64,000 nucleotides of DNA, from IMG/VR virus record IMGVR_UViG_3300009509_000001, positions 32,001 through 96,000 of that record, one strand, 5' to 3'. Of this stretch, positions 1 to 64,000 are shown one piece after another. Position 1 is the first letter of the stretch, and the number at the start of each line of letters is the position of its first letter. Under the pieces are notes generated by a model, which searched no databases, had not been told where the DNA came from, and worked only from the letters and a program-made list of their open reading frames with translations. The translations under genes and the position numbers were made by a program. Origin of the DNA: a virus.

Positions 1-393
1 AATCGAAACGCCATTGTATTTGAAAACCCCGAGCTTGTCCTTTATCAGCAGGTACTCTGCCTTGATGACGAGCTCGAGGTTCCATTTGCCAGGGGTCATG
101 ACCGGCTTGCCTTCACGGATGTAGCTGCACAACCAGCAGTTTAGAACATGGCCCATGTTGGTGTACACGGATTCCAGTATCTTGTCCGCCTGCTCGTGGC
201 TGACGTTCGAGTTGTACCCCTGCGTCAGCGTCTCGAGATGCGTACGTATCACCGTAAGGGTGTCGGCGTTGGCCTTTTTGTCTCTGCTGCGGTACCAGAG
301 CAGCGCGATCGTCAGTATCATGCTACCGAACGAAAACACGGCTACCACCGCTTCGGATACGGCCTTCAGCATCTCTTTGTCCAGCTTGTCCAT
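1..393 (-). CDS. Hypothetical membrane protein, runs off the left edge (possible holin-like)
   Basis: Not in the ORF track. Translated by hand from ATG at 393, open to position 1 (MDKLDKEMLKAVSEAVVAVFSFGSMILTIALLWYRSRD...); one N-terminal hydrophobic helix. Confidence 0.6.
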   Translation of the reverse strand, partial: MDKLDKEMLKAVSEAVVAVFSFGSMILTIALLWYRSRDKKANADTLTVIRTHLETLTQGYNSNVSHEQADKILESVYTNMGHVLNCWLCSYIREGKPVMTPGKWNLELVIKAEYLLIKDKLGVFKYNGVSI

Positions 394-401
394 TTTACCG
401 G

Positions 402-776
402 TTATTCTCCGTCAAGCAGTTCACAGATTTTGCCAGAAACTCCCGCCTGGGTGTACACGACGCACACGGCGTTCTGGATAAGGGTAGCTTCCTTGGCGGA
501 CAGCTCGACCGTGCCGTCGGCATCGATGGCATCGATGACCCGGTTGGCAAGCTTATAGCGTTCGCGCACATTCTCCGGCTTCGGGTGTTGCCCGTCGCCC
601 ACGGCGGCGGCAGGATGCAGCAGGGACGCCGCGATGACGCTGCCGACGGTCATGTCGCGCATCTCCGGAGGTTCCCCGGTTTCTCTGATTTTCTGCAGAT
701 CCTGACCGGGAACCGCTTCCTGCATGCTCTGACCGCTGATGCGGTTCATGATGACTTCATTGACGTCAATCTTCAT
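402..776 (-). CDS. Hypothetical protein (possible tail-fibre assembly-type chaperone)
   Basis: 124 aa; GAGGAG Shine-Dalgarno (SD) upstream; lies downstream of the fibre genes. Confidence 0.65.
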   Translation of the reverse strand: MKIDVNEVIMNRISGQSMQEAVPGQDLQKIRETGEPPEMRDMTVGSVIAASLLHPAAAVGDGQHPKPENVRERYKLANRVIDAIDADGTVELSAKEATLIQNAVCVVYTQAGVSGKICELLDGE

Positions 777-855
777 GTCGTCTCCTCGTCGCTTTGTGTT
801 AATGGGGGCAACCCGAGCGGCTGCCTTTCATAATAAAATAGCATATATAGCGTAA

Positions 856-1431
856 TCAGTCAATATCCAGAACGCGGCCCGTATGCAGCGCAAACCTGCG
901 CCTTCCGGCCGATTCCTTGAGGATCTGACGAAGAGCGGATTCGAATCCGCGCAAACTGGACATGGCCGTGACCATAAGCCTGTACGGCTTTTTCCCGGTT
1001 ATCGGCTCGGCGTCGGAATCCATCGCAGCGCTGTCCCGGTATCCGTCGAACAACGAGTACGCCTCATCGGTCGTGAAGTTCATGACAAGCGTCTTCTGTT
1101 TCCAGGCACCGGCCACCACGCCTTTTGCGGTAGTGACCTGCTTCTTTCGATACGAGTCGGACTTGTCCGCGGCCACGGCGCCGCTCAGCGGGCTGCCGTC
1201 GTACGTAAACATTTCGTATACGATGCGATCAATAAGATCCGAGAACAGGTTGACGTCGCGAAGTTCGATCTCGATCTGAACGGTATCCACATACACGGGG
1301 CTCTCCGGGGTGCACTTGCCGGACAACGTGAGAAGGCCCTTGAGCGGCCCGTCCATGGTGAACGTGGACGGTACCCAGATGGCGGTCGTGGCCCCGGTCG
1401 GAAGCTCTACCCGTCGCTGTATGCAAAGCAT
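856..1431 (-). CDS. Hypothetical protein, paralog-like to 1434..2039
   Basis: 191 aa; starts 2 nt after the upstream stop; shares P[IV]TGKKP with its neighbour. Confidence 0.6.
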   Translation of the reverse strand: MLCIQRRVELPTGATTAIWVPSTFTMDGPLKGLLTLSGKCTPESPVYVDTVQIEIELRDVNLFSDLIDRIVYEMFTYDGSPLSGAVAADKSDSYRKKQVTTAKGVVAGAWKQKTLVMNFTTDEAYSLFDGYRDSAAMDSDAEPITGKKPYRLMVTAMSSLRGFESALRQILKESAGRRRFALHTGRVLDID

Positions 1432-1433
1432 GG

Positions 1434-2039
1434 CTATGCCCCCACTTCTTTGACGATTCCGCCCTCGAGCGCCGTTCCCACCATTATGTCGGCCAGGATG
1501 TCGGCATACAGGTCGGGATATGTCGCGAGCGTATCCATCGGTATCGATACGCGAATCGGCTTCTTCCCGGTAACCGGCGGCTTCCCGTTACAGAACGAGT
1601 CGACGTCCAGATACCCGAACATGTACAGCTCCACGGCATTCTCCTTCAATCTGGCAATCAGTTTGGCACACCGCCAGCAGCTGGCCGCTGCACCGGACTC
1701 GGTCACGACGCTTTTGACGATGAGCCGTCCGTGGACATCGATCGGGCATGGCTCGATGGAGCCGCCGTACCACTTGCTGTCCTCCTGGGTAAGAAGGTAC
1801 GTAGCCAGCTCCGTGAAAACGGATTCATAGCTGGCCAGGATTCTGATGTCCACGATCTGGATGTCCAGCGGCAGCAACGGATCACCGTCGGCCACAAGGG
1901 CGGCCTCGTCGACATATCCAAGCAGCGACACTTCCGCCTGCCCGGATTCCAGGTCTGCATTCAGCAGCGTACCGTCCCAGGCCAGCGCAGGGGCGCCGCA
2001 GGGCGTATCGATGCTCTTCTCAATGTATTTCTCTGCCAT
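1434..2039 (-). CDS. Hypothetical protein
   Basis: 201 aa; AGGAG SD; PVTGKKP motif. Confidence 0.7.
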   Translation of the reverse strand: MAEKYIEKSIDTPCGAPALAWDGTLLNADLESGQAEVSLLGYVDEAALVADGDPLLPLDIQIVDIRILASYESVFTELATYLLTQEDSKWYGGSIEPCPIDVHGRLIVKSVVTESGAAASCWRCAKLIARLKENAVELYMFGYLDVDSFCNGKPPVTGKKPIRVSIPMDTLATYPDLYADILADIMVGTALEGGIVKEVGA

Positions 2040-2052
2040 AATTTATCTCCTA

Positions 2053-4329
2053 TTAAAGATGTTCGCCGTCACGGAACTGCAGGGCCTTCACCAGGAAGGA
2101 CACGCCGTACGTGTTTCCGGCCGTTCCCCGACTGGCGGCTTCGATGTTCAGCCACAGCAGCTCTGCCGGATCTCCGTCGGCTTCAGCGCCCTTGTGACTG
2201 ATGTCCAGCGTAAACTGATAGGTGACCTGCTGGCCGGCCACACCGCTCTTGCTGACGGTGTGGCTCGTCTCACCGGCCGTGCTCGCAGGATCGGTGGTAG
2301 ATATGGTATCACCATCTTTGCTGGAATTCAACCAGGCGATCATCTGCAGCGTCCCGGTGCCCGAAGGAACCAGGACGACCTCCACCACAAGCGGGGCCGA
2401 CGTATCGATCCAGCGTGCGAGCGGGAACACGGCACCGACATTGTCGTCATCCGTATTGAAATTGTTGTTGATCATGCCGGCCTTGCAGTTGGAGCTGCGC
2501 CACAGATCCTGGTCGCCCATGTTGGCGCCGGCGTCCTGGAAACTGTTCCAGAACACGGGGATACCGGCGTAGGCCCTGGCGTTTCCGGACATCTGCCGGA
2601 ACCCGTCGACATTGATCTTGACATTGTCCGTCTGCAGTCTTATCTGCTCGAAGGTCGGCGCCGTAGTGATCGTGGCCGTGATAATACGGAATCTGACCCA
2701 ATAATAACTGGTGCCCAGCGTCATCGGATCAGTCTTGGTCCAGTCGGCCCGTATGGCCGGGTTGAACATGACGTCGTAAGTTCCTGTGGCCACGGTGAAC
2801 AAAGCGCTGTTCTTGCGGTAGTACTTGCCGGACGCCTGCACGGTCATGATGTTGAACCTGGACCAGACATCTCCCCAGGTTCCGGTAGCGTCATTGGCCA
2901 CCCAGGTATCGGTGATCTCGAACGTATTCGTAGTAACGTTGGTGATCTCGAACGTACCGTTGTAGTTGGTGGTTCCGGAAATCGTGACGACGTCGCCGTT
3001 GGACAATCCGTGTGCAGCGGAAGTAACGGTGACCTGGCCGCCGCCGGCATCGGCGAACGCCGTAATAGAGCCTGTCTGTGCTGTCGGGTATTCAGCAACC
3101 ATATCGCCGGAACCGAGTACGGCCGCCACCGTACTGCTGAACTGGATTCCGAGGAACTTGTGGAATTCGGAAGTGGATATGGGAACCATCGACCCGACGT
3201 AAAGCGCATCGTTGACGTCGAGGCCCATGGTGAACGTACTCGCAGCTGGGCTCTTGGCTTCGGTCGTTCTGTCAGTGTATGTCGTAAGCCCGTCGTCATA
3301 CGTATATACAAGCATGCCGTTGACGTAGCTTGCGCCTGCGCCGAGGGACGCTTTGCGCGGGAACGTCGGATGCCCGACATGCAGCTCCGCGAGTACGGCG
3401 AGCGACTCTGCTTCTGCCGCGGTGCTGAGGAAGTGCGCCTGCATTGTCGCATCCGGGTGCAGACTGAAATAGTTGGCGTCGGAGATACCGAATCCCTTCG
3501 AGATCGTCCCGGCTCCCGCCTGGTAATTCAAAACCGTGTTGTCCAGGAAACTGACGTTGAACCCGGAGAACACACTGCCTGTCCCGGTGATGTCGCAGCC
3601 ATAGTCGTTCTCGTTCATGATCCCTGCGCGGAGGATGAGTTCGCCGCCCGACTCGATGTAGCAACCCTTAGTGGCGTTGCGCACGATGACCTCGTTGGCA
3701 TCGAGTACGCCGGTGGCCGATACGTGCAGTCCGTTGACGACGCTTGCCTGCTCACTGAAGCCACTGAATAGCGTGGCGTGTCCGCCGGAGACGAAAATAA
3801 GGTCCGTCAGTGCCAGATTGCCGCCCGTACGGATGTCGAAGATAGCGGGTGTGCCCGCTTCAACCTTGATGCCGACCGTCATTGCGTCGCCGAACGGCAG
3901 GAATACCGGACGGCGGATCGTCGGACGGGCGCTTGCATGGTTCACCAGGACACAACGGGTGACGTCCAGGAACGTGATGTCGTCCAATACGTAACTGCCG
4001 GCCGCATTGATGTTGAACGCATAGGCTGACGAAAGATGATTCTGGATGGCCACGCCGATAACCTTGGAACCGGAGGACAGGGTGATGGCTTCCTGCGTCG
4101 TGTTTCCGGTGAAGTCCAGGATGGTGTCTCCACCGAGGGCCTGCAGCGTGACGTAGGCAGGGACGTTAAGCACATTGTTGCCGATGCTGTAGACGCCGGC
4201 GTTCAGATACACGACGTACGGCTTGCTGATGGACGAGTCGGTGATGGCATCCAATGCCGCCTTGATGTCGTCGCCTACGCACAGGTTGTATATCTGCTTG
4301 GCAGGATTATGATGGTTGTCGTGGCCCAT
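2053..4329 (-). CDS. Tail fibre/spike-like protein with N-terminal beta-helix-like region
   Basis: 758 aa; beta-helix-like periodicity in the N-terminal third; AHGLSNGDVVTISGTTNYNGTFEIT segment typical of phage tail proteins; tail context. Confidence 0.65.
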   Translation of the reverse strand: MGHDNHHNPAKQIYNLCVGDDIKAALDAITDSSISKPYVVYLNAGVYSIGNNVLNVPAYVTLQALGGDTILDFTGNTTQEAITLSSGSKVIGVAIQNHLSSAYAFNINAAGSYVLDDITFLDVTRCVLVNHASARPTIRRPVFLPFGDAMTVGIKVEAGTPAIFDIRTGGNLALTDLIFVSGGHATLFSGFSEQASVVNGLHVSATGVLDANEVIVRNATKGCYIESGGELILRAGIMNENDYGCDITGTGSVFSGFNVSFLDNTVLNYQAGAGTISKGFGISDANYFSLHPDATMQAHFLSTAAEAESLAVLAELHVGHPTFPRKASLGAGASYVNGMLVYTYDDGLTTYTDRTTEAKSPAASTFTMGLDVNDALYVGSMVPISTSEFHKFLGIQFSSTVAAVLGSGDMVAEYPTAQTGSITAFADAGGGQVTVTSAAHGLSNGDVVTISGTTNYNGTFEITNVTTNTFEITDTWVANDATGTWGDVWSRFNIMTVQASGKYYRKNSALFTVATGTYDVMFNPAIRADWTKTDPMTLGTSYYWVRFRIITATITTAPTFEQIRLQTDNVKINVDGFRQMSGNARAYAGIPVFWNSFQDAGANMGDQDLWRSSNCKAGMINNNFNTDDDNVGAVFPLARWIDTSAPLVVEVVLVPSGTGTLQMIAWLNSSKDGDTISTTDPASTAGETSHTVSKSGVAGQQVTYQFTLDISHKGAEADGDPAELLWLNIEAASRGTAGNTYGVSFLVKALQFRDGEHL

Positions 4330-4340
4330 AGTTCTCTCCC

Positions 4341-5036
4341 CTATGTTCTAAATGGTGCGTCTTTGTTCTTCGTTCCGCCCACCATTGGCCTGAAGTGAAC
4401 GTCACCAGTTTCGATGAACGGATCGGACGACATCGTGCCGTTGTAGGTCCAGGTGATTTGAATGATGCCGTCCACCTCGATCTCGTCGGTGTCGAGCAAC
4501 CCGCCCGCACCACCAGGGGCACTGAGCTGGATCTCGTTGACGACGTGGCAGAACTGCGGATAGTTGGCGATGGTCAGTCCGTTGACGGCGATCTGCAGAG
4601 CGATCGGTGGGCTGAACTTGGCGAACGGCGCAGCCGTATTGCGTGGTGCGTAGCTGACTGCCAGGTTCATCACGAAGTTGCCGCTGATCGTCTCCGCACC
4701 AAGCAGATCCGTAGCGCTTCCCGCATTGTGCGCCCAGTGCGGATGCACATACAGGTCGCTGCCCAGTACGTACCGGTGTGGGATATGGTAGCGCGTGTCG
4801 ACCTTGTCGTTGGGGCCATACTGGAACCCGCGGACTATCGTACCGCCGTTGTCCTGAAAGTTGGCCACGGCTGGTGCGTTCGCGCCGGCGTAGTCGGGAA
4901 GGACAAGGCCGATGATGTCGTCCCATCCCCAGTCGTTTGCGAGCTCGTCACCGACCTTCATGCCTTCGCTTCCGGAGGGCATGACAATTTCCGCAGGGTA
5001 TATGGTTGCTCCGTTGTGATTTTCATGTCCTGGCAT
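4341..5036 (-). CDS. Virion structural protein (beta-sandwich-like)
   Basis: 231 aa; AGGAG SD; beta-rich composition; tail module. Confidence 0.55.
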   Translation of the reverse strand: MPGHENHNGATIYPAEIVMPSGSEGMKVGDELANDWGWDDIIGLVLPDYAGANAPAVANFQDNGGTIVRGFQYGPNDKVDTRYHIPHRYVLGSDLYVHPHWAHNAGSATDLLGAETISGNFVMNLAVSYAPRNTAAPFAKFSPPIALQIAVNGLTIANYPQFCHVVNEIQLSAPGGAGGLLDTDEIEVDGIIQITWTYNGTMSSDPFIETGDVHFRPMVGGTKNKDAPFRT

Positions 5037-5048
5037 ATAATAATCTCC

Positions 5049-7871
5049 TTAAATCATTGGCGGACGGCGCTTGTATGGATGCGTGTCCGGAAGTTGATGC
5101 GGGAAGCCCCATTTCCAGGCGAGGTAGCCTTCGATCTTGTAGATCGTATCCGAGTCTAGCGGAACAGGTACTATCAGCACCTCGTTAACGTCTCCGAAGC
5201 CTTCGGAATCCGTACCTGCGTTACCGCCGAGTGCGGTTGCTTGATCGTCAGGTGATCCGCTGAATACGAACGATAGTGCGCCGCCGTTCTTTTGATAAGC
5301 ATTGCCACCTGGGACGAAGCCTATTAGTGCCCGCTCTGCTTCAGCCCAGGCAATGCCGGAAGCCCCCGTAAAGCCGGGCGCCATGTGTCCGACATCGTCT
5401 CCGCCCGTGTTCACGACAAACGGCTGATTGCCGGCGCTTGTGTACAGAAGCGTCCTGATCGCCGTATTCGCTCGGGGTGCCCCCACTACGAACATGTAAT
5501 AGGTAGCTCCCAGCGGAGTCGTGAAGTCCATGTTGTCGTCGAGTCCGAACGCTACGGTCTTCCCTGTAATCGTCGGTCGCTGTGCCGGTGTGGCCTGGAC
5601 CAGATGGTTGGCGTTGCCGCTCCTGTCATTCCAGGCGGATACGGCCCCGGCACCTTCATCCGTAATGGTACTGGTATACGCTGCGTCGTACCATGCTGCC
5701 GTGGCAATGTCGTTCGGCGTCCAGAGCTTGGTGCGCTGCGGCTTCTTCGCCTTGTACGGGTGGTCAGCCGGCAGATTGGCGGTCAGGCCCCACTTGTGGG
5801 CCAGGTAGCCTTCGATCTGCTGGCGAGTGGTCTGCGAGGCACCCTCAAGTACGATGATTTCGCCCATCGCGCCGTTCATGCCGACAGTGCTGTCCACGTT
5901 GAGGAGTGCGGAATCGGTTACGTCAGCCGGAACGGCGGTACCGTTGGTAGACCCCGTGGACGTCAATTCAACACCATCCAGGAAAGCCTTTGCCTCGGCA
6001 TACTGATCGCCGGCTGCGCGTGTGAACACCGCTATGTGCGCGGTGGCGTCGCCCGCTATGTCGAACTTTACCATACCGTCGATGTATCGCCAGGATAGTT
6101 GGTCCTGTTCATATGAAATGCCCAGGCTGCCGTTGCCCGCGCCGATCTGCAGGAACCTGCCAAAACCGGTGGCTGGGTCGTCGTCACTTGCGAGTACCGC
6201 TACGACACACAAATCAGGGTCGGCGCCGAGGCCGAGCCTGGACGCGATGTCCATTGACTCGGCAGCCGTATCGTCGAAATCAAGAGCGTTACGTCCGTTG
6301 ATCGTACGTATGCGCGTTGTAGGCCGCTGGCTGGCGACACTCTGTATGGCGTGCCTGGCGTTACCGCTCTTGTCATTCCACTGCTGCACGTCGGTCGACG
6401 CCTGGGAGATTATGAGAACCTCGGAGATGGCCAGGATGTACATCTGTTCGGTGACCGCTGCGCTGTCGGCGCGGCGCCACTGGAAGTCGTCCTCGGCTTC
6501 GCAGATGCCCAAAGACACGGATGCCCCGCCCACTTCCTTGCCGGCGAGAGCGGAGCCGTTCTGGGCGCAGCCCGTCCATACAGGCGTATAGTTGAAGAAC
6601 GGGGCCGTGCCGGGAAGATCCGGAGCCGACGAAACCGCGGCACCGTTCTCGAAGCGATTGATCTTGTTGGGAAGCGCGGGCGGGCTGGTGAACAGCCCTG
6701 CCAGGTTTTCCTTTACCGTTTGAGACGCCATATTGAACAGGGCGCTGTCCGTGGAGACGCCGGGGACCATATCCGTATTAACCTGGGCGGCCACCGTCGG
6801 AGTCGATACGAACGCCTTCCAGGTTATGGCTCCGAGGCCGGCAGCCGCTGCCGCCGCCTGGACGTGATTGTTGTAATCGGCGATGTTACTGGACGTCGCA
6901 TCACGCACGGTGCTGCTGACGAAGGCCATGCGATATTTGTCGCCGATCTTCCAGAGAGCGCCCGTGTTCGGATTGATCCCGCCGTTGGCCGTGAGATCCA
7001 GCAGCCCGGCGTTCACCGGAGTCCGTTCGACGGTATCGGCGTCGGCACCGTCGTACCAGGCGACCATAGCGATGTCGCTCGGGTCCCAGTCTTCCGCGGC
7101 CAGCGACGAGTCGGTGGGTGGGCGGTACTTGAACGGGTGGTCTTCCGGCAAACTGGCTGTCAGTCCCCACTTATGGGCCAGGTGACCTTCCATCTTCTGC
7201 CTATCTTCCGGACTCAAGTGCGGTGTGATGATGAACTCGGCGACTGCACCGTCGAACCTTCCTGCGGAGAAGTCGTTGGTACACAGATTAATGAAATAAA
7301 TACTGGTCGGGGCGTCCGGAATGTCTTTATCACTGATAGTAGGATCTACCGTACCGTCCCTGAATATGGAGATGGCACTCCCGTCGAACGCCCACGCTGC
7401 TATGTGCGGATTCGCATCCCAGGTGAATGTCCCTCCGGCCGACGACGGCACTGCTGCGTCATTGCCATAAAAATACCCGCCGAGACCGCCCAAAGTGGCG
7501 CCCGCTCGCAAACCCTTTCCGGCGGATCTGAACGTGAACAGGTTCTCGTTGTTGCTGAGGTCCGATATGGCCACGGCGTATACGTCGTAATCGGTGTTCC
7601 GAAGCCCTGCTGGGGATACTTTCCTCAGACGTTCTTCAAAGGTATCGTTGAAGTCAATGATGTTCTTGCCATTCAACGTACGCGTGCCGGTAGACGGCTT
7701 GAGGGCCAGCGTGGTCTCAGTCAGGTGGTTTCCTTTACCGCTCTTGTCGCTCCACTGCTCCACCCTACCAGGATTGGTGGTGTGGATAACGGTCGACAAG
7801 TCAGAGGCGTCGTACCACGCTTCGGTAGCGAGCAGCTTCGGTGTCCAGGGTCTCATTCCTATTGCTGGCAT
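5049..7871 (-). CDS. Receptor-binding/tail fibre protein with three LamG-like repeats and an inserted lectin-like domain
   Basis: 940 aa; three modules W.P..I...AWYD[AG]...W.D[KR]SG...EG[YH]LA[HW]KWG...LP..HP[YF]K; the second is interrupted by GDKYRMAFVSSTVRDATSSNIADYN... (about 200 aa). Confidence 0.75.
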   Translation of the reverse strand: MPAIGMRPWTPKLLATEAWYDASDLSTVIHTTNPGRVEQWSDKSGKGNHLTETTLALKPSTGTRTLNGKNIIDFNDTFEERLRKVSPAGLRNTDYDVYAVAISDLSNNENLFTFRSAGKGLRAGATLGGLGGYFYGNDAAVPSSAGGTFTWDANPHIAAWAFDGSAISIFRDGTVDPTISDKDIPDAPTSIYFINLCTNDFSAGRFDGAVAEFIITPHLSPEDRQKMEGHLAHKWGLTASLPEDHPFKYRPPTDSSLAAEDWDPSDIAMVAWYDGADADTVERTPVNAGLLDLTANGGINPNTGALWKIGDKYRMAFVSSTVRDATSSNIADYNNHVQAAAAAAGLGAITWKAFVSTPTVAAQVNTDMVPGVSTDSALFNMASQTVKENLAGLFTSPPALPNKINRFENGAAVSSAPDLPGTAPFFNYTPVWTGCAQNGSALAGKEVGGASVSLGICEAEDDFQWRRADSAAVTEQMYILAISEVLIISQASTDVQQWNDKSGNARHAIQSVASQRPTTRIRTINGRNALDFDDTAAESMDIASRLGLGADPDLCVVAVLASDDDPATGFGRFLQIGAGNGSLGISYEQDQLSWRYIDGMVKFDIAGDATAHIAVFTRAAGDQYAEAKAFLDGVELTSTGSTNGTAVPADVTDSALLNVDSTVGMNGAMGEIIVLEGASQTTRQQIEGYLAHKWGLTANLPADHPYKAKKPQRTKLWTPNDIATAAWYDAAYTSTITDEGAGAVSAWNDRSGNANHLVQATPAQRPTITGKTVAFGLDDNMDFTTPLGATYYMFVVGAPRANTAIRTLLYTSAGNQPFVVNTGGDDVGHMAPGFTGASGIAWAEAERALIGFVPGGNAYQKNGGALSFVFSGSPDDQATALGGNAGTDSEGFGDVNEVLIVPVPLDSDTIYKIEGYLAWKWGFPHQLPDTHPYKRRPPMI

Positions 7872-7881
7872 ATGTCAATCC

Positions 7882-9999
7882 TTAAATGTGCGGAGGGTCG
7901 ATCTTGTACGGGTGGTTGGACGGCAGCTTGGCCTGCAACCCCCATTTATGGGCGAGGTAACCTTCGGCTTTCTGTCTCGTTACAGTGTCAGATACCGGGA
8001 CCATAATGAATTCACCTATAGCTGTCAGGGTGTTTGCATCGGCAAAAGCCCCCAGTTCGATTGTGTCTACGGTGAACGGAGGAGTAACCGTGCCGGTTGT
8101 CCCTGCGGCATTTCCGTTAAGATAGCCTTTAACGTTGGTCTCGTCATAGGAGCACGACACTATCATCGGCGTTGCTTCCAGTGTCGCCGAACCGAAAACC
8201 TGTTGGTTAGTTCCGGCGTCGTTTTCCATCCTGAAATTAATAGCCTTGAGTCCGTTAACCTTGGTGTATGCAAACGCCTGGCCACCGGAATTTGATAACT
8301 GCCAGAAGGCTTCATACGCCAGAAGAGGATTATACCAAGCTCCTACAAAAACTACCTCAAACCCGCCGCTGCTCGAAAACGGTAGAGACCCAACGAGCTT
8401 TCTCGGGAACTCCGAGTAAACAGTATTAAGTCCGTTTATGAACTTACTTCCTATCTGCGGCTGCGACGTAGGAACGGCTTGCGACACATGCCGGGCATTG
8501 CCACTCTTATCGCTCCACTGGCTTACAGATCCGCCAGCTTCGGTAACGGTGCTGGTAGCCGAGGCGTCATACCAGGCTGCCGTGTCGATGTCAGCAGGTG
8601 TCCACAGAACCGTAGGAGCTGCGTCCTTGTACGGGTGATCGTCAGGGAGGTTCGCAGTAAGCCCCCACTTGTGGGCCAGGTAGCCTTCGATCCGCTGGCG
8701 GTCTGCAAGAGTCGGCTCTGTCAGCATGATGATGACTTCACCAAGCTTCCCGTCCAAATTGTCGGCGCCGTTACGCCCTAATCGGCTGATTTCAAAGTCC
8801 ACTGCGCTCCAGGTTCCGGCACTGACGGGAGTTCCGCCGTTCTTGGCAACATACGCTTCGTTGTCAGATCCGACCCAGTACTCCAGAATACCTGGTGTTC
8901 CTGCCGATATACCGCTGCCGGCTGCTCCGGTGAAGTCTATACCTCCAACCTCATCGGCACCTAACCTCATATAAAACTTGTCTTGGAACAGCCCAAGTTG
9001 TGTGTATCGACTTGTAGTGGAGTCGTACACCACTGAGTTAGTCGCATCCGAATCCGTCTCCATAACAATAAAGCAGTACAACGGAGGATTATCGGTAATT
9101 ATAGATGATAATGGCATCTGTGTCTGGGGGCTAAGAGCTTGCCAGTCAAGGGTGTTTAATCCATTTATAGTCCTGGTACCTGTAATGGGCTGGACGGTAG
9201 GCGTTGGTTGGATCAGGTGGTTGGCATTACCGCTCTTGTCGCTCCACTGCTCCACCTGTCCGGGCGTCGTGGTGTCGTCGATCGTTGTTTCGTCGGCTGC
9301 ATCGTACCAGGCGGCCGTAGCAATCTTGTCAGGTGCCCAGTTGACGCGCCTGGCGCCGTTGATCTGCTCGACCTTGACGCTGGTGATGATGGCGGAAGCC
9401 GTCGCGCCGATTATGGCAATGGCCAGATCGTAGCCTTTGCGTCCGATGTCGTTGACCGGGTCGGTAGTGTATTCACCTACAAAGGTATGAACGAGGTCAT
9501 CGCTCGCCACCGATCCGGTAAGGCTTACGAATGCCCTTGCTTTCTGTATGGCACCGACACCTACAAAGTCTGACCGACTACCTAGACCTGTTGCTGGAAA
9601 CCCAGGCTCAAAGGCACACAGCCTGACATCGTAGGCACCACTGGCAGCGCCGTAAAGCTTTCCGCTAAGAAACTTGTCGTAGGCCACTGTGATCGTGAAC
9701 CGGTACGTAACCGTATTGATATTGATCGGCCCTATAACACTCTCAGCTGTGATGGCACCGGTGTTGGTGTAGTTGGGGTCAACGCCCTGTTCATCTGCTG
9801 GTCCTGGACTGACCCAGTCCCCGCTAGAGGCATTATTCAAGCCGATACGATCAGCACCGAAGCCATTACTGGACCTAAGCCAGCCGACCGTCGGAACTCC
9901 CTGTAGATACCCGGGAACGACAGGGCTCTCGAAGCCCTCCTCAAACAGAAGAGCTCCCGGCGCAAGCTGCTTTGCGGTGGCTAATACTAGATTGCTCAT
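7882..9999 (-). CDS. Receptor-binding/tail fibre protein with two LamG-like repeats
   Basis: 705 aa; same module twice, after an unrelated N-terminal domain of about 220 aa. Confidence 0.75.
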   Translation of the reverse strand: MSNLVLATAKQLAPGALLFEEGFESPVVPGYLQGVPTVGWLRSSNGFGADRIGLNNASSGDWVSPGPADEQGVDPNYTNTGAITAESVIGPININTVTYRFTITVAYDKFLSGKLYGAASGAYDVRLCAFEPGFPATGLGSRSDFVGVGAIQKARAFVSLTGSVASDDLVHTFVGEYTTDPVNDIGRKGYDLAIAIIGATASAIITSVKVEQINGARRVNWAPDKIATAAWYDAADETTIDDTTTPGQVEQWSDKSGNANHLIQPTPTVQPITGTRTINGLNTLDWQALSPQTQMPLSSIITDNPPLYCFIVMETDSDATNSVVYDSTTSRYTQLGLFQDKFYMRLGADEVGGIDFTGAAGSGISAGTPGILEYWVGSDNEAYVAKNGGTPVSAGTWSAVDFEISRLGRNGADNLDGKLGEVIIMLTEPTLADRQRIEGYLAHKWGLTANLPDDHPYKDAAPTVLWTPADIDTAAWYDASATSTVTEAGGSVSQWSDKSGNARHVSQAVPTSQPQIGSKFINGLNTVYSEFPRKLVGSLPFSSSGGFEVVFVGAWYNPLLAYEAFWQLSNSGGQAFAYTKVNGLKAINFRMENDAGTNQQVFGSATLEATPMIVSCSYDETNVKGYLNGNAAGTTGTVTPPFTVDTIELGAFADANTLTAIGEFIMVPVSDTVTRQKAEGYLAHKWGLQAKLPSNHPYKIDPPHI

Positions 10000-12953
10000 A
10001 CGCTAAGGTCTACGCTGTAGGTCTTAACCCCGTCGTAGTAACTCCAGGTTTTGGTGTTCGCGTCCTTGGCCTGCATCCAGACGAAGCCTGCCGGAGGATT
10101 GACTGGTGCCACGGCGTATTCCACGACCGTGAAGCCGCTGCCGCCTGCGGGGGCCGTCGTGGCCTTGATGCCACTTTCCTGCACGTCTCCGTTCAGGTCG
10201 GTGGTCAGGATCTCGTCGCCGCTGTTCAATTTACTGAGGCGCAAGGTTCCCTTGACGTCCACTCGGCTGTCAGCGGCAACGCCGCTTAGCTTGTCGAACT
10301 GCACGATTTTGTCGTCGTCGATCGAGATGTCGGTGGAGAACGCAGGGCCTGCTCCATGGCTGTACCAGTCGAGCGCCACGCTGCTGAGTCTTGCGTAGAC
10401 TTCGCCGGAAGTGCCGAGGCCGCCCCAGTCCTTCGACCAGACTTCAAGAACATCGCCGCGAACGCCGAGGCCAGCCTCTACCGCGCCGTCGACGTTGATC
10501 TCGCCCTGGGCGCCGATGGAACCCGGGGTGTAGATCGCGCCGCCGGTGATGGAGCCGGCGCCAGATAAGATCGGTGTGCCCGTGTTCGCCGTGAACGCCA
10601 TGTTGGTCACGAAGGATACTGAATTACCGTCAATTAGCGGAGTACCGTTGATCGTGACGTCGAACTGATCGTTGGCGCCCGTGACGACTACCGGAGAAGC
10701 CCCGCCCGAAGCCACGTTCATCGTGAGCGTGGCCATATCGAGAGTCAGCGAATCGAGCCCGGCATCGTATACGAAGGCGGACCCTGAGACGTTCTTTCTG
10801 ATGGCGAAGTTCAGGTCGGCGAAGCCGTCGTTGAACGCAACTGCTCCATTGTTTATCGTAAGGGATTCCTTCGCAGCCGCCCCCTGGACGTCTATCACCG
10901 GTTGTGCGCCGTTCCTCGTCTGGAACGCGCCGACCACGGTAAGCGTCTCGGCATCCCAGGTGAAATTGGCGTCGCCTTCGATGATGCCGTCAGCCGTCCA
11001 TACTGCGACCTGGTTATCGACCGGAGCCCCGGTCTTCGTAACGTAGCCGGTGGTTGTCAAATAGTCGATGACTGCGCCGCTGGTGGGCAGTGCCGCGTCT
11101 GTGTCCGTAATGGTGGTCTGAAGAGAGTCTATGTTGACTGCTCCCATGATGAAGCCGTTAAACAACGTGAGCTCCGGCCCGATCAGCATTCCGGTGGTGC
11201 CTACAGTTGGACCACGGGTGATGTCGAATACGGTGGTATAGCCATTTTCAGCATCGTTTACAGTATACAGCCCGAACACGGCTGCATTCGCTCTAAACGC
11301 CCACTTTCCTCTGTCGACTGCGGCATCGGTTTCCACAAGCATCGACACGGGTGACGTCCCGTACGTTCTCGACTTCCCGTACTCGACCGTGAACGCATCA
11401 GCCGGGATGCCACCGCCGGTCGGAGCCGCCTCGAACACCCACCGCATGCCATGGTTGGACGTAGTGTGCGTTTCAGTCGCTTCCGAGTACAGGCTGGCCG
11501 CTTCAGAAAATGCCCAGACGGCCGCACCGGAACCGCGCGTGTAGGTCCGCAGCCGCTGCGTGACGTCGCCTGACTGTGTGAGTCCCACGGAACCGAAATA
11601 GACGTCAAGGTTCAACGGCTGCTGGTCGGTCAGGGCTATGATATTAGCAGGCTGATCCCCACCGTAGGTGTTCAGGCCGATAGACGGGTCCGCCGTCACG
11701 GGCGATACGAGCGTGGACCAGATGCGGCTCGTCGCCGCCGGTTCCTGGATGTCCAGGCCGTTGAGGGCCGTGCGCGTGTTGTTGACACGGAAGCCAAACG
11801 CCGTGTTCGCATTGTCGACGACCATGTAAAGGTCATTCACCCGGACACAGTTCTGGATGTACAGGTCACTCGTGGCGTCGATGTACATGGTGCCATAGCC
11901 CTGGATCATCGGCTGATCCTTGGTTCCAGTACCTGCTATGGCCAACCGGGAACCTGCCTCGAGAACAGTATTGGTGTTGTTGTAGGAAATGTCGATCAAT
12001 GCACCGGCGGCGTTGCTGGAGTTGAAGCGGGCGACCTCGGCGGAGGTGTTATTGACCAAAAGATTGTAATTGCCGATCGCCACATCACTGCCAATCAGCG
12101 TCTTGCTGTTGATCCTGAAGCGCGGATCAATCCCGGGACCAGAAGTTATCAGCAGCAGTTCGTTCTGATCCGGCGCAAGCTGAAACTCCGCGGATACGGG
12201 GGAGCCGCCGCTGGTCGAGGCGTTAATACCAAGCTTGTGCGTAGTCCCATTGGCAGGTATATACCCGGCATATACATCGCCCTTGAAAGTGGACGCCGAC
12301 TCGGCGATGACAGCCGCAAGGTTGGCGCCGTTCGTATACAGTGCGATCTGAGCTGAAGATTTTATGCCGAGACCGGTAGGAAACGAAAGAGCGAATTCAG
12401 GGTTGGTTATAAGCTGAAGCTCGGCCGTGCCGCCTTGGAAGGTGTCGGTCAGCGTCAGCAAAGTCTGCGTAGTTTCGTACGGGAGCGCATCTGAGAGATT
12501 CAGCGTCTTGAACGCGACGGCGCTGTTGGTGCGCAAGTCCTGGTTGATCGTGTCGATGTTGACGAGATTCGGGTGCTGATGCGCTTTGGACCCAAGGGCG
12601 GCGAGCGTATCGTCAACATAGTTTCCAGCGGGCGTAATGCCTATTGTAGTCCCGTAGGGGAGCGCTCCCGTTACGTAGACATTGGGGTCGCCTATCAGGT
12701 CGGCGCTGTAATCGTCGGCCTGCGCCACGATGTTGGGGCCGGGCCGTCCAAATACCGACGTTATGGAGCCGGCGGTACCGGAGTTCTCCCATCCCGGGGT
12801 CGGAATTTCGGACCATGCGTATACAGCTGCCGGGTCACCGTCGATGATGGCCCAGTCACCGGGTTCGCCGGTTGGGTATGCGGTCTGCAATTCGACCAGA
12901 GACGTGTAATATCCAAGAAAATTGGTGCCGCCAACTACATTGATAATAGGCAT
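9996..12953 (-). CDS. Long tail fibre-like structural protein
   Basis: 985 aa; G/T/A/D-rich beta composition; 4-nt overlap with the downstream gene. Confidence 0.65.
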   Translation of the reverse strand: MPIINVVGGTNFLGYYTSLVELQTAYPTGEPGDWAIIDGDPAAVYAWSEIPTPGWENSGTAGSITSVFGRPGPNIVAQADDYSADLIGDPNVYVTGALPYGTTIGITPAGNYVDDTLAALGSKAHQHPNLVNIDTINQDLRTNSAVAFKTLNLSDALPYETTQTLLTLTDTFQGGTAELQLITNPEFALSFPTGLGIKSSAQIALYTNGANLAAVIAESASTFKGDVYAGYIPANGTTHKLGINASTSGGSPVSAEFQLAPDQNELLLITSGPGIDPRFRINSKTLIGSDVAIGNYNLLVNNTSAEVARFNSSNAAGALIDISYNNTNTVLEAGSRLAIAGTGTKDQPMIQGYGTMYIDATSDLYIQNCVRVNDLYMVVDNANTAFGFRVNNTRTALNGLDIQEPAATSRIWSTLVSPVTADPSIGLNTYGGDQPANIIALTDQQPLNLDVYFGSVGLTQSGDVTQRLRTYTRGSGAAVWAFSEAASLYSEATETHTTSNHGMRWVFEAAPTGGGIPADAFTVEYGKSRTYGTSPVSMLVETDAAVDRGKWAFRANAAVFGLYTVNDAENGYTTVFDITRGPTVGTTGMLIGPELTLFNGFIMGAVNIDSLQTTITDTDAALPTSGAVIDYLTTTGYVTKTGAPVDNQVAVWTADGIIEGDANFTWDAETLTVVGAFQTRNGAQPVIDVQGAAAKESLTINNGAVAFNDGFADLNFAIRKNVSGSAFVYDAGLDSLTLDMATLTMNVASGGASPVVVTGANDQFDVTINGTPLIDGNSVSFVTNMAFTANTGTPILSGAGSITGGAIYTPGSIGAQGEINVDGAVEAGLGVRGDVLEVWSKDWGGLGTSGEVYARLSSVALDWYSHGAGPAFSTDISIDDDKIVQFDKLSGVAADSRVDVKGTLRLSKLNSGDEILTTDLNGDVQESGIKATTAPAGGSGFTVVEYAVAPVNPPAGFVWMQAKDANTKTWSYYDGVKTYSVDLSV

Positions 12954-13004
12954 ATGTCAGCCCTCCGGAGCCTAGTTATGTTTCACAAAGGTTCAGAAAA
13001 TTGT

Positions 13005-13331
13005 CTAAGCTGAGCAGGACATTACGCAGATTCGATGCTGCACGCCAGTGTCGGCATGGATGGCCCAGATCTCGGCCTTGGTATAGTTCACCTCGTTGAT
13101 CTCATACGATCCGCCGTCGGGCGACAGATAGATGCCTTTGCCCACTTCGGCCTGGTTGGTCGGACTGTCGGGATCAGGGCTGTTGGTTACCGCCAGATAC
13201 ATGCCCACATTCGATGGGTTCGTAATGGTGATACATCTGCGCGGATACTCAGTCCTCGGATGAATGAGAGTCCCGGTGGACTCCACGTCGAACCCGGTGG
13301 GTATTCCACCATTGTTTACGTTTTCCGGCAT
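13005..13331 (-). CDS. Small virion protein
   Basis: 108 aa; RRCITITNPS...GIYLSPDGGSYEI pattern seen in small beta-sandwich virion proteins; AGGAG SD. Confidence 0.55.
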   Translation of the reverse strand: MPENVNNGGIPTGFDVESTGTLIHPRTEYPRRCITITNPSNVGMYLAVTNSPDPDSPTNQAEVGKGIYLSPDGGSYEINEVNYTKAEIWAIHADTGVQHRICVMSCSA

Positions 13332-13349
13332 ATGATGCTCCTGCTATTT

Positions 13350-13381
13350 GAAAAAGCGGCCCGACCCCGATGAGCCGGGCC
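13350..13381 (-). terminator. Rho-independent terminator
   Basis: Minus strand GGCCCG...CGGGCC stem then GCTTTTT, just after the stop at 13388. Confidence 0.6.
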
Positions 13382-13387
13382 TGTTGA

Positions 13388-14128
13388 TTATTTTGTCTCA
13401 GCCTTCTTTGCGGCTGCCTTCTTTTTGCGCGTTTCAGCCGCTTTCTTCGAGGCTGCGCTGCGCTTTGCCGCCGCCGCGGCTTCAGCATCTGCCTCGGCTT
13501 TGGCCTTGTCGGCTTCGATCTCCTGGGCGGTCTTCACCGCCTCTTGCGCCTGTTCCTTCTCGGCGGCCTTAGCGGCCTTTTCGACCGGGTCGCCGATGTT
13601 CTCGGTCAGGGCTTCGTCCATGCTGACGACTTCGGCGTCCTGACCCTGGCGGGTGTCACTGGTGCCCGGTTCCTGCCAGCCCATGGCGTCGCGCATGCTG
13701 ACGGTCTCCTGGCCAGTGGCCTTCTGGACGATGTCCTTGGAGTCCTCTACGGCGTCCTTGCCGTCACCAACCGCGTTGATGATCTTCTCGCGCGATTTCT
13801 TGGGCTCGGCTGCCTTCTCGGCCGCCTTGGCCGCTGCTTCAATCTGCTTCTGCTCGGTCTCGTAAACGATACCGTCGGTGATAGCGGTGACGTGGTCGAC
13901 CTCGACGCCGCCTGCGACGCGGTACTTGAGCTTTACCATCTTGGTCTGCAGCGCCTGCGTGAGCTCGGCTTTCTGCGTTTTCGTGCCGGCCGTGTAAACA
14001 CAGTACGGATAGACGACGGTCTGTCCGGCCTTGATGATCACACCGTTGGATCCGATCCATTTGTACTTCAAATCACGCGCAGTCGGGTTTGTTACGACTG
14101 AGGCGATAGTGGGTTCTGAGTTTCTCAT
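13388..14128 (-). CDS. Hypothetical protein with Ala/Lys/Glu-rich tail
   Basis: 246 aa; folded-looking N-terminus, then histone-like AKAAEK/KKAAAKK tail. Confidence 0.75.
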   Translation of the reverse strand: MRNSEPTIASVVTNPTARDLKYKWIGSNGVIIKAGQTVVYPYCVYTAGTKTQKAELTQALQTKMVKLKYRVAGGVEVDHVTAITDGIVYETEQKQIEAAAKAAEKAAEPKKSREKIINAVGDGKDAVEDSKDIVQKATGQETVSMRDAMGWQEPGTSDTRQGQDAEVVSMDEALTENIGDPVEKAAKAAEKEQAQEAVKTAQEIEADKAKAEADAEAAAAAKRSAASKKAAETRKKKAAAKKAETK

Positions 14129-14161
14129 TTTCTCGTACCTTCTCTTGCTTTGGGATATTAA

Positions 14162-14199
14162 GAAAAAGACTCCCGGACCCGCGGTCCGGGTACGGGAGC
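14162..14199 (-). terminator. Rho-independent terminator after the major capsid gene
   Basis: Minus strand CCCGGAC-CGCGG-GTCCGGG stem followed by AGTCTTTTT. Confidence 0.7.
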
Positions 14200-14243
14200 C
14201 TTACCATTAACACAAAGGTCAATCGGTTGGTCTGCAGCCTAGA

Positions 14244-15212
14244 CTACAGAAGGGCACCGGTCCGCCAGTTGTGTGCACTGCCGGTGAAGCGTGCCAGGCA
14301 CACTGCGGCAATGTTCGCGACGGTGGCACCCACACATTCGTAGGCGTAGAAGCTGAGCATGAAATCCTCGTGCTTGGTGGACATACAGATGTTGTCCAAC
14401 ACGAAGAAGTCGCCCAGATATTTCGGCGCTGCGAACATGTAAAGGTCGTTGTCGGCGACCAGGTCGTTCTTGATGGTGATGTTCCACTTCAGGCCCATGA
14501 TGGTCCGTTCGGTGAAACCGTTGGTGAAGAGATCTTCAGCCAAGTCACCCCCGATGGTATTCCGGTCGAACGCAACAATATCCCAGATGGTATAGTTGTT
14601 GATCAGACCAGCCACCGGGTTCAAACGACGGTTGGTTGCGGCCAAACCACGCATGGCGTTGGCCAGGGTGTCGCGGTCCATGCCACCAGCCTCGATCGTC
14701 TGACAAGCAGCGAGCGTGGGGTTCGGCACGTTCGGCGTACCGGGAACTACGATGGCATCGACGGTCGCCATGAACTTCCGGTCTTCTTCCGCAAGGATGT
14801 CCTTGAGGATGAAGTCGTTGAAGATCTGACGGATGTCCATGTCGTAGGTGAGCAGCTCGTTGACGTCGGCGACGTAACGACGGCTCATGATACGGTCGAA
14901 CATGACGCGGTAGCGCGGGGCGGTAAGGTTGCTGTCCATGGGGCTGGTGCCGAACGGGACGGTGTAAGCGCCCGCAGAGTTCGGTTCCATGTCCTTGACG
15001 ATGACGGGAAGCGGGGTGTCAACCTGCTTGTCGAGATCGCTGGGCATCACGTCCGCAACGTCGTAAAACTTGCGGGCGAAACCTTCTTCACGTTGACGCA
15101 GGCGAAGGTAGTTGTTAACCTTGTCCTCAGCCTGCTTGCGGATGCCGAAGTCCTGGGAGGTAAGACCCTGGACGACGGACTCGTTCATCATTTTGACTTC
15201 AGAGGTGTTCAT
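14244..15212 (-). CDS. Major capsid protein (HK97-fold, inferred)
   Basis: 322 aa; last gene of a protease-scaffold-decoration run, followed by a terminator; spine-helix-like KDILAEEDRKFMA; strongly biased codons; N-terminal IRKQA processing-like site. Confidence 0.8.
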   Translation of the reverse strand: MNTSEVKMMNESVVQGLTSQDFGIRKQAEDKVNNYLRLRQREEGFARKFYDVADVMPSDLDKQVDTPLPVIVKDMEPNSAGAYTVPFGTSPMDSNLTAPRYRVMFDRIMSRRYVADVNELLTYDMDIRQIFNDFILKDILAEEDRKFMATVDAIVVPGTPNVPNPTLAACQTIEAGGMDRDTLANAMRGLAATNRRLNPVAGLINNYTIWDIVAFDRNTIGGDLAEDLFTNGFTERTIMGLKWNITIKNDLVADNDLYMFAAPKYLGDFFVLDNICMSTKHEDFMLSFYAYECVGATVANIAAVCLARFTGSAHNWRTGALL

Positions 15213-15226
15213 CGTTTAGAGTCTCC

Positions 15227-15745
15227 TTAGACGTCGGCGCCGGCGGGAATGTACTCCGTCCAGAAGGACAGAACATTCTTGCCATCGCGGTTAACGCTTA
15301 CACCCTTGGACACGACACCAACAGCGGTGAGGTTTCCGTAGGGGAGCTGTCCGAGCAGGTCCACCAGACCGTCGGCCTTGCCTTGCAGCAGGTCGTTCGG
15401 TGCGTACGCGGACGTACCGGTGTACTCGGTGGTTTCAACTTCGAAGGCACCGGAGCCCACGAGGCCGGACATTACTCCACCGGAGATGTTGCCGACGTCG
15501 GAGTTGGTGTCGAAGTCGTCCTGCGAGTTGATCACGAAGATCGGCATCGGCTTGTTGCCGACTGCACCCACGGGACAGCCCTTCACGAGTTCGCCTTGTG
15601 CATCCAGAGAGCAGCACATGCCTTCCAGAATGTCTTCACCGGCCTTGGGGGGCGCAGCGAAGTCAAGGCGGCGAGTGGGGATAGCGCCCTTGACGCTAAC
15701 GAGGGTATGGTCAAACATTTGACCAGGAGTGAGAGTACCACCCAT
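15227..15745 (-). CDS. Capsid decoration/cement protein (inferred)
   Basis: 172 aa Gly-rich beta protein immediately upstream of MCP, the usual position of decoration genes. Confidence 0.6.
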   Translation of the reverse strand: MGGTLTPGQMFDHTLVSVKGAIPTRRLDFAAPPKAGEDILEGMCCSLDAQGELVKGCPVGAVGNKPMPIFVINSQDDFDTNSDVGNISGGVMSGLVGSGAFEVETTEYTGTSAYAPNDLLQGKADGLVDLLGQLPYGNLTAVGVVSKGVSVNRDGKNVLSFWTEYIPAGADV

Positions 15746-15768
15746 TTTGTAGCCTCCTTTTCTTGGTT

Positions 15769-16167
15769 TTAGCTAAGAGTTGTATTCCAGCTTTGTTCCC
15801 ATGCTTCGTCCGAAGCTGCCTTATTCTGCCCACCGGCGGCATCAGCCGCCTGTTTGGCGAGCGGAGCGGGCGTGCCAAGCGGACGAGGTGCGGAGTCGCT
15901 TTCGCGCTTCCCAAACTCGTCTGCGAGACGCTGCAGACTCAGCAATGCTTGATCCGGATTTTCCGGATACGACTGCACCAGCGTTTCAGCGGCCTCCTTT
16001 GACAGGAGATTACGAGCAACCAGCTTTTTGGCCGTTTGCTTGAGGACATCCTCACTGAAAGCGGGCTTTGCACTGGCCACTGCGGCCTTCTTGCGAAGGT
16101 CTGCGATGACTTCCTGCGACACTTCAACGTAGTCCACTACGTTTTCGAGCAGTTCCCGCGTGTTCAT
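15769..16167 (-). CDS. Head assembly/scaffold-associated protein
   Basis: 132 aa, helical; LRKKA and LAKQA motifs. Confidence 0.6.
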   Translation of the reverse strand: MNTRELLENVVDYVEVSQEVIADLRKKAAVASAKPAFSEDVLKQTAKKLVARNLLSKEAAETLVQSYPENPDQALLSLQRLADEFGKRESDSAPRPLGTPAPLAKQAADAAGGQNKAASDEAWEQSWNTTLS

Positions 16168-16179
16168 GATGATGTCTCC

Positions 16180-17226
16180 TTACTTCGCTTGGATTGACTT
16201 CAGGGCTTCCAGAAGGGCGCCCTTACGGTCGGATGCGGTTTTCTCCAGAGGCGGCTCCTCGACGGGAACTTCCTCTTCGGCCATGGGCTCTTCACCCATA
16301 GCGGCTTCTTCCTGAAGCATCGCTACGATCTCTTCATCAGAAGCACCGGTTTCTGCCTTGATTTCCTCAACGGCGGCTTGCGCCTCCATGAGTTCCTCAG
16401 GCGTCACACCGGCAGCATCCAGTTGTGCTGCCAAGTCATCCAGGGCAGCCGTATCGTCTGGAGACAACTCGGCTTCCGGTTGGGCCTCCTCAGGAAGGAC
16501 AGCCTCCGGACTCTGGACGGCGGCGGCGTCGAGCAATGCGGCGGCTTCTTCCTCGGAAGGAGCCATGCCTGCGTCGACGACCTCGTTTATGTCCTCAGCT
16601 TTCTTCTGCAGGCCCCGTTGGAAACCGGCGTTGAAAGCCAGAAAACTTTCGAGAACTTCGGGATCGATGTCCTCTTCGGCCAATTTGCTGATGCCGGCTG
16701 CGGGCGCCTGGGACGCCTGCTTCTGGATCGGCTCGACCTGTTCAAACTTGTTGGTGGCGATGACTTGCAGAATCGTCGAAGCCAGCCGTTCCGCACGCGC
16801 AACCTTCGCGATCTCACTGGGAGCCGCGTGGGCGGTGGTAACGTCGGTGACGTTCACGTTGTCGCCTTCCATCTTGACGGACTCGTCCGCGTTGAGCTCT
16901 TTCGGGCTCTGCGGGTTGTCCTGCGGATGAGTGACTTCGTCCTCTTCCTTGACCTGGGCGCCGTCGTCGGTGGCCAGCTGAGCGTCACCCTTGGTGGCTC
17001 CCATTTCGCTGTCCTTGAGATCGGCTTCCATTTCCGCACCACGATCCTTTTCGGCAGCCAGCGTGTTGTCGGCGCTGACCTCTTTGATCTCGGTGCCCGT
17101 CTTCTTTGCCTTCAGCTCTTCAGCACCTTCCCCCTGGGGGTTGGTCTGGTCGGCGGCGGTCTTCTGCAGGTTGGCCTGGTCGAAGAAGTCGTCGACGAGT
17201 GAAGTGACCAAATCTTGTTGATTCAT
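16180..17226 (-). CDS. Scaffold-like acidic protein
   Basis: Start taken at MNQQDL (17226); very acidic, low complexity; six [LI]xKxA motifs; between protease and MCP. Confidence 0.65.
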   Translation of the reverse strand: MNQQDLVTSLVDDFFDQANLQKTAADQTNPQGEGAEELKAKKTGTEIKEVSADNTLAAEKDRGAEMEADLKDSEMGATKGDAQLATDDGAQVKEEDEVTHPQDNPQSPKELNADESVKMEGDNVNVTDVTTAHAAPSEIAKVARAERLASTILQVIATNKFEQVEPIQKQASQAPAAGISKLAEEDIDPEVLESFLAFNAGFQRGLQKKAEDINEVVDAGMAPSEEEAAALLDAAAVQSPEAVLPEEAQPEAELSPDDTAALDDLAAQLDAAGVTPEELMEAQAAVEEIKAETGASDEEIVAMLQEEAAMGEEPMAEEEVPVEEPPLEKTASDRKGALLEALKSIQAK

Positions 17227-17267
17227 TGTCACGGGTCCTTTTTGGTTTCCGTTTGGATTGCACCTAC

Positions 17268-18710
17268 CTATACTGTAGCACAAAGTTGGACTACAGACAA
17301 ACGCTGCTCGGTGTCGGTGAGACCATCAGCGAAGCTAAGCACGTAATTGGCGTACTCGCGCGCCAGGAGAACGGACGAGTCCGATGCCTCCGACGCCTTC
17401 TTCTGTATGACGACCTTACCGCCCACAGGGGCTCCATTCAGAACGGCCCTGATGACCCGAACCCGTACAGGTTCTTGTTCAATCGAACACTCGGGCTGCA
17501 TGGCCTTCGCGTCCGCCATCAGTGACCCGTCACAGGAACCGGCGGGCTCGTAGCTGCCGTCGTTCAGAACGTCGGAGAGACTGTCGGACTCCAGCAGATT
17601 GCCCAGGATTCCCGGGACGGCCTGCTTTACGTCGGCCATTTCGCCTTCGACGTCGCCGAACTTGTCACCCATGACCAGCTTTAGGAAAAGCTCCACCGGC
17701 AGGATGACCTTGCAGCGTTTGAGCGCGCCCATTACGGCGTGCGGGTCTTCGGCCGACATGCGGCCGATTGCATTGTCGTCGACGCATCCGAAGCCGGATT
17801 CCGGGGCAAACGCCTCGGTACCCATATCCGGGTCGTTCGACAGCAAAACTTCTTTTTCGATCTTGGCCAGCTTCTGGAGCAGGTTGTACCTGCGAGCCAG
17901 GTTACTACCGGCCGGGAAAGCGTTTACGGGCGGAGCCATGCCGTACATTTCGGCCAGGTGGGCTCCGGTGAGAACTCCGGCGGCGGCGACTTTTCGCAGC
18001 CCGAAGCAGATCTTCTCGGCGGGGCGTTCGACGCCGCTGATGTCATGGAAGAACGGGCGCGGCGTAAGCGCGCACACCTGCGTTCCGTCGCTGGCCAGCT
18101 GCATCGCGTACTTGTTGAGGTGGTCGCAATAGTCTTCGATCTTGCGGGCCTCGTTATGGCAGTAGCTGCAGATGTCCTCAGGGCAGTCGCTGCCCATGCT
18201 GAAAAAGATGGCTTCGTCATTGGCGACCTTCTGGAGCTCTTTGCGCCATTGCCGTTCATCGACGCCGATGATGAGCTCACCGCGATCCATCGGCAGGTTG
18301 TACGCCGCTTTGACGATATAGCCGCTGGGTTTTCCGTCTTCATGCTTGTTGATGTGCTGCTTGTAGACGGCGCCGTTGGCCATGAAAGTCTTGTCGTGGT
18401 AGTCGACCAGGCCGCCCTTGAGATGGATGGTGCGGCGTTCCGGGTCCTTCGGGTCCGGGCACGTATGGCTCGCGCTCTTGCGGATGAAGGCGTCACCGTT
18501 GTTGTTCGGCCCGTAGCGATCCCATGCGCCGACACTGATAAGATGGATGTACTGGTGCCCCGGCCGGCGCTCGAATTCCATGTCCTTGTCGAACAGTGCG
18601 GCACGCTTGTGCAGCCAGCCGTTGTCGATCCCGCGGCTGTGCAGCGGTACCAGGCTTGCCGTCGGCATGCCGAAGTCGAACGAATCCGGGAATATCAGCT
18701 TCCTGATCAC
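17268..18710 (-). CDS. Prohead protease (HK97/assemblin-like) with Cys/His insert
   Basis: 480 aa; KQHINK (His), IFFSMG (catalytic Ser-like), CSYCHN...CDH, FFHDISGVERPA resembling the E[VI]S.V..PA motif of HK97-type proteases; position upstream of scaffold and MCP. Confidence 0.7.
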   Translation of the reverse strand: MIRKLIFPDSFDFGMPTASLVPLHSRGIDNGWLHKRAALFDKDMEFERRPGHQYIHLISVGAWDRYGPNNNGDAFIRKSASHTCPDPKDPERRTIHLKGGLVDYHDKTFMANGAVYKQHINKHEDGKPSGYIVKAAYNLPMDRGELIIGVDERQWRKELQKVANDEAIFFSMGSDCPEDICSYCHNEARKIEDYCDHLNKYAMQLASDGTQVCALTPRPFFHDISGVERPAEKICFGLRKVAAAGVLTGAHLAEMYGMAPPVNAFPAGSNLARRYNLLQKLAKIEKEVLLSNDPDMGTEAFAPESGFGCVDDNAIGRMSAEDPHAVMGALKRCKVILPVELFLKLVMGDKFGDVEGEMADVKQAVPGILGNLLESDSLSDVLNDGSYEPAGSCDGSLMADAKAMQPECSIEQEPVRVRVIRAVLNGAPVGGKVVIQKKASEASDSSVLLAREYANYVLSFADGLTDTEQRLSVVQLCATV

Positions 18711-20386
18711 TTGGTGCCTCCGCTTACCATGTAATCGAGGAGATTCTTGTACTCCTCGTCGGTCATGTTTCCGCCTTCACGCAGCTTCTTGATGGCCGTG
18801 ATGGCCTTGCGGCCGACCTTCTTGGTTTTGCTGCGCGCGGCCTTGACGTCCTTCTCGGACTGGGTACGACGCTCGGCGCCCTTTTCCTTGAGATCCATTT
18901 CGCGTTCCTTGACGGAGAGTTCGCGCTCTTTGAGAGCGTCGGACTTGGCGTCGCGGCGCGGGGCCTTCTTTTCACCGCCGCCGGCTTTCGCCGGAGCGCC
19001 CTTAGCCCCTGCGGACCCGTCGAGAATGTCGCCGACGCGCCCGGCATCGAGACCGGCCTTGTACTTGGCGGCCCGGTCCTCAAGCTGCTTGGCAGCCAGA
19101 TCGACGTCGGTTATCCGCCCCTTGGCGATCTCCTTGCCGATGGCCTGGAGTTCCTTGATGGTGGCCGGATCGGAAACGTTGCCCTGGACGAGCTGCTGGC
19201 GTACCAGCGACTTCAGCCACGAGCTGTATTTCGGATCCAACAGGTCGGGCATTGCGCCGACGACGTTGTTGTATGCCTCCATCGTTTCGTCGATGGGATA
19301 ATCTTTGGTAAAATCGTCGGCCGCGACGTCCACGAACGCCTGCGTGGCCCGGATCTGGTTGAGGCGGTTGCGCAGAGTGGCGTCAAACGCCTCCTCTTCG
19401 CCGACCTTCTTTTCCTTGGTCAGCTGCTCGTACATCGGGGTCTTGGCGAAGTTGATGACCGGGTCGAGAAGACGCTGGGCGCTTCCCTTGACCGCCGCCC
19501 CGACTCCGCGTGCGGCACCGCCGACGTTGCCCAGGGACGTCATTCCCCGAACACCTTCGCCTGCCTCTTCCTGAAACTGCTCTGCTACGCCCAGCTCGGG
19601 AAGCGTCAGCGCCACTTTCTTGAGCAGACGGTTGAAATGGTTGTATGACCGGGCCTCGTCGATTGCGATGCTTACGCTGGTATAGGGTTCCTCCAGCGGG
19701 AAGATCGCGGCGGCCGCAGTCTTGTGGAGTTTGAATTCCGTGGACGTGTGCGCTCCGACCAGCTTCATCAGCCGGACGCCGTCGTCGCCGTAACGGTTGA
19801 CGGCTAAGCGTGCGACCTTCATCATCGGCTTGCTGGGCATGCGCCGGATGACGCTGCAGATACGATGGATGGCGTCCTCGCTTGCCTGCTTGTGCATCGA
19901 GATCTTTTCGCGGAATTTGTCGATGCTGCGGCTCAGGTTGTCGGTCGCGGTCATGATTTGTCGGTCCAGGCAACGGACGTCGACCGGCTTCGGCTCGGCA
20001 CCCAGATCGAAGGCGACCTTGCTCAGGCCGTGCACCCTCAACGTGTTCTCCTGGAGAGCCGGTATCGGCAGGTCGAGTGCGGCGGAAGCCGCCTTCTTGT
20101 GGTATCCGTAGATAATGTTGATGACGATGTTGGGATCGATGAGCGGAATGTCTTCGGCGCGGTCTTCACTCGCGCGCTTCTGGAGCGTATGAATGCTCTT
20201 CGACTTGTTGTAGGCTTCGCATGCGCGCCGGACGAGTTCCGGGGTCATGCCGTCGAACTGCGTGAAAGTTTCCGCTGCCACTTTGTTCAGGTCGGCGTCA
20301 GGCGTGAATCTCGTTTTGTCGATTATCTGCTCGATGGCCGACATGACCGACTGTTCAAGGGCTTTGTCAAGTTTCTTGAAACTCAT
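18707..20386 (-). CDS. Putative internal head/ejection protein
   Basis: 559 aa, helical; seven phi-x-K-x-A motifs; Gly/Ala amphipathic segment (GNVGGAARGVGAAVKG). Confidence 0.6.
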   Translation of the reverse strand: MSFKKLDKALEQSVMSAIEQIIDKTRFTPDADLNKVAAETFTQFDGMTPELVRRACEAYNKSKSIHTLQKRASEDRAEDIPLIDPNIVINIIYGYHKKAASAALDLPIPALQENTLRVHGLSKVAFDLGAEPKPVDVRCLDRQIMTATDNLSRSIDKFREKISMHKQASEDAIHRICSVIRRMPSKPMMKVARLAVNRYGDDGVRLMKLVGAHTSTEFKLHKTAAAAIFPLEEPYTSVSIAIDEARSYNHFNRLLKKVALTLPELGVAEQFQEEAGEGVRGMTSLGNVGGAARGVGAAVKGSAQRLLDPVINFAKTPMYEQLTKEKKVGEEEAFDATLRNRLNQIRATQAFVDVAADDFTKDYPIDETMEAYNNVVGAMPDLLDPKYSSWLKSLVRQQLVQGNVSDPATIKELQAIGKEIAKGRITDVDLAAKQLEDRAAKYKAGLDAGRVGDILDGSAGAKGAPAKAGGGEKKAPRRDAKSDALKERELSVKEREMDLKEKGAERRTQSEKDVKAARSKTKKVGRKAITAIKKLREGGNMTDEEYKNLLDYMVSGGTK

Positions 20387-20389
20387 GCC

Positions 20390-21220
20390 TTATACCTCAT
20401 CTTGAAATTTGTTAATAGCTATCATTTCATCTTCAAGCGTCATCGACTCGTCCGGACGTCGTATCGCGGACTCCAACGCGTCGAAAACTTCCGCCAGCAT
20501 GGCCCGATCATCATGAGTGTTGTCGTCATCGGGCCTTGTGGACTCCTTGTGCCACAGAGCCGTAAGGCTCGCTGCGGGAGTACCAGCACTATCTATTAAC
20601 TTAGCACCGGTATGGATAGATTTCAAAACTTCCTTGACGTGCGTGCTTATGCCGAGCCCCTGCATCCACTGGGCGAGCTCCGGCTCCAGGTGTTTTCCGT
20701 CTATCGCATACTTCGAAAATTTGTCTATTCCGCCGCCATAGGCGACGACCTTCCACATGTACGCCGTGTCGAACTTGTCCTTTCGAGTGATGCTCCTGTT
20801 CGGCACGAAAATGTTCTTGTGCACCCAGAACGGTTTGTCTCTGTCGGCCGCCACGTCGAAGAACAGGTGCTGGTACAGCTTTACCAGCCGAGGCGTAAGG
20901 AACCTGGACACGTACGCCTGGAAAAACTCGATGTCGGCGTCTTCGGCCAGCAGCCCGGCCTCCATGATGTCCCGGAACCCGCTGACGCTGTTGTCCCGGT
21001 AGATCTCCAGCGCGAGCACGAGCCCACGTATATGCCCGTTGTTGCGGAGCATGTCCTTATCCAGCGACTGGTTGTAGTACCGTACGATCAGCTCCTTCAA
21101 CCGCTTGACGCCGTCATCCGGGCACTGGCCGTAGACCGGGAGATTCGCTTTCTCCCGCTCCACTTCGCGCATGGCGATCTGAAACCGCCAGTCGGGTCTG
21201 TCTGTGAATGGACTATCCAA
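20390..21220 (-). CDS. Hypothetical protein
   Basis: 276 aa; overlaps the upstream stop; no recognised motif. Confidence 0.7.
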   Translation of the reverse strand: MDSPFTDRPDWRFQIAMREVEREKANLPVYGQCPDDGVKRLKELIVRYYNQSLDKDMLRNNGHIRGLVLALEIYRDNSVSGFRDIMEAGLLAEDADIEFFQAYVSRFLTPRLVKLYQHLFFDVAADRDKPFWVHKNIFVPNRSITRKDKFDTAYMWKVVAYGGGIDKFSKYAIDGKHLEPELAQWMQGLGISTHVKEVLKSIHTGAKLIDSAGTPAASLTALWHKESTRPDDDNTHDDRAMLAEVFDALESAIRRPDESMTLEDEMIAINKFQDEV

Positions 21221-23408
21221 AGTTTTCCGTCAGCTCGTCTGCGAATAGGTTGGCGTCGCTTCCACTGGTCGACTTGTGCAGGAACAGCGTCAGGTCGCTG
21301 AGATTCTGGAAGTTGTCGCGGAGACTGTCTTCCAGCTCGCTCATCTTTTCCTGACCGTACTGATCCTTGAACTGGTTGTAGTGCCAGTAGAACATGAAGA
21401 GGATGCGGCCGATGCGGTCAAGCGCCAGCAGCAGATCCTGCATATAGTCCTCGACCATCCGGCTTGGGCTGCCGTTGGCGGCCAGCGCCTTCAGGACGCT
21501 GACGTCCATGACGTCCTTGACGCCTTTCTCACTGGCCTTGACGACCTTGTCGACATCGCCCTCGGCCATGGCCGGGTCGAGCGTCTCATTCTCTTCGAAC
21601 GGGGTCACGTCTTCATAGTAGACGCTCTTGACCTTTTCGTCGTCTTCACCGATCTGCGGAGCAGCGTACTTGACCAGGTAGTCGGTGCGGTCGGGCCGTC
21701 CGACGCTGGCCTGTTTGCTCAGCATCTGGCGGGCATCCGGGGCACTGATCTTGTGCTGTTTGATCAGCTTGAGCAGCGCCGCGTTCTTGGTGAGCATGCG
21801 CTCCTTGCCGAACTTGCTGTCCAGCGAGAAGCTCAGCCCATCGGTCTGAATGGTAAGGCCACGCCATCCGGCGGTCTTTATGATCTTGTGCTTGATGGTC
21901 TCGATGTCGCCGAACGCCATATCCATGTCGCAACATCCGCGCAGCGCCACGATCCGTGCGCCTTCGGGGATGTACAGGTGCGTTCCCTTGCGGCATACTT
22001 CACCAGGCTTACCGGTCAACTCGATGATGCCCTTCGTGTCCACCCAGTCATGGGTGTCGGTGTCGCATGGAAGCTTCACCTGGGCGATCTTGTTGCCGAT
22101 GATGGAGGAATCGTTGCCCGTGCGGAATTCCTGGTAATTGCCCTTGCTGTCGATGGCGATGCAGTTCTGCCATTCCCATCTCTTCAGCGTGTCGTCGCTT
22201 TCCGGCGATTCTTCCGCCGGGCCGTCGCTCTCGGCGTCGTCGAACTTGCGGAGCAGGTTCGTCGGCTTGATGCCGATGCCCATAAGGTCGGTCGCTTCCC
22301 GGGCCTCGAGTGTGCGGGCCAGCAAAGGCTGCTCGCACTTGACGGCCACGGAGGGCCGGTCGAGATCGATGACGACGCAGGTGAAAGCCTTGATGTCGAC
22401 GGTGTTGCCGCCGTCCGGGTGCTTCCAGCTACCCTTCTTCTGCGGCTGCACGATGACGTAGCATTTGCGGAAGCTGCCGTCGGCCAACAGGATCTCGTAG
22501 TACCCGTTCTTGACCGGCGTGCTGAGACTGCCGCTGTCCTGCTTGTCGGTGAACACCGTGGACGTGTACTCGCGGTTGTCGACCACGTACAGGCCGTCGC
22601 GAAGCACCACTTCCTTAGCCTTGTCGTCCAGCTTCTGGACGGCTTCGGCGTCATCGATGCTGACGACCTGGAGATCGCTCTGATCGACCGTGTCCTCGAC
22701 CTTCAGCGAGTAACTGCCGTCCTGCACTTCGGTACCGTCGGCGGCAGGGGTCTGATCCTGCACGGCGGCCGCGATCTTGCGAATCGACTCGGGCTCGTAG
22801 TGGGCCAGCACGGCATTCGCGAAATCCGGATTGCCGTTCATGGTGCGCATGAAACTGACGAACGCGTGCTTCCCGAGGCGTGGAATCCACGTGCGCAAGT
22901 CGAATGCATTGTAATCGTAACGATCGTAAACGGTGAGCATGTCTTCGACGTCCACGTCGCGCAGCAGCGAATTGTCACTGGCGCCCTTGAACATGATGCT
23001 GTTGCTCTTGCCGTCGCGGCGGAGGCTGACGCCGTCGGCACGTTTCGGGTTGCTCTTCGGCATGTCGCCGGCGGGTTCGCCGAGCACGGTGGCCCGGTTC
23101 GACTTGATGTAGCTTACCCAGCTGTCCTTGGCCGGTACGAACTGGCTCTTCTCCGGCAGATACATCATATCGTATCCACGGATGCGTCCGTTCAGGAGGA
23201 AGCACGGCACATAGATCCACTGGTCGCCGATCTTGTAGACCATGACGCCCATTCCGCGGGTGCCTTCGTCATCGCGTTCGATCAGCTGGAAACCGACCTT
23301 GTATTCACTGAGAGACGGGAGCCGCTGTGTGATCTCCGCCTCGGCTACGTTCGACAACTTGATTTCGAAGTCATCTGCCGATGCATTCTTTCTGAGTACG
23401 TTTATCAT
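21213..23408 (-). CDS. Large hypothetical protein coupled to the RNAP beta' C-terminal gene
   Basis: 731 aa; starts 1 nt after the beta'-C stop; six phi-x-K-x-A motifs. Confidence 0.75.
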   Translation of the reverse strand: MINVLRKNASADDFEIKLSNVAEAEITQRLPSLSEYKVGFQLIERDDEGTRGMGVMVYKIGDQWIYVPCFLLNGRIRGYDMMYLPEKSQFVPAKDSWVSYIKSNRATVLGEPAGDMPKSNPKRADGVSLRRDGKSNSIMFKGASDNSLLRDVDVEDMLTVYDRYDYNAFDLRTWIPRLGKHAFVSFMRTMNGNPDFANAVLAHYEPESIRKIAAAVQDQTPAADGTEVQDGSYSLKVEDTVDQSDLQVVSIDDAEAVQKLDDKAKEVVLRDGLYVVDNREYTSTVFTDKQDSGSLSTPVKNGYYEILLADGSFRKCYVIVQPQKKGSWKHPDGGNTVDIKAFTCVVIDLDRPSVAVKCEQPLLARTLEAREATDLMGIGIKPTNLLRKFDDAESDGPAEESPESDDTLKRWEWQNCIAIDSKGNYQEFRTGNDSSIIGNKIAQVKLPCDTDTHDWVDTKGIIELTGKPGEVCRKGTHLYIPEGARIVALRGCCDMDMAFGDIETIKHKIIKTAGWRGLTIQTDGLSFSLDSKFGKERMLTKNAALLKLIKQHKISAPDARQMLSKQASVGRPDRTDYLVKYAAPQIGEDDEKVKSVYYEDVTPFEENETLDPAMAEGDVDKVVKASEKGVKDVMDVSVLKALAANGSPSRMVEDYMQDLLLALDRIGRILFMFYWHYNQFKDQYGQEKMSELEDSLRDNFQNLSDLTLFLHKSTSGSDANLFADELTENFG

Positions 23409-23409
23409 G

Positions 23410-25233
23410 TCAGACCTCGTTTATGTTTACTAGCCTCGGGAAATAGGAAATGCTGTCCTTCTCGCTGACAGCTCCTCTGGTGGCGGCTCTGGTCACCGTT
23501 CGTTTAAGATTTTCACCCGCCAACTGCGTCATGAGATCGGGGTCCGTGCTCATGAAGTCCTGCGCACGGATGATCTCCGGTTCGAAAGGTGGCGGGCTCG
23601 CATGCGTCATAACCTGTTTTACACCGGCTGCCTGAAGCTTTCTGATCACGCGCGGCGTTATGCGCGTTCCAATGGTGTAATGCAGGTATGGCTGTTCTAA
23701 GTATAACTTATTCGCCGTAGTGACCGTTTTCAACCCAGCCCCCTCACGCGGCGTCCAATCGGCGGCCAACGTGTTGTAGTTTATCACGTCGTCCGGAAGG
23801 TGGCCGTTGATTCCCTCCGGGTCGGTGATGCGCACCTTGTTGACGAATTCACGGGCAAGGTACTCGAGATTCCGACGGTCGGTTCCGCTGTTCGAATTCT
23901 TCAGCAGGCTGCGAAGATGATTCAGGAAGTATACCCGGCCTTCGCCGATTCCCTTGTGCTTCACGAGCTCGGCGGCGTTGAGCATGCCGTTGGTCATCAT
24001 GTCGCCGGCCTCCACCGTGTCACCCTGTTTTACCGTGATGTCGTAGCCTTCGGGCACATAGTGCTTCTCACTGCCGACCCACAGAAACGTCCCGCCCTGG
24101 GCGGCCTTGGCGACTCTGGCGACCTTTCCGTCCACCTGGGACAGTACTGCGGCGCCAGGAAATTCCTTGGGCACCTGAAAAAACTTGTTGACGGCCTTGA
24201 AGCCGCTCTCCTGCTTCTGCGTGCTGCCGATCTCCCCGCCGGCATGCTTCGAGCTGATGGCGCTCTGGGTAAGCGGCTCGATGAAACTTCTGGCGCCCGT
24301 AATCCCCACGGTGTCGCCGATGTCCGGCAACGTCCCGGTTTCGCGCACTCCCGCGCACTTGGCGCAGATGCCCTCTTTGGCTTTGCAGTTCAGGGCGCTT
24401 CGGCCCACGATCTTCTTATCCTTGATCAGCGCGGAGTTCTCGTCGTCGATGATCGTCCCTGCCGGAAGACCCGCGATCGGCTTGGCCAGCACGGTTCCGA
24501 TGTTGTCCGGATCGTCGCCGTCCAGCTCGAGGCCCTCGGTCGTTCCGCAATCCTCCGTGGTCACCACGTCGCGATGACTCACGTTGGTGAGTTGCTTTCC
24601 GAAGTAACCGCTGTCGGCCGTCGCGAACTGCACGTCCACGTAACCTTTGCGCCCGCCGTGACTGGCGGCCCAGTAGGACAGTGGGCTCACGCCCTCGGCG
24701 TAGCCCTCTAAGTTTGGATAAGGCACGGGCCTTCCCTTGGAGTCGGCGCTTATGAGGTTGCCGAGCAGCAGCTGACGCAGCTGAAAGGCTTTACCGCGGC
24801 TCCCGCTGTTGATCTGGAGTGCGAACGCGCCATTGCGGTCGCTGACCGCCTTCAACAGGTCGTCGTCGATCGTGGCGCTGAAGTCCTGGACCATTTTGAG
24901 GACGGCCTGCTCCTTCTGCTCTGGGCTCAGCAGCGGGCTGTCATACGTCTGGTCGACCTTTTCCTTCAAGGCGTCGCGCCGTTGTTTGATCTCCGGCGGG
25001 ATCTTGAAGTCTTCAAGGCTAAGCGAGGCTTCGCGACCGTACAGCGACGCCACGTTGATGCCGATCGTGTTCAGCTTCTGGAGCGACTCGACATACTTGT
25101 CGGGGTCTTCCTGGGCCATGCGGGTGAACAGCTTGCCGACGGCACGCTTGTCCAACGCTCCCTGGAAGTCCTTGTAGCCTTCCGGTAGTGCTTCCCTGAC
25201 CTTTTCACGGCCCAATGTGGTTACTGCGCTCAT
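23410..25233 (-). CDS. rpoC: Phage multisubunit RNA polymerase, C-terminal half of beta'
   Basis: 607 aa; SGSRG (SGARG), ASHGGRKGYVDVQFATADSGYFGKQL (bridge helix, cf. [26 protein letters not shown]), C...GICAKC, EPLTQSAISSKHAGG (trigger loop, cf. EPGTQLTMRTFHIGG). Confidence 0.92.
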   Translation of the reverse strand: MSAVTTLGREKVREALPEGYKDFQGALDKRAVGKLFTRMAQEDPDKYVESLQKLNTIGINVASLYGREASLSLEDFKIPPEIKQRRDALKEKVDQTYDSPLLSPEQKEQAVLKMVQDFSATIDDDLLKAVSDRNGAFALQINSGSRGKAFQLRQLLLGNLISADSKGRPVPYPNLEGYAEGVSPLSYWAASHGGRKGYVDVQFATADSGYFGKQLTNVSHRDVVTTEDCGTTEGLELDGDDPDNIGTVLAKPIAGLPAGTIIDDENSALIKDKKIVGRSALNCKAKEGICAKCAGVRETGTLPDIGDTVGITGARSFIEPLTQSAISSKHAGGEIGSTQKQESGFKAVNKFFQVPKEFPGAAVLSQVDGKVARVAKAAQGGTFLWVGSEKHYVPEGYDITVKQGDTVEAGDMMTNGMLNAAELVKHKGIGEGRVYFLNHLRSLLKNSNSGTDRRNLEYLAREFVNKVRITDPEGINGHLPDDVINYNTLAADWTPREGAGLKTVTTANKLYLEQPYLHYTIGTRITPRVIRKLQAAGVKQVMTHASPPPFEPEIIRAQDFMSTDPDLMTQLAGENLKRTVTRAATRGAVSEKDSISYFPRLVNINEV

Positions 25234-25237
25234 TTAT

Positions 25238-25981
25238 CTACTTCAGGGGTTCGGGCACGCCACCTGCCGCCCATGATTTCGCGGATTCATGAAGACCAGC
25301 CGCAGCACCGCCGTAAAGCAACGTTCGAAGAGCCGTTGCGAGGGCGCCTTTGCCGGCGGTTTTCAACTTTGCACGCGTCGGGATGCCCGGCGCACTCTTT
25401 ATCTTTCCTGGGCTGACGTTCATCCCCTTCGGAGCATTTACTCCGATAGACATCTTCTTGGGCTTTCCAGCCTGGGCAGCCTCGAACTTGGCGAGTTCGC
25501 CTGCCTCGAGCTTGTTAAGATCGTACAAAGACTTCAAACCGCTCCCAATGCCAAAGACGGGTGCAGCGACTCCGGTGACCTTGGCTACGTTCCCGGTTGC
25601 GGCATCCGCAGCCGTCTCGAGAATCCCGCGATTGGCGAGTTTCTTCTTTTCGGCGAGAAGCTTGTCGTAATCTTCGTATTCCTTTTCCTTCTTCTTGCCC
25701 TGGGCCGACAGGTACGAGCCGACCCCGGCCCCGGCAGTGGCACCGAGGCCAGCGCCGAGTATGCCGGCACCCGCGCCCTTCAGTCCGAGCCCGTAACGCG
25801 TAAGCAGGTAGCCCATTCCGCCGCCGCCGAGAGTGGTCAATGCCAGAAGCATCGCACGTTGCTTGGATGCATCCTTGCTCGACGGCTTGGCGTCCTTCTT
25901 GTCTTCGTCGCCCGCTGTTTTGTAAAGTAGGTACTGTCGCACTGTCGGCCTCCTTATCGAGCCAGCTTGGTTTTGCTCCAA
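25238..25981 (-). CDS. Glycine-zipper membrane-type internal virion protein
   Basis: 247 aa; LLALTTLGGGGMGYLL and GAGILGAGLGATAGAGVG segments; LYKTA near the N-terminus. Confidence 0.65.
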   Translation of the reverse strand: MEQNQAGSIRRPTVRQYLLYKTAGDEDKKDAKPSSKDASKQRAMLLALTTLGGGGMGYLLTRYGLGLKGAGAGILGAGLGATAGAGVGSYLSAQGKKKEKEYEDYDKLLAEKKKLANRGILETAADAATGNVAKVTGVAAPVFGIGSGLKSLYDLNKLEAGELAKFEAAQAGKPKKMSIGVNAPKGMNVSPGKIKSAPGIPTRAKLKTAGKGALATALRTLLYGGAAAGLHESAKSWAAGGVPEPLK

Positions 25982-26685
25982 TCGATGACGCTGGCCGTTT
26001 TCGGCAAGGTTTCACCTGGAGGGAGCCCGGCATCCATCTCTGAAAATCCAGGAGCTCCTGAAAGTTGGTCTGCAGCGAGGGCCGCTGCCGCATTGTCGAT
26101 TTCGGACGGTTCGGCCTGCGCCGGCGTCGGTTCGGTATCGCCGCCCATGCCGACGTCACCGGCCGGAAGCTGCACGCCCATGGCTGCAGCCAATGCCGAC
26201 AAGCGATCGTCCACGGCCTGCATTTTGGCCATGATGTCCTTGTTCGTGGCGCGGCCGGATTCTTCTTTCTCCTTGCCGCCGCTCACTTCCTGCAAAATCT
26301 GCTGAAGGTCTTCGAGATTGAGCTGAACGGGGGTTCCCGCCGCCGCTTCCATCTCTTCCATTCCGGGCTCCGGGGGCATTCCGCCGCCCATTGCCATTGC
26401 AGCCATCGGATCACCGCCCATAGCTGCCATCGGATCACCGCCCATTGCGACCGGGTCCATCGGCATTCCGCCGCCGCCCATTGCGGCCATCGGATCACCG
26501 CCCATAGCTGCCATCGGATCACCGCCAGGAGGCATGCCACCCATTGCGGCCATCGGGTCCATCGGCGGGGCACCACCACCCATGGCAGCAGCCTGAGCTT
26601 CTTGCGTTACGGGGTTGAAGGCGTTCTTTTTCAGCCCGTTTCTGGCCTCGGCTGCCTGTTTCTTCAATAGGTTAAGGTCAATCAT
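25954..26685 (-). CDS. Low-complexity Met/Gly/acidic protein (MGGDPMAA repeats)
   Basis: Start at MIDLNLLKKQA (26685) with AGGAGG SD; repeated MGGDPMAA; lies between the RNAP genes. Confidence 0.7.
   Translation of the reverse strand: MIDLNLLKKQAAEARNGLKKNAFNPVTQEAQAAAMGGGAPPMDPMAAMGGMPPGGDPMAAMGGDPMAAMGGGGMPMDPVAMGGDPMAAMGGDPMAAMAMGGGMPPEPGMEEMEAAAGTPVQLNLEDLQQILQEVSGGKEKEESGRATNKDIMAKMQAVDDRLSALAAAMGVQLPAGDVGMGGDTEPTPAQAEPSEIDNAAAALAADQLSGAPGFSEMDAGLPPGETLPKTASVIDWSKTKLAR
26380..26560 (-). repeat. Coding tandem repeat of 24-nt units (MGGDPMAA)
   Basis: GCCATCGGATCACCGCC recurs four times (plus the start of a fifth) with 24-nt periodicity. Confidence 0.85.
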
Positions 26686-26716
26686 GATTCCTCCTGAGTT
26701 TCTATTTAATATAGTC

Positions 26717-29700
26717 TTATGCCTTGCTTTTTTCCAATATGACGATCGGCGTGTCGATGTCGATCTCCCCGGCGTTGAACGCTTCCTGCGCTTCGCGCAT
26801 GGTTCTGAACGTACGCTTGGCCTGGCCCTTGCCCGGCCGCGTGGCCAGATACAGCCCCTGTACGAACTGCTGGCGCGGTACGTAGTGGGCCGTGAAGTCA
26901 CGCGGACTCAGGAGGTTAGCTTCGGGCGTCATCTTGGCCCTGGCCTCCTCGACCGCCTCTTTGCTGACGGGAGCGTAATAGGTCACGCTGTCTCCGTCGA
27001 AATCCATACCGTAAGGTTCGACGATGCTGGGGCTCACCTGCACCGACTTGCCTTTGACGAGCACCGGTTCGAACGCCATGACTCCGTACTTGTGCAGCGT
27101 CGGTGCCCGGTTCACGATGACCGGGCGTTCCTTGACCGCTTCGTACAGGAAGCTCTCGGCCTTCTGATCGCGATCCTTCACGCGCTTGATGGCGTCGGTC
27201 GGCGCATAACCGCTCTTCACCATGTTGCGGACGACGAACGGCTCGAAGACGTCCCAGGCATCCTTGATCGGAATGCCGATCTTGTTAAGGGGCATGGACG
27301 GGTTCGGCGTCACGACGCCGCTTCCGGCCAGGTTCATGGCCGTACCGAGCACGCGGCGGTGATAGCCACCGTACTTGGCGCTCCCCTTTCCGAGTGCCCA
27401 CTTGAGCAGGCCCTGGACGTTCTTTTCCTGGAGCTTGGCGTCGTCGGGATCATACATCCCGGTGAGTGCCTTGTAGGTGTTGTACATCTGTTTGCGGGCG
27501 CCCTTTATACTGCTGTCGGGCAGTCGCTCGCGAGCCGAACGCATGTCGTCGCGGGCGAACACCAGGCTGCGGTACAGCATATTGGCATCGGCCGTGATGT
27601 TCGTGCCGTCGAGCTGCGTAACCGGGCGGAACTTCGGCGGGAGCACCGGGACACGCTCCATCATGAAGTCTTTCGGGTGAACGTCCTGTTCCTCCATGCT
27701 CTTCAGGAACCGGTAACGCTTGAGCGCCTTGTCCTTCTTGCTGGGCGTACTTCCCTTCAGATCCTCCATGGCGCCCTTGACCGCGGCCTTCATGTCGATC
27801 TTGGCCAGCGCCGCCTGTATGGCGGCTCCGCCGGTCTTGTCGCCGATGGCCTCTTCGCCGCTCATGACGGCGTTGAATTTCTTCTGCGTCATTCCGAGTA
27901 CGCTGGCGAGCGCAGGCTCCATGACCGGGTTCGGTAGTGGCTCGTCGAGCTGAATGTAACCCCAGCCGGTGCCGTCGTCTCCGAAAATCTTCGGATCGAA
28001 CAGGCCCCCGTCGATCGGCTTCATGGTCTTCTGGTCGAAGGTGCGGGCGACCCCGAGCTCATGGCCTTTGGCCAGATCCTTGGCCTGGCGGTCAGTCATT
28101 CCGAAAAAGTTGATGCGGTCGGGCTGCTCATCGACGTTGATGCCGGCTCCCTTCAGATGCTCGTAGAACTTCTTGTTGACGATGGGGGTGCTCGGCATCT
28201 TGGGCACGCGGCCCATGCGGAAGTCACGCCAGAACTCGTCGTTGGCCTGGCCGCGGATGAGCTTCGCGTCCTTGAGTACCTTCATGGCTCCGTGGCTCAC
28301 CAGCGCCGACGTGTGAAGTCCCCCGATGAACTTGGAACCATGCTTGCCGCCTCTGAGCGGCGTGTCCTCACCGGAGGACGGGCCGACTCCACGGCCTTTG
28401 CCTTTGTCCTCGGCCATATGCATCAGTCTGTAGTAGAAGGCTTCGCCTGTGAGGACTTCGGGTATCTTGCGGCCGGTCACGGGGTCATATAGATCTTCGT
28501 TGGCGCTCAGGCCGGCCTGCTTCAGTTTTTCCTCGTACTTATCAATCATCTTTTCGTCGAATCCTTCGACGATTTCGGGCTTCCCGGTCTTCCTGGCCAG
28601 CTTTCCGGCAAGCGCTTCGGTGACCTGCATCGGATTGACGCGGCTGATTATGCCGAGCGGGCTCAGCAGCACATCGTATGGGTTGCCGTCCTTGTCCAGC
28701 GGCATCTCGTTGTCGGGAAGAATGTTCACCACGCCCTTGGCTGCATATCGGCTGCTCATTTTGTCGCCGTTGCGCATGGGCACGTTGGCCCTGGTGTAAA
28801 CCGTGGCGTGCTTGTCGCCTTTGTCGGCTTCCACGACCTTGCCTTCGTAATCGTGATCCCAGGTTTCGACCACGGCCGTGCGGGTCTTGCGTCCCAGGCT
28901 GCCGGGCTTGGCCTCGTTGTGCCTGACGGCCACGATCATCGGGTCGCCCTTGCGCAACACGGTGCCGGGCTTCACGATCCCCTGGTCGGTAAGCGTGTCC
29001 ATCTGGTCCTTGGTGAATCGGCCGGAGAACTTGCCGATAAATTCCTTCTTGTCAAAAGCGGTGTTGGTGGAGACGGGTACGCGCTGCTTGTACATCTTCT
29101 CGGCGGCGAGCTTCTTGGCTGCCGATTCGGAGATCGTGATCGCGTCTTCGTATGCGTGACCCTTCCAGTTCATGTAGGCTACGCGCAGATTGCGGCCCTG
29201 GGCTGCGACGCCCTTGTCGTCCGTGTAGTTGGTCGTGGCCAGAACCTGGTTGGGTTTGACCTCGTCGCCGACCTTAACCTGCGGAATGCTGCGCAGGTAC
29301 CCCTTCTGGTTGAACGGGTGATTGTTGTACAGATCGTATGTCTCGGTGCCTTCGGGTCCGCGGATGGTGATGCTGTCGGCGTCCATGGCTGCAACAGTCC
29401 CCTTGATCGTGGACTTCCGCACACCCATCATCTGCCCGATGTCCTCTTCGGCCGTGCTGGTGCCCTGGCGACTGCGTACGAGTGGAGCTTCACGCTGCGC
29501 AAGCGGCATCGCCTGGACGCCGTACTTGCCACCCATCTGCAGGCGGTTGGACATGATCCCGCTCTTCCCGGGGACGCTGTTGGAGCCCTTGCTGAACATG
29601 TTGGAGTCGTCCATGATGTAGTAGTCCACGTCCTGCTTGGGGACGATCTTCACGCCCTTGCTTCCGTGGATGGCCGGAACGAACTTTCCCTTGGCATCGA

Positions 29701-31075
29701 ACTCCTTCTTGGTCGCCACGCGGCTGCGGGCGGCCGTCAGACTGTCGACCCATTCTTCCTTGCCGGTCTTGGCATTGAACATTTTGGTGTAAAGCCGGCC
29801 ATCGTCGCCCTTTCGGACACCGTTGGCCAGGTACAGATCCAAACCGACGCGTAGAGATTCCACGCTGCGGACGGGGTCGACGAAGCCGGCAAAGCTGTCC
29901 TGTACCGCCCGAGTCTCGCTGGGAGCCGTGCGTACACCGCTGATCCCACCTTCGCCAATGCGGCTGATCTTCGTGCTCAGGTCGATGGCTGAAAAGGGAC
30001 TGCTCCCATCGATATAACTCGCATGACGTGACTCGTTGAATATTGCATCGACGTGTTTATTCATGGGAGCAGTCGGTATATCATCGAAATTACCGCGACG
30101 CGATATGCGCCACAGCAGATTCCGCGCTATGCCCCCACCGTCACGCACGATGCGCTCGGCGAAATAATCGGCGGGTCCGTCCACCTTCTGAAATTCAAGG
30201 CTGTCTCGATAATCCTCCCCGGCTTCTCCCCGGCTAAGCTTCAGGACCTTGCCGGCCGATTCCAGAAGAGTCTCGGGCGTGAGCCTCGGGTGTGGGCGTC
30301 CAAGCGTAATCTCGGTGGATACCGGGTCCAGCTCTGTACGCTGGAGCTTCTCGATGAGCTCGTCGTATTGGGCGGACTTGTCCTGCGCCGTTTTCGGTAT
30401 TCCACCCGTAAACCGCTGCGTCGGCTGCTGGATGTCGCTGGCACGTCGGTTGACGTCCAGGAGCTCGGCGCCCCACTGTTGTTTGATCTGATCGTCGGTC
30501 ATCCCCTGCCGTTTCAGGATCGTGTAAAGTTTGTAACCCCTTGTTCCCTGCTTGAGCCGGAATATGCCGGTCTTCGGGTCGAGCTCGATCTTGAACTGGC
30601 CGCCGGTACCCTGCTTCGGGTTTACGTGGGCCTCGAAAAAGCCGTTCTCCTTCTTGCGCGTGTATACGCCCGGCGTCAGTCTGAACATGTAGTTGATCGA
30701 CTGTTCGCTGCCGTTGCGGATGAAGGTTCCCCGTTCCGTCATCCACGGCACGTTCATGAGCACGCGCGGATTGCTCGTGGTGGTTTCCCCGGTCTCCTTG
30801 TTCGTTAGCTTCCAGCGACCGCGCAGCTTGGCGGTCACGCTGCCGTTCTGAAGCACGGCCTGCTTCTCGTCCCGGAGCCTGGGTTTGTATTCGTCGTAAT
30901 CGACACCGTCGACATCGAGCACGAAGCGTTCGTTCTCCAGCGGGAAACGCTGTCTGAACGCGCTTTTCGTGTTGTCGAGGATCCGTTGGCGCACCTGGGC
31001 GTAGTCCGTCGGGCTGTATGGCTTCGACTTTGCACCGACAACCGGATCCAGTAGACGGGTCTGGAAGTCCTGCAT
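26717..31075 (-). CDS. rpoBC: Phage multisubunit RNA polymerase, beta fused to N-terminal half of beta'
   Basis: 1452 aa. Beta motifs: GRNLRVAYMNWKGHAYEDAITISE, GDKMSSRYAAKGV, DVLLSPLGIISRVN, YRLMHMAEDK. Beta' motifs: GGLFDPKIFG, VPVLPPKFRP, NRAPTLH, catalytic YGMDFDGD (26990-27013), PRQQFVQGLYLAT. Confidence 0.95.
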   Translation of the reverse strand: MQDFQTRLLDPVVGAKSKPYSPTDYAQVRQRILDNTKSAFRQRFPLENERFVLDVDGVDYDEYKPRLRDEKQAVLQNGSVTAKLRGRWKLTNKETGETTTSNPRVLMNVPWMTERGTFIRNGSEQSINYMFRLTPGVYTRKKENGFFEAHVNPKQGTGGQFKIELDPKTGIFRLKQGTRGYKLYTILKRQGMTDDQIKQQWGAELLDVNRRASDIQQPTQRFTGGIPKTAQDKSAQYDELIEKLQRTELDPVSTEITLGRPHPRLTPETLLESAGKVLKLSRGEAGEDYRDSLEFQKVDGPADYFAERIVRDGGGIARNLLWRISRRGNFDDIPTAPMNKHVDAIFNESRHASYIDGSSPFSAIDLSTKISRIGEGGISGVRTAPSETRAVQDSFAGFVDPVRSVESLRVGLDLYLANGVRKGDDGRLYTKMFNAKTGKEEWVDSLTAARSRVATKKEFDAKGKFVPAIHGSKGVKIVPKQDVDYYIMDDSNMFSKGSNSVPGKSGIMSNRLQMGGKYGVQAMPLAQREAPLVRSRQGTSTAEEDIGQMMGVRKSTIKGTVAAMDADSITIRGPEGTETYDLYNNHPFNQKGYLRSIPQVKVGDEVKPNQVLATTNYTDDKGVAAQGRNLRVAYMNWKGHAYEDAITISESAAKKLAAEKMYKQRVPVSTNTAFDKKEFIGKFSGRFTKDQMDTLTDQGIVKPGTVLRKGDPMIVAVRHNEAKPGSLGRKTRTAVVETWDHDYEGKVVEADKGDKHATVYTRANVPMRNGDKMSSRYAAKGVVNILPDNEMPLDKDGNPYDVLLSPLGIISRVNPMQVTEALAGKLARKTGKPEIVEGFDEKMIDKYEEKLKQAGLSANEDLYDPVTGRKIPEVLTGEAFYYRLMHMAEDKGKGRGVGPSSGEDTPLRGGKHGSKFIGGLHTSALVSHGAMKVLKDAKLIRGQANDEFWRDFRMGRVPKMPSTPIVNKKFYEHLKGAGINVDEQPDRINFFGMTDRQAKDLAKGHELGVARTFDQKTMKPIDGGLFDPKIFGDDGTGWGYIQLDEPLPNPVMEPALASVLGMTQKKFNAVMSGEEAIGDKTGGAAIQAALAKIDMKAAVKGAMEDLKGSTPSKKDKALKRYRFLKSMEEQDVHPKDFMMERVPVLPPKFRPVTQLDGTNITADANMLYRSLVFARDDMRSARERLPDSSIKGARKQMYNTYKALTGMYDPDDAKLQEKNVQGLLKWALGKGSAKYGGYHRRVLGTAMNLAGSGVVTPNPSMPLNKIGIPIKDAWDVFEPFVVRNMVKSGYAPTDAIKRVKDRDQKAESFLYEAVKERPVIVNRAPTLHKYGVMAFEPVLVKGKSVQVSPSIVEPYGMDFDGDSVTYYAPVSKEAVEEARAKMTPEANLLSPRDFTAHYVPRQQFVQGLYLATRPGKGQAKRTFRTMREAQEAFNAGEIDIDTPIVILEKSKA

Positions 31076-31076
31076 A

Positions 31077-32057
31077 CTACACCACCGCTACGTTGCGAGC
31101 CAACGTGTCCGTCGGGTCGATGATCTGGTCCTCGAGAGCTCCGGCACTCGCACCCTGGTCGATGAGATTGACGCTGCGTGGCCGGACCTTCTTTTTCTTG
31201 TTTATATGCGCGTCGAGCTTGGCCTTTATGCGCGGGTCGATAGCGCCGATGAGTACCGGCGGACGCTCCTGCAAGGCCATGCGCTCGGCCGCCTTTTCAG
31301 CCGCCTTTATGCGCTGCCGGTTGGGATCGCGCTCGTCGGCCCACTGCTTGGTAAGCACGGCGCCGCCGGCGAAAGCCGTCACGCCCAGCAACGCCAATGC
31401 GGCCTGGAGCGATCCCATGGTAGATGACTGTCCCGGGTCCTTGATGCCGAGGATGAGGCGCTGGGCAAACGTCGGGCGCTGGCGATCTTCGGCTTCCTTC
31501 TCGATCAGGTCCCGGGTGATCCCGGCGGCCTGCTCGGCCCGTTCCTTACCGTAGTCGCGGAGCGACGGGTCCGGGCTGATGACCGGCATTCCGGCCTGTA
31601 CGGACGCTTCGAGCCTGCGGTTGCCCTTCTGGGCCTCCTGCTTGCGCTCGAGCGCGCTGAGAAGATACTTGATCCCGAAGGCGCCGCCGCCGTAGAGCCC
31701 TGCCATGAGCATGGCTTTCGTCAGCATCTTCTGATCGAAGGTCGCATCTTTTCCGGCGGCCCGCATGAAGCCTGGCACCGGAGTGTCTTCGACGCCGAAC
31801 GGAAGAGCGGCCGCCTTCACGTAATCGCCAATTCCGGCCGTTTTGCGAACTGTACTCATAAGCTCGAGATTGACCTTGCCGAGCTTGTTCATATTCTCTT
31901 CAATGCGTTTCTGCCGCTCACGCTTCGCACGTATATCGGCGAGCTTGTTGGCCAGGGTAAAGCCACCGTAGCTGCTGATTGCCATGGCCGCGATCGGAAG
32001 GACGAACTGCATCGACTCAAGGTCTGCCTGCTTTTTGATCATATCTTCATTCGGCAC
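31077..32057 (-). CDS. Membrane-type internal virion protein
   Basis: 326 aa; three hydrophobic Gly/Ala segments; IKKQA, VRKTA, IEKEA. Confidence 0.65.
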   Translation of the reverse strand: MPNEDMIKKQADLESMQFVLPIAAMAISSYGGFTLANKLADIRAKRERQKRIEENMNKLGKVNLELMSTVRKTAGIGDYVKAAALPFGVEDTPVPGFMRAAGKDATFDQKMLTKAMLMAGLYGGGAFGIKYLLSALERKQEAQKGNRRLEASVQAGMPVISPDPSLRDYGKERAEQAAGITRDLIEKEAEDRQRPTFAQRLILGIKDPGQSSTMGSLQAALALLGVTAFAGGAVLTKQWADERDPNRQRIKAAEKAAERMALQERPPVLIGAIDPRIKAKLDAHINKKKKVRPRSVNLIDQGASAGALEDQIIDPTDTLARNVAVV

Positions 32058-32373
32058 GGGTCGTGTCCTCCGGTTGAATATATTTGAAACTTATGGTTCT
32101 TAAAAGTATCTTCCAGGTCTCGAGCCTGGGGACCCACTGCTTTTCTTCGAACGAGATGTGGGTCCAGCCCTTGGCTACCTCGTCGATTATCCGGTTATAA
32201 GCCTTTATGTCTTCGGCATCGCTCATGACGAACACCTGCAGTTTCGTCGTGTGCACCCGACGCGGCCGCATACGTGGCGGATCGTCGTTCTTCAGATTAA
32301 GTGCCGGCCCTTCGTAGGGCAGCCCTTCGTACATCCCGCGAATGTACGTCATTCCTGGTTCTGGTGTACTCAT
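32047..32373 (-). CDS. Hypothetical protein
   Basis: 108 aa; overlaps both neighbours. Confidence 0.65.
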   Translation of the reverse strand: MSTPEPGMTYIRGMYEGLPYEGPALNLKNDDPPRMRPRRVHTTKLQVFVMSDAEDIKAYNRIIDEVAKGWTHISFEEKQWVPRLETWKILLRTISFKYIQPEDTTRAE

Positions 32374-32696
32374 ACAAACATATCGCGCCGGCGCGATTCA
32401 TCCTGCTGTTGTCTCTTTCGTTCGATCAGCTTGCGTTTCAACGCCTGCATCTGACGCTGGCGCAGTGCGAGCTGTTCCCGCACGGTCGCGTCGACGACGC
32501 GTTCCTGCAAAGCTTCCTTGTCGCTGTCGGTCGGAGAACTCATCTTCGACGCCAGATAGCCGAACGCCGCACCGCCGACGAGCGGGACGCCGACCAGGTA
32601 AGGTCCGATACTGCCGAGGCCCTCGCCGATGCCTTCGATGGCGTCGCCCCAGCCGAACTTGGCTTTCTTATGCATGAAAGTGGTGAACTTGTCCAT
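32370..32696 (-). CDS. Small membrane/coiled-coil internal virion protein
   Basis: 108 aa; MHKKA, then GPYLVGVPLVGGAAFGYLA, then coiled coil; AGGAG SD. Confidence 0.7.
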   Translation of the reverse strand: MDKFTTFMHKKAKFGWGDAIEGIGEGLGSIGPYLVGVPLVGGAAFGYLASKMSSPTDSDKEALQERVVDATVREQLALRQRQMQALKRKLIERKRQQQDESRRRDMFV

Positions 32697-32705
32697 GTGC
32701 TTCTC

Positions 32706-33560
32706 CTATGAAATTAAACCGGTCGTACGCAATGCTCCGGCCAGTCCGCCGGTTACGCTGGCAATGCGCGTAACGTCCTTCGGCAATGCGAAAATGTTTC
32801 CAAGCGCGTAGGCCGTCACGGCGGCACCTGCAAATCCGAGGCCCGCCCGGATCGCGCCGTTGGTCAGGTCAGCCATGCTGGTGTTCCCGCTGCGTCTGTC
32901 CGAGCTCGTATTGTCGAATATGGTGCCGATAGCGGCCTTCTGACCACTGGTCAGGAATCTGTCGTTGGCCACGATCTCTTTGGCGTGATCCAGCGGTATG
33001 ACATCCATGGACATCACCGCCTGATTGCTCGCATCGCCCATACCACCTAACATAGCCGTTTTTTGAATAGGTTTCAACGCTGCAGTCTTCTGCCGATCCC
33101 GATCCATGTAGTTCCAACGGGTCATACTCTTCCACGGATGCTTAGTGTCCAGATTGCTGGCCACGCTCAGCCCGCCGGCTCCAAGAGCTGCGATGAGCGC
33201 CAACCGCCTGCGGAACTTCGAGATCTCCTCGTCGGTGACCGGCTGTGCGCCCATCCCGGGGACCATCTGTGCTCCACGGCCCATGAGCCGCGCTATGATC
33301 GGCGCAGCCAGATAAGCACCGCCACCAGCAACCGTAGCTGCGGCCAAGGCGCTTCCCGCCGGGTTTACCGTGTACTTTTTCCACTTCTTGTACGGAACCG
33401 TCCAGTCGGCATTGCTGAGAATGTTGCCGCCACTGGAGGCGCCGGCGCTTGCGTCGTATTCCTTACTGGGGCCGGCGTCGCGACTCTTCAGGTCGGTCGT
33501 CGGTCCTTTGGGCTTCTGTGCCAGCGGGACTTTCTTATCTTTTTTAACGGTTACTGCCAT
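32706..33560 (-). CDS. Glycine-zipper internal virion protein
   Basis: Start at MAVTVKK (33560); several Gly/Ala hydrophobic helices; IQKTA. Confidence 0.65.
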   Translation of the reverse strand: MAVTVKKDKKVPLAQKPKGPTTDLKSRDAGPSKEYDASAGASSGGNILSNADWTVPYKKWKKYTVNPAGSALAAATVAGGGAYLAAPIIARLMGRGAQMVPGMGAQPVTDEEISKFRRRLALIAALGAGGLSVASNLDTKHPWKSMTRWNYMDRDRQKTAALKPIQKTAMLGGMGDASNQAVMSMDVIPLDHAKEIVANDRFLTSGQKAAIGTIFDNTSSDRRSGNTSMADLTNGAIRAGLGFAGAAVTAYALGNIFALPKDVTRIASVTGGLAGALRTTGLIS

Positions 33561-33562
33561 GG

Positions 33563-34363
33563 TCACACCCGCATATTGTTCATGAAGTTGGTGAATGCAC
33601 TGCCGCGCTGTGGCTGCGGCCGTCTGAAATTCCTGTTCGCCGCCCACCAGTTGGGGTTCTGCGGGTTCTGCTGTGCCTGGGCCTGCTGCTGCGGTTTGTC
33701 TCCGCCGAACAGACCTCCGGCCAGGAGCAGACCGCCGGCGCCGATCGCCAGCTTGCCCCAGTTGCCCTTCATCCAGTCGCCGATCTTTTTGTTGCGCTCG
33801 GTCTTATACTTGTCGTAGGCTCCCTTGGTGCCTGACATGAAGCCCTGGTTGAACTGCTTGGACACTTCCAGATCCGGATCAATGGCTTTACTGGGCTGCG
33901 CCGGCTGCGCCCCATCGTTCATGCCGAACATGCCCTTGACCATCTGTTTGCCTCTTTCGGCGGCGTCCACCACAGTGTTCACCGCAGGGGCTGCCGTAGT
34001 CGCCATCCGGTATTTCGGATCGCTCTCGGACATGATGCGCCGGTCTTCCGGGCTGAACTGTATCCGACGTTGCTCGGGCGTTAGCGTGCGCAGATAGTTT
34101 CCGTAGGATTCGATCTCCTGAGCGCGTCCACCGCCGGTAAGCCCTTCCCACACGCCCTTGCCCTGGACGTATCCGGTTACAAGTTTGCGTCCGGCCGCTG
34201 CACCTATCTGGTTCGCTTCTGCCGGGGTCTTGCCGGCCTTCAGCGCCGCCGCTCTGGCTCGCACGGTAGCGCTCGCCGCCTGCTGCCGCAGGGCGTTCAT
34301 GCGCTTGATCTGCTCGGGCGACATGCCCTGGGCCGTTTTCAGCAATGCTTCTTTAAGATGCAC
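33563..34363 (-). CDS. Putative internal virion protein
   Basis: 266 aa; LLKTA; C-terminal LAIGAGGLLLAGGLFGG. Confidence 0.65.
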   Translation of the reverse strand: MHLKEALLKTAQGMSPEQIKRMNALRQQAASATVRARAAALKAGKTPAEANQIGAAAGRKLVTGYVQGKGVWEGLTGGGRAQEIESYGNYLRTLTPEQRRIQFSPEDRRIMSESDPKYRMATTAAPAVNTVVDAAERGKQMVKGMFGMNDGAQPAQPSKAIDPDLEVSKQFNQGFMSGTKGAYDKYKTERNKKIGDWMKGNWGKLAIGAGGLLLAGGLFGGDKPQQQAQAQQNPQNPNWWAANRNFRRPQPQRGSAFTNFMNNMRV

Positions 34364-34375
34364 GGGACGCTCTAG

Positions 34376-35830
34376 TTAAAGGGTTGGTTTTTTCTTGACC
34401 AGCGGCGGTTGCCCGGCGACCACCTGTTTGGGTTCTTCCGGCTTCTTGGTCTTCGACAAAATCTGTTCAGCGCCGCTTAGGAGTTGCGGGTTCGTCTCAC
34501 CGCTGGCCGCCCGCTTGGCGTCCTGCCGCGCCTTGAACCGCTGCCCGGGCGTCAGCTCGGTATCCGTCGAAGCCACCGCAGGTGTCGCGGGTGTCACCGG
34601 CTTCTCGGCAGTCGGGGCATTCCTGCGCGCCTGAACGAGCTGCTGGTGCTGCTGCATGGTAAGTGGTGACAGTCCGGCGCCTTGGCGCTGCTTGTTGGCT
34701 TCCGCCAACGTGCTTTCAGTCGGATAAACCACTCTTCCACCGACGTTCATGCTGCCGGCAATGGCTTCTTGATTTATCTTTGACGCTTTGTCCCATGTCG
34801 ATGCGTCAGCAGGCCCGAAAATCTTCGCCCCGCCGGCATTCACATGCTCCTGGAACTGTGCGTCGGTCATATTGCTGTCGGCGAGCTCCTTCGGCATCAT
34901 GTAAATGTTGCCCTGAAATTCGACCGGCCGATCGTTGGCGCTCGGCTGATATGCGTCGGTGGTAGCGGCTGCGGCCTGCTCGGGCTTCTGCACGGTCTCG
35001 GGCTGCTTCGTCATGGCGGCCTCCACCTCGGGGTTCAGCATGGACGTGCGCTTAGCTTCTTCAGCCACTGCTTCGCCCTTTTTAAGCTCCTCGGCTTGCT
35101 GCCTGGCTGCGCGCTCGGCCCGTGCACGCTCTACGTCGGCGCGGGAAATGGGTGGGGTGGACGCGATGGTTTCCGCTGCCACGGGCGGTTTCGCGGTCTG
35201 CCCCGTAGTCTGAACGGCATCGGTACCCTTCGTGACGTCGTCGGCCTGCGGCTCGTTCTGGACGCGTTCCTGCGTAGTTCCCGGGTTTTTGATGGTGGTG
35301 TTGATATGGTCCTGCATGACGGCCCGGTCTTCTTCGCTGGCACCGGGGACAGCCGTATCAATGGCACTGTCCATCGCGGTCTCCATGTCCTTCGGCAACC
35401 AGCCGAACTCACGAGCGGCGTACATGCCGAGCCCCGCGATAAGTCCACCGATAGCAGCACCCTTGGCTCCGCCGAAGGCTCCACCGACCAGTGCGCCGAT
35501 AATGGCGCCGCCGACGCCGGCACCGACAGTGTATCGATTGATCTTGGCACCACCAAGAGCCTCGCGCATACCGCCTTCCAGCGCGGTCTTCGCCCACTCG
35601 GCCTTTATGGCCGCCTGCTCCTCGGGAGTCTTGTCCTTCAGCTTTTCGCCGATCTCCCGGTCGTGCTTGGCCTTCCAGTATTCGCCGGTCTTCAGCGGGT
35701 TCAGGGCGTCCTCCGGATTCTGCAGGGGCTTCTCCAGCCACTGGTTGAACTGCTGCCCGATGTCCCCTGGTTCGGCCGTCTTACGAAGCCCTTCACGGGC
35801 CGCTCTCAAATCTGCTTTGGTGACGCTCAT
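34376..35830 (-). CDS. Glycine-zipper internal virion/ejection protein
   Basis: 484 aa; LRKTA; GAGVGGAIIGALVGGAFGGAKGAAIGGLIAGLG; long disordered tail. Confidence 0.65.
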   Translation of the reverse strand: MSVTKADLRAAREGLRKTAEPGDIGQQFNQWLEKPLQNPEDALNPLKTGEYWKAKHDREIGEKLKDKTPEEQAAIKAEWAKTALEGGMREALGGAKINRYTVGAGVGGAIIGALVGGAFGGAKGAAIGGLIAGLGMYAAREFGWLPKDMETAMDSAIDTAVPGASEEDRAVMQDHINTTIKNPGTTQERVQNEPQADDVTKGTDAVQTTGQTAKPPVAAETIASTPPISRADVERARAERAARQQAEELKKGEAVAEEAKRTSMLNPEVEAAMTKQPETVQKPEQAAAATTDAYQPSANDRPVEFQGNIYMMPKELADSNMTDAQFQEHVNAGGAKIFGPADASTWDKASKINQEAIAGSMNVGGRVVYPTESTLAEANKQRQGAGLSPLTMQQHQQLVQARRNAPTAEKPVTPATPAVASTDTELTPGQRFKARQDAKRAASGETNPQLLSGAEQILSKTKKPEEPKQVVAGQPPLVKKKPTL

Positions 35831-35839
35831 GATCGACTC

Positions 35840-36322
35840 CTAGTTTGAACCCGGAGCGCTTAGCATCCAGTTGGTGTCCATAGCCTGCTGCTTGGCTTCG
35901 GCCACGCGTTGATCGTTCATATCGCGAACCTCGTTCTGAAGCTGGTTCGCCTTGATGAATTCCTTCTGGGCCTTGGCCACGTTCTGGGCCGCCTTGCCCT
36001 TCTGCTGGAGCCGTGCGGCCGCTTCGTTGGTCTGCTCGGTCTGCTGCTCGAACGCCTGCTTTTCCTTTTCCTGCTGCGCCATCTGCGCCTGCTGAGCCTG
36101 CATCTGGTTCGAGCGCTGGGACATGTTCATGGGAGTGGCCGACGGCATCGGTGCGGCCTGGGCCGGCATGGTACTCGCTGCAGCGCCCATCGACGGGTTC
36201 TGCGGCATGGTTGCCGGGGCGGAAGGCGCCTGTGCGGCGGATTGTGGTTGCTGCACGGCAGCTAGTTTACGCAACGCCGCTACACCTACGGCGGCTTCCA
36301 ATTTAGGGTCGAGCATGGTCAA
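35840..36322 (-). CDS. Gln/Ala-rich coiled-coil protein
   Basis: 160 aa; LRKLA; AGGAGG SD. Confidence 0.7.
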   Translation of the reverse strand: MTMLDPKLEAAVGVAALRKLAAVQQPQSAAQAPSAPATMPQNPSMGAAASTMPAQAAPMPSATPMNMSQRSNQMQAQQAQMAQQEKEKQAFEQQTEQTNEAAARLQQKGKAAQNVAKAQKEFIKANQLQNEVRDMNDQRVAEAKQQAMDTNWMLSAPGSN

Positions 36323-36364
36323 GCCTCCTGAATTTTTTCATAAATATTACTATATCACCGGGAG

Positions 36365-38224
36365 CTACATCATGCCACCCTGGGCCTTTGCCTGGGTGAG
36401 TGCTTGCGACTGCACTCCCTGCTCCATTTTCTGCAATTCCTCTTTGACGAGTGCGCTCATGGTCGGGTCCGTCTTGTTCAGGTTCGCGAGCTGACTCTGA
36501 CGGTCAGGTGCAGAGAATACCTGCTGCGCGAATGCGGCCGCATCGGCCTGCATCTGATCCAGTGTCGGTGGTCCGCCACCGCCAACCGGCATTCCGGGTG
36601 CGGGCGCTCCGCCGGCCGCAGGCATTACGCCGCCGGCCGCTGGTGGTGCCGCTTCGCCCTGCGGAAGCCCCATGTTGGCCTGCGCCGCGTTCGGCGGGAT
36701 CTGCCCGGGTGGCGCCATCTGGACGTATTCGTCCAGCATCTGGGCCTTGGACTCCTTGGCGTTCTCTTCGCGTGCGTCGTCGGCCATTTGGCGACGTTCC
36801 TCCTTGAGGCGCTCGCGCTCGATCTCCGGATCGATGTGGAAAGCTTTGAGGGCCGTGGTCTGCGAGACGACGCCGGCGCTGGCCAGATTCAATTTGACCT
36901 GCTTGGTGACGTCGTCTTCCGCGATCGACACATAGACCAGGCGGCCGTGAATCTCTTTCCAGCCGATCTGTTCGCTGCAGGCTTCGAGATACCAGTTTAT
37001 CCAGGTCGAGATCGGATCGGTGAAATGGCTCCAGCTGCGTTCGAAGGCTCTGAGGCCGATCGGTGGTCCGTTGACGGAAGCGAAGCTGCTGCGGTAGAAT
37101 TCGGTGGCCACGCCCATCGTGGTCAAAAGCTGGTCGTATCGGCGCTCGATCTGCTCGGCCGGGGTGATGCTCTGGCCTTCACCGCCGGCGATGTTGTAAT
37201 CGACGGGGGCCGGCAGCGTGTGCCAGCCGGTCGGATCGCTCTTGTGACGGCTGATCATGGCCTTCACGTTGCCCATGAAGTTCTGCATGCCGAAAGTCTG
37301 CAGCGGGTCGACGCCACCCTTGGTGGTGGCTGGCGTCAGATAACGGAGCGGGACGATCCAGTCGCTGGCGATGGCTTCGTCGAAACGCTCGAGCATCTGA
37401 AGCTGCACGACCTGACTGAAACAGCTCATGAACAGGGGTATTCCCCACCCGTCGTTAAGCCTGAATCCGCCTGCGGCCGGTTCGATCGAAAGGTGCTTGA
37501 AGGTCTCCGGGTCGAACCGAAGTCGTGTGCGGTCCTTGACAGCCTCGATGAACTCCCATGGAATGGAGCATAGCGACAAGTGGTCGCCCTTCTGGATCTT
37601 GCCGGCGCTTCGGCCGTCGATCCGCAGATAGAACTCGCGGCGGCCGCTCAGGCGGCAGAAATCGATCTCGACGTCGCGTGGGTCCCAGCGGATGACGACG
37701 AGCCCGCTCTTGTGGCTCTTGTCCTGTGAATCCTTGCGCTTATGTGCGCCGTGAAAGCCGCACGCTGGACAGGTGGACAGAAATTCATAGCCGGCCGACC
37801 ATTTGTAGTCGATGTCGGGCTTGAGTTTTTCGAGCACGCGGGTCATTCCGCACTCCGGACACTGGATGGACCGGTTGATGGGAAGCGTCAGACTGGTAAA
37901 GCTGTTGCCGAACCCGATAAGGTCGTCACCGACCAGACCGGCGTTCTCCAGGATGTTGAAGTCGCGATGGAGCTGGAGCGTGTAGTCCTTCCGCTCCGCG
38001 ACGCTCAGGTCCTCCCCATAGATCTCGAGTTCGTTCAGGAAATATCGAATGGACCGTTTGATGGCCATCGTATAGACGCCGTGACGATTCCACAGCCATT
38101 CCGCCCACTGAAGGACCTCGTCCATCGTGCGCGGGTATATGAGATTGGCGTAGGTTCTAAACGGATTCGCTACGCCCGTTGAGTCCAGGTCCCTTTTGTC
38201 GTATGGATTCAGCTCTATTGGCAT
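36365..38224 (-). CDS. Portal protein with zinc-ribbon insertion
   Basis: 619 aa; DDLIGFGNSF, W.P..V, WGIPLFMSC and ASAGVVSQTTAL motifs typical of portals; CPECG...CPACG insert; M/P/G/Q-rich tail; heads the head module. Confidence 0.75.
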   Translation of the reverse strand: MPIELNPYDKRDLDSTGVANPFRTYANLIYPRTMDEVLQWAEWLWNRHGVYTMAIKRSIRYFLNELEIYGEDLSVAERKDYTLQLHRDFNILENAGLVGDDLIGFGNSFTSLTLPINRSIQCPECGMTRVLEKLKPDIDYKWSAGYEFLSTCPACGFHGAHKRKDSQDKSHKSGLVVIRWDPRDVEIDFCRLSGRREFYLRIDGRSAGKIQKGDHLSLCSIPWEFIEAVKDRTRLRFDPETFKHLSIEPAAGGFRLNDGWGIPLFMSCFSQVVQLQMLERFDEAIASDWIVPLRYLTPATTKGGVDPLQTFGMQNFMGNVKAMISRHKSDPTGWHTLPAPVDYNIAGGEGQSITPAEQIERRYDQLLTTMGVATEFYRSSFASVNGPPIGLRAFERSWSHFTDPISTWINWYLEACSEQIGWKEIHGRLVYVSIAEDDVTKQVKLNLASAGVVSQTTALKAFHIDPEIERERLKEERRQMADDAREENAKESKAQMLDEYVQMAPPGQIPPNAAQANMGLPQGEAAPPAAGGVMPAAGGAPAPGMPVGGGGPPTLDQMQADAAAFAQQVFSAPDRQSQLANLNKTDPTMSALVKEELQKMEQGVQSQALTQAKAQGGMM

Positions 38225-38375
38225 GGATGTCTCCTGTAGCCGCTATGGATGTCAGATTGTCGTCACCGGAATCACGGCACGCCCCGCAGACCGGCACCGA
38301 TTCAAAGCCGGAGACGGCCGGGTTCTTGCGACATCTGCAGCAAACGATCCGCTCACTGCTGTTTTTCTTAATCAT
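38157..38375 (-). CDS. Small Zn-finger-like protein
   Basis: CCRC...VCGAC; overlaps the portal start by 68 nt, so uncertain. Confidence 0.45.
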   Translation of the reverse strand: MIKKNSSERIVCCRCRKNPAVSGFESVPVCGACRDSGDDNLTSIAATGDIHANRAESIRQKGPGLNGRSESV

Positions 38376-39169
38376 GAGATGTCTCCGATGGGTTCTGCAC
38401 AGAAAGGCATTATTAGTAATATATCGCCCTTGTAGGTGAAACTCAAACCGAGGTTGAGTACACTGTGCGCGTTGCCGTCGAACTCGACGGACAGCGGCAT
38501 TTCATGGCTGATCGGCGGTTCGTACATGGAATCCTGGTTCTTCGAACTCGCGAGCACGATGAACCGCTCCTGGGCAAAGGCCGATGCATACGTCGTGGTC
38601 ATACGCCCGAAGGCGCCGCTGAACGTCACGCGGACGCCGTTCTTGGTGACGGGTGCCGTCTCCGGGGCAGGCTGCACTGCCGCTGCTTGCGGCTGCGCCT
38701 GTGGCTGCGCGTTCTGCATGAACATGTTCATCATCTGCATCATCATCTGCATCGGATCGACCGATCCGGGCATCTGTTGAGCCGTCTTCGGCATCGTGCC
38801 TGGCGCCGGCGTGTTGAACATGACGTCGCCGAGGTCTTCCGGAATGCCGGAAGCGGCGGCCTCTTTCGCGTCATTCCCGAACAGGTCGGGCTTAAAGTTG
38901 TCTTCTTCGTGCATAACCATGAATGCTCCGTTTGCGTCGGCCCCTACCTGGCGGCGTTTGAACCCGTCGCCGTACCGCCTTTCCTCGGCAGTCGCCTTAC
39001 CGCTGATGCCACCATCCTTGGTGCTGCGCGGTACGATGGTGTTCTTGCCCATACTTCCATACGTGCCTTCGTCGAGGCCGTTCTCGTCATCAATGCAGAC
39101 GAGCGTCACGTTTCCTGACTTGTGGAACTTCTGAGCGTTCCTGAATACTTCAGATAATGGTTCGCCCAT
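38372..39169 (-). CDS. Hypothetical protein
   Basis: 265 aa; GGAGG SD; MQMMMQMM linker; MPKTA. Confidence 0.75.
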   Translation of the reverse strand: MGEPLSEVFRNAQKFHKSGNVTLVCIDDENGLDEGTYGSMGKNTIVPRSTKDGGISGKATAEERRYGDGFKRRQVGADANGAFMVMHEEDNFKPDLFGNDAKEAAASGIPEDLGDVMFNTPAPGTMPKTAQQMPGSVDPMQMMMQMMNMFMQNAQPQAQPQAAAVQPAPETAPVTKNGVRVTFSGAFGRMTTTYASAFAQERFIVLASSKNQDSMYEPPISHEMPLSVEFDGNAHSVLNLGLSFTYKGDILLIMPFCAEPIGDIS

Positions 39170-39216
39170 GAGGGGGTCCTCCGTGTTAATGGTAATTTCC
39201 AGGAGATCCTGGAAAT

Positions 39217-39417
39217 CTACGCGTCGGCCTGCTGCAGCTCGTCGCGGGAAACGCCCTCACGCTGACTCAGGTAACCCGACATGTATCCATCGACGCTCGG
39301 GTCGTTGTTCGGGTTGTCCCGAAGATACCCGGCCATGAAGCCGGCCTGGAATGCGTTGGTCTGTTCGACTGGAATCTGTTGTTCCTGTTCTTGTTGGATG
39401 GTTTCTTCGTCAGGCAT
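39217..39417 (-). CDS. Small hypothetical protein
   Basis: 66 aa; AAGGAGGT SD; F.AGFMAGYL...GYMSGYL repeat. Confidence 0.65.
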   Translation of the reverse strand: MPDEETIQQEQEQQIPVEQTNAFQAGFMAGYLRDNPNNDPSVDGYMSGYLSQREGVSRDELQQADA

Positions 39418-39443
39418 GGTAACCTCCTTTGGTTGTTACTCTT

Positions 39444-39471
39444 AATGTACATATTTACGCCCGTACGTCAA
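39444..39471 (-). promoter_or_regulatory. Sigma70-like promoter
   Basis: TTGACG-16 nt-TACATT on the minus strand in an intergenic gap. Confidence 0.5.
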
Positions 39472-39474
39472 GAC

Positions 39475-39505
39475 AAAACAGCCCCGGGCGTTTTTGCCAC
39501 GGGGC
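39475..39505 (-). terminator. Rho-independent terminator separating accessory and structural modules
   Basis: GCCCCG...CGGGGC stem followed by TGTTTT. Confidence 0.6.
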
Positions 39506-39552
39506 CATCGAATAAGAATGAACTATTACTCTAGCCCCGCGGCGGCTTATTG

Positions 39553-40158
39553 TCAAACTTCGTGCAGGTTGTACTCGCCGCATTTGCAGCAGCATTTGTT
39601 TCCGGGGTCCTGCCACTCGTCACACACGGCACAGGCCACGATGATCGTCATCGTATACTCGTCCTCCGGCTCCTCGCCGAGCACGTCGACGGCCGTGTTC
39701 CACAGGATCTCGGCCGTCTGCTTGAATATCCTGAAGCGCATCCGATTGTAATTGATGGACTTGAATATGTTGTGCTCTTCTGGGTCTTCGTGCCGCTGAA
39801 CGGCCGCGCTCCAGTCCACCAGCATTTCGACCATATCGACCAGGTTCATCCCGTTGATACCGTTCTCGAAATGCTCCGGATGATGGCGGTTGTTCGCGTA
39901 ATGGTGCTTGAGCGCCGGCTGGAGCGAGCCCTTGAGCAGGGCATTGTACTCCTTCGACCCGTACTTCAGTTCGCGGAGTTCGGCCGCGGCCGCGAAGTAC
40001 GGCAGTTCCTCCTTGCGGAGCTTGCTTCGGTCGTGCCGGCGCCCACGCAGGCGCATCAGGTTGCTGACGGCATCCAGCTGTCCTCGTACATTGTGCTGGT
40101 GAATGAGGATGCCGTCGCGTTCTGCCAGTAACTGGTCACGTGTTGGTTCGGGTGTCAT
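39553..40158 (-). CDS. DUF5662-like HD-type protein
   Basis: HDRSKL...ALKHHYANNRHHPEHFENGINGMNLVDMVEMLVDW; C-terminal Cys cluster. Confidence 0.7.
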   Translation of the reverse strand: MTPEPTRDQLLAERDGILIHQHNVRGQLDAVSNLMRLRGRRHDRSKLRKEELPYFAAAAELRELKYGSKEYNALLKGSLQPALKHHYANNRHHPEHFENGINGMNLVDMVEMLVDWSAAVQRHEDPEEHNIFKSINYNRMRFRIFKQTAEILWNTAVDVLGEEPEDEYTMTIIVACAVCDEWQDPGNKCCCKCGEYNLHEV

Positions 40159-40679
40159 TGGTTGCCGTCCTCCGCCATGGTCGACGGTTCGTCCGTCGAT
40201 TCGGGGAACGCGGCCTCTTCCAGGGACCTCAGTCGCTGCGCCTGCAGCATGGCCAGATCCGGCCCCATGTACTGCAGGAACGCTTCCTTATGGTGCGGAG
40301 CGGTGATCACGAACGCCTGGCCGTTGATGACCAGCGTGTGCCCTGGAAGCCACTTGAGCCTCTTGGCTCGTTTACCCATCAGGGCCACGCGAATACCGGC
40401 CTTCGACGTGCCGATCACCCGCATCTTGATGCCTTCATGTCCGTTGATGCGCTCGCCGACCGAGAAGTGCTTCGAGCAGTCGTACTCGGGCTTCTTGGGT
40501 TCCTCCTTCGGCGGATCGAGCGTCGCCATGATAGCGGCGACATCCGCCCGCTGCTCCGGCGTCCAGTCCTTCGTCGGATCTTCACCAAGCAGCACGTCGG
40601 CCGCCTCGTCAAGGCCGAGCTGTGGTTGATCTTTCGTTTCTTCTTCCGTCATACTTACCTCCTCAGAATGGTATGTCAT
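40155..40679 (-). CDS. Hypothetical protein
   Basis: 174 aa; overlaps both neighbours. Confidence 0.65.
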   Translation of the reverse strand: MTYHSEEVSMTEEETKDQPQLGLDEAADVLLGEDPTKDWTPEQRADVAAIMATLDPPKEEPKKPEYDCSKHFSVGERINGHEGIKMRVIGTSKAGIRVALMGKRAKRLKWLPGHTLVINGQAFVITAPHHKEAFLQYMGPDLAMLQAQRLRSLEEAAFPESTDEPSTMAEDGNQ

Positions 40680-41154
40680 CGATTGATTCGTCGCTTACGT
40701 CGAACGGGTCGTCGTCGCTCCCGGCGGGGAACGGCGGCGGTTTGGGCCGACTGGGCTGATACGCCGGCGGCTGATAGGCAGGGGACTGCACGGGAGCCGG
40801 GCCGTCGCCGCTGTCCGTCATTTCATTCTGCGTGATCACGGCCTCTGCAGTGATCCGCACGGCACTGCGCTTTCCACCGCCGTTGGGGTCGTCCCAGGAC
40901 TCGTAGGTCAAACGACCCTGTACGATCACGAACATGGCCGCCTTGAGTTTGTCCCGGAACTGAAGGGCCTGGTCGCCCCAGGCTTTGACTTCGAAGAAGC
41001 CGTGCTCCTGCCGGGCCTGGCCCGCCCACACGTATTCGCGGGCACACCGGATTGAGAACGTGAGCAGCGCCGTTCCGTTGTTGCCCACGTTGCGCATCTC
41101 GGGTTCGCGCGTGACGATCCCGGATATAGTGATTGAATTAAGGTCTTTCATCAT
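40663..41154 (-). CDS. ssb: Single-stranded DNA-binding protein
   Basis: LNSITISG.VTREPEMR OB-fold start, VIVQGRLTYESWDD, P/Q linker, acidic IDDIPF C-terminus. Confidence 0.93.
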   Translation of the reverse strand: MMKDLNSITISGIVTREPEMRNVGNNGTALLTFSIRCAREYVWAGQARQEHGFFEVKAWGDQALQFRDKLKAAMFVIVQGRLTYESWDDPNGGGKRSAVRITAEAVITQNEMTDSGDGPAPVQSPAYQPPAYQPSRPKPPPFPAGSDDDPFDVSDESIDDIPF

Positions 41155-41585
41155 CGATCCTTCAGCTGCATCTGTTCCGTACGCTGATCGAACTTGTCGC
41201 GCAATATACGCTGGTAGTCGTCGGTGCGCTGCTCCGGCGGGAAGAACTTATCGAAGGTCTTCTTCGGGTTCTTCTCGGGCTGCGGCTGCAGCGGCATCGG
41301 GAACTCCGGCTTGGCGGATTCCGCAGCCATGTGGGCGCAGGTGGCCTCCACGGCCTCCTTCAGCTTCTTGATCTCCTCGGCCATCATGGTGATCAGCTCC
41401 TTGTCGGCCGCGCGTGCGATGGCCAACTCGTGTTCCATGATCTCCATCCGGGCATCCTTTGTCGCAAGCTCCCGCTCATGCATCATCGTCGTGCGGAGAT
41501 TCCAGCCGACGGCCGCACCGATGGCGGCCAGGGTCATGGCTATCAGCACCTTCATAGAGTCCTCTGCTATCTTCTGCCAGTTCAT
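41151..41585 (-). CDS. Membrane-anchored coiled-coil protein
   Basis: N-terminal VLIAMTLAAIGAAVGW, then coiled coil. Confidence 0.65.
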   Translation of the reverse strand: MNWQKIAEDSMKVLIAMTLAAIGAAVGWNLRTTMMHERELATKDARMEIMEHELAIARAADKELITMMAEEIKKLKEAVEATCAHMAAESAKPEFPMPLQPQPEKNPKKTFDKFFPPEQRTDDYQRILRDKFDQRTEQMQLKDR

Positions 41586-41929
41586 TCCTCACCCTCCGGG
41601 TACTCGGCCGAGAGCATGTCCAGCGTCACGTCAGGCGGCGGCAGCAGGCCGGTGCCGCACGTGCATTCCGGGATTATGCGGTCGCATGTGCCGCACCTTC
41701 CGTTGAACGCACGGCTCAGCGTCTCTTCCGCCGTGCCGTCTTCCATATCCTCCTTATCGGGGGCTATTCCCATGATCGCGGCTGCGGCATGCAGCGCCTT
41801 CCGCCGAATGATCGGAATGGGGCCGAAGGAGTCGGCCATCGGGTCGATGCTCCGGGTGGTGCAGGCGTTGGCTATGGCGACCAGGCGGTCGACGGTTTCC
41901 AGCTCTGCAGGCGTCTTTATCTCGCTCAT
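41582..41929 (-). CDS. Hypothetical protein
   Basis: 115 aa; CGTC...C.CG; 4-nt overlaps. Confidence 0.6.
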   Translation of the reverse strand: MSEIKTPAELETVDRLVAIANACTTRSIDPMADSFGPIPIIRRKALHAAAAIMGIAPDKEDMEDGTAEETLSRAFNGRCGTCDRIIPECTCGTGLLPPPDVTLDMLSAEYPEGEE

Positions 41930-42213
41930 TGCGTGGTCTCCACTTTGTGTATGTTGTTGTCCGGATAAAACTTGTCGGCCTTCTCCGTCACGTTGTAGCT
42001 GTTGAAATGGCCGTGCATGGCCCGCTTGTTCAGGTACCCGAGCTCCACGAGCTTCTCGAGCCGCCTGTACACCCAGTTGCCCTTCACATGCATACCGTGG
42101 CGATCGGCGGCGCCGGTAACGTCCGGGACGCGGGCGCGCAGCCCGTCGCGATACCGGACGGCGTCACGAACCATGTCGATCCAGAACTTGCGCAGCTCTT
42201 TAGTTGCCAGCAT
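41926..42213 (-). CDS. Winged-helix-like DNA-binding protein
   Basis: VYRRLEKLVELGYLNKR...YNVTEKA, a wHTH recognition helix/wing pattern. Confidence 0.6.
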   Translation of the reverse strand: MLATKELRKFWIDMVRDAVRYRDGLRARVPDVTGAADRHGMHVKGNWVYRRLEKLVELGYLNKRAMHGHFNSYNVTEKADKFYPDNNIHKVETTQ

Positions 42214-42409
42214 CGGACCTCCTTCTCAACCGCCGCTTCCGCATGTTGATGGCGTTGATCTCGGCCTTGGTCTCGCGTTTGAGTTTCTCGGAGTCCTCGT
42301 CGGTCATGTGCTCGTAGCACTCGAGAAACCGGCGCCGGTCGCTTATGGCGCATTCCAGTATGAACATACTGAACTCAGTCGAGGATTCGAAATGTTTGGG
42401 CGTGCTCAC
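42200..42409 (-). CDS. Small hypothetical protein
   Basis: 3' part of track ORF 42200..42532; probable GTG start overlapping the upstream stop. Confidence 0.45.
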   Translation of the reverse strand: MSTPKHFESSTEFSMFILECAISDRRRFLECYEHMTDEDSEKLKRETKAEINAINMRKRRLRRRSDAGN

Positions 42410-42981
42410 CACTTGATCTGCACCTCCTTGGGGCTTCCGCCGATCGCGGCGTGCAGACTGTCGCTCGTGGAGTCCATGGTCTTCTCGGCCTCGTCCCGCC
42501 AATGCTCGAGGTCGGCCTGCTGCGCCCGGCAAAGCTCCTCCATCTCCTTCAGCTGTTCGTTGCGGGTCTCGATCGCCTGGTCCTGCTCCAGCCGCTTCTC
42601 CTGCAGGCGCTGAACCTCGTCCTTGGCTTTGTCCAGCTGCGCCGCGGCCTTCTTCAGATCCCTGATTTCATCAAGGTACGATTCGATGAGTTCTCTGGAA
42701 AGGGTGTTGTTGCTCATGCCGTCCTCAAAGAAGTAGACGGGATTTTCCACCCACTCGGCGTCCTTGGGCGCCTGCTTGACCACGACCTTTCCACGGTACC
42801 GTTCGGTATACTTGCTGCTGTTGCCGTCGTTCAGATCCGCTTCCATGTTCCAGTCGATGAATTCATCACCTTCAAGCCACAGGATCGGCTTGCCGAAAAG
42901 CTCGGTGGCCGTGTCGGGGATGTACGGATGTTCCCGCACGATCTGCGGCTCGTTGTCGGTGGTTTTCTTTTTAGGCGACAT
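42406..42981 (-). CDS. Coiled-coil hypothetical protein
   Basis: 191 aa; GAGGT SD; long C-terminal coiled coil. Confidence 0.7.
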   Translation of the reverse strand: MSPKKKTTDNEPQIVREHPYIPDTATELFGKPILWLEGDEFIDWNMEADLNDGNSSKYTERYRGKVVVKQAPKDAEWVENPVYFFEDGMSNNTLSRELIESYLDEIRDLKKAAAQLDKAKDEVQRLQEKRLEQDQAIETRNEQLKEMEELCRAQQADLEHWRDEAEKTMDSTSDSLHAAIGGSPKEVQIKW

Positions 42982-43441
42982 CAGGGTACCTCAATGTTGC
43001 TAATTCAGTTACATATCCCACGACGCTGTCGGGGGAACGGTCGAAGGCGGAGCATTGATGCGCATAGAATGTGGACAGTGCGCCCGATCTCGGCATGACT
43101 GGAACGGGTCCGGCCGGATCGCGGTATTCAATATCCTCCCAGCAGGCGGTGCTCCACAAGCCGTGGAAGTGCGTGCTGAGCTTAACAAAGTTCATGAAGT
43201 TGTACTCGTCGCACAGCGTACGGTAGCTACGGTTCATCTGGCAGTGGTAGTTCATGTGGCAATCGCCGCACAGCGTCACGCCGTTATCCGGGTCGAACCG
43301 GAGTTCCGGGAAGTACGTGGCGTGGTTCACGTGGTGGGCATGCCGGTTCTGCAGGCTGTTGCAAATCACGCAGCGTTTGTCGCGCATGATCACGGTTGCC
43401 CGCCAGACGCGGTACTCGTAGGTGTCTCTCCAGTCACTCAT
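42971..43441 (-). CDS. HNH endonuclease
   Basis: RDKRCVICN...HAHHV...NGVTLCGDCH. Confidence 0.85.
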   Translation of the reverse strand: MSDWRDTYEYRVWRATVIMRDKRCVICNSLQNRHAHHVNHATYFPELRFDPDNGVTLCGDCHMNYHCQMNRSYRTLCDEYNFMNFVKLSTHFHGLWSTACWEDIEYRDPAGPVPVMPRSGALSTFYAHQCSAFDRSPDSVVGYVTELATLRYPDVA

Positions 43442-43713
43442 TGTTTACCTCCTTTGAAGTCAAACTTATCACGGGTCAGCCTGTAGTGGGGCGGTAGCAT
43501 TCCATGCGCTTCCCAGTACAGTGTCTTCTCCTTCTCGTTCAGTCTCGGGCCGTTACGGTCCCGGGCGGCGAAACGCTCCAGTATCTTGACGACCCTGAAC
43601 ATCTCATCGTCCGACAGGCGTCGTATCAGCTTATCCAGGTACTCTACGTCCCGCTCGTGCTCAGTCATCGGTCGGTACCCTTCAGTGTGGGTTTGGTATA
43701 AGCGTGTAGGCAC
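43438..43713 (-). CDS. Hypothetical protein
   Basis: Coupled overlaps; the true start may be MTEHERD. Confidence 0.55.
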   Translation of the reverse strand: MPTRLYQTHTEGYRPMTEHERDVEYLDKLIRRLSDDEMFRVVKILERFAARDRNGPRLNEKEKTLYWEAHGMLPPHYRLTRDKFDFKGGKQ

Positions 43714-43883
43714 TCGAAGCTGCAGAAGTCCTTATTGGTCACGCGGCGGCAGCCCATGACCTGGAACTGTATAGCTACCCAGCCCGCGAAGGGCGACGGG
43801 CCACCGATGGACATCTCCTTGTCGGACTCTTCGATCTTCTTGCACTGATCGCAGGTCTTTCTGGTTATCTCTCGCGTGCTCAT
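43665..43883 (-). CDS. Small Zn-finger-like protein
   Basis: TCDQC...DFCSFEC. Confidence 0.6.
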   Translation of the reverse strand: MSTREITRKTCDQCKKIEESDKEMSIGGPSPFAGWVAIQFQVMGCRRVTNKDFCSFECLHAYTKPTLKGTDR

Positions 43884-44098
43884 TTCAATCTGCTCCAGCT
43901 TTTTATAAGGTTGACGATCATGAGGAAGCCCGTGGTTATCATGAGCGGCGTGAAAAGCCCGATTTCCCCTACGGCTCGGTGCAAGAAATAGGCGTAGAGC
44001 AGTCCGAGCATCAGCATGCCGACCACGTCACGGGTGATTCCTTTGATCAGCTTGTTCATCAGCCGTCCAGCTCCGTCGTCGTCGTTGCCGGCGGCCAT
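43880..44098 (-). CDS. Small two-TM membrane protein
   Basis: Two hydrophobic helices. Confidence 0.55.
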   Translation of the reverse strand: MAAGNDDDGAGRLMNKLIKGITRDVVGMLMLGLLYAYFLHRAVGEIGLFTPLMITTGFLMIVNLIKSWSRLK

Positions 44099-44658
44099 TC
44101 GCTGCAGCCTTCGGTCGGCACCCCGTTGATCAGCCGGTTGAGCTCCATGATCTGGTCGGCATTGAAATGGTGGATATAGAACTTGTCACGGCCGCGATCG
44201 AGCGACTTGTGGCTCAGATAGCCCTTGTAGTTCTTGCCGCTGGCCCGCTCGTGCACGGCGCCGTCCCTCAGCAGCTCCAACACCTTCTCGGGCTTCAGGC
44301 TGCCGCAGTACGTGCAGGTGTGATCGTTGCGCCAGTAGTCCTTACCGTCCTTCAGGAAGAACACGCCGGTTCCGGCTCCGACCTCCTGGGCGCGTCGCGG
44401 GCATACGCCGCTTTCCTGTGGCTCCCAGGTCTCGTGGTTCTGCGTGTTGCGGATATACATGGCCTGCATGGCGTATTCGTTGGCGATGGTCTGAAGGCCG
44501 TCGTTGAGCTTCTCCATCTCGGGCAGTCCGATCGTGCCCAGGCCATCCTTGCCGTAGATGAAGGTCGTCGGGTCCTTGTCGGCGTTCACGAGCACGACGA
44601 ACGCGGCCTTTACGTCAGTGTTTTCCAGCAGTTTGATGATCTGATCTTGCGTCGTCAT
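44059..44658 (-). CDS. Hypothetical protein
   Basis: 199 aa; CPRR...TCTYCGS...KFY..HF; AGGAG SD. Confidence 0.7.
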   Translation of the reverse strand: MTTQDQIIKLLENTDVKAAFVVLVNADKDPTTFIYGKDGLGTIGLPEMEKLNDGLQTIANEYAMQAMYIRNTQNHETWEPQESGVCPRRAQEVGAGTGVFFLKDGKDYWRNDHTCTYCGSLKPEKVLELLRDGAVHERASGKNYKGYLSHKSLDRGRDKFYIHHFNADQIMELNRLINGVPTEGCSEWPPATTTTELDG

Positions 44659-44851
44659 CCGATTTCTCCTTATGAATTATGCGTGGGAACGTCACTCGCG
44701 ATCCGATACGCTGTTTGCACTTCGGGCACTCATGCACGTATTTGGGCGGGTTCACCATAAGCGTCTCACCCGTAAACTTCATGATCTCGGTGCATTCGTC
44801 GCACCATAGGTCTTCACGATAGGCGGCAACCTCTGTCGTAACGATCGTCAC
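44615..44851 (-). CDS. Zn-ribbon protein
   Basis: CDEC...HECPKC...FPRI. Confidence 0.6.
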   Translation of the reverse strand: MTIVTTEVAAYREDLWCDECTEIMKFTGETLMVNPPKYVHECPKCKQRIGSRVTFPRIIHKEKSDDDARSDHQTAGKH

Positions 44852-45462
44852 TCAGGGTACTCCGGCGGTGCGGGGTACTCCGACGTGTCTTCGAGTGGGG
44901 TGGGCTCGAGTGGGGTGGGCTCGTCCGACCGGGCCTTGTCGATCGCCTCCAGCTTCCTGGCCGTTTCGTCCTGGATGGCCCGCGACTTCTCGTCGATCTC
45001 GTCAAGCGGAATCTTCGGGATGTCGTCGAGGATCTTGCGGTCCTCTTCGTTCTTGATCTCCTGGGTCATCTTGTCCATGGCCATCTGCTGCGCACGCTCT
45101 TCGCCGTCCGTCATGATCTTCTCGAGCACGTCCTGGGCCTGCGCCGACGCTTTCAGCGGATCGCGTCGTACCACGGGCTCGACGACGGTCGTGGTCGTAC
45201 GGTCCTGTTCAAGGTCGATGGCGCGGTTGAGTGCGGCCATGGCCCCCTTCAGGTCGGCGAGCTTGTCGCCCTTGCCGCGCTGGCCGGGCATGAGCAGCTT
45301 CTTGATGCAGTGCGCGATGGCCGGGCACGTGACGCCGAACGCTTCGAGAACCGCGTATACGTCGACCTGGATGGCCGCGCGCTTTCCGGGCTCGAGGGCC
45401 ACCGGGCTGATGATGCGTTTGAGGTACTTGGACCCTTCGTGTTTGGTGATGTCTTCCGGCAT
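44848..45462 (-). CDS. DUF3310/SaV-like protein with C-terminal extension
   Basis: VDVYAVLEAFGVTCPAIAHCIKKLL.PGQRGKGD...DL..A...L.RAI. Confidence 0.65.
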   Translation of the reverse strand: MPEDITKHEGSKYLKRIISPVALEPGKRAAIQVDVYAVLEAFGVTCPAIAHCIKKLLMPGQRGKGDKLADLKGAMAALNRAIDLEQDRTTTTVVEPVVRRDPLKASAQAQDVLEKIMTDGEERAQQMAMDKMTQEIKNEEDRKILDDIPKIPLDEIDEKSRAIQDETARKLEAIDKARSDEPTPLEPTPLEDTSEYPAPPEYPE

Positions 45463-45464
45463 TC

Positions 45465-45833
45465 TTATTCCTCCGATGTTTCGAGCAGGCTCTGCCCGTG
45501 TGTGTTAAGTTCGAGTTCCCCCTGGCTGATGCGACGGAGCACGCGTTTGTACGCGCGGTCCAGCACGCCGGTGGTTATGTAGGTGTCGAGCTGCACGTTG
45601 AAGGCGAACCGCTGAAGCAGATCGCCGCGCCTGGCCCTGTCCACGAGCTCGCGCATGGGCAGGCAGGTATCTTCCATGTAAGTGTCGTATGCACGGCGCA
45701 ACACGTAGGCGGCGGTATTTCCGCTCGGGTCGTCAACGAGCTGCAGCAGCACGGCGTCGCACATGTCGTCCCGTTCGCACACGCGGCGAAACAGCGCGAC
45801 GGCCTTGTCCAGTTGCAGCTTCAGTTGAGTCAT
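45465..45833 (-). CDS. Hypothetical protein
   Basis: Start at MTQLKL, overlapping the upstream stop. Confidence 0.55.
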   Translation of the reverse strand: MTQLKLQLDKAVALFRRVCERDDMCDAVLLQLVDDPSGNTAAYVLRRAYDTYMEDTCLPMRELVDRARRGDLLQRFAFNVQLDTYITTGVLDRAYKRVLRRISQGELELNTHGQSLLETSEE

Positions 45834-46456
45834 AGCAGCGGCCTTATGGAGTTTCGTCCCGTGCGCCGATGCCGGAACTGGATTTCGCCGTTGCAGCCGC
45901 GGACCACCGGGTATCCCATGAACTCGAAGTTGTCGAAGAGCTTCATGTCTTCGTACGGCACGCGGAATTCGTAGCATCGTTTGTCGCCCTCGCTGTTGAC
46001 GGCCTTCATGACCGCGGCCATCATCTCCCTGATGACCGACATGGGAAGGCCGAGCACCGACTCCTCCCCGTCCGGGATCGGCTCCGGCTTGAGCACGACG
46101 TCCTTGAACTCGTCGCCGGGCATGAACCCGTTCACTTCGTCGAGGACCTGGCTGACGAACATGGAACGGCGGCGGAATCCGCCCTTGCCGTACTTGGCCT
46201 CCAGGCCCTCGAGTCCCGGTATGCTCCCGCTCATGTCCGGCCGGGCCTTCTGTACCTTGATCTTGCGGCCGCCCTTGACCTCTTCGACCTCGATGACCGC
46301 CAGTACGCTGGGAACGGTCGTGGTGAAATCGTCATGCAGATAATGTTCGGTCGGTTCGCACTCGGTGGTGACGTCGAGTATCGTGATCCCCTGGGCTGCC
46401 GGGAGCGTACGCACGGGGTCTTTGACGCGCTCCTGTAGGCGGGTCTTTTTCGCCAT
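45830..46456 (-). CDS. Hypothetical protein
   Basis: Start at MAKKTR with AAGGAG SD, just downstream of a promoter. Confidence 0.7.
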   Translation of the reverse strand: MAKKTRLQERVKDPVRTLPAAQGITILDVTTECEPTEHYLHDDFTTTVPSVLAVIEVEEVKGGRKIKVQKARPDMSGSIPGLEGLEAKYGKGGFRRRSMFVSQVLDEVNGFMPGDEFKDVVLKPEPIPDGEESVLGLPMSVIREMMAAVMKAVNSEGDKRCYEFRVPYEDMKLFDNFEFMGYPVVRGCNGEIQFRHRRTGRNSIRPLL

Positions 46457-46482
46457 TCTTATTCTCTCCTTTACGTGTCGAC

Positions 46483-46523
46483 ACGATAGCGCGGAATCAC
46501 CGAAGTTGCAAGCGATTCCGCGC
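46483..46523 (-). promoter_or_regulatory. Sigma70-like promoter overlapped by a 10-bp inverted repeat
   Basis: TTGCAA (46506-11), 17 nt, TATCGT (46483-88); GCGCGGAATC/GATTCCGCGC arms at 46489-98 and 46514-23. Confidence 0.6.
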
Positions 46524-46536
46524 AATATGCCGCACT

Positions 46537-47007
46537 TTACCCTGAACTTTCAGGAGTTCCTGACTTTTCATCCAGCCTTGCTGTCATGAACATGCTCACC
46601 GGTTTGAAGCCGCAGGACTCGTAGCACCTGATGGCGCCGACGTTGTCCGCATGAACATTGAGGTTGACGTGCTTCAGGCCGGCGGCCTTCATCGAACTCA
46701 TGACCAGCTTTATGGCCAGTTTGCCATAGCCGTGTCCCCAGTACTTCTCGTAAAGCACGATGTCGCCGATGGCGCCCGCTTCGTCGAAGTTGTGGGACTC
46801 CTGGCTGAGGATGACGCCGGCGACCTCATCGTCGACCATGATCATGTCGACCTTGTAGTCGTCGAGATCGAAGTGCGGGTTGCGCAGCTTCATGTCGCGG
46901 GCGTCGAACAGCTTCAGCTGAACCATATGAAGCCGCCCGAGCAGATCGAACACGTGGCTCGTGTGCTCGAGCGGATCATAATCAAGCAATGACACCGTCA
47001 CGCTCAT
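46537..47007 (-). CDS. GNAT-family N-acetyltransferase
   Basis: YWGHGYG (motif A), NLNVHADNVGAIRCYESCGF. Confidence 0.88.
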   Translation of the reverse strand: MSVTVSLLDYDPLEHTSHVFDLLGRLHMVQLKLFDARDMKLRNPHFDLDDYKVDMIMVDDEVAGVILSQESHNFDEAGAIGDIVLYEKYWGHGYGKLAIKLVMSSMKAAGLKHVNLNVHADNVGAIRCYESCGFKPVSMFMTARLDEKSGTPESSG

Positions 47008-47519
47008 TCAGCCGACTCCGTGATGGTCTCGTCGCTGTTAGCGCGGTAGCCCGTGTTCGACGGGCCGATGTTGCAGCCGTACTGGTCCGTATAACCGGGG
47101 TTCACGATGTCTTCGTTCTTGAAGACGTGGCGCCGGAAGTCGACGTTGCGGGTCAGGCTGCGCATGACCTCCATGGTATTGTTGGCGACGGTTGTCTGGG
47201 CACTCAGCTTCTGCTCAAGCTCGAAGACCTTCCTGTCGCGCTCGAACATTCCACGTTCATGCGTCAACTGCGCCTCCTGGGCGCTGAGGTCGTCGGCCAG
47301 CTTCTCGAGCTTGTCGGCCTTCAGCTTCAGATCGCGGAGAGCGCAGAGCTCCTTGGCGTTCTCGGTTATGGTCACGTCCTGCTCCGCGATCCGCTTCTCC
47401 ATCTGGTCGGCCTCGGACAACCGGTCCTTGACGAAGCCGCAGACGTGCTCCGGCATTTCGGCTTTGAGCAGCTTGACCATGTCGTCATGCAGCTTCTTGC
47501 TCAGCTTCTGTTCACTCAT
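47004..47519 (-). CDS. Coiled-coil hypothetical protein
   Basis: Start at MSEQKL with AAGGAG SD. Confidence 0.7.
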   Translation of the reverse strand: MSEQKLSKKLHDDMVKLLKAEMPEHVCGFVKDRLSEADQMEKRIAEQDVTITENAKELCALRDLKLKADKLEKLADDLSAQEAQLTHERGMFERDRKVFELEQKLSAQTTVANNTMEVMRSLTRNVDFRRHVFKNEDIVNPGYTDQYGCNIGPSNTGYRANSDETITESAE

Positions 47520-47548
47520 GGGTATCTCCTTTGTGTTAATGGTAATGG

Positions 47549-48421
47549 TTATACGGCGATCGGGGCGATGATGGCCGGATGCGGATCGTACCCGATCCAC
47601 TCGACGTCTTCGTGCGTCCAGCCGAAGATGCCGCCGGGGTTCGTCACCTTGACGCATGGCAGATCCCGCATCTTGCGCCGCAGCTGCTCCTCGATCTGCT
47701 CGATGTGGTTGACGTACACGTGGCAGTCGCAGAGCGTGCCGGTAAGTCGTCCGGGCGTCGCGCCGATCTCACGGCACAGCAGCACGAGCAGCATGGCGTA
47801 GCTCGCGATGTTGAAGGGCACGCCCAGGAACATGTCGCAGCTCCGCTGATGCCAGTGCAGGTTGATCACGCCGTTGACGTACGTGATGTTCCACAGGACG
47901 TGGCAGGGCGGAAGCGCCATCTCGCCGTGCTGTACCGGGTTCCAGGCGCTGCATACCATGCGCCGGTCGTTCGGCATGTTGTGCAGCTTCCAGACGATGT
48001 TGGCCAGCTGGTCGGTCGAGCTCATGTACTCGGGCTCCTTCTTCAGGCCGGCGCTCACCAGCTTGTAGGGCTGCCCGTGGCGGCGCCACTGGTAGCCGTA
48101 GATCGGCCCCAGGTCGTTCCAGTCCTCCTGGCTCATGCCGTAAGGACGGGTCAGCGAGTTGCTCCACTCGTTCCAGATGTTGCACTTGCGGTCCTTGTAC
48201 CACTGCTTGTCCGTGATGCCGCCGATGAAGCCCTCGAGCTCCACGAGCATGGTGCGCTTGGCCATCTTCTTGGTGGTCAGCAGGGGGAAGCCCTCCTTCA
48301 TGTCGTGTTCGAAGTGCTGGGGCGGCAAAACGAGCGTGTCGACGCCCGTGCGGTTCTCCTTCACGTCACTGTCCTGAAGACAGCGCTGAAGCATGTCAAG
48401 ATAACAGAGTTCACCGTTCAT
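47549..48421 (-). CDS. thyA: Thymidylate synthase
   Basis: Start at MNGELCY; FPLLTTKK, LGPIYGYQWR, MALPPCH, HQRSCDMFLGVPFNIASY, DCHVYVNH. Confidence 0.96.
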   Translation of the reverse strand: MNGELCYLDMLQRCLQDSDVKENRTGVDTLVLPPQHFEHDMKEGFPLLTTKKMAKRTMLVELEGFIGGITDKQWYKDRKCNIWNEWSNSLTRPYGMSQEDWNDLGPIYGYQWRRHGQPYKLVSAGLKKEPEYMSSTDQLANIVWKLHNMPNDRRMVCSAWNPVQHGEMALPPCHVLWNITYVNGVINLHWHQRSCDMFLGVPFNIASYAMLLVLLCREIGATPGRLTGTLCDCHVYVNHIEQIEEQLRRKMRDLPCVKVTNPGGIFGWTHEDVEWIGYDPHPAIIAPIAV

Positions 48422-48438
48422 CCGTAATTCCTTTAGGG

Positions 48439-48954
48439 TTAGAGTTGCGCTTGGATCGGGTGCGCATGGGGCGCAAGCGGCATGGCCAACGGGCTTTGCT
48501 CCGTCAGCGACGGCTGGTTCCAGTTGGTGTGATCCCCGTCGTAGTAGGCTACGGTGGACATCAGGACCCCGAAGTCGAAGCCCTCGAGATGCGCATAAAG
48601 CTCCGGCAGCATAATCCGGACGTGCTCGCGTTGTTCTTGCGGGAACATGGCGTTGAACTGACCGGCGATCAACGACGGCGCCTCGTGGCAGAAGTCGACG
48701 AGCGCCTTGGCCTTCTCGGGCATGGCCAGTTCCCACAGGTCGCACATCATGCGGACGGTGCTGACGCGCACCATCCTGATGCACGGCCGTTCCAGGAAGT
48801 CCGAGAGACTGCTGGGCCGAAGCGCGAACGAGCCGCCGGGCCATGTGGGCGCCAGCAGGTCGAACAGTTCGGGCGGCCGGGCTTCACGCATCAGCCGCTT
48901 GGCGATGTCGGTCGTGTTCTCGGCACACTCGATGAGTTGCATAATGTCGCTCAT
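48439..48954 (-). CDS. Hypothetical protein
   Basis: 171 aa; coupled to the upstream small ORF. Confidence 0.65.
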   Translation of the reverse strand: MSDIMQLIECAENTTDIAKRLMREARPPELFDLLAPTWPGGSFALRPSSLSDFLERPCIRMVRVSTVRMMCDLWELAMPEKAKALVDFCHEAPSLIAGQFNAMFPQEQREHVRIMLPELYAHLEGFDFGVLMSTVAYYDGDHTNWNQPSLTEQSPLAMPLAPHAHPIQAQL

Positions 48955-49109
48955 TCTGCTTTGTCGCCCATTGGCTTGGCAATGACCTTGGCGCCCTCGC
49001 CGACCACGGATTCGGCCGCGGCCTGCACTTCGTCGATCAGGCGTTCTTCCTGCTCATCGTCGATGAGCACCGGCAGTTGTACCACGAGGTACTTGTTTCG
49101 CTTCTCCAT
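48951..49109 (-). CDS. Small hypothetical protein (52 aa)
   Basis: Below the track cutoff; MEKRNKYLVVQLP...; AAGGAG SD. Confidence 0.55.
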   Translation of the reverse strand: MEKRNKYLVVQLPVLIDDEQEERLIDEVQAAAESVVGEGAKVIAKPMGDKAE

Positions 49110-49125
49110 GAGTAGCTCCTTTGTG

Positions 49126-50013
49126 TTAATAGGTATAATGGGAAAGTTCTGTCTCGTCGTCGTCTTCCGGGAACAGGTCGCGCGCCTTTTCGGTCCGGTT
49201 GTTGGCCTGCGCCCGCGCCGTCTCCAGCGTGCTCATCGCCCGGGTGAGGCTGTTCTGCGTCTGCTTCATCGTATTGATCAGCCGGTCCATTTCAGGATCC
49301 TGCACGATCTGGTCCTTGCGCTGCTTGAGCGAGTCCAGGGCCGTGCGGTGCGTCCACGACTGTCGACCGCTCACGTCGACGATCACGCCCTCGCTTCGCA
49401 GGAAGTCCCGGACGTCCTCCAGCTCCTTGATCTTCTTTTCGATGCGCTCCTGCCGCTCCCGTGTGGCCGAGAGCTCGTGGGCCAGACTGCTCCGCAGCAT
49501 TCTGCCGATGGTCAGCGCGTCCTGCTCCAGCTCCATCGACCGCTTGACCCTGGCGATCCGTTCCTCGCGCGTGAACTCCGACTTGTCCATGAGCCCCAGC
49601 TTGTTGAGGATCATACCTAAAAAATAGACGGGGCGATAGGTTACCGTGCGGTACGGCGCCTTTTTGACGGTGCGCATGCCCGTCCCGTTCTTGTGAACGT
49701 ATATGAGTCCGGCGTCTGCCGGCACTTCATCCTTCTTGATGACGCCGTGCGGGCACACGAAATACAGGTTGTTGCACATCTCGAGGTACTGGTGCCACTT
49801 CTCGTCCTGCACGAAGTCCTGGCGGCTCACCTTGATCTCGTAGCCCCATATCTGGATCTTGCTGTAGGCGGGCTTGATCGCGATCGCGTCGATGCGGCTC
49901 TGGTGCCCCAGGACGCTGCGGCCGTAGTCCGTCACCTCGTCGAAGAAGATGTGGCGCTGCGATTCCGCGCGCTTCATAAGCAGATGCCTGATGTCCCTTG
50001 CCGTGATGTTCAT
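49126..50013 (-). CDS. MmcB-like PD-(D/E)xK nuclease-fold protein with coiled coil
   Basis: RIDAIAI...WGYEIKVSRQDF..DEKW.QYLEMCN.LYFV.P. Confidence 0.75.
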   Translation of the reverse strand: MNITARDIRHLLMKRAESQRHIFFDEVTDYGRSVLGHQSRIDAIAIKPAYSKIQIWGYEIKVSRQDFVQDEKWHQYLEMCNNLYFVCPHGVIKKDEVPADAGLIYVHKNGTGMRTVKKAPYRTVTYRPVYFLGMILNKLGLMDKSEFTREERIARVKRSMELEQDALTIGRMLRSSLAHELSATRERQERIEKKIKELEDVRDFLRSEGVIVDVSGRQSWTHRTALDSLKQRKDQIVQDPEMDRLINTMKQTQNSLTRAMSTLETARAQANNRTEKARDLFPEDDDETELSHYTY

Positions 50014-50774
50014 GCCAGTTCAAGCGCCTCCTCATAGACTTCGAGCAGGTCTTTGCCGGGCGGCGTCCGAAGCAGCAGATCGAGTTCCATCTCGACACAC
50101 CGCATGTCGTTGAGTTTGCGCCACGGCCCGGCGAATATGATCGAGGCGTTGGCGAGCAGCGTGTTCAGGAAGGCGATGCGGTTCATGTGGATCTCGGCCC
50201 AGTTCGGTATCTTGATCTCCGTGGCCTCCTGGATGACCCGGAAGCCGTTGCGCAACGTGCCGCCGTAGTTGTAGGTGGTTAGCGGCAGGAAGTCCAGTGC
50301 CCGGATGGCCAGGAACGCTTCGGGGTACGCGGCGTCCGTGTGGAACAGGTCGAGAGTGCCGGTGCATCCGAAGTAGGCCGTCATGTTGATCAGGCACTCT
50401 ACCTGCACGATCGCACCGTGCTTGATTCCCAGCGTCTTCAGCATGTCGTAGGCGTAGTCGGCACTGCGCTTCTCGTTGTCGCGGAAGCGCGGGTCGTACA
50501 CTACGTCGTGCAGGATGATGGCCAGGTGCAGGATCGCACGGTCCACGTTCTCGTGGATAAGTTCGTGGAAGGTTCCGGCGTCGCTCATCATCTGCGCCAC
50601 ATGGCCGACGGCTCCGTCGGCCTGGAACATGACGTGGTAGCGCCTGCCGGCGTGCTCGTCGTAGCAGTGGAGCACGGCGTAGAACGCCTGGGTGATCTTC
50701 TCGTCGTTCGTCGCGCCGAGTTTCTTGCAGGCGGCGAACCATACCTGCCGCATCATTTCTGGTCTGCTTATCAT
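50010..50774 (-). CDS. HD-superfamily metal-dependent phosphohydrolase (COG4339-like)
   Basis: Start at MISRPE; RRYH...HV...LAIILHDVVYDP...DNE..SA. Confidence 0.75.
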   Translation of the reverse strand: MISRPEMMRQVWFAACKKLGATNDEKITQAFYAVLHCYDEHAGRRYHVMFQADGAVGHVAQMMSDAGTFHELIHENVDRAILHLAIILHDVVYDPRFRDNEKRSADYAYDMLKTLGIKHGAIVQVECLINMTAYFGCTGTLDLFHTDAAYPEAFLAIRALDFLPLTTYNYGGTLRNGFRVIQEATEIKIPNWAEIHMNRIAFLNTLLANASIIFAGPWRKLNDMRCVEMELDLLLRTPPGKDLLEVYEEALELA

Positions 50775-50782
50775 TCTTATCC

Positions 50783-51034
50783 TCAGTTCCGCTGCTGCGG
50801 GTGTTCCTCGTTGTCTTTCCTGATGGCCTCGTACAGGTTCATCAGGGCTTCTCGCGTGTGCGGCGATTGGCCGCCGCCGGCGCCGATCGAACAGAACTCC
50901 ATCGACGGGATCATGCTGGGCCTTGCGGCATCGTCCAGCACGAAGCCGATTATGACGTCGCCATCCTCCTGCAGCATCACCGTGATGCGGCCGCGGGGGC
51001 TCATGTCTTCGAATCTGGTTACCGGTTCTTTCAT
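50783..51034 (-). CDS. Hypothetical protein
   Basis: 83 aa from MKEPVT; EFC..G.GGGQSPHT..AL. Confidence 0.6.
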   Translation of the reverse strand: MKEPVTRFEDMSPRGRITVMLQEDGDVIIGFVLDDAARPSMIPSMEFCSIGAGGGQSPHTREALMNLYEAIRKDNEEHPQQRN

Positions 51035-51040
51035 TGGCGT

Positions 51041-51090
51041 AAAAAGGGCGGGGGATGCCACACGGCCGAGGCCATGATGGTCCCCCGCCC
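51041..51090 (-). terminator. Rho-independent terminator after the Tad1-like gene
   Basis: GGGCGGGGGA...TCCCCCGCCC 10-bp stem followed by TTTTT. Confidence 0.7.
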
Positions 51091-51105
51091 GACCTTTGTG
51101 AAAAG

Positions 51106-51792
51106 TTAGGGTCTAAGGCGCCCTTCAACGCCGCGCTTCTCGCGGTCGCTCGTGCGCTTGTTCATCCACATGAGCGCCTCTTCCAGACGCATGATGGCCT
51201 GCTCGTTCTCCTTGCAGGCGTACTTGCCGGCCTGGAACGCCTGCATGCGGTCGATGATTATGGCGATCAGCGGCTCGTGCTGCAGACCGTTGACGCCGTT
51301 GTGCTTGACGGGGCCTTCCTGGAAGTGGATGCTCATCAGGCTGCGGCCGTGGTCCGTGTCGTCGTTGCTGAACACCTCGTACTGGTGGCACGCTCCGCCG
51401 GGACCCGGCCGGTCCATGCTGCAGACCTCAAGGGCCTTGTCGCTGTAGATCACCCGCACGTGCTCGGGCACGTCCACGATCTTCGGCGCTTCGGCCTTCG
51501 GCTTGTAGACCGGGGGCGTGAACGTGATCTCGTGGGCCGGATCGCCGTCGACGAATATGGTGAACGTCGTGTGGTCGATGTGCTGGGCCTTCTGCAGCGT
51601 ATGGTTGTCGAACACGTAGCCCAGGATGTGCGCGTAGTGCGGCGAATCCTGCAGCATGTCGTGGAACTCGTCGGGAACCCGGATGAACACCACCCGGTCC
51701 TGCCCGCGGTACTGCCGGAGCGCACGGCGCAGCGGGGTCGTGTCCACGCGCTCCAGGTAAAGCTCGTTCGGTGTCGGTATGTAGTCTGCCAT
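51106..51792 (-). CDS. tad1: Tad1/Acb2-family immune-signal sponge with extra N-terminal domain
   Basis: C-terminal ~100 aa: GPGGACHQY...IHFQEG...NG...LIAIIIDRMQAFQAGKYACKENEQAIMRLEEALMWMNKRTSDREKRGVEG, matching the recalled Tad1 pattern GPGGA.H.Y...FQKG...DRL..FQAG...REN..A....EEALMWMN.R..DR..R.V.G. Confidence 0.8.
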   Translation of the reverse strand: MADYIPTPNELYLERVDTTPLRRALRQYRGQDRVVFIRVPDEFHDMLQDSPHYAHILGYVFDNHTLQKAQHIDHTTFTIFVDGDPAHEITFTPPVYKPKAEAPKIVDVPEHVRVIYSDKALEVCSMDRPGPGGACHQYEVFSNDDTDHGRSLMSIHFQEGPVKHNGVNGLQHEPLIAIIIDRMQAFQAGKYACKENEQAIMRLEEALMWMNKRTSDREKRGVEGRLRP

Positions 51793-51802
51793 TGTATCCT
51801 CC

Positions 51803-52564
51803 TTATGTCGATAAACTTATGTTGTCCGTCAGTGCGTTCTTCGCCGCATCCAGCTCGGCCTGAAGCTTCTTCCATTCGGCGCTCATGTCGAGTCCGAACT
51901 CGGCCAGGGCCGTCTGCTTGCTGACCACTCCGGCCTGCATGGCCTTCATGAACACGTTCGGCTGCGTGTTGGGCGTGCCCTGGAACTGTACCGGCTGTTT
52001 GAACTGATGCCACTTGCCGACGCCCTGTTTCTTCGGCGCCATGCGGCCCTGCGCATAGGCTTCGCGGATGACCATGTTGGCCAGGCGCACGTCTATCTTG
52101 CAGACGCGGACGACGTCCTGGCGCTGGAACCACGGACTCTTCTTGGACTTGCACCACTCGCGAATCTTCTCGATGTGAACGTCCAGCGACTGCTTGGACA
52201 CCACGGGCCATCTGGTCCACCGCCGAAACCGCGGTTTTTTATGCTCGCGAGTAATCCTGATGCCGCCGATCGCCTGCATGTCCATGCGGTCGACGTGGTT
52301 GCCCGGAAAGACCTGCATGCCCCAAAGGGTCGGCTCGGCCATGCCGTGACTTGTCTGATACTTCTGACTGCGCCGAAGCCCGTCGTAGGCCGCCGGCGGG
52401 ATCATCAGCGCCACGTTGTCGGCGTCGATGCTCGCCCGGTTCAACCCTGCCCAGGCGCCTGCGGCCGCCAGCTCCGAGAGCGTGATGCCCATGGCCTGGG
52501 CGGTCGCTTCGCGCTCCGACAGCTTCTTGGGGTCCTGCAGCATGTTCTGATTCTGGTACATCAT
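51803..52564 (-). CDS. wHTH-like protein with portal-like C-terminal segment
   Basis: Start at MMYQNQ; FQRQDVVRVC...ANMVIREA...GKWHQF; ends AGVVSKQTALAEFGLD. Confidence 0.7.
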   Translation of the reverse strand: MMYQNQNMLQDPKKLSEREATAQAMGITLSELAAAGAWAGLNRASIDADNVALMIPPAAYDGLRRSQKYQTSHGMAEPTLWGMQVFPGNHVDRMDMQAIGGIRITREHKKPRFRRWTRWPVVSKQSLDVHIEKIREWCKSKKSPWFQRQDVVRVCKIDVRLANMVIREAYAQGRMAPKKQGVGKWHQFKQPVQFQGTPNTQPNVFMKAMQAGVVSKQTALAEFGLDMSAEWKKLQAELDAAKNALTDNISLST

Positions 52565-53217
52565 GGTCTGAACGCCTCGCCGAACATGGTGTTCTTGTAG
52601 AATTCGTTCATCATCTGCTCGCCGAACTCCTTCGGTATGGTCGCGCTTCCGCTGCGGGCCATGTTCTTGAGCGTGGCGACGCGGCGCTTCCACCAGCGGC
52701 CCGACCGCTCGATCAGCTTGTAGCTCTCGGCGTCCTTGAGCATGCGATGGGCCTTGCTCTTCGTGACGTCGAACTCCTTCATGACCATGCCACGGTTGAT
52801 GTAGCTGCTGCCGGTCTGTTCCTCGCGCCGCTTCAGCATGTCCTCGATCTGCTCGTAGTGGAGCCAACGGGCGCCGACGTTGAAATTCACGGCCTTGACG
52901 GCGCTGGCGTTGGCTACGCTGGCGCCGACCTGCTCGCGCACCCGGAACTGCATCATGTATGCCTTGTCCTTGCCGACGGCCGGATCGACGTGGACGTCGA
53001 ACGGCTGGTTCTGGTACTCGCTCATGAAGCGCTTCCGGACATCGTCCTGCCGATGCGGTATGAGCGCTGCGTGCGGGTTATTACGCGGGATGGTTATCAC
53101 CACTTCCTGCGGCGGCACGGCCTTGAGCCGGCCGTTCTTGTCGATGGTCACGAAGCCGTCGCCGTACAGCAGGGCGTCGCGCGTCGCCTTCTCCATTTCG
53201 TGTTCGAACTCTGTCAT
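52561..53217 (-). CDS. wHTH-like protein with portal/terminase-like motifs
   Basis: YINRGMVMKEF...AHRMLKDA...IERSGRWW; N-terminal DALLYGDGFV, FMSEYQNQP, VDPAVG. Confidence 0.7.
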   Translation of the reverse strand: MTEFEHEMEKATRDALLYGDGFVTIDKNGRLKAVPPQEVVITIPRNNPHAALIPHRQDDVRKRFMSEYQNQPFDVHVDPAVGKDKAYMMQFRVREQVGASVANASAVKAVNFNVGARWLHYEQIEDMLKRREEQTGSSYINRGMVMKEFDVTKSKAHRMLKDAESYKLIERSGRWWKRRVATLKNMARSGSATIPKEFGEQMMNEFYKNTMFGEAFRP

Positions 53218-53697
53218 TTATCGTACCTCGAATTTAACGTCTATTACATGGGCCGGCTGTTGAACCGTCACGTCGACCAGCAGCCTGTTCGGATCGTTCG
53301 GGTCCACGCGCACCTCGTCCACGTCGAAGATCTTGCGGGCGAACCCGTCTTCGCGCTGGCGCATGCGCAGGTAGTCGTTGGACGCCTTGGCCAGTGCCTT
53401 GGGCTCGGTCGTCAGCTCGTACCATTTACCGACGCGCTTGGCCTTGAGCATGGTCACCGCCCATTTCAGGATCTTGGCCGCCTCCGCCTCCGTCAGATTC
53501 GCGTGACGAAGCAGGTCGCTGCGCCGCACGTAGAACTTTCCGTTCTCGTCCGGGTTCTTGCCGGCCGTGGCCTTGGCCACCACGGAGTCCCATACGGGTC
53601 CGTAGGCCAGGCCGTCCTCGAGATCGTCGAGCAATCCCTTGATGATCGCCTGGTTCACTCTGGTCAGCTTCGAAACCGTTTCGTCGAATGCTTTCAT
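53218..53697 (-). CDS. wHTH-like protein carrying a copy of the MCP N-terminal segment
   Basis: FYVRRSDLL...AAKILKWA...VGKWYEL; NDYLRMRQREDGFARKIFDV. Confidence 0.75.
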   Translation of the reverse strand: MKAFDETVSKLTRVNQAIIKGLLDDLEDGLAYGPVWDSVVAKATAGKNPDENGKFYVRRSDLLRHANLTEAEAAKILKWAVTMLKAKRVGKWYELTTEPKALAKASNDYLRMRQREDGFARKIFDVDEVRVDPNDPNRLLVDVTVQQPAHVIDVKFEVR

Positions 53698-54155
53698 GTC
53701 GTCTCCGGCGCCTTGTGTTTGTACGGATGTCTGTCCGGTAGTTGGTCGTACAGCCCATGTCGATGGGCCATGTAGCCTTCCACCTTCTCGCGGATGGCGG
53801 TCTGCCGGTCCTTGAACCGGTACCAGCAGCCGTTGGCGTGCCGGAGCATGCCGCCCCTGATCAGGGTCTCGAGCGCCTCTTCGGCTTTCGGCCCGAACAG
53901 ACGGAAGAGCTCCGACCGGCAGGTGTAGACGCAGCCCGACTCGTCCGGCGTCTTCCGCTCCAGGAACTCGGCGAGCTTAGTGCGGTAGTGCGTGAACGTC
54001 TGCGGCCTCGGGATGTCCTCGTGCACGACGGCAAACCCGTTCGTGATGGCCTTCACGCTTATGACTCCGTCCTCCGGGTCCTTGAAGCTGACGAACTCGC
54101 TGTCCATCACTTGCGGAACGACGGGCGACGGGAAGCTCATGCCGTAGGTGTTCAC
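53694..54155 (-). CDS. wHTH-like protein carrying the tail-fibre module C-terminal motif
   Basis: VYTCRSELF...AEEALETL...NGCWYRF; ends EGYMAHRHGLYDQLPDRHPYK. Confidence 0.75.
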   Translation of the reverse strand: MNTYGMSFPSPVVPQVMDSEFVSFKDPEDGVISVKAITNGFAVVHEDIPRPQTFTHYRTKLAEFLERKTPDESGCVYTCRSELFRLFGPKAEEALETLIRGGMLRHANGCWYRFKDRQTAIREKVEGYMAHRHGLYDQLPDRHPYKHKAPETT

Positions 54156-54418
54156 AGAATGTCCTCGTTGGTCAGGGCCTTACGCACTTCGGCCAACAGC
54201 CCTTCCTGGTTCACGTAATGTCGTTTGCTGTGCTTGCCGCTGGCCCACCGGCCGTTGACGCGCAGTCTGTATTTGTAATCGTCGGCGGGATCGTTGGTCC
54301 ACTGGGATTTGCGGAACACTTCGATCCTGCATGAGCCTTCCCGCCCACGCAACAAAGTCAGGTTGCCCACGGGTAGTCGTTTCTCAGCCATTTGTCGGTA
54401 CCTTTGCTTCTTGGCCAT
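54152..54418 (-). CDS. Basic hypothetical protein
   Basis: 88 aa; first gene after a terminator/promoter gap. Confidence 0.6.
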   Translation of the reverse strand: MAKKQRYRQMAEKRLPVGNLTLLRGREGSCRIEVFRKSQWTNDPADDYKYRLRVNGRWASGKHSKRHYVNQEGLLAEVRKALTNEDIL

Positions 54419-54520
54419 GGCATTTCACGGGCGGTTCGCCTGAGCGCCATTGCAGCTTCGTTTACGGCTAATATGCGGCGTTACAGCGGCAACTTCAAGC
54501 GCTGCCGGAAAAAAGGCATG

Positions 54521-54547
54521 AAAAAAGCCGCCGGTCGACCCGGCGGC
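54521..54547 (-). terminator. Rho-independent terminator
   Basis: GCCGCCGG-GTCGA-CCGGCGGC then TTTTTT. Confidence 0.8.
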
Positions 54548-54572
54548 CAGGGAGAGAAGAGTCCGAAAGGGT

Positions 54573-54818
54573 TCAACGGACTCCGATGGCGTTCAATTTC
54601 TCTATGATCAGGTCATGGATCTCCGGGGCGGCCTCCTTCCCGGTAAAGTCCACGAATTTGTCGTCCAGGCTTCGGTATGCCGTGGACGTAACTGGTACCT
54701 TGGTCCCGAACAGGACCGTCAGGTCGAAGATGCTGCGTCTGATGGTCACCAACACCAGAACGCGCCCCTCCACGTTGTCTTTGCCGAGGTATCTTACCTC
54801 CTTCGTCATTGCCTCCAT
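54573..54818 (-). CDS. Hypothetical protein
   Basis: 81 aa; AGGAGG SD. Confidence 0.65.
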   Translation of the reverse strand: MEAMTKEVRYLGKDNVEGRVLVLVTIRRSIFDLTVLFGTKVPVTSTAYRSLDDKFVDFTGKEAAPEIHDLIIEKLNAIGVR

Positions 54819-54836
54819 GCCTCCTAGCGTTTGGCG

Positions 54837-55283
54837 TTACAGAAACTTCTCCAGCTCGTCGTTGAGCTTCAGATAGCCTTCAGGGGCTTTGTCGCCCTTG
54901 AAAATCAATTCGACCTTTGCCTTCGTGTTGCGGCTGAACATGCCGCGGCGCATTTCGATGCTCATCTCGTGCTTGCACTCGTCGTCGTCGCACTCGTGTT
55001 CGTCCAGGCCACCGATCTCCACGTCGAACTCCATGCGCATCTTGTCGAGGCGAATGCCGCTGGCTGGCATGAGCGCAAGCATCGGCACTTCGATCTCTCG
55101 CATGGCTCCATCGCCGCCCGGCACCGGAACCTGCAGCTTGAGGGTCTTGACCTTTCCGTCCTCGTCGATGTGCTGCTTGATCGTATCAAGATGCTGGTTG
55201 CGCACCAGTTCCTGGGCCTTGATCACCGCGTTCTGCAGCGCCCGTATAAGTTTGCTCAGTCCCGTTACTCGTTTGTGTGCCAT
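54837..55283 (-). CDS. DUF2589-like protein (partner type)
   Basis: L..LIRALQNAV..AQ......IEVPMLALMP.S...D.M.MEFDV...I.L...G...PEG..KL. Confidence 0.65.
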   Translation of the reverse strand: MAHKRVTGLSKLIRALQNAVIKAQELVRNQHLDTIKQHIDEDGKVKTLKLQVPVPGGDGAMREIEVPMLALMPASGIRLDKMRMEFDVEIGGLDEHECDDDECKHEMSIEMRRGMFSRNTKAKVELIFKGDKAPEGYLKLNDELEKFL

Positions 55284-55540
55284 TACATCTTAACCCTGTG
55301 TGTTACGATTCCGACCTTCTTGACGACGGTGATGCCGCGCGCCGACTTCATCTCGCAGTAAGAGGAGTCCAGCGCCTGGCTGCTGCAGCCGCGGCCCACG
55401 ATGTAGCCGCAGGCCGTGCAGACTTCGACCATGGCGGTGCCGTCGCACCCACTGCACTTGCGCGTCCGCTTCTTCGGGTCGCGGCCCGTGCCGTTGCAGT
55501 CCGGGCAAATGCCCTTCTTCGTATCGAGCCGACCGATCAT
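55283..55540 (-). CDS. Zn-finger protein (DnaJ-type CxxCxGxG)
   Basis: CPDCNGTG...CSGCDGT...CTACG. Confidence 0.6.
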   Translation of the reverse strand: MIGRLDTKKGICPDCNGTGRDPKKRTRKCSGCDGTAMVEVCTACGYIVGRGCSSQALDSSYCEMKSARGITVVKKVGIVTHRVKM

Positions 55541-55914
55541 GGCTGCTCCTTGTACCATTTATCGTAGTATTTGTCGTCGCTTCCCAGAACCCGTCCGGCA
55601 TACTTCCGCATGTTGACCTTGCAGTTCTTGCACGTCACGTCGTCGATTACTTTGGTCTTGTCGTACCCTGTATGCTCTCGGGCGAAACCGCATTGGTGTA
55701 CGCCGTCGTAATGAACTTTCAGCGCTTTCAGCGCTTTCACGGCAACCGGCTTCTTACGGGATGCCTTCTCGCGCTCCGCCCGCTTCTTCTCTTTGTACTC
55801 ACGCGTCTTCACCATCTGCCTGAGTGTGCTGCAGAAGGAGCTGCATGTCTTCTGGTTGGCCCTATGTGCGTAATACGGTTTACCGCACATGCGGCATATA
55901 CGGCGTTTCTTCAT
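55537..55914 (-). CDS. Basic Zn-finger protein
   Basis: CRMCGKPY...CSSFC; HQC...CKNC. Confidence 0.6.
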   Translation of the reverse strand: MKKRRICRMCGKPYYAHRANQKTCSSFCSTLRQMVKTREYKEKKRAEREKASRKKPVAVKALKALKVHYDGVHQCGFAREHTGYDKTKVIDDVTCKNCKVNMRKYAGRVLGSDDKYYDKWYKEQP

Positions 55915-56201
55915 AATACCGGCTGCTCCTCCGTGATACGCGGCTGTCTGGTAAATCCGATGTGGTAGACTATGTGCTGGAGCACTACCTGGTGCTCGCC
56001 CATCTGGTACACGGCGAAGCCTTTCTCCTGCCCGATCAGCTTGCCCCTTGGGGACGACCGGTTGATGAGGAAGTTCACCTTGTCCATCGCCTTTCGGATC
56101 TCCTCTTCCGTCTTGATCCTGCTTGGATCGGTGTTACCCACGACGACCCGCTCTACGTGTCGGATCGCCGTGAGATCGAATGGTTTGTCGTCGTGCGACA
56201 T
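55911..56201 (-). CDS. Conserved-looking hypothetical protein
   Basis: 96 aa; coupled to the DUF2589 gene; R.VVG..DP...GEHQVVLQ...YHIGF.R.P. Confidence 0.7.
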   Translation of the reverse strand: MSHDDKPFDLTAIRHVERVVVGNTDPSRIKTEEEIRKAMDKVNFLINRSSPRGKLIGQEKGFAVYQMGEHQVVLQHIVYHIGFTRQPRITEEQPVL

Positions 56202-56836
56202 CAGGGCGTTGTTGCCGGGGTTGGGCTGATGGCGTCGTTCATCATGTCGAGAACGCGGGCCAATCCTTCAGGCATGCCGCTGTCCGACGCACTGACCGTG
56301 ACGTCGTACTTGGCGCTGTTGTCGCTCTTGCGCGTGTGCGCCGAGTGCGACGAGGTCTTGCCATGCACCTTGACCGTGGCCTTGAACGGACCCCAGCCGA
56401 CACTGGCGCTGCCTTCGAAGCCGGCTTCGCTGTCGCTGGCCTCGGTGTCCTCGGTACTGGAGTTGACGCTCATGGTGAAGGCGATGTCCACCTTGTCGAC
56501 CTTGAGGGACGGCATGGGGATGATGGCCAGCAGCGGTACGTCGATCTCCACGTTCTTCGGGGTGATCTTGGAAACCGTCTTGGTCTTGTCGGCCGGGTCC
56601 TCCACCTGTTCAAGGATGTTCTGCATGTAGCCGAACTTCACCATGTTGGCGACCTTGATCGTCTTGGTCTTGTCGGCCGGGTCCTCCACTTCCTGGAATC
56701 CGGTCTTCAGAATGAAATCCGCGTTCGCACTGATCATCTGCGCGTTCGCCTTGGCTGCGGCCTGCAAAGGGCCGCCGATCAGGGAATCCATCGGCAGGTT
56801 GCCGAATTGTTTACCCATGTCTACGAGTCCAGGCAT
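56201..56836 (-). CDS. DUF2589 family protein
   Basis: QFGNLPMDSLIGGPLQAAA...VPLLAIIPMPSL...GWGPF...TRKSDNSAKYDV.V.A...GMPEGLARVLD; GGAGGT SD. Confidence 0.8.
   Translation of the reverse strand: MPGLVDMGKQFGNLPMDSLIGGPLQAAAKANAQMISANADFILKTGFQEVEDPADKTKTIKVANMVKFGYMQNILEQVEDPADKTKTVSKITPKNVEIDVPLLAIIPMPSLKVDKVDIAFTMSVNSSTEDTEASDSEAGFEGSASVGWGPFKATVKVHGKTSSHSAHTRKSDNSAKYDVTVSASDSGMPEGLARVLDMMNDAISPTPATTP
56576..56689. repeat. 30-nt exact direct repeat inside the DUF2589 gene (VEDPADKTKT x2)
   Basis: CGTCTTGGTCTTGTCGGCCGGGTCCTCCAC at 56576-56605 and 56660-56689. Confidence 0.9.
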
Positions 56837-56997
56837 CTGGTACCTCCGTTTGTTTGTTCTTGTTGCCCTTTGTGTTAATGAAAATGGTAGCCCCGGTTTC
56901 CTGATCGCGCTGTCAACGAGCCCCTTCCGGCTGAGGCTTTAACGGCTCCCACGCGATCAGTGCCGGCTGCCCGGCAAGGCACAAGGGCACTACCTGA

Positions 56998-57149
56998 TGG
57001 CCAGGAAGGCGGGACTTGAACCCGCATAAGGATGCATCCACACCGACGGTCGGAACGCGAACGCGCTGACTACGCGCTCCAACCAAGCTACCCGGCCGAG
57101 CCGGGTCACTGCCAGTTGTGTCGGTGGCCTACCGTTCGGCCACTCCCTG
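56998..57149 (-). ncRNA. tRNA-like RNA 1 (152 nt), anticodon loop replaced by a ~72-nt insert
   Basis: Acceptor CAGGGAG/CTTCCTG, G73, CCA; D arm GCC-GAACGGTA-GGC; stem CACCGAC/GTCGGTG; variable hairpin GGATGCATCC; T arm GCGGG-TTCAAGT-CCCGC. Confidence 0.7.
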
Positions 57150-57238
57150 GAATGCCTCTGACCCATACGCCGGTCTAAGGCGGTAGCGACGTCCGTAGAG
57201 CCCGTGCGCTCCTTGGCTACTTCTGTAAGGCACGGTGT

Positions 57239-57336
57239 TGGTGAAGAGTGACGGATTTGAACCGCCTTCAAGTGCGTCCTGCCCAACGGCCGAAGCCGTG
57301 CTCCGCTCTTGCTTTACCGACATAAGATAACCCTTC
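57239..57336 (-). ncRNA. tRNA-like RNA 2 (98 nt), anticodon loop replaced by a 27-nt UUCG-hairpin insert
   Basis: Acceptor GAAGGGT/ACTCTTC, A73, CCA; D arm CTT-ATGTCGGTA-AAG; stem AAGAGCG/CGCACTT (one mismatch); T arm GGCGG-TTCAAAT-CCGTC. Confidence 0.65.
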
Positions 57337-57411
57337 AATAAATGCCGACCCCTTACCACCATCATGTGTCAGGTAGTGCGCGGGTCGGCGCAATCAATGG
57401 AGGCAAGGTAC

Positions 57412-57663
57412 TCAAGTGAACCCGGAAGGGTACTGCTGCCATTTTATCGGCGGCCCCGAAAACAGGGCCATACCCTCCTCCAAACAGCCCGCTATGTCCA
57501 CCTCCAGGACGGGGGCCTGAGTTCCACAGGCGATGAGCAGACATGGCACGTCGGCGCTACCGAAGTCGCAGTGCGCCGGGTGGTTGTGGCCGCCCCTGCA
57601 TAGGACGTGATGCTTCACTGGCTGTACGGTGATCAAACCCGCCGCGAGCAAAGTCATCAACAT
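57412..57663 (-). CDS. Small Cys/His-rich hypothetical protein
   Basis: Start at MLMTLL with a perfect AGGAGGT SD; 83 aa. Confidence 0.5.
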   Translation of the reverse strand: MLMTLLAAGLITVQPVKHHVLCRGGHNHPAHCDFGSADVPCLLIACGTQAPVLEVDIAGCLEEGMALFSGPPIKWQQYPSGFT

Positions 57664-57825
57664 GGCTGCACCTCCTGTGTTGAAATCTAAAGGGCACTTC
57701 CCTCCCTCCCCTTCGTGAGCCACGTTCGCTCCGTCCAGTTCGGGAGGTGCCGGCGACCCGGCAAGGCAAGAACCCGCCTGCGGGAGCGCGGCGGCGATGC
57801 GCCGTCAATCACGCTCCATGCTTTA

Positions 57826-57854
57826 TCTATAACGGGAGTTTGCCGCTAAGTCAA
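57826..57854 (-). promoter_or_regulatory. Sigma70-like promoter for the small ORF/tRNA-like/DUF2589 unit
   Basis: TTGACT-17 nt-TATAGA. Confidence 0.7.
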
Positions 57855-57871
57855 GGCAACTTGGAAATTAC

Positions 57872-57904
57872 TCAGTGGATAATCAGTGGATAATCAGTGG
57901 CTAA
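57872..57904. repeat. Three tandem 11-bp repeats resembling DnaA boxes
   Basis: TCAGTGGATAA x2 plus TCAGTGGCTAA; the minus strand reads TTATCCACT. Confidence 0.85.
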
Positions 57905-57910
57905 CTTAAA

Positions 57911-58219
57911 TTACCAGGAAGTATTCTGCGGATGGTGCACGGCCTCGGGCGGCGTGTCGTCGAAGAGTATGCGGTGCGGCTGCACGTCGAAGATGATGCG
58001 GTACTGGATGCCGGCCCGCTCCATGTCGGCCAGGATCGTGCGCTTCGTGTTCTCGATGCTCCAGGGCTTGCCGTGGTCGTGCAGGCCGCGCATGGTGATG
58101 AGTATGATGTCATGGCCCTCGTCGTGAACGCGCTGCAGCCGCTCGAAGGCGCCGGGCAGCCACTCGCCCGTGTGGTAGTTCACGAGCGTTCCGTCAATGT
58201 CGTAGATGTGCGTGCTCAT
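57911..58219 (-). CDS. HAD-superfamily hydrolase (short phosphatase-like)
   Basis: Start at MSTHIYDIDGTL (DxDGT motif I), LITMRG (motif II), ILFDD. Confidence 0.75.
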   Translation of the reverse strand: MSTHIYDIDGTLVNYHTGEWLPGAFERLQRVHDEGHDIILITMRGLHDHGKPWSIENTKRTILADMERAGIQYRIIFDVQPHRILFDDTPPEAVHHPQNTSW

Positions 58220-58497
58220 CGTATGAACCCATAGGCTATGAGTCCGGCGCTCAGGCCGACGATGATCCAGAAGCACCAGGCCATGACCTTGGCCCTGCGG
58301 GCGGACACCTTATGCTGCGGCGTCCAGTTGTTGGCGTCGGCGATTCGCCGCGCTTCGGCCTTGGCTTCCTTGTACGCTTCCTTCTTCTGGCGCTTGTGCC
58401 GCTCGGCCAGCTTGCGCTTGTTGGTCGTACGGTGGCTGTTGTGCTTGCGGTTCCAGTTGAGGGTCCTGCTGCGCTCCTGGTTGTTCACATAGCTCAT
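58216..58497 (-). CDS. Basic protein with C-terminal TM helix
   Basis: K/R-rich, ending VMAWCFWIIVGLSAGLIAYGFI. Confidence 0.65.
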   Translation of the reverse strand: MSYVNNQERSRTLNWNRKHNSHRTTNKRKLAERHKRQKKEAYKEAKAEARRIADANNWTPQHKVSARRAKVMAWCFWIIVGLSAGLIAYGFIR

Positions 58498-58736
58498 GGG
58501 ATCGTGTACTCCATCACTTCGTTGAAATCCTTGATGGCGGCCTGGGCGTTCGGATGCGGATCGGTGCCGGCGCCACGCTGGTTGCCGTTGATGAAGAACT
58601 GCCAGCGCCAGAAACTGTCATGTCCCTTGGTGGCGGCCCCGCCCGTGTAGGGCTCGGTCGGTTTTCCGCAATGCTCCTTCATGCCGGGGCCGCGGCCGCC
58701 GCACTCGGTGCATACCATCATCAGTCGTTGCGTCAT
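58494..58736 (-). CDS. Small Zn-finger-like protein
   Basis: CTECG...HCG; AGGAGG SD. Confidence 0.6.
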   Translation of the reverse strand: MTQRLMMVCTECGGRGPGMKEHCGKPTEPYTGGAATKGHDSFWRWQFFINGNQRGAGTDPHPNAQAAIKDFNEVMEYTIP

Positions 58737-58746
58737 GTCATCCTCC

Positions 58747-60267
58747 TTATAGTCTTACCCACCAGACGTAGTCGTCTTCCAGGTGAAGTTCCAATTTGGC
58801 CGTGGCCACGAACTCGTCGACGGCCTGCTTCACCTGTGGTCCGAAGGTCGTGCCGTTGCGCGTCGGGTGGTTGTAGTCGTGGCCCGCCAGTATCCCGCCG
58901 GACTTCACGCGGTTTCGCCACATTGAAATGTCCTTGGACACCGCCTTGTAGCTGTGGTCCGCATCCAGGAACACCAGGTCGAACAGGCTGCCCGGCGTGT
59001 TCCTGTACGCCTGTTCGCTCGTGGCCTTTCGCACACGGATGCGCTTACCATACGGGTACAGCGCCCACATGGCGTCCAGCATGTTTAGTCGATGCCGCTT
59101 GTCGTCCTGGTTGGCGATGTAGTCGCCGGTCGCCGCATACTCGCTGCCCGTCGGCGGCGGCGCCCAGACGTCGACCGCCAGTATGTTGGCGGATGGAATG
59201 GCTGCGGCCAGGTAGGCCGTCGTCTCGCCGCGGTAGACGCCGATCTCGGCGATGCGTGGATTGGCGATCCCATCAAGAAGCCGGTGGAGTACACGGGCAC
59301 GCCCATACGGCGCACGCGGCTCCGGCCGCTCATCATAGCGGGCCAGCTTTATCGGCATCTTCTCGAAGTGCTCCCACTGGCCACTGAAGCCGCTAGTGTC
59401 CTTACGTAGCCACGTAGTGGTGAGTTCGCTTCGATCACTGATCGTCGTGTAGCCACGGATGGCTATGTGCGGAACACCGTCACGAAAAGCCACGACCCAC
59501 CACCATTCCATGCGGCTGCAGCCCTGACCAATGGTTCCGTCTGCCCGAAGCTCGATGTCCCTGGAGTCGTGGCCCACGCGTTCATACTTGTAGAATCCGG
59601 CGAACTCCTGATAAAGCTCGTAATCCTCGAACGGCATGTCCAGGTGATGGCTCTCGGCAAGCTGGTCGCCGGCACTCTGCAATGACCGCCACTTGTGGGC
59701 GCCGATCACGGGGATGCCGGCCTCGATGGATTCCCGCGCCGTCACCAGCCAGTTGAACACCCGTGGCAAATATGATACCTCGACGTCCATAATCCCGACG
59801 GCCATGTTCAATGCCGTCTGCTCCATGAACGGACTTGCGTCCAGTATGACGTCCTCGGTGAGCCGCCGGGCCACCCGCAGATAGTCGGCGTGCCCTCTGT
59901 TCATGATCATGAGACCTGCGTTGAAGTAGTTGGCCGACGTGGCGCCAAACTTCTCCATGCATTCGTCGATGACATGGGCGGCGTAGTTGACGTCCCTTAC
60001 CACCTGGAGCTTGCCGTCAATAACCTCCGCCGGGTTCCATTGTCGGCAGAACAGGATGTCAGCGTCGAAGTAGATCACTGTGTCGGCGTCCACGTAGTCG
60101 AACGCATACGTGCGCATGAGCGACGGGTTCAAGCATCCGCTGTCCTCGTACTCACGGTCACCGAGGATCGTCACGGGCAGGCCCGTACAAAGCTCGAAGC
60201 GCCGTGCCGCTTCCTGCGCCAGCGGCAAGTGTCCGCCGGTTCCTACAGTCAGTCCGATCATATTCAT
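58747..60267 (-). CDS. GT8-like glycosyltransferase fused to a class I SAM methyltransferase (Methyltransf_24-like)
   Basis: YFDADILF (DxD), YFNAGLMIMN; C-terminal IAEIGVYRG, VFLDADHSY, GGILAGHDY. Confidence 0.8.
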   Translation of the reverse strand: MNMIGLTVGTGGHLPLAQEAARRFELCTGLPVTILGDREYEDSGCLNPSLMRTYAFDYVDADTVIYFDADILFCRQWNPAEVIDGKLQVVRDVNYAAHVIDECMEKFGATSANYFNAGLMIMNRGHADYLRVARRLTEDVILDASPFMEQTALNMAVGIMDVEVSYLPRVFNWLVTARESIEAGIPVIGAHKWRSLQSAGDQLAESHHLDMPFEDYELYQEFAGFYKYERVGHDSRDIELRADGTIGQGCSRMEWWWVVAFRDGVPHIAIRGYTTISDRSELTTTWLRKDTSGFSGQWEHFEKMPIKLARYDERPEPRAPYGRARVLHRLLDGIANPRIAEIGVYRGETTAYLAAAIPSANILAVDVWAPPPTGSEYAATGDYIANQDDKRHRLNMLDAMWALYPYGKRIRVRKATSEQAYRNTPGSLFDLVFLDADHSYKAVSKDISMWRNRVKSGGILAGHDYNHPTRNGTTFGPQVKQAVDEFVATAKLELHLEDDYVWWVRL

Positions 60268-62474
60268 CGCAAGCGCTCCCTGCCTTCGTCCCAGTCACGT
60301 ATCTTCAGCGACCAGCCTGGGTCGGGCCACCAACGGTGATCACGGCCGCTCGGATTGAACTCATGGCCGCCGCCGTAGGGTATGGTGAACTTCTCGCCTC
60401 CCGGTGCTCCGCCCCATTTCATGCGGTAATGCGTAGCGTTCCAGTTGCCGAAGGTGTTACGGTTATGCTTGGCATATACCGGGTCGCTGCCGACGGTCCG
60501 GCTTCCGCCGCCACTCTCGATGTCCACCGCGCCTATCTCCATGGGCGCGTCCATGGTCGTCTCCGTACCCGCATTGCATCTGGGCAGGTGGTAGTATTTG
60601 GCCCCAGCCAGTTCGCAACGCCTGACGAAGTCGTTGTCCTCGAAATAGGCCGGGTAAAAGTTCTCGTCGAACCAGCCGACCTTGTGTATGAACGACGTAT
60701 GAAGTCTGAAGGCGTTGAAGCCGCCGAGCATCCACAATACATCGTCGGGGCCGCACGGAACCTGCTCCTCCATATACGCGAGTGTCCCGGGCAGCAGCCG
60801 GGTATCGTTCGAGCTTATGGTTATGCGGTCGTACCCAAGTGACATTCCATGCATGACGATCCTATTCCAGGAAGCGGCCACACCGAGATTGTACCTGGGT
60901 GAATACAGATCGAACTTCAGTTCCCTGGACATGGCCTTCAGCCTGTCGTTGAATTCCTGATCGTAAGTGTTGTTGTTGACTACGAATATATCGGCCGGGT
61001 AGTCGATGGATCGTACGCACTGTTCAAGAAGGTCGATCCGGTTGAGTACCGGTATTCCCACGAACACGCGGCCACTTCCCCCGCCATGGGCCGCCGGGGC
61101 ACTGATCATACGCTCCTCCACTCTACGGCATACGCACAGGAAGGACCAATCTTCCTGCACAGGTTCACATTTGATTACCTCGAATCCACCTATAAGCCTT
61201 ATAACACGGCAAAAGCTGTCCATAGTGAATGAATGCTCATGCGTAGGATCGAGGTTAATGGTTCGGTTGCCTCCACGGCGCAAGCCGTCTTCATCGGGAA
61301 CCACTACGGCCATATGCCCGCCTGTCTTCAGCACACGCTTCCATTCCTGGAGCGTCTTCACGTAGTCTACGTAATGCTCGATGTTGTGTCTGGCTACAAC
61401 GAAGTCCAGTTCCCCGTCCGCAAACATATGTAGATCATCTCCGCTGGCCTGTATATCGGCCTGGCTGGGCTGTCCCGCAGTACAGCCGACGGAACCCCGC
61501 TGGCCGGCAGCTACAAGGTCAACGCCTATACAGTTTGCCGATGACTTTCGATGCCCACACCCGACATCAACTCCTTTACCTTTCAGGCAGTATGGGAGTA
61601 CAGCGAGCCGCTCCGGGTGCATGGCCTCGCCGCCATTCGGCGGAGGGTACAGCATCTGCGCGTATTTACCCTGATCCTCCTGAACTGTGCGGGGCAACGC
61701 CTCGTCCACAGGAACGGCTGTATACCGGTGACGGCGTCCAAACAGATCATCGCCGGTTTCCAGGCACCTTATTATGTGTTCCGGGTTGAGTGCTATCCCA
61801 GCGTGCTCGGTATGCGCGTAGGCCATAAGCTTAGCACATATGGCATCAATGCCTCCCTGGAAGCTATAATGCCACCCGGCCGGGCAATCCAATAAATATG
61901 TGTGCACTCCGCGTTTACGCATGACATCACCGTTAAGGTCCGTTCCACGCATGCCCTCCTCATGTGTGAATATAGTCCCTGCACACCACAAACCTTCCTC
62001 AGCCTGCAGGTAGTTCAGGAAATAGTAATAAGTTCGCGTCGGTACGCGACACTGGTTCTTGGCAGGGTCGAATACCTCGTAAGCCGACGAATGCGGGATC
62101 TCGTCAAGATCGAATACGCCGATGACGTCACGTGGCTCAGAGTGAGGCTGCTCGTGTAGGCATGTGACGTGACAGTCATAGTAGCCCGAAGCCCCCTGGC
62201 TCGTCGTGCTTCGCTGGAAGTTCTCGCGGAACCAGACGCCACCAATCTCCGTAAGGTCGACCATTATGTACTTGATCTTATGATGCCATGGCTTGAAGCG
62301 GTCCCAATTATCCTTCAGGTACAAAGGCTTGTCGGGTCCTGCATGCGCTTGGTTGGCCTCAGCTATGACGAACACGTCGACGATCTCATCCAGTTCTCGT
62401 AGGCGCAGCTCCAATAGATCCAACTCGTTGAAAAAGGTTACACAATCATATACACGGCGTCCGTCTTTTCGCAT
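60264..62474 (-). CDS. Three-domain fusion: GT17-like, SAM methyltransferase, GT2-like
   Basis: YDCVTFFNELDLLELRL...DLDEIP...GWHYSF; GVDVGCG...WKRVLKTGG; GIPVLNR...GWFDENFYPAYFEDNDF. Confidence 0.8.
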   Translation of the reverse strand: MRKDGRRVYDCVTFFNELDLLELRLRELDEIVDVFVIAEANQAHAGPDKPLYLKDNWDRFKPWHHKIKYIMVDLTEIGGVWFRENFQRSTTSQGASGYYDCHVTCLHEQPHSEPRDVIGVFDLDEIPHSSAYEVFDPAKNQCRVPTRTYYYFLNYLQAEEGLWCAGTIFTHEEGMRGTDLNGDVMRKRGVHTYLLDCPAGWHYSFQGGIDAICAKLMAYAHTEHAGIALNPEHIIRCLETGDDLFGRRHRYTAVPVDEALPRTVQEDQGKYAQMLYPPPNGGEAMHPERLAVLPYCLKGKGVDVGCGHRKSSANCIGVDLVAAGQRGSVGCTAGQPSQADIQASGDDLHMFADGELDFVVARHNIEHYVDYVKTLQEWKRVLKTGGHMAVVVPDEDGLRRGGNRTINLDPTHEHSFTMDSFCRVIRLIGGFEVIKCEPVQEDWSFLCVCRRVEERMISAPAAHGGGSGRVFVGIPVLNRIDLLEQCVRSIDYPADIFVVNNNTYDQEFNDRLKAMSRELKFDLYSPRYNLGVAASWNRIVMHGMSLGYDRITISSNDTRLLPGTLAYMEEQVPCGPDDVLWMLGGFNAFRLHTSFIHKVGWFDENFYPAYFEDNDFVRRCELAGAKYYHLPRCNAGTETTMDAPMEIGAVDIESGGGSRTVGSDPVYAKHNRNTFGNWNATHYRMKWGGAPGGEKFTIPYGGGHEFNPSGRDHRWWPDPGWSLKIRDWDEGRERLR

Positions 62475-62476
62475 AA

Positions 62477-63775
62477 TTACTTATTGTCCTCGAGAATGCC
62501 AAGGCACTCCGAAAGAAGCTCGTCGCGTACCTCCTGGCTGTTTACTTTTATCGGCCCGGCTCCCCTTGTACCGATCCGCTGCCATTCGAGCATGGCTTCC
62601 TTTTCAGGGTACTCCACCAGCCTGTATCCGAGCCGGTGTATCATGTTGGTGAACGGCACTTCACTCATTCCCTCGTGTGCGCTTACACCACGTCGGTCCG
62701 TGATTCGCCAATGCGGCAATATCGGGTATTGCAGGTCCTCGGCAATGGTCTGCTCCCGAACCTTGTACAGTATCTCTCTGGTGGTCACTCCGACGCCGCC
62801 GGAGCAGTGGGGCGCTCCCGGATGCCCTATGCCACCGCACATGCCGACGAATCCGATCTGCTGGCCACCTATTCGTATCATGGTCTCGAGTGCGATCTTG
62901 AACACATTGTCGGCAAGCTGTATGCAGTCGTCCTCCACGAAGAACCAGGAGTCGTACGCATGGTGTAACGTGCGGAAGGCATGATCATAGGCCCCGAACG
63001 ATATGCCGATATTCGGCCGCTCCAGCACGTATATCCGACCGTTCGGCGTCTCCTGACCATGCATACTGTAAAGGAAGTCCATGTTTGCCTTGAACGCGGC
63101 ATCGTCCAATATCGGATCATTGGCAAGCGGATAGTTATGAACGAGCAACGTATCCACCGGCATTCCCTGGTCAAGCGTCAGCTCCTTGGCACAGGTGCAC
63201 TTCAGCACGTTCAGGTAGTCCGCTATGGTCTTCGGCGGCTCCCGCCTGGTGCCTGCCCAGCACGCAATGACCTTGGCACTCCTGCCCGTGTGTCGCGGTA
63301 TCGGATCGGACACGTCCAGCCGCACACCAACGTCGATGTCGGTGGTGTCGGTCTCGTAGAATCCTACGTGCTTGTCCACTTTAAGCGCCCGCACATTCTC
63401 GTGCAGCACCCTTCCCGTGAACGCCTGCAGTCCCATGTCGCGGCCGATCTCGCGCAGGGCTTTGTATGCCTTCCACACGTGTCCTTTGCCACGGGCGCTG
63501 GGGGCTATGTCCATCCCTATGCTCATGGTGCGGTTGACGACGTCCTTATGGCCCGTACGCACATAGCCGACGAACTCGCCGGAATCGCCGTCCTCGATGG
63601 CCAGCCATTCAGGTCGATCCGTCCTGAACCACTCGACGGCCTGCTCGATGGTGTAGGCTTCCTGTGTATGCAGCCACTTCAAAGTGTCCTCATGGTTACG
63701 AATCTCGAGCACGGCCGGAAGATCCTGCTCAGTAAGTTCACGAAATCGTACACTGACGCCCATCACAGTCCCCAC
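62477..63775 (-). CDS. GNAT N-acetyltransferase (PseH/RimL-like) fused to a GT-A-like domain
   Basis: FRELTEQDL..VLEIRN...ARGKG...N.RAL....GF; C-terminal NIGISFGAY...WFFVEDD. Confidence 0.7.
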   Translation of the reverse strand: MGTVMGVSVRFRELTEQDLPAVLEIRNHEDTLKWLHTQEAYTIEQAVEWFRTDRPEWLAIEDGDSGEFVGYVRTGHKDVVNRTMSIGMDIAPSARGKGHVWKAYKALREIGRDMGLQAFTGRVLHENVRALKVDKHVGFYETDTTDIDVGVRLDVSDPIPRHTGRSAKVIACWAGTRREPPKTIADYLNVLKCTCAKELTLDQGMPVDTLLVHNYPLANDPILDDAAFKANMDFLYSMHGQETPNGRIYVLERPNIGISFGAYDHAFRTLHHAYDSWFFVEDDCIQLADNVFKIALETMIRIGGQQIGFVGMCGGIGHPGAPHCSGGVGVTTREILYKVREQTIAEDLQYPILPHWRITDRRGVSAHEGMSEVPFTNMIHRLGYRLVEYPEKEAMLEWQRIGTRGAGPIKVNSQEVRDELLSECLGILEDNK

Positions 63776-64000
63776 TCGTTTATGGTTTTCACAACATGGT
63801 CACGATCGCTGACGGTGAGCCACCATCCGACGGGTATGGAAATCTGACGGTCGTAAAACATGGAGACGCCTGGAAGATCTCGCGAGTACTGACTGAACGC
63901 CGTGAACTCGTCGTTGCGTCGATGCACGGGGCTCGTCGCTATGCCGGCATCCTCCATATGGGTCTGGAACGCCTGTTTATCGTCTACAAGTATGGTGTAA
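63763..64000 (-). CDS. DegT/DnrJ/EryC1/StrS-family sugar aminotransferase, C-terminal part (partial)
   Basis: The frame extends to the window edge: YTILVDD...GIATSPVH.RND...LPG...ISIPVGWWL..D...VV..I. Confidence 0.7.
   Translation of the reverse strand, partial: YTILVDDKQAFQTHMEDAGIATSPVHRRNDEFTAFSQYSRDLPGVSMFYDRQISIPVGWWLTVSDRDHVVKTINEWGL

Follow-up and report, generated by a model that had tools for sequence, protein, structure and literature searches.

What can a tRNA-shaped RNA that lacks an anticodon loop do for a phage, and is such a molecule kept by selection or decaying? The question is raised by RNA 2, which lies next to a second tRNA-shaped RNA (RNA 1) in the window, by which we mean the whole 64,000-nt stretch of DNA analysed here, i.e., bases 32001-96000 of a complete virus genome of 194,576 bp with direct terminal repeats and about 59% G+C. 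RNA 2 is encoded on the minus strand, and position p of the RNA corresponds to window coordinate 57337-p. Its parts are the following:

57239-57336, minus strand: RNA 2, a 98-nt tRNA-shaped RNA without an anticodon loop (sequence reading, shell scan, fold, and an Rfam tRNA-Sec match of 24.3 bits, E=0.08)
57330-57336, minus strand: acceptor 5' strand GAAGGGU, with 7/7 pairs to 57243-57249 (pairing probability 0.74-1.0)
57311-57327, minus strand: D-arm region, positions 10-26, with a CUU/AAG stem and a AUGUCGGUA loop containing GG (ARAGORN drawing)
57269-57311, minus strand: long interrupted arm in place of the anticodon arm, positions 26-68, 14 pairs (minimum free energy structure in agreement with the centroid, helices at about 0.9)
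57286-57299, minus strand: ACGGC-UUCG-GCCGU hairpin with its cUUCGg tetraloop at 57291-57294 (sequence, genome hairpin count)
57250-57266, minus strand: T arm GGCGG / UUCAAAU / CCGUC (sequence, shell scan; pairing probability 0.94-0.95)
57239-57249, minus strand: acceptor 3' strand ACUCUUC, discriminator A and encoded CCA (sequence reading, shell scan)

The features from which an earlier note on this DNA had recognised a tRNA scaffold (acceptor GAAGGGT/ACTCTTC, A73, CCA, D-loop GG and T-loop TTCAAAT) can all be read on the minus strand. GAAGGGU (57336-57330) and ACUCUUC (57249-57243) form the seven acceptor pairs, one of which is G5-U68, and the 3' end consists of the discriminator A73 followed by the encoded CCA (57242-57239). 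RNA 2 shares with tRNAs the 7-bp acceptor stem, the 5-bp T stem, the T-loop consensus and the discriminator with CCA. The core nucleotides U8, A9 and A14 are likewise present, as are GG in the D loop and an A that is the equivalent of A21. The D stem is thermodynamically weak in the fold, with three pairs and a U-C mismatch, low pairing probability and alternative registers.

The anticodon region, by contrast, departs from the tRNA pattern. A 5-bp anticodon stem with a 7-nt loop, U33 and a purine at position 37 are not present; instead, a long helix closed by a loop of 4 nt spans positions 26-68 and is built from CAAG/CUUG, GCG/CGC, GC/GC and ACGGC/GCCGU, each with a pairing probability of about 0.9 in the thermodynamic fold. 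Because this closed helix replaces the anticodon arm, RNA 2 cannot read a codon. It had been proposed that the anticodon stem closes a 27-nt insert. GCG/CGC does close 27 nt containing ACGGC-UUCG-GCCGU, but the fold is one continuous interrupted arm from 26 to 68 rather than a 3-bp stem around a loose insert. The proposal that only the decoding part is lacking is borne out, as the 7-nt anticodon loop is not present and the removal of a single insert does not restore it. Only 2 nt lie between the long arm and the T stem in the fold, which departs from the normal tRNA core. The core of RNA 2 may thus be unlike that of a normal tRNA, and the elbow may not be formed. The fold z-score of the molecule is only -1.24.

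We scanned the whole genome for tRNA shells. A shell had to combine NCCA and a 7/7 acceptor stem with a T arm of five stem pairs, G53-C61 among them, and the loop TTCRANN. In the 194,576 bp this combination occurs at two places only, RNA 2 and RNA 1, and not once in 40 shuffled genomes. Hairpins with five pairs and a cUUCGg loop are found twice in the genome against an expectation of 0.15. The insert of RNA 2 has no other copy in the genome and is therefore not a mobile palindrome. Standard tools pass over the molecule: ARAGORN at default settings reports 0 genes and leaves RNA 2 uncalled, and Rfam at the gathering score gives nothing at RNA 2, for which the top match is tRNA-Sec with 24.3 bits (cut-off 47, E=0.08). 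Neither ARAGORN nor RF00005, which matches nothing over the whole genome, finds a canonical tRNA in this phage, which therefore has two tRNA bodies only, RNA 2 and RNA 1. We conclude that RNA 2 is a real, if unusual, tRNA-derived gene.

The surroundings of RNA 2 were compared with related contigs, which were reached through homologs of the DUF2589 gene downstream. The closest relative is contig L041, in which the flanking HAD-like gene is 96% identical in protein and the promoter and leader are nearly identical to those of the window. The features around RNA 2, in the direction of transcription, are:

57826-57854, minus strand: sigma-70-like promoter TTGACT-17-TATAGA, identical in L041; the consensus scanner did not report it
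57747-57768, minus strand: leader hairpin motif, copy 1, TGCCTTGCCGGG-TC-GCCGGCAC, also in L041
57412-57663, minus strand: ORF83, an orphan of 83 aa that has the ribosome-binding site AGGAGG and belongs to the same indel as RNA 2 (ORF list, L041 comparison)
57369-57379, minus strand: upstream arm of an 11-bp inverted repeat, GCACUACCUGA (sequence reading, genome-window test)
57150-57238, minus strand: 89-nt spacer between RNA 2 and RNA 1, missing in L041
56998-57149, minus strand: RNA 1, the companion tRNA-shaped RNA of 152 nt, which carries an insert of 72 nt and is the one of the two that is conserved (fold, ARAGORN, shell scan, homologs)
56987-56997, minus strand: downstream arm of the 11-bp inverted repeat, UCAGGUAGUGC, missing in L041
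56960-56981, minus strand: leader hairpin motif, copy 2, just past RNA 1, missing in L041

RNA 2 lies within a gene-free stretch of 575 nt on the minus strand, with ORF83 upstream and the DUF2589 gene (56836-56201) downstream. ORF83 has 0 homologs besides itself among 5.8 billion proteins and belongs to no Pfam family. Farther upstream on the same strand are genes for a glycosyltransferase, a methyltransferase and a GNAT protein. The distance between the two RNAs, previously given as 90 nt, is 89 nt (57238-57150), with RNA 2 in the upstream position. The spacer was also considered as a decayed tRNA(CAU), a candidate which was rejected for lack of similarity to the tRNA(CAU) of a relative described below. 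No significant sequence similarity was found between RNA 1 and RNA 2, in agreement with the earlier view of two independent scaffolds.

Immediately ahead of RNA 2 is a hairpin with AUUUAUU after it, and G57336 is preceded by a U. The 22-nt leader hairpin motif has two copies only in the whole genome. The 11-bp inverted repeat encloses both RNA 2 and RNA 1, and a long-range repeat of this length is present in only 1.7% of 450-nt windows of the genome; both of its arms fall in DNA that is missing from L041. As far as it can be read from the DNA, the arrangement of promoter, hairpins and inverted repeat around the two RNAs would fit co-transcription and tRNA-type processing. A fold of the whole 461-nt precursor gave no tRNA shapes and no long-range stem, which we judge uninformative for a GC-rich RNA of that length. 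The genome was searched for phage genes of a CCA-adding enzyme, RtcB, Ro60/TROVE (PF05731) and an Rnl2-type RNA ligase, and none was found; a search for T4 Rnl1 (PF09511) is uninformative, as its controls were silent too.

The comparison with relatives separates the two RNAs. In L041 the leader passes straight into RNA 1, which is followed almost at once by the 5' UTR of DUF2589; the contig has neither ORF83 nor RNA 2, and it also lacks the 89-nt spacer and the 146 nt that come after RNA 1 in the window. The RNA 1 homolog of L041 (L041:2013-2164, identical at 147/152 positions) lies in the 5' leader, about 50 nt ahead of the DUF2589 start codon. A second contig, L005, is more distant than L041, with a neighbour gene that is 91% identical, and has its RNA 1 homolog at L005:67-226. 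The alignment fold scores six acceptor pairs, of which four (4/6) have changed on both sides in this homolog, and all seven positions still pair; compensatory changes are also seen in the anticodon-type stem and in the T stem. The insert motifs ACAACUGGCAG and GGGUAGCUUGG of RNA 1 are strictly conserved in L005. The discriminator of RNA 1 varies (G in the window and in L041, A in L005), which argues against a conserved amino-acid identity for the RNA 1 family. The near-identity in L041 and the two-sided acceptor changes in L005 show that RNA 1 is under selection for structure. Since RNA 1 is kept with compensatory changes, non-decoding tRNA shells are maintained in this lineage.

Seven nt upstream of RNA 1 in L005 is the 3' part of an ordinary tRNA(CAU) with a CUCAUAA anticodon loop, which is cut by the end of the contig. 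Three close relatives thus have three different contents ahead of the same RNA 1. The layout of the window, including the 83-aa ORF and a gap of 576 nt, recurs in contigs of three other sequencing runs, as judged by comparing gene layouts. Synteny around DUF2589 was examined at 22 metagenome loci and in several contigs, and in the more distant relatives the gene adjoins no tRNA-like element. Further homologs of RNA 1 were sought by its conserved insert motifs, with seven chance matches in IMG/VR and none in JGI metagenomes or in genomes. Across the relatives compared, RNA 1 is the conserved element and RNA 2 is part of a variable cassette.

No homolog of RNA 2 was found by any route. Its exact 3' half had none in IMG/VR, where a pattern of D loop plus T loop returned class II tRNAs and unrelated T-arm RNAs only, a pattern of UUCG, T loop and ACCA returned canonical tRNAs and some unrelated non-canonical ones, and a pattern of the insert with free stem positions returned no homolog. 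The T arm and acceptor, sought in 185,579 genomes, had a single match, which is an unrelated tRNA. Searches of RNA 2 with blastn against phages and E. coli genomes gave no homolog, and the covariance model R1, run on related records and loci, gave weak cross-matches to RNA 1 homologs only. Because no homolog was found, RNA 2 offers no covariation or conservation evidence of selection, and it is so far a one-off. The earlier claim of selection rather than decay therefore divides: it holds for RNA 1, which is conserved in two relatives with compensatory changes, but not in the same way for RNA 2, which is missing in L041 and has no homolog. We regard the case for selection as partly supported, namely for RNA 1, while RNA 2 may or may not be under selection.

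The explanation that we tentatively place first is that RNA 2, derived from a tRNA and specific to this lineage, is a non-decoding molecule which matures as tRNAs do and then, acting in trans, mimics the top half of a tRNA. We hold it with less than even confidence. Transcription would start at the sigma-70-like promoter (57854-57826) and proceed through the leader, ORF83, RNA 2, RNA 1 and DUF2589 in this order. Guided by the tRNA shape, host RNase P would cut between U57337 and G57336, and the 3' end would be trimmed back to the encoded CCA at 57239, which would yield a stable RNA of about 98 nt. This product would retain the stack of acceptor and T arm, the nucleotides of the D/T elbow and the ACCA end, with the anticodon arm turned into a rigid helix of 14 pairs capped by cUUCGg. 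In this form it could tie up proteins by which the acceptor end or the elbow is recognised, such as host enzymes attacking tRNA ends. This decoy idea derives from the known defences that target tRNAs (PMC12851939; bioRxiv 10.1101/2023.03.15.532788) and is our conjecture. The polycistronic transcript would be cut as a side effect of RNA 2 processing.

A working RNA 2 is favoured by the coherent and stable arm, the otherwise flawless shell, the lack of any anticodon remnant and the conserved sibling RNA 1. For a top-half mimic in particular, the replacement arm appears in the fold as a coherent structure rather than debris and is capped by a cUUCGg loop that is rare in the genome, and genes for RtcB, an Rnl2-type RNA ligase or a CCA-adding enzyme, which would accompany splicing or repair, are lacking in the phage. 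The 11-bp inverted repeat enclosing both RNAs is compatible with a processing stalk, the layout with ORF83 and the gap recurs in contigs of three other runs, and unrelated viral contigs possess analogous UUCG-capped, tRNA-shaped genes. Against the mimic stand the lack of RNA 2 homologs, its absence from L041 and the ordinary tRNA(CAU) in the equivalent slot of L005, as well as the predicted weaknesses of the fold (weak D stem, 2-nt junction, z-score of -1.24).

Known RNAs resemble RNA 2 in part. The tRNA-like domain of tmRNA, as outlined in PMC3985003, is an RNase P-processed top half of acceptor and T arm with a CCA end, in which a long helix replaces the anticodon arm. RNA 2 is alike in its CCA-ended top half and in the long helix at the place of the anticodon arm, but it has A3-U70 where tmRNA has the alanine identity pair G3-U70, it has neither pseudoknots nor a tag reading frame, and it is only 98 nt long; the tmRNA search of ARAGORN found none at RNA 2. 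The bacterial Y RNA YrlA is described in PMC4201824 as a non-coding, non-decoding mimic of the D/T elbow, whose tRNA-like module is bound by Ro60/Rsr. No Rfam match to a Y RNA was obtained at RNA 2, and no TROVE/Ro60 gene (PF05731) in the phage genome. The 5' and 3' ends of YrlA reportedly sit in the Ro-binding stem, not in a CCA-ended acceptor stem.

Among phages, the species 1 and species 2 RNAs of T4 (rnaC, rnaD) are small stable RNAs beside tRNA genes, annotated as being of unknown function and non-decoding like RNA 2. The canonical T arm of rnaC (CCGGG/UUCGAAU/CCCGG) is a further likeness, but the folds of rnaC and rnaD do not show all seven acceptor pairs together with an encoded CCA. 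RNA 2 is a much more complete shell. A BLAST search of RNA 2 against 50,697 phage records gave short T-arm matches only and no similarity to rnaC or rnaD. The Vibrio phage KVP40 has three over-long genes of 113-124 nt that are annotated as tRNA-OTHER pseudogenes (tRNA-Pseudo-3, -4 and -5) and are, like RNA 2, tRNA-shaped; their acceptor, D and T arms are complete, and an insert lies in the anticodon arm. Among the database sequences, RNA 2 matches best the 3' 28 nt of tRNA-Pseudo-4 (25/28 in T arm and acceptor strand), a similarity which with E=0.9 is not significant. The KVP40 genes differ in that they keep a 7-nt anticodon loop by the insert and are called by ARAGORN with introns, whereas RNA 2 has no anticodon loop; they share the insert motif CUGAYAAG, to which the insert of RNA 2 is unrelated.

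The scan for UUCG, T loop and ACCA also found elements with UUCG-capped hairpins in unrelated viral contigs, which ARAGORN leaves uncalled even when introns are allowed. One of them (L065:1011-1134) is a 124-nt tRNA-shaped element between tRNA-Ile and tRNA-Asn in an array of 12 tRNAs. Another, of 88 nt (L068, identical in L070), follows an insert-bearing tRNA-shaped sequence that is itself not called by ARAGORN. RNA 2 fits an informal class, which has neither a formal definition nor a curated model, of phage-encoded RNAs with the acceptor/T frame of a tRNA but no usable anticodon arm in a tRNA or tRNA-like cluster; rnaC and rnaD of T4 and the shells in phage tRNA arrays are counted in it.

The most serious alternative to a mimic acting in trans, which we nevertheless consider unlikely, is that RNA 2 is a disabled tRNA, i.e., the functionless remnant of an ordinary phage tRNA and perhaps the counterpart of the L005 tRNA(CAU), with an anticodon arm rebuilt by insertion or rearrangement and heading for the deletion that has already happened in L041. 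The leader of L041 indeed runs straight into RNA 1 without RNA 2, a canonical tRNA(CAU) is directly upstream of RNA 1 in L005, and the IMG/VR, genome and BLAST searches found no RNA 2 homolog. The weak D stem with its U-C mismatch and the non-canonical core junction point in the same direction, and over-long genes annotated as tRNA pseudogenes exist in KVP40-type phages. The earlier note had named homologs that are ordinary tRNAs as the observation that would count against it. The L005 tRNA(CAU) comes close to this, but its homology to RNA 2 is not significant (p=0.11), which weakens the supposed descent as well. Decay is moreover expected to affect the whole molecule, yet the acceptor (7/7), the T arm (5/5), the T loop and the CCA of RNA 2 are perfect, and the sole change is a coherent arm of 14 pairs with a cUUCGg cap. 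In this genome the hairpin does not recur as a repeat or as a mobile palindrome, and nothing left of a 7-nt anticodon loop is seen beside the insert. Contigs of three further runs preserve the layout, and the neighbour of the same design, RNA 1, is conserved.

It is also conceivable, though we give it clearly less credence than decay, that the RNA 2 shape serves in cis only, as a signal for RNase P and 3' trimming which, like tRNA punctuation, separates the ORF83 and DUF2589 messages and defines the ends of both, with a released RNA that has no role of its own. Both RNAs are located inside the operon and on its coding strand, between DUF2589 and ORF83 with its ribosome-binding site, and share one promoter-like site; in L041, about 50 nt separate RNA 1, within the 5' leader, from the start codon of DUF2589. 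Once RNase P has cut, the hairpin and AUUUAUU before RNA 2 would shield the 3' end left on the upstream fragment, the 11-bp inverted repeat around both RNAs resembles a processing stalk, and RNA 2 and ORF83 are present or absent together. However, a minihelix of acceptor and T arm suffices for cleavage, and the D arm, the elbow nucleotides, the encoded CCA and a structured arm of 43 nt exceed this need. The strictly conserved single-stranded motifs in the RNA 1 insert suggest a role for the released RNA instead.

A still more doubtful possibility concerns the purpose of both RNAs. RNA 2 and RNA 1 might be purpose-built decoys, anticodon-less top halves which are released by RNase P and soak up immune enzymes of the acceptor end or elbow while translation is undisturbed. 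Their variable inserts would tune which enemy is bound, and cassettes of ORF83 and RNA 2 would be swapped between related phages as counter-defence modules. Enzymes of this type could be tail-cutting nucleases or nucleotidyl- or pyrophosphotransferase toxins. Phage tRNAs are known to act against tRNA-targeting defences, e.g., the tRNA-Tyr of T5 against the retron Ec78 (bioRxiv 10.1101/2023.03.15.532788), and a defence that cuts tRNA tails is known in Cas12a3 (PMC12851939). The defence-countering phage tRNAs decode and replace cleaved host tRNAs; RNA 2 cannot decode, so that it could be a decoy at most.

There is little to recommend the view that the RNA 2 insert is spliced out to give a decoding tRNA, e.g., Arg(UCG), comparable to the "enigmatic" tRNA introns of large phages, and we regard it as very improbable. 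ARAGORN at -ps90 does give RNA 2 as tRNA-Arg(tcg) with an 8-nt intron, tRNA introns have been reported in megaphages (bioRxiv 10.1101/356790), and the KVP40 pseudo-tRNAs resemble tRNAs with intact anticodon loops and a common insert. The ARAGORN solution, however, appears at the relaxed threshold only, has a 4-pair stem with two G-U pairs and breaks the cUUCGg hairpin; its structure is at -1.8 kcal/mol, against -30.6 kcal/mol for the minimum free energy fold, a cost of about 29 kcal/mol. Exhaustive removal of single inserts gave 0 solutions with a 5-bp stem and a Y32-U33-N3-R37 loop; with 4/5 pairs allowed there were 3, compared to 2.7 +/- 5 when the middle of the molecule was shuffled. Over 56000-58500, Rfam gives no intron or ribozyme match at E<=10, the insert of 27 nt is nowhere near the length of a group I intron, and neither RtcB nor an Rnl2-type RNA ligase is encoded by the phage.

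That the 78-aa ORF across RNA 2 (57365-57132, minus strand) is a real gene we reject as next to impossible: the frame is open and has one match (P0133, E=4.9e-6) among 1.84 billion representatives, but it has no ribosome-binding site before its ATG and no Pfam family, it continues into RNA 1, and the lone match is to the short motif NPxLFTNxVPF, which is repeated about ten times in an 844-aa protein and corresponds only to the stretch dictated by the T arm, acceptor strand and CCA. The part of our expectation which these readings leave over belongs to something unforeseen.

Phage tRNA genes are normally read as helpers in codon usage or as replacements for tRNAs destroyed by defences. The phage studied here has no decoding tRNA and two non-decoding tRNA bodies, one of them conserved with compensatory changes, which suggests that the tRNA frame, with its RNase P handle, CCA end and elbow, is used as a scaffold for another purpose. 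Should RNA 2 be no more than a dying tRNA, the locus nevertheless records how fast members of a phage tRNA cluster are gained, lost and remodelled. If, on the other hand, RNA 2 is stable and binds a host factor, it would provide a simple experimental handle on phage small RNAs that are discarded as pseudogenes or missed by annotation pipelines.

Of the paired RNAs, RNA 1 and RNA 2, the conserved one is RNA 1, the tRNA-shaped RNA with a 72-nt insert. The copies of RNA 1 are located as follows:
56998-57149 (-): RNA 1
L041:2013-2164: homolog in the closest relative contig
L005:67-226: homolog in a more distant relative contig

Covariation between these relatives is found in the acceptor, anticodon-type and T stems. 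Two of the relatives have G as their discriminator, the third has A. Within the insert, which also contains a D-arm-like segment, GGGUAGCUUGGUUGGAGC, the motifs ACAACUGGCAG and GGGUAGCUUGG are invariant among the relatives compared, while both hairpins differ in sequence. Just 7 nt upstream of its RNA 1 homolog, L005 has an ordinary tRNA whose anticodon is CAU (L005:1-59); the contig end truncates the 5' part of this tRNA.

The long arm of RNA 2 has an internal loop (RNA positions 33-60, 57277-57304 (-)) with G-A on each strand, G34 A35 and G59 A60, adjoined by a 2-nt bulge, A57 G58. By eye, this loop is similar to a kink-turn containing tandem sheared G-A pairs, except in the length of the bulge. 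The genome has just one further 5-pair cUUCGg hairpin, GCUCC-UUCG-GGAGC, which lies beyond the window at position 21534 (-) of the genome. The 844-aa metagenomic protein P0133 (L079:1501-4035) consists of about ten repeats of G-x-NPNLFTNPVPF, and was matched only because the part of RNA 2 made up of T arm, acceptor strand and CCA translates to GGSNPSLFTNTVPY.

ORF83 (an orphan ORF), RNA 2 and RNA 1 are flanked on both sides by copies of a 22-nt motif that includes the hairpin GCCGG/CCGGC, at 57747-57768 and 56960-56981 (-), the only two in the genome. The copies differ only in the loop, and the second is missing from L041. Immediately after the HAD-like gene, an 11-nt unit is present in three tandem copies (57872-57904), included in a 43-nt stretch that L041 lacks. 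Outside the window, at genome positions 141,700-145,600, lies an array without genes whose units have GGCG-N3-CGCC hairpins; no link between this array and the RNA 1/RNA 2 pair is visible.

TRNA-shaped genes with UUCG-capped hairpins are also present in unrelated IMG/VR contigs, at loci where ARAGORN makes no call for them:
L065:1011-1134 (-): tRNA-shaped gene
L068:1053-1140 (+): tRNA-shaped gene, the same as in L070
L059/L066: tRNA-shaped gene

One of these belongs to an array of 12 tRNAs, where tRNA-Ile and tRNA-Asn flank it, and another is preceded by an insert-bearing, tRNA-shaped sequence, likewise without an ARAGORN call.

Three genes of Vibrio phage KVP40 are annotated as "tRNA-Pseudo" (L057, NC_005083 178467-183494):
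2282-2394: first gene
2405-2528: second gene
4079-4194: third gene

All three have complete tRNA bodies in which a 7-nt anticodon loop is followed by an insert. Common to the inserts are a hairpin with CUGAYAAG and the stretch ...UUC..UGCA. They have the appearance of a small-tRNA-insert family and not of dead genes.
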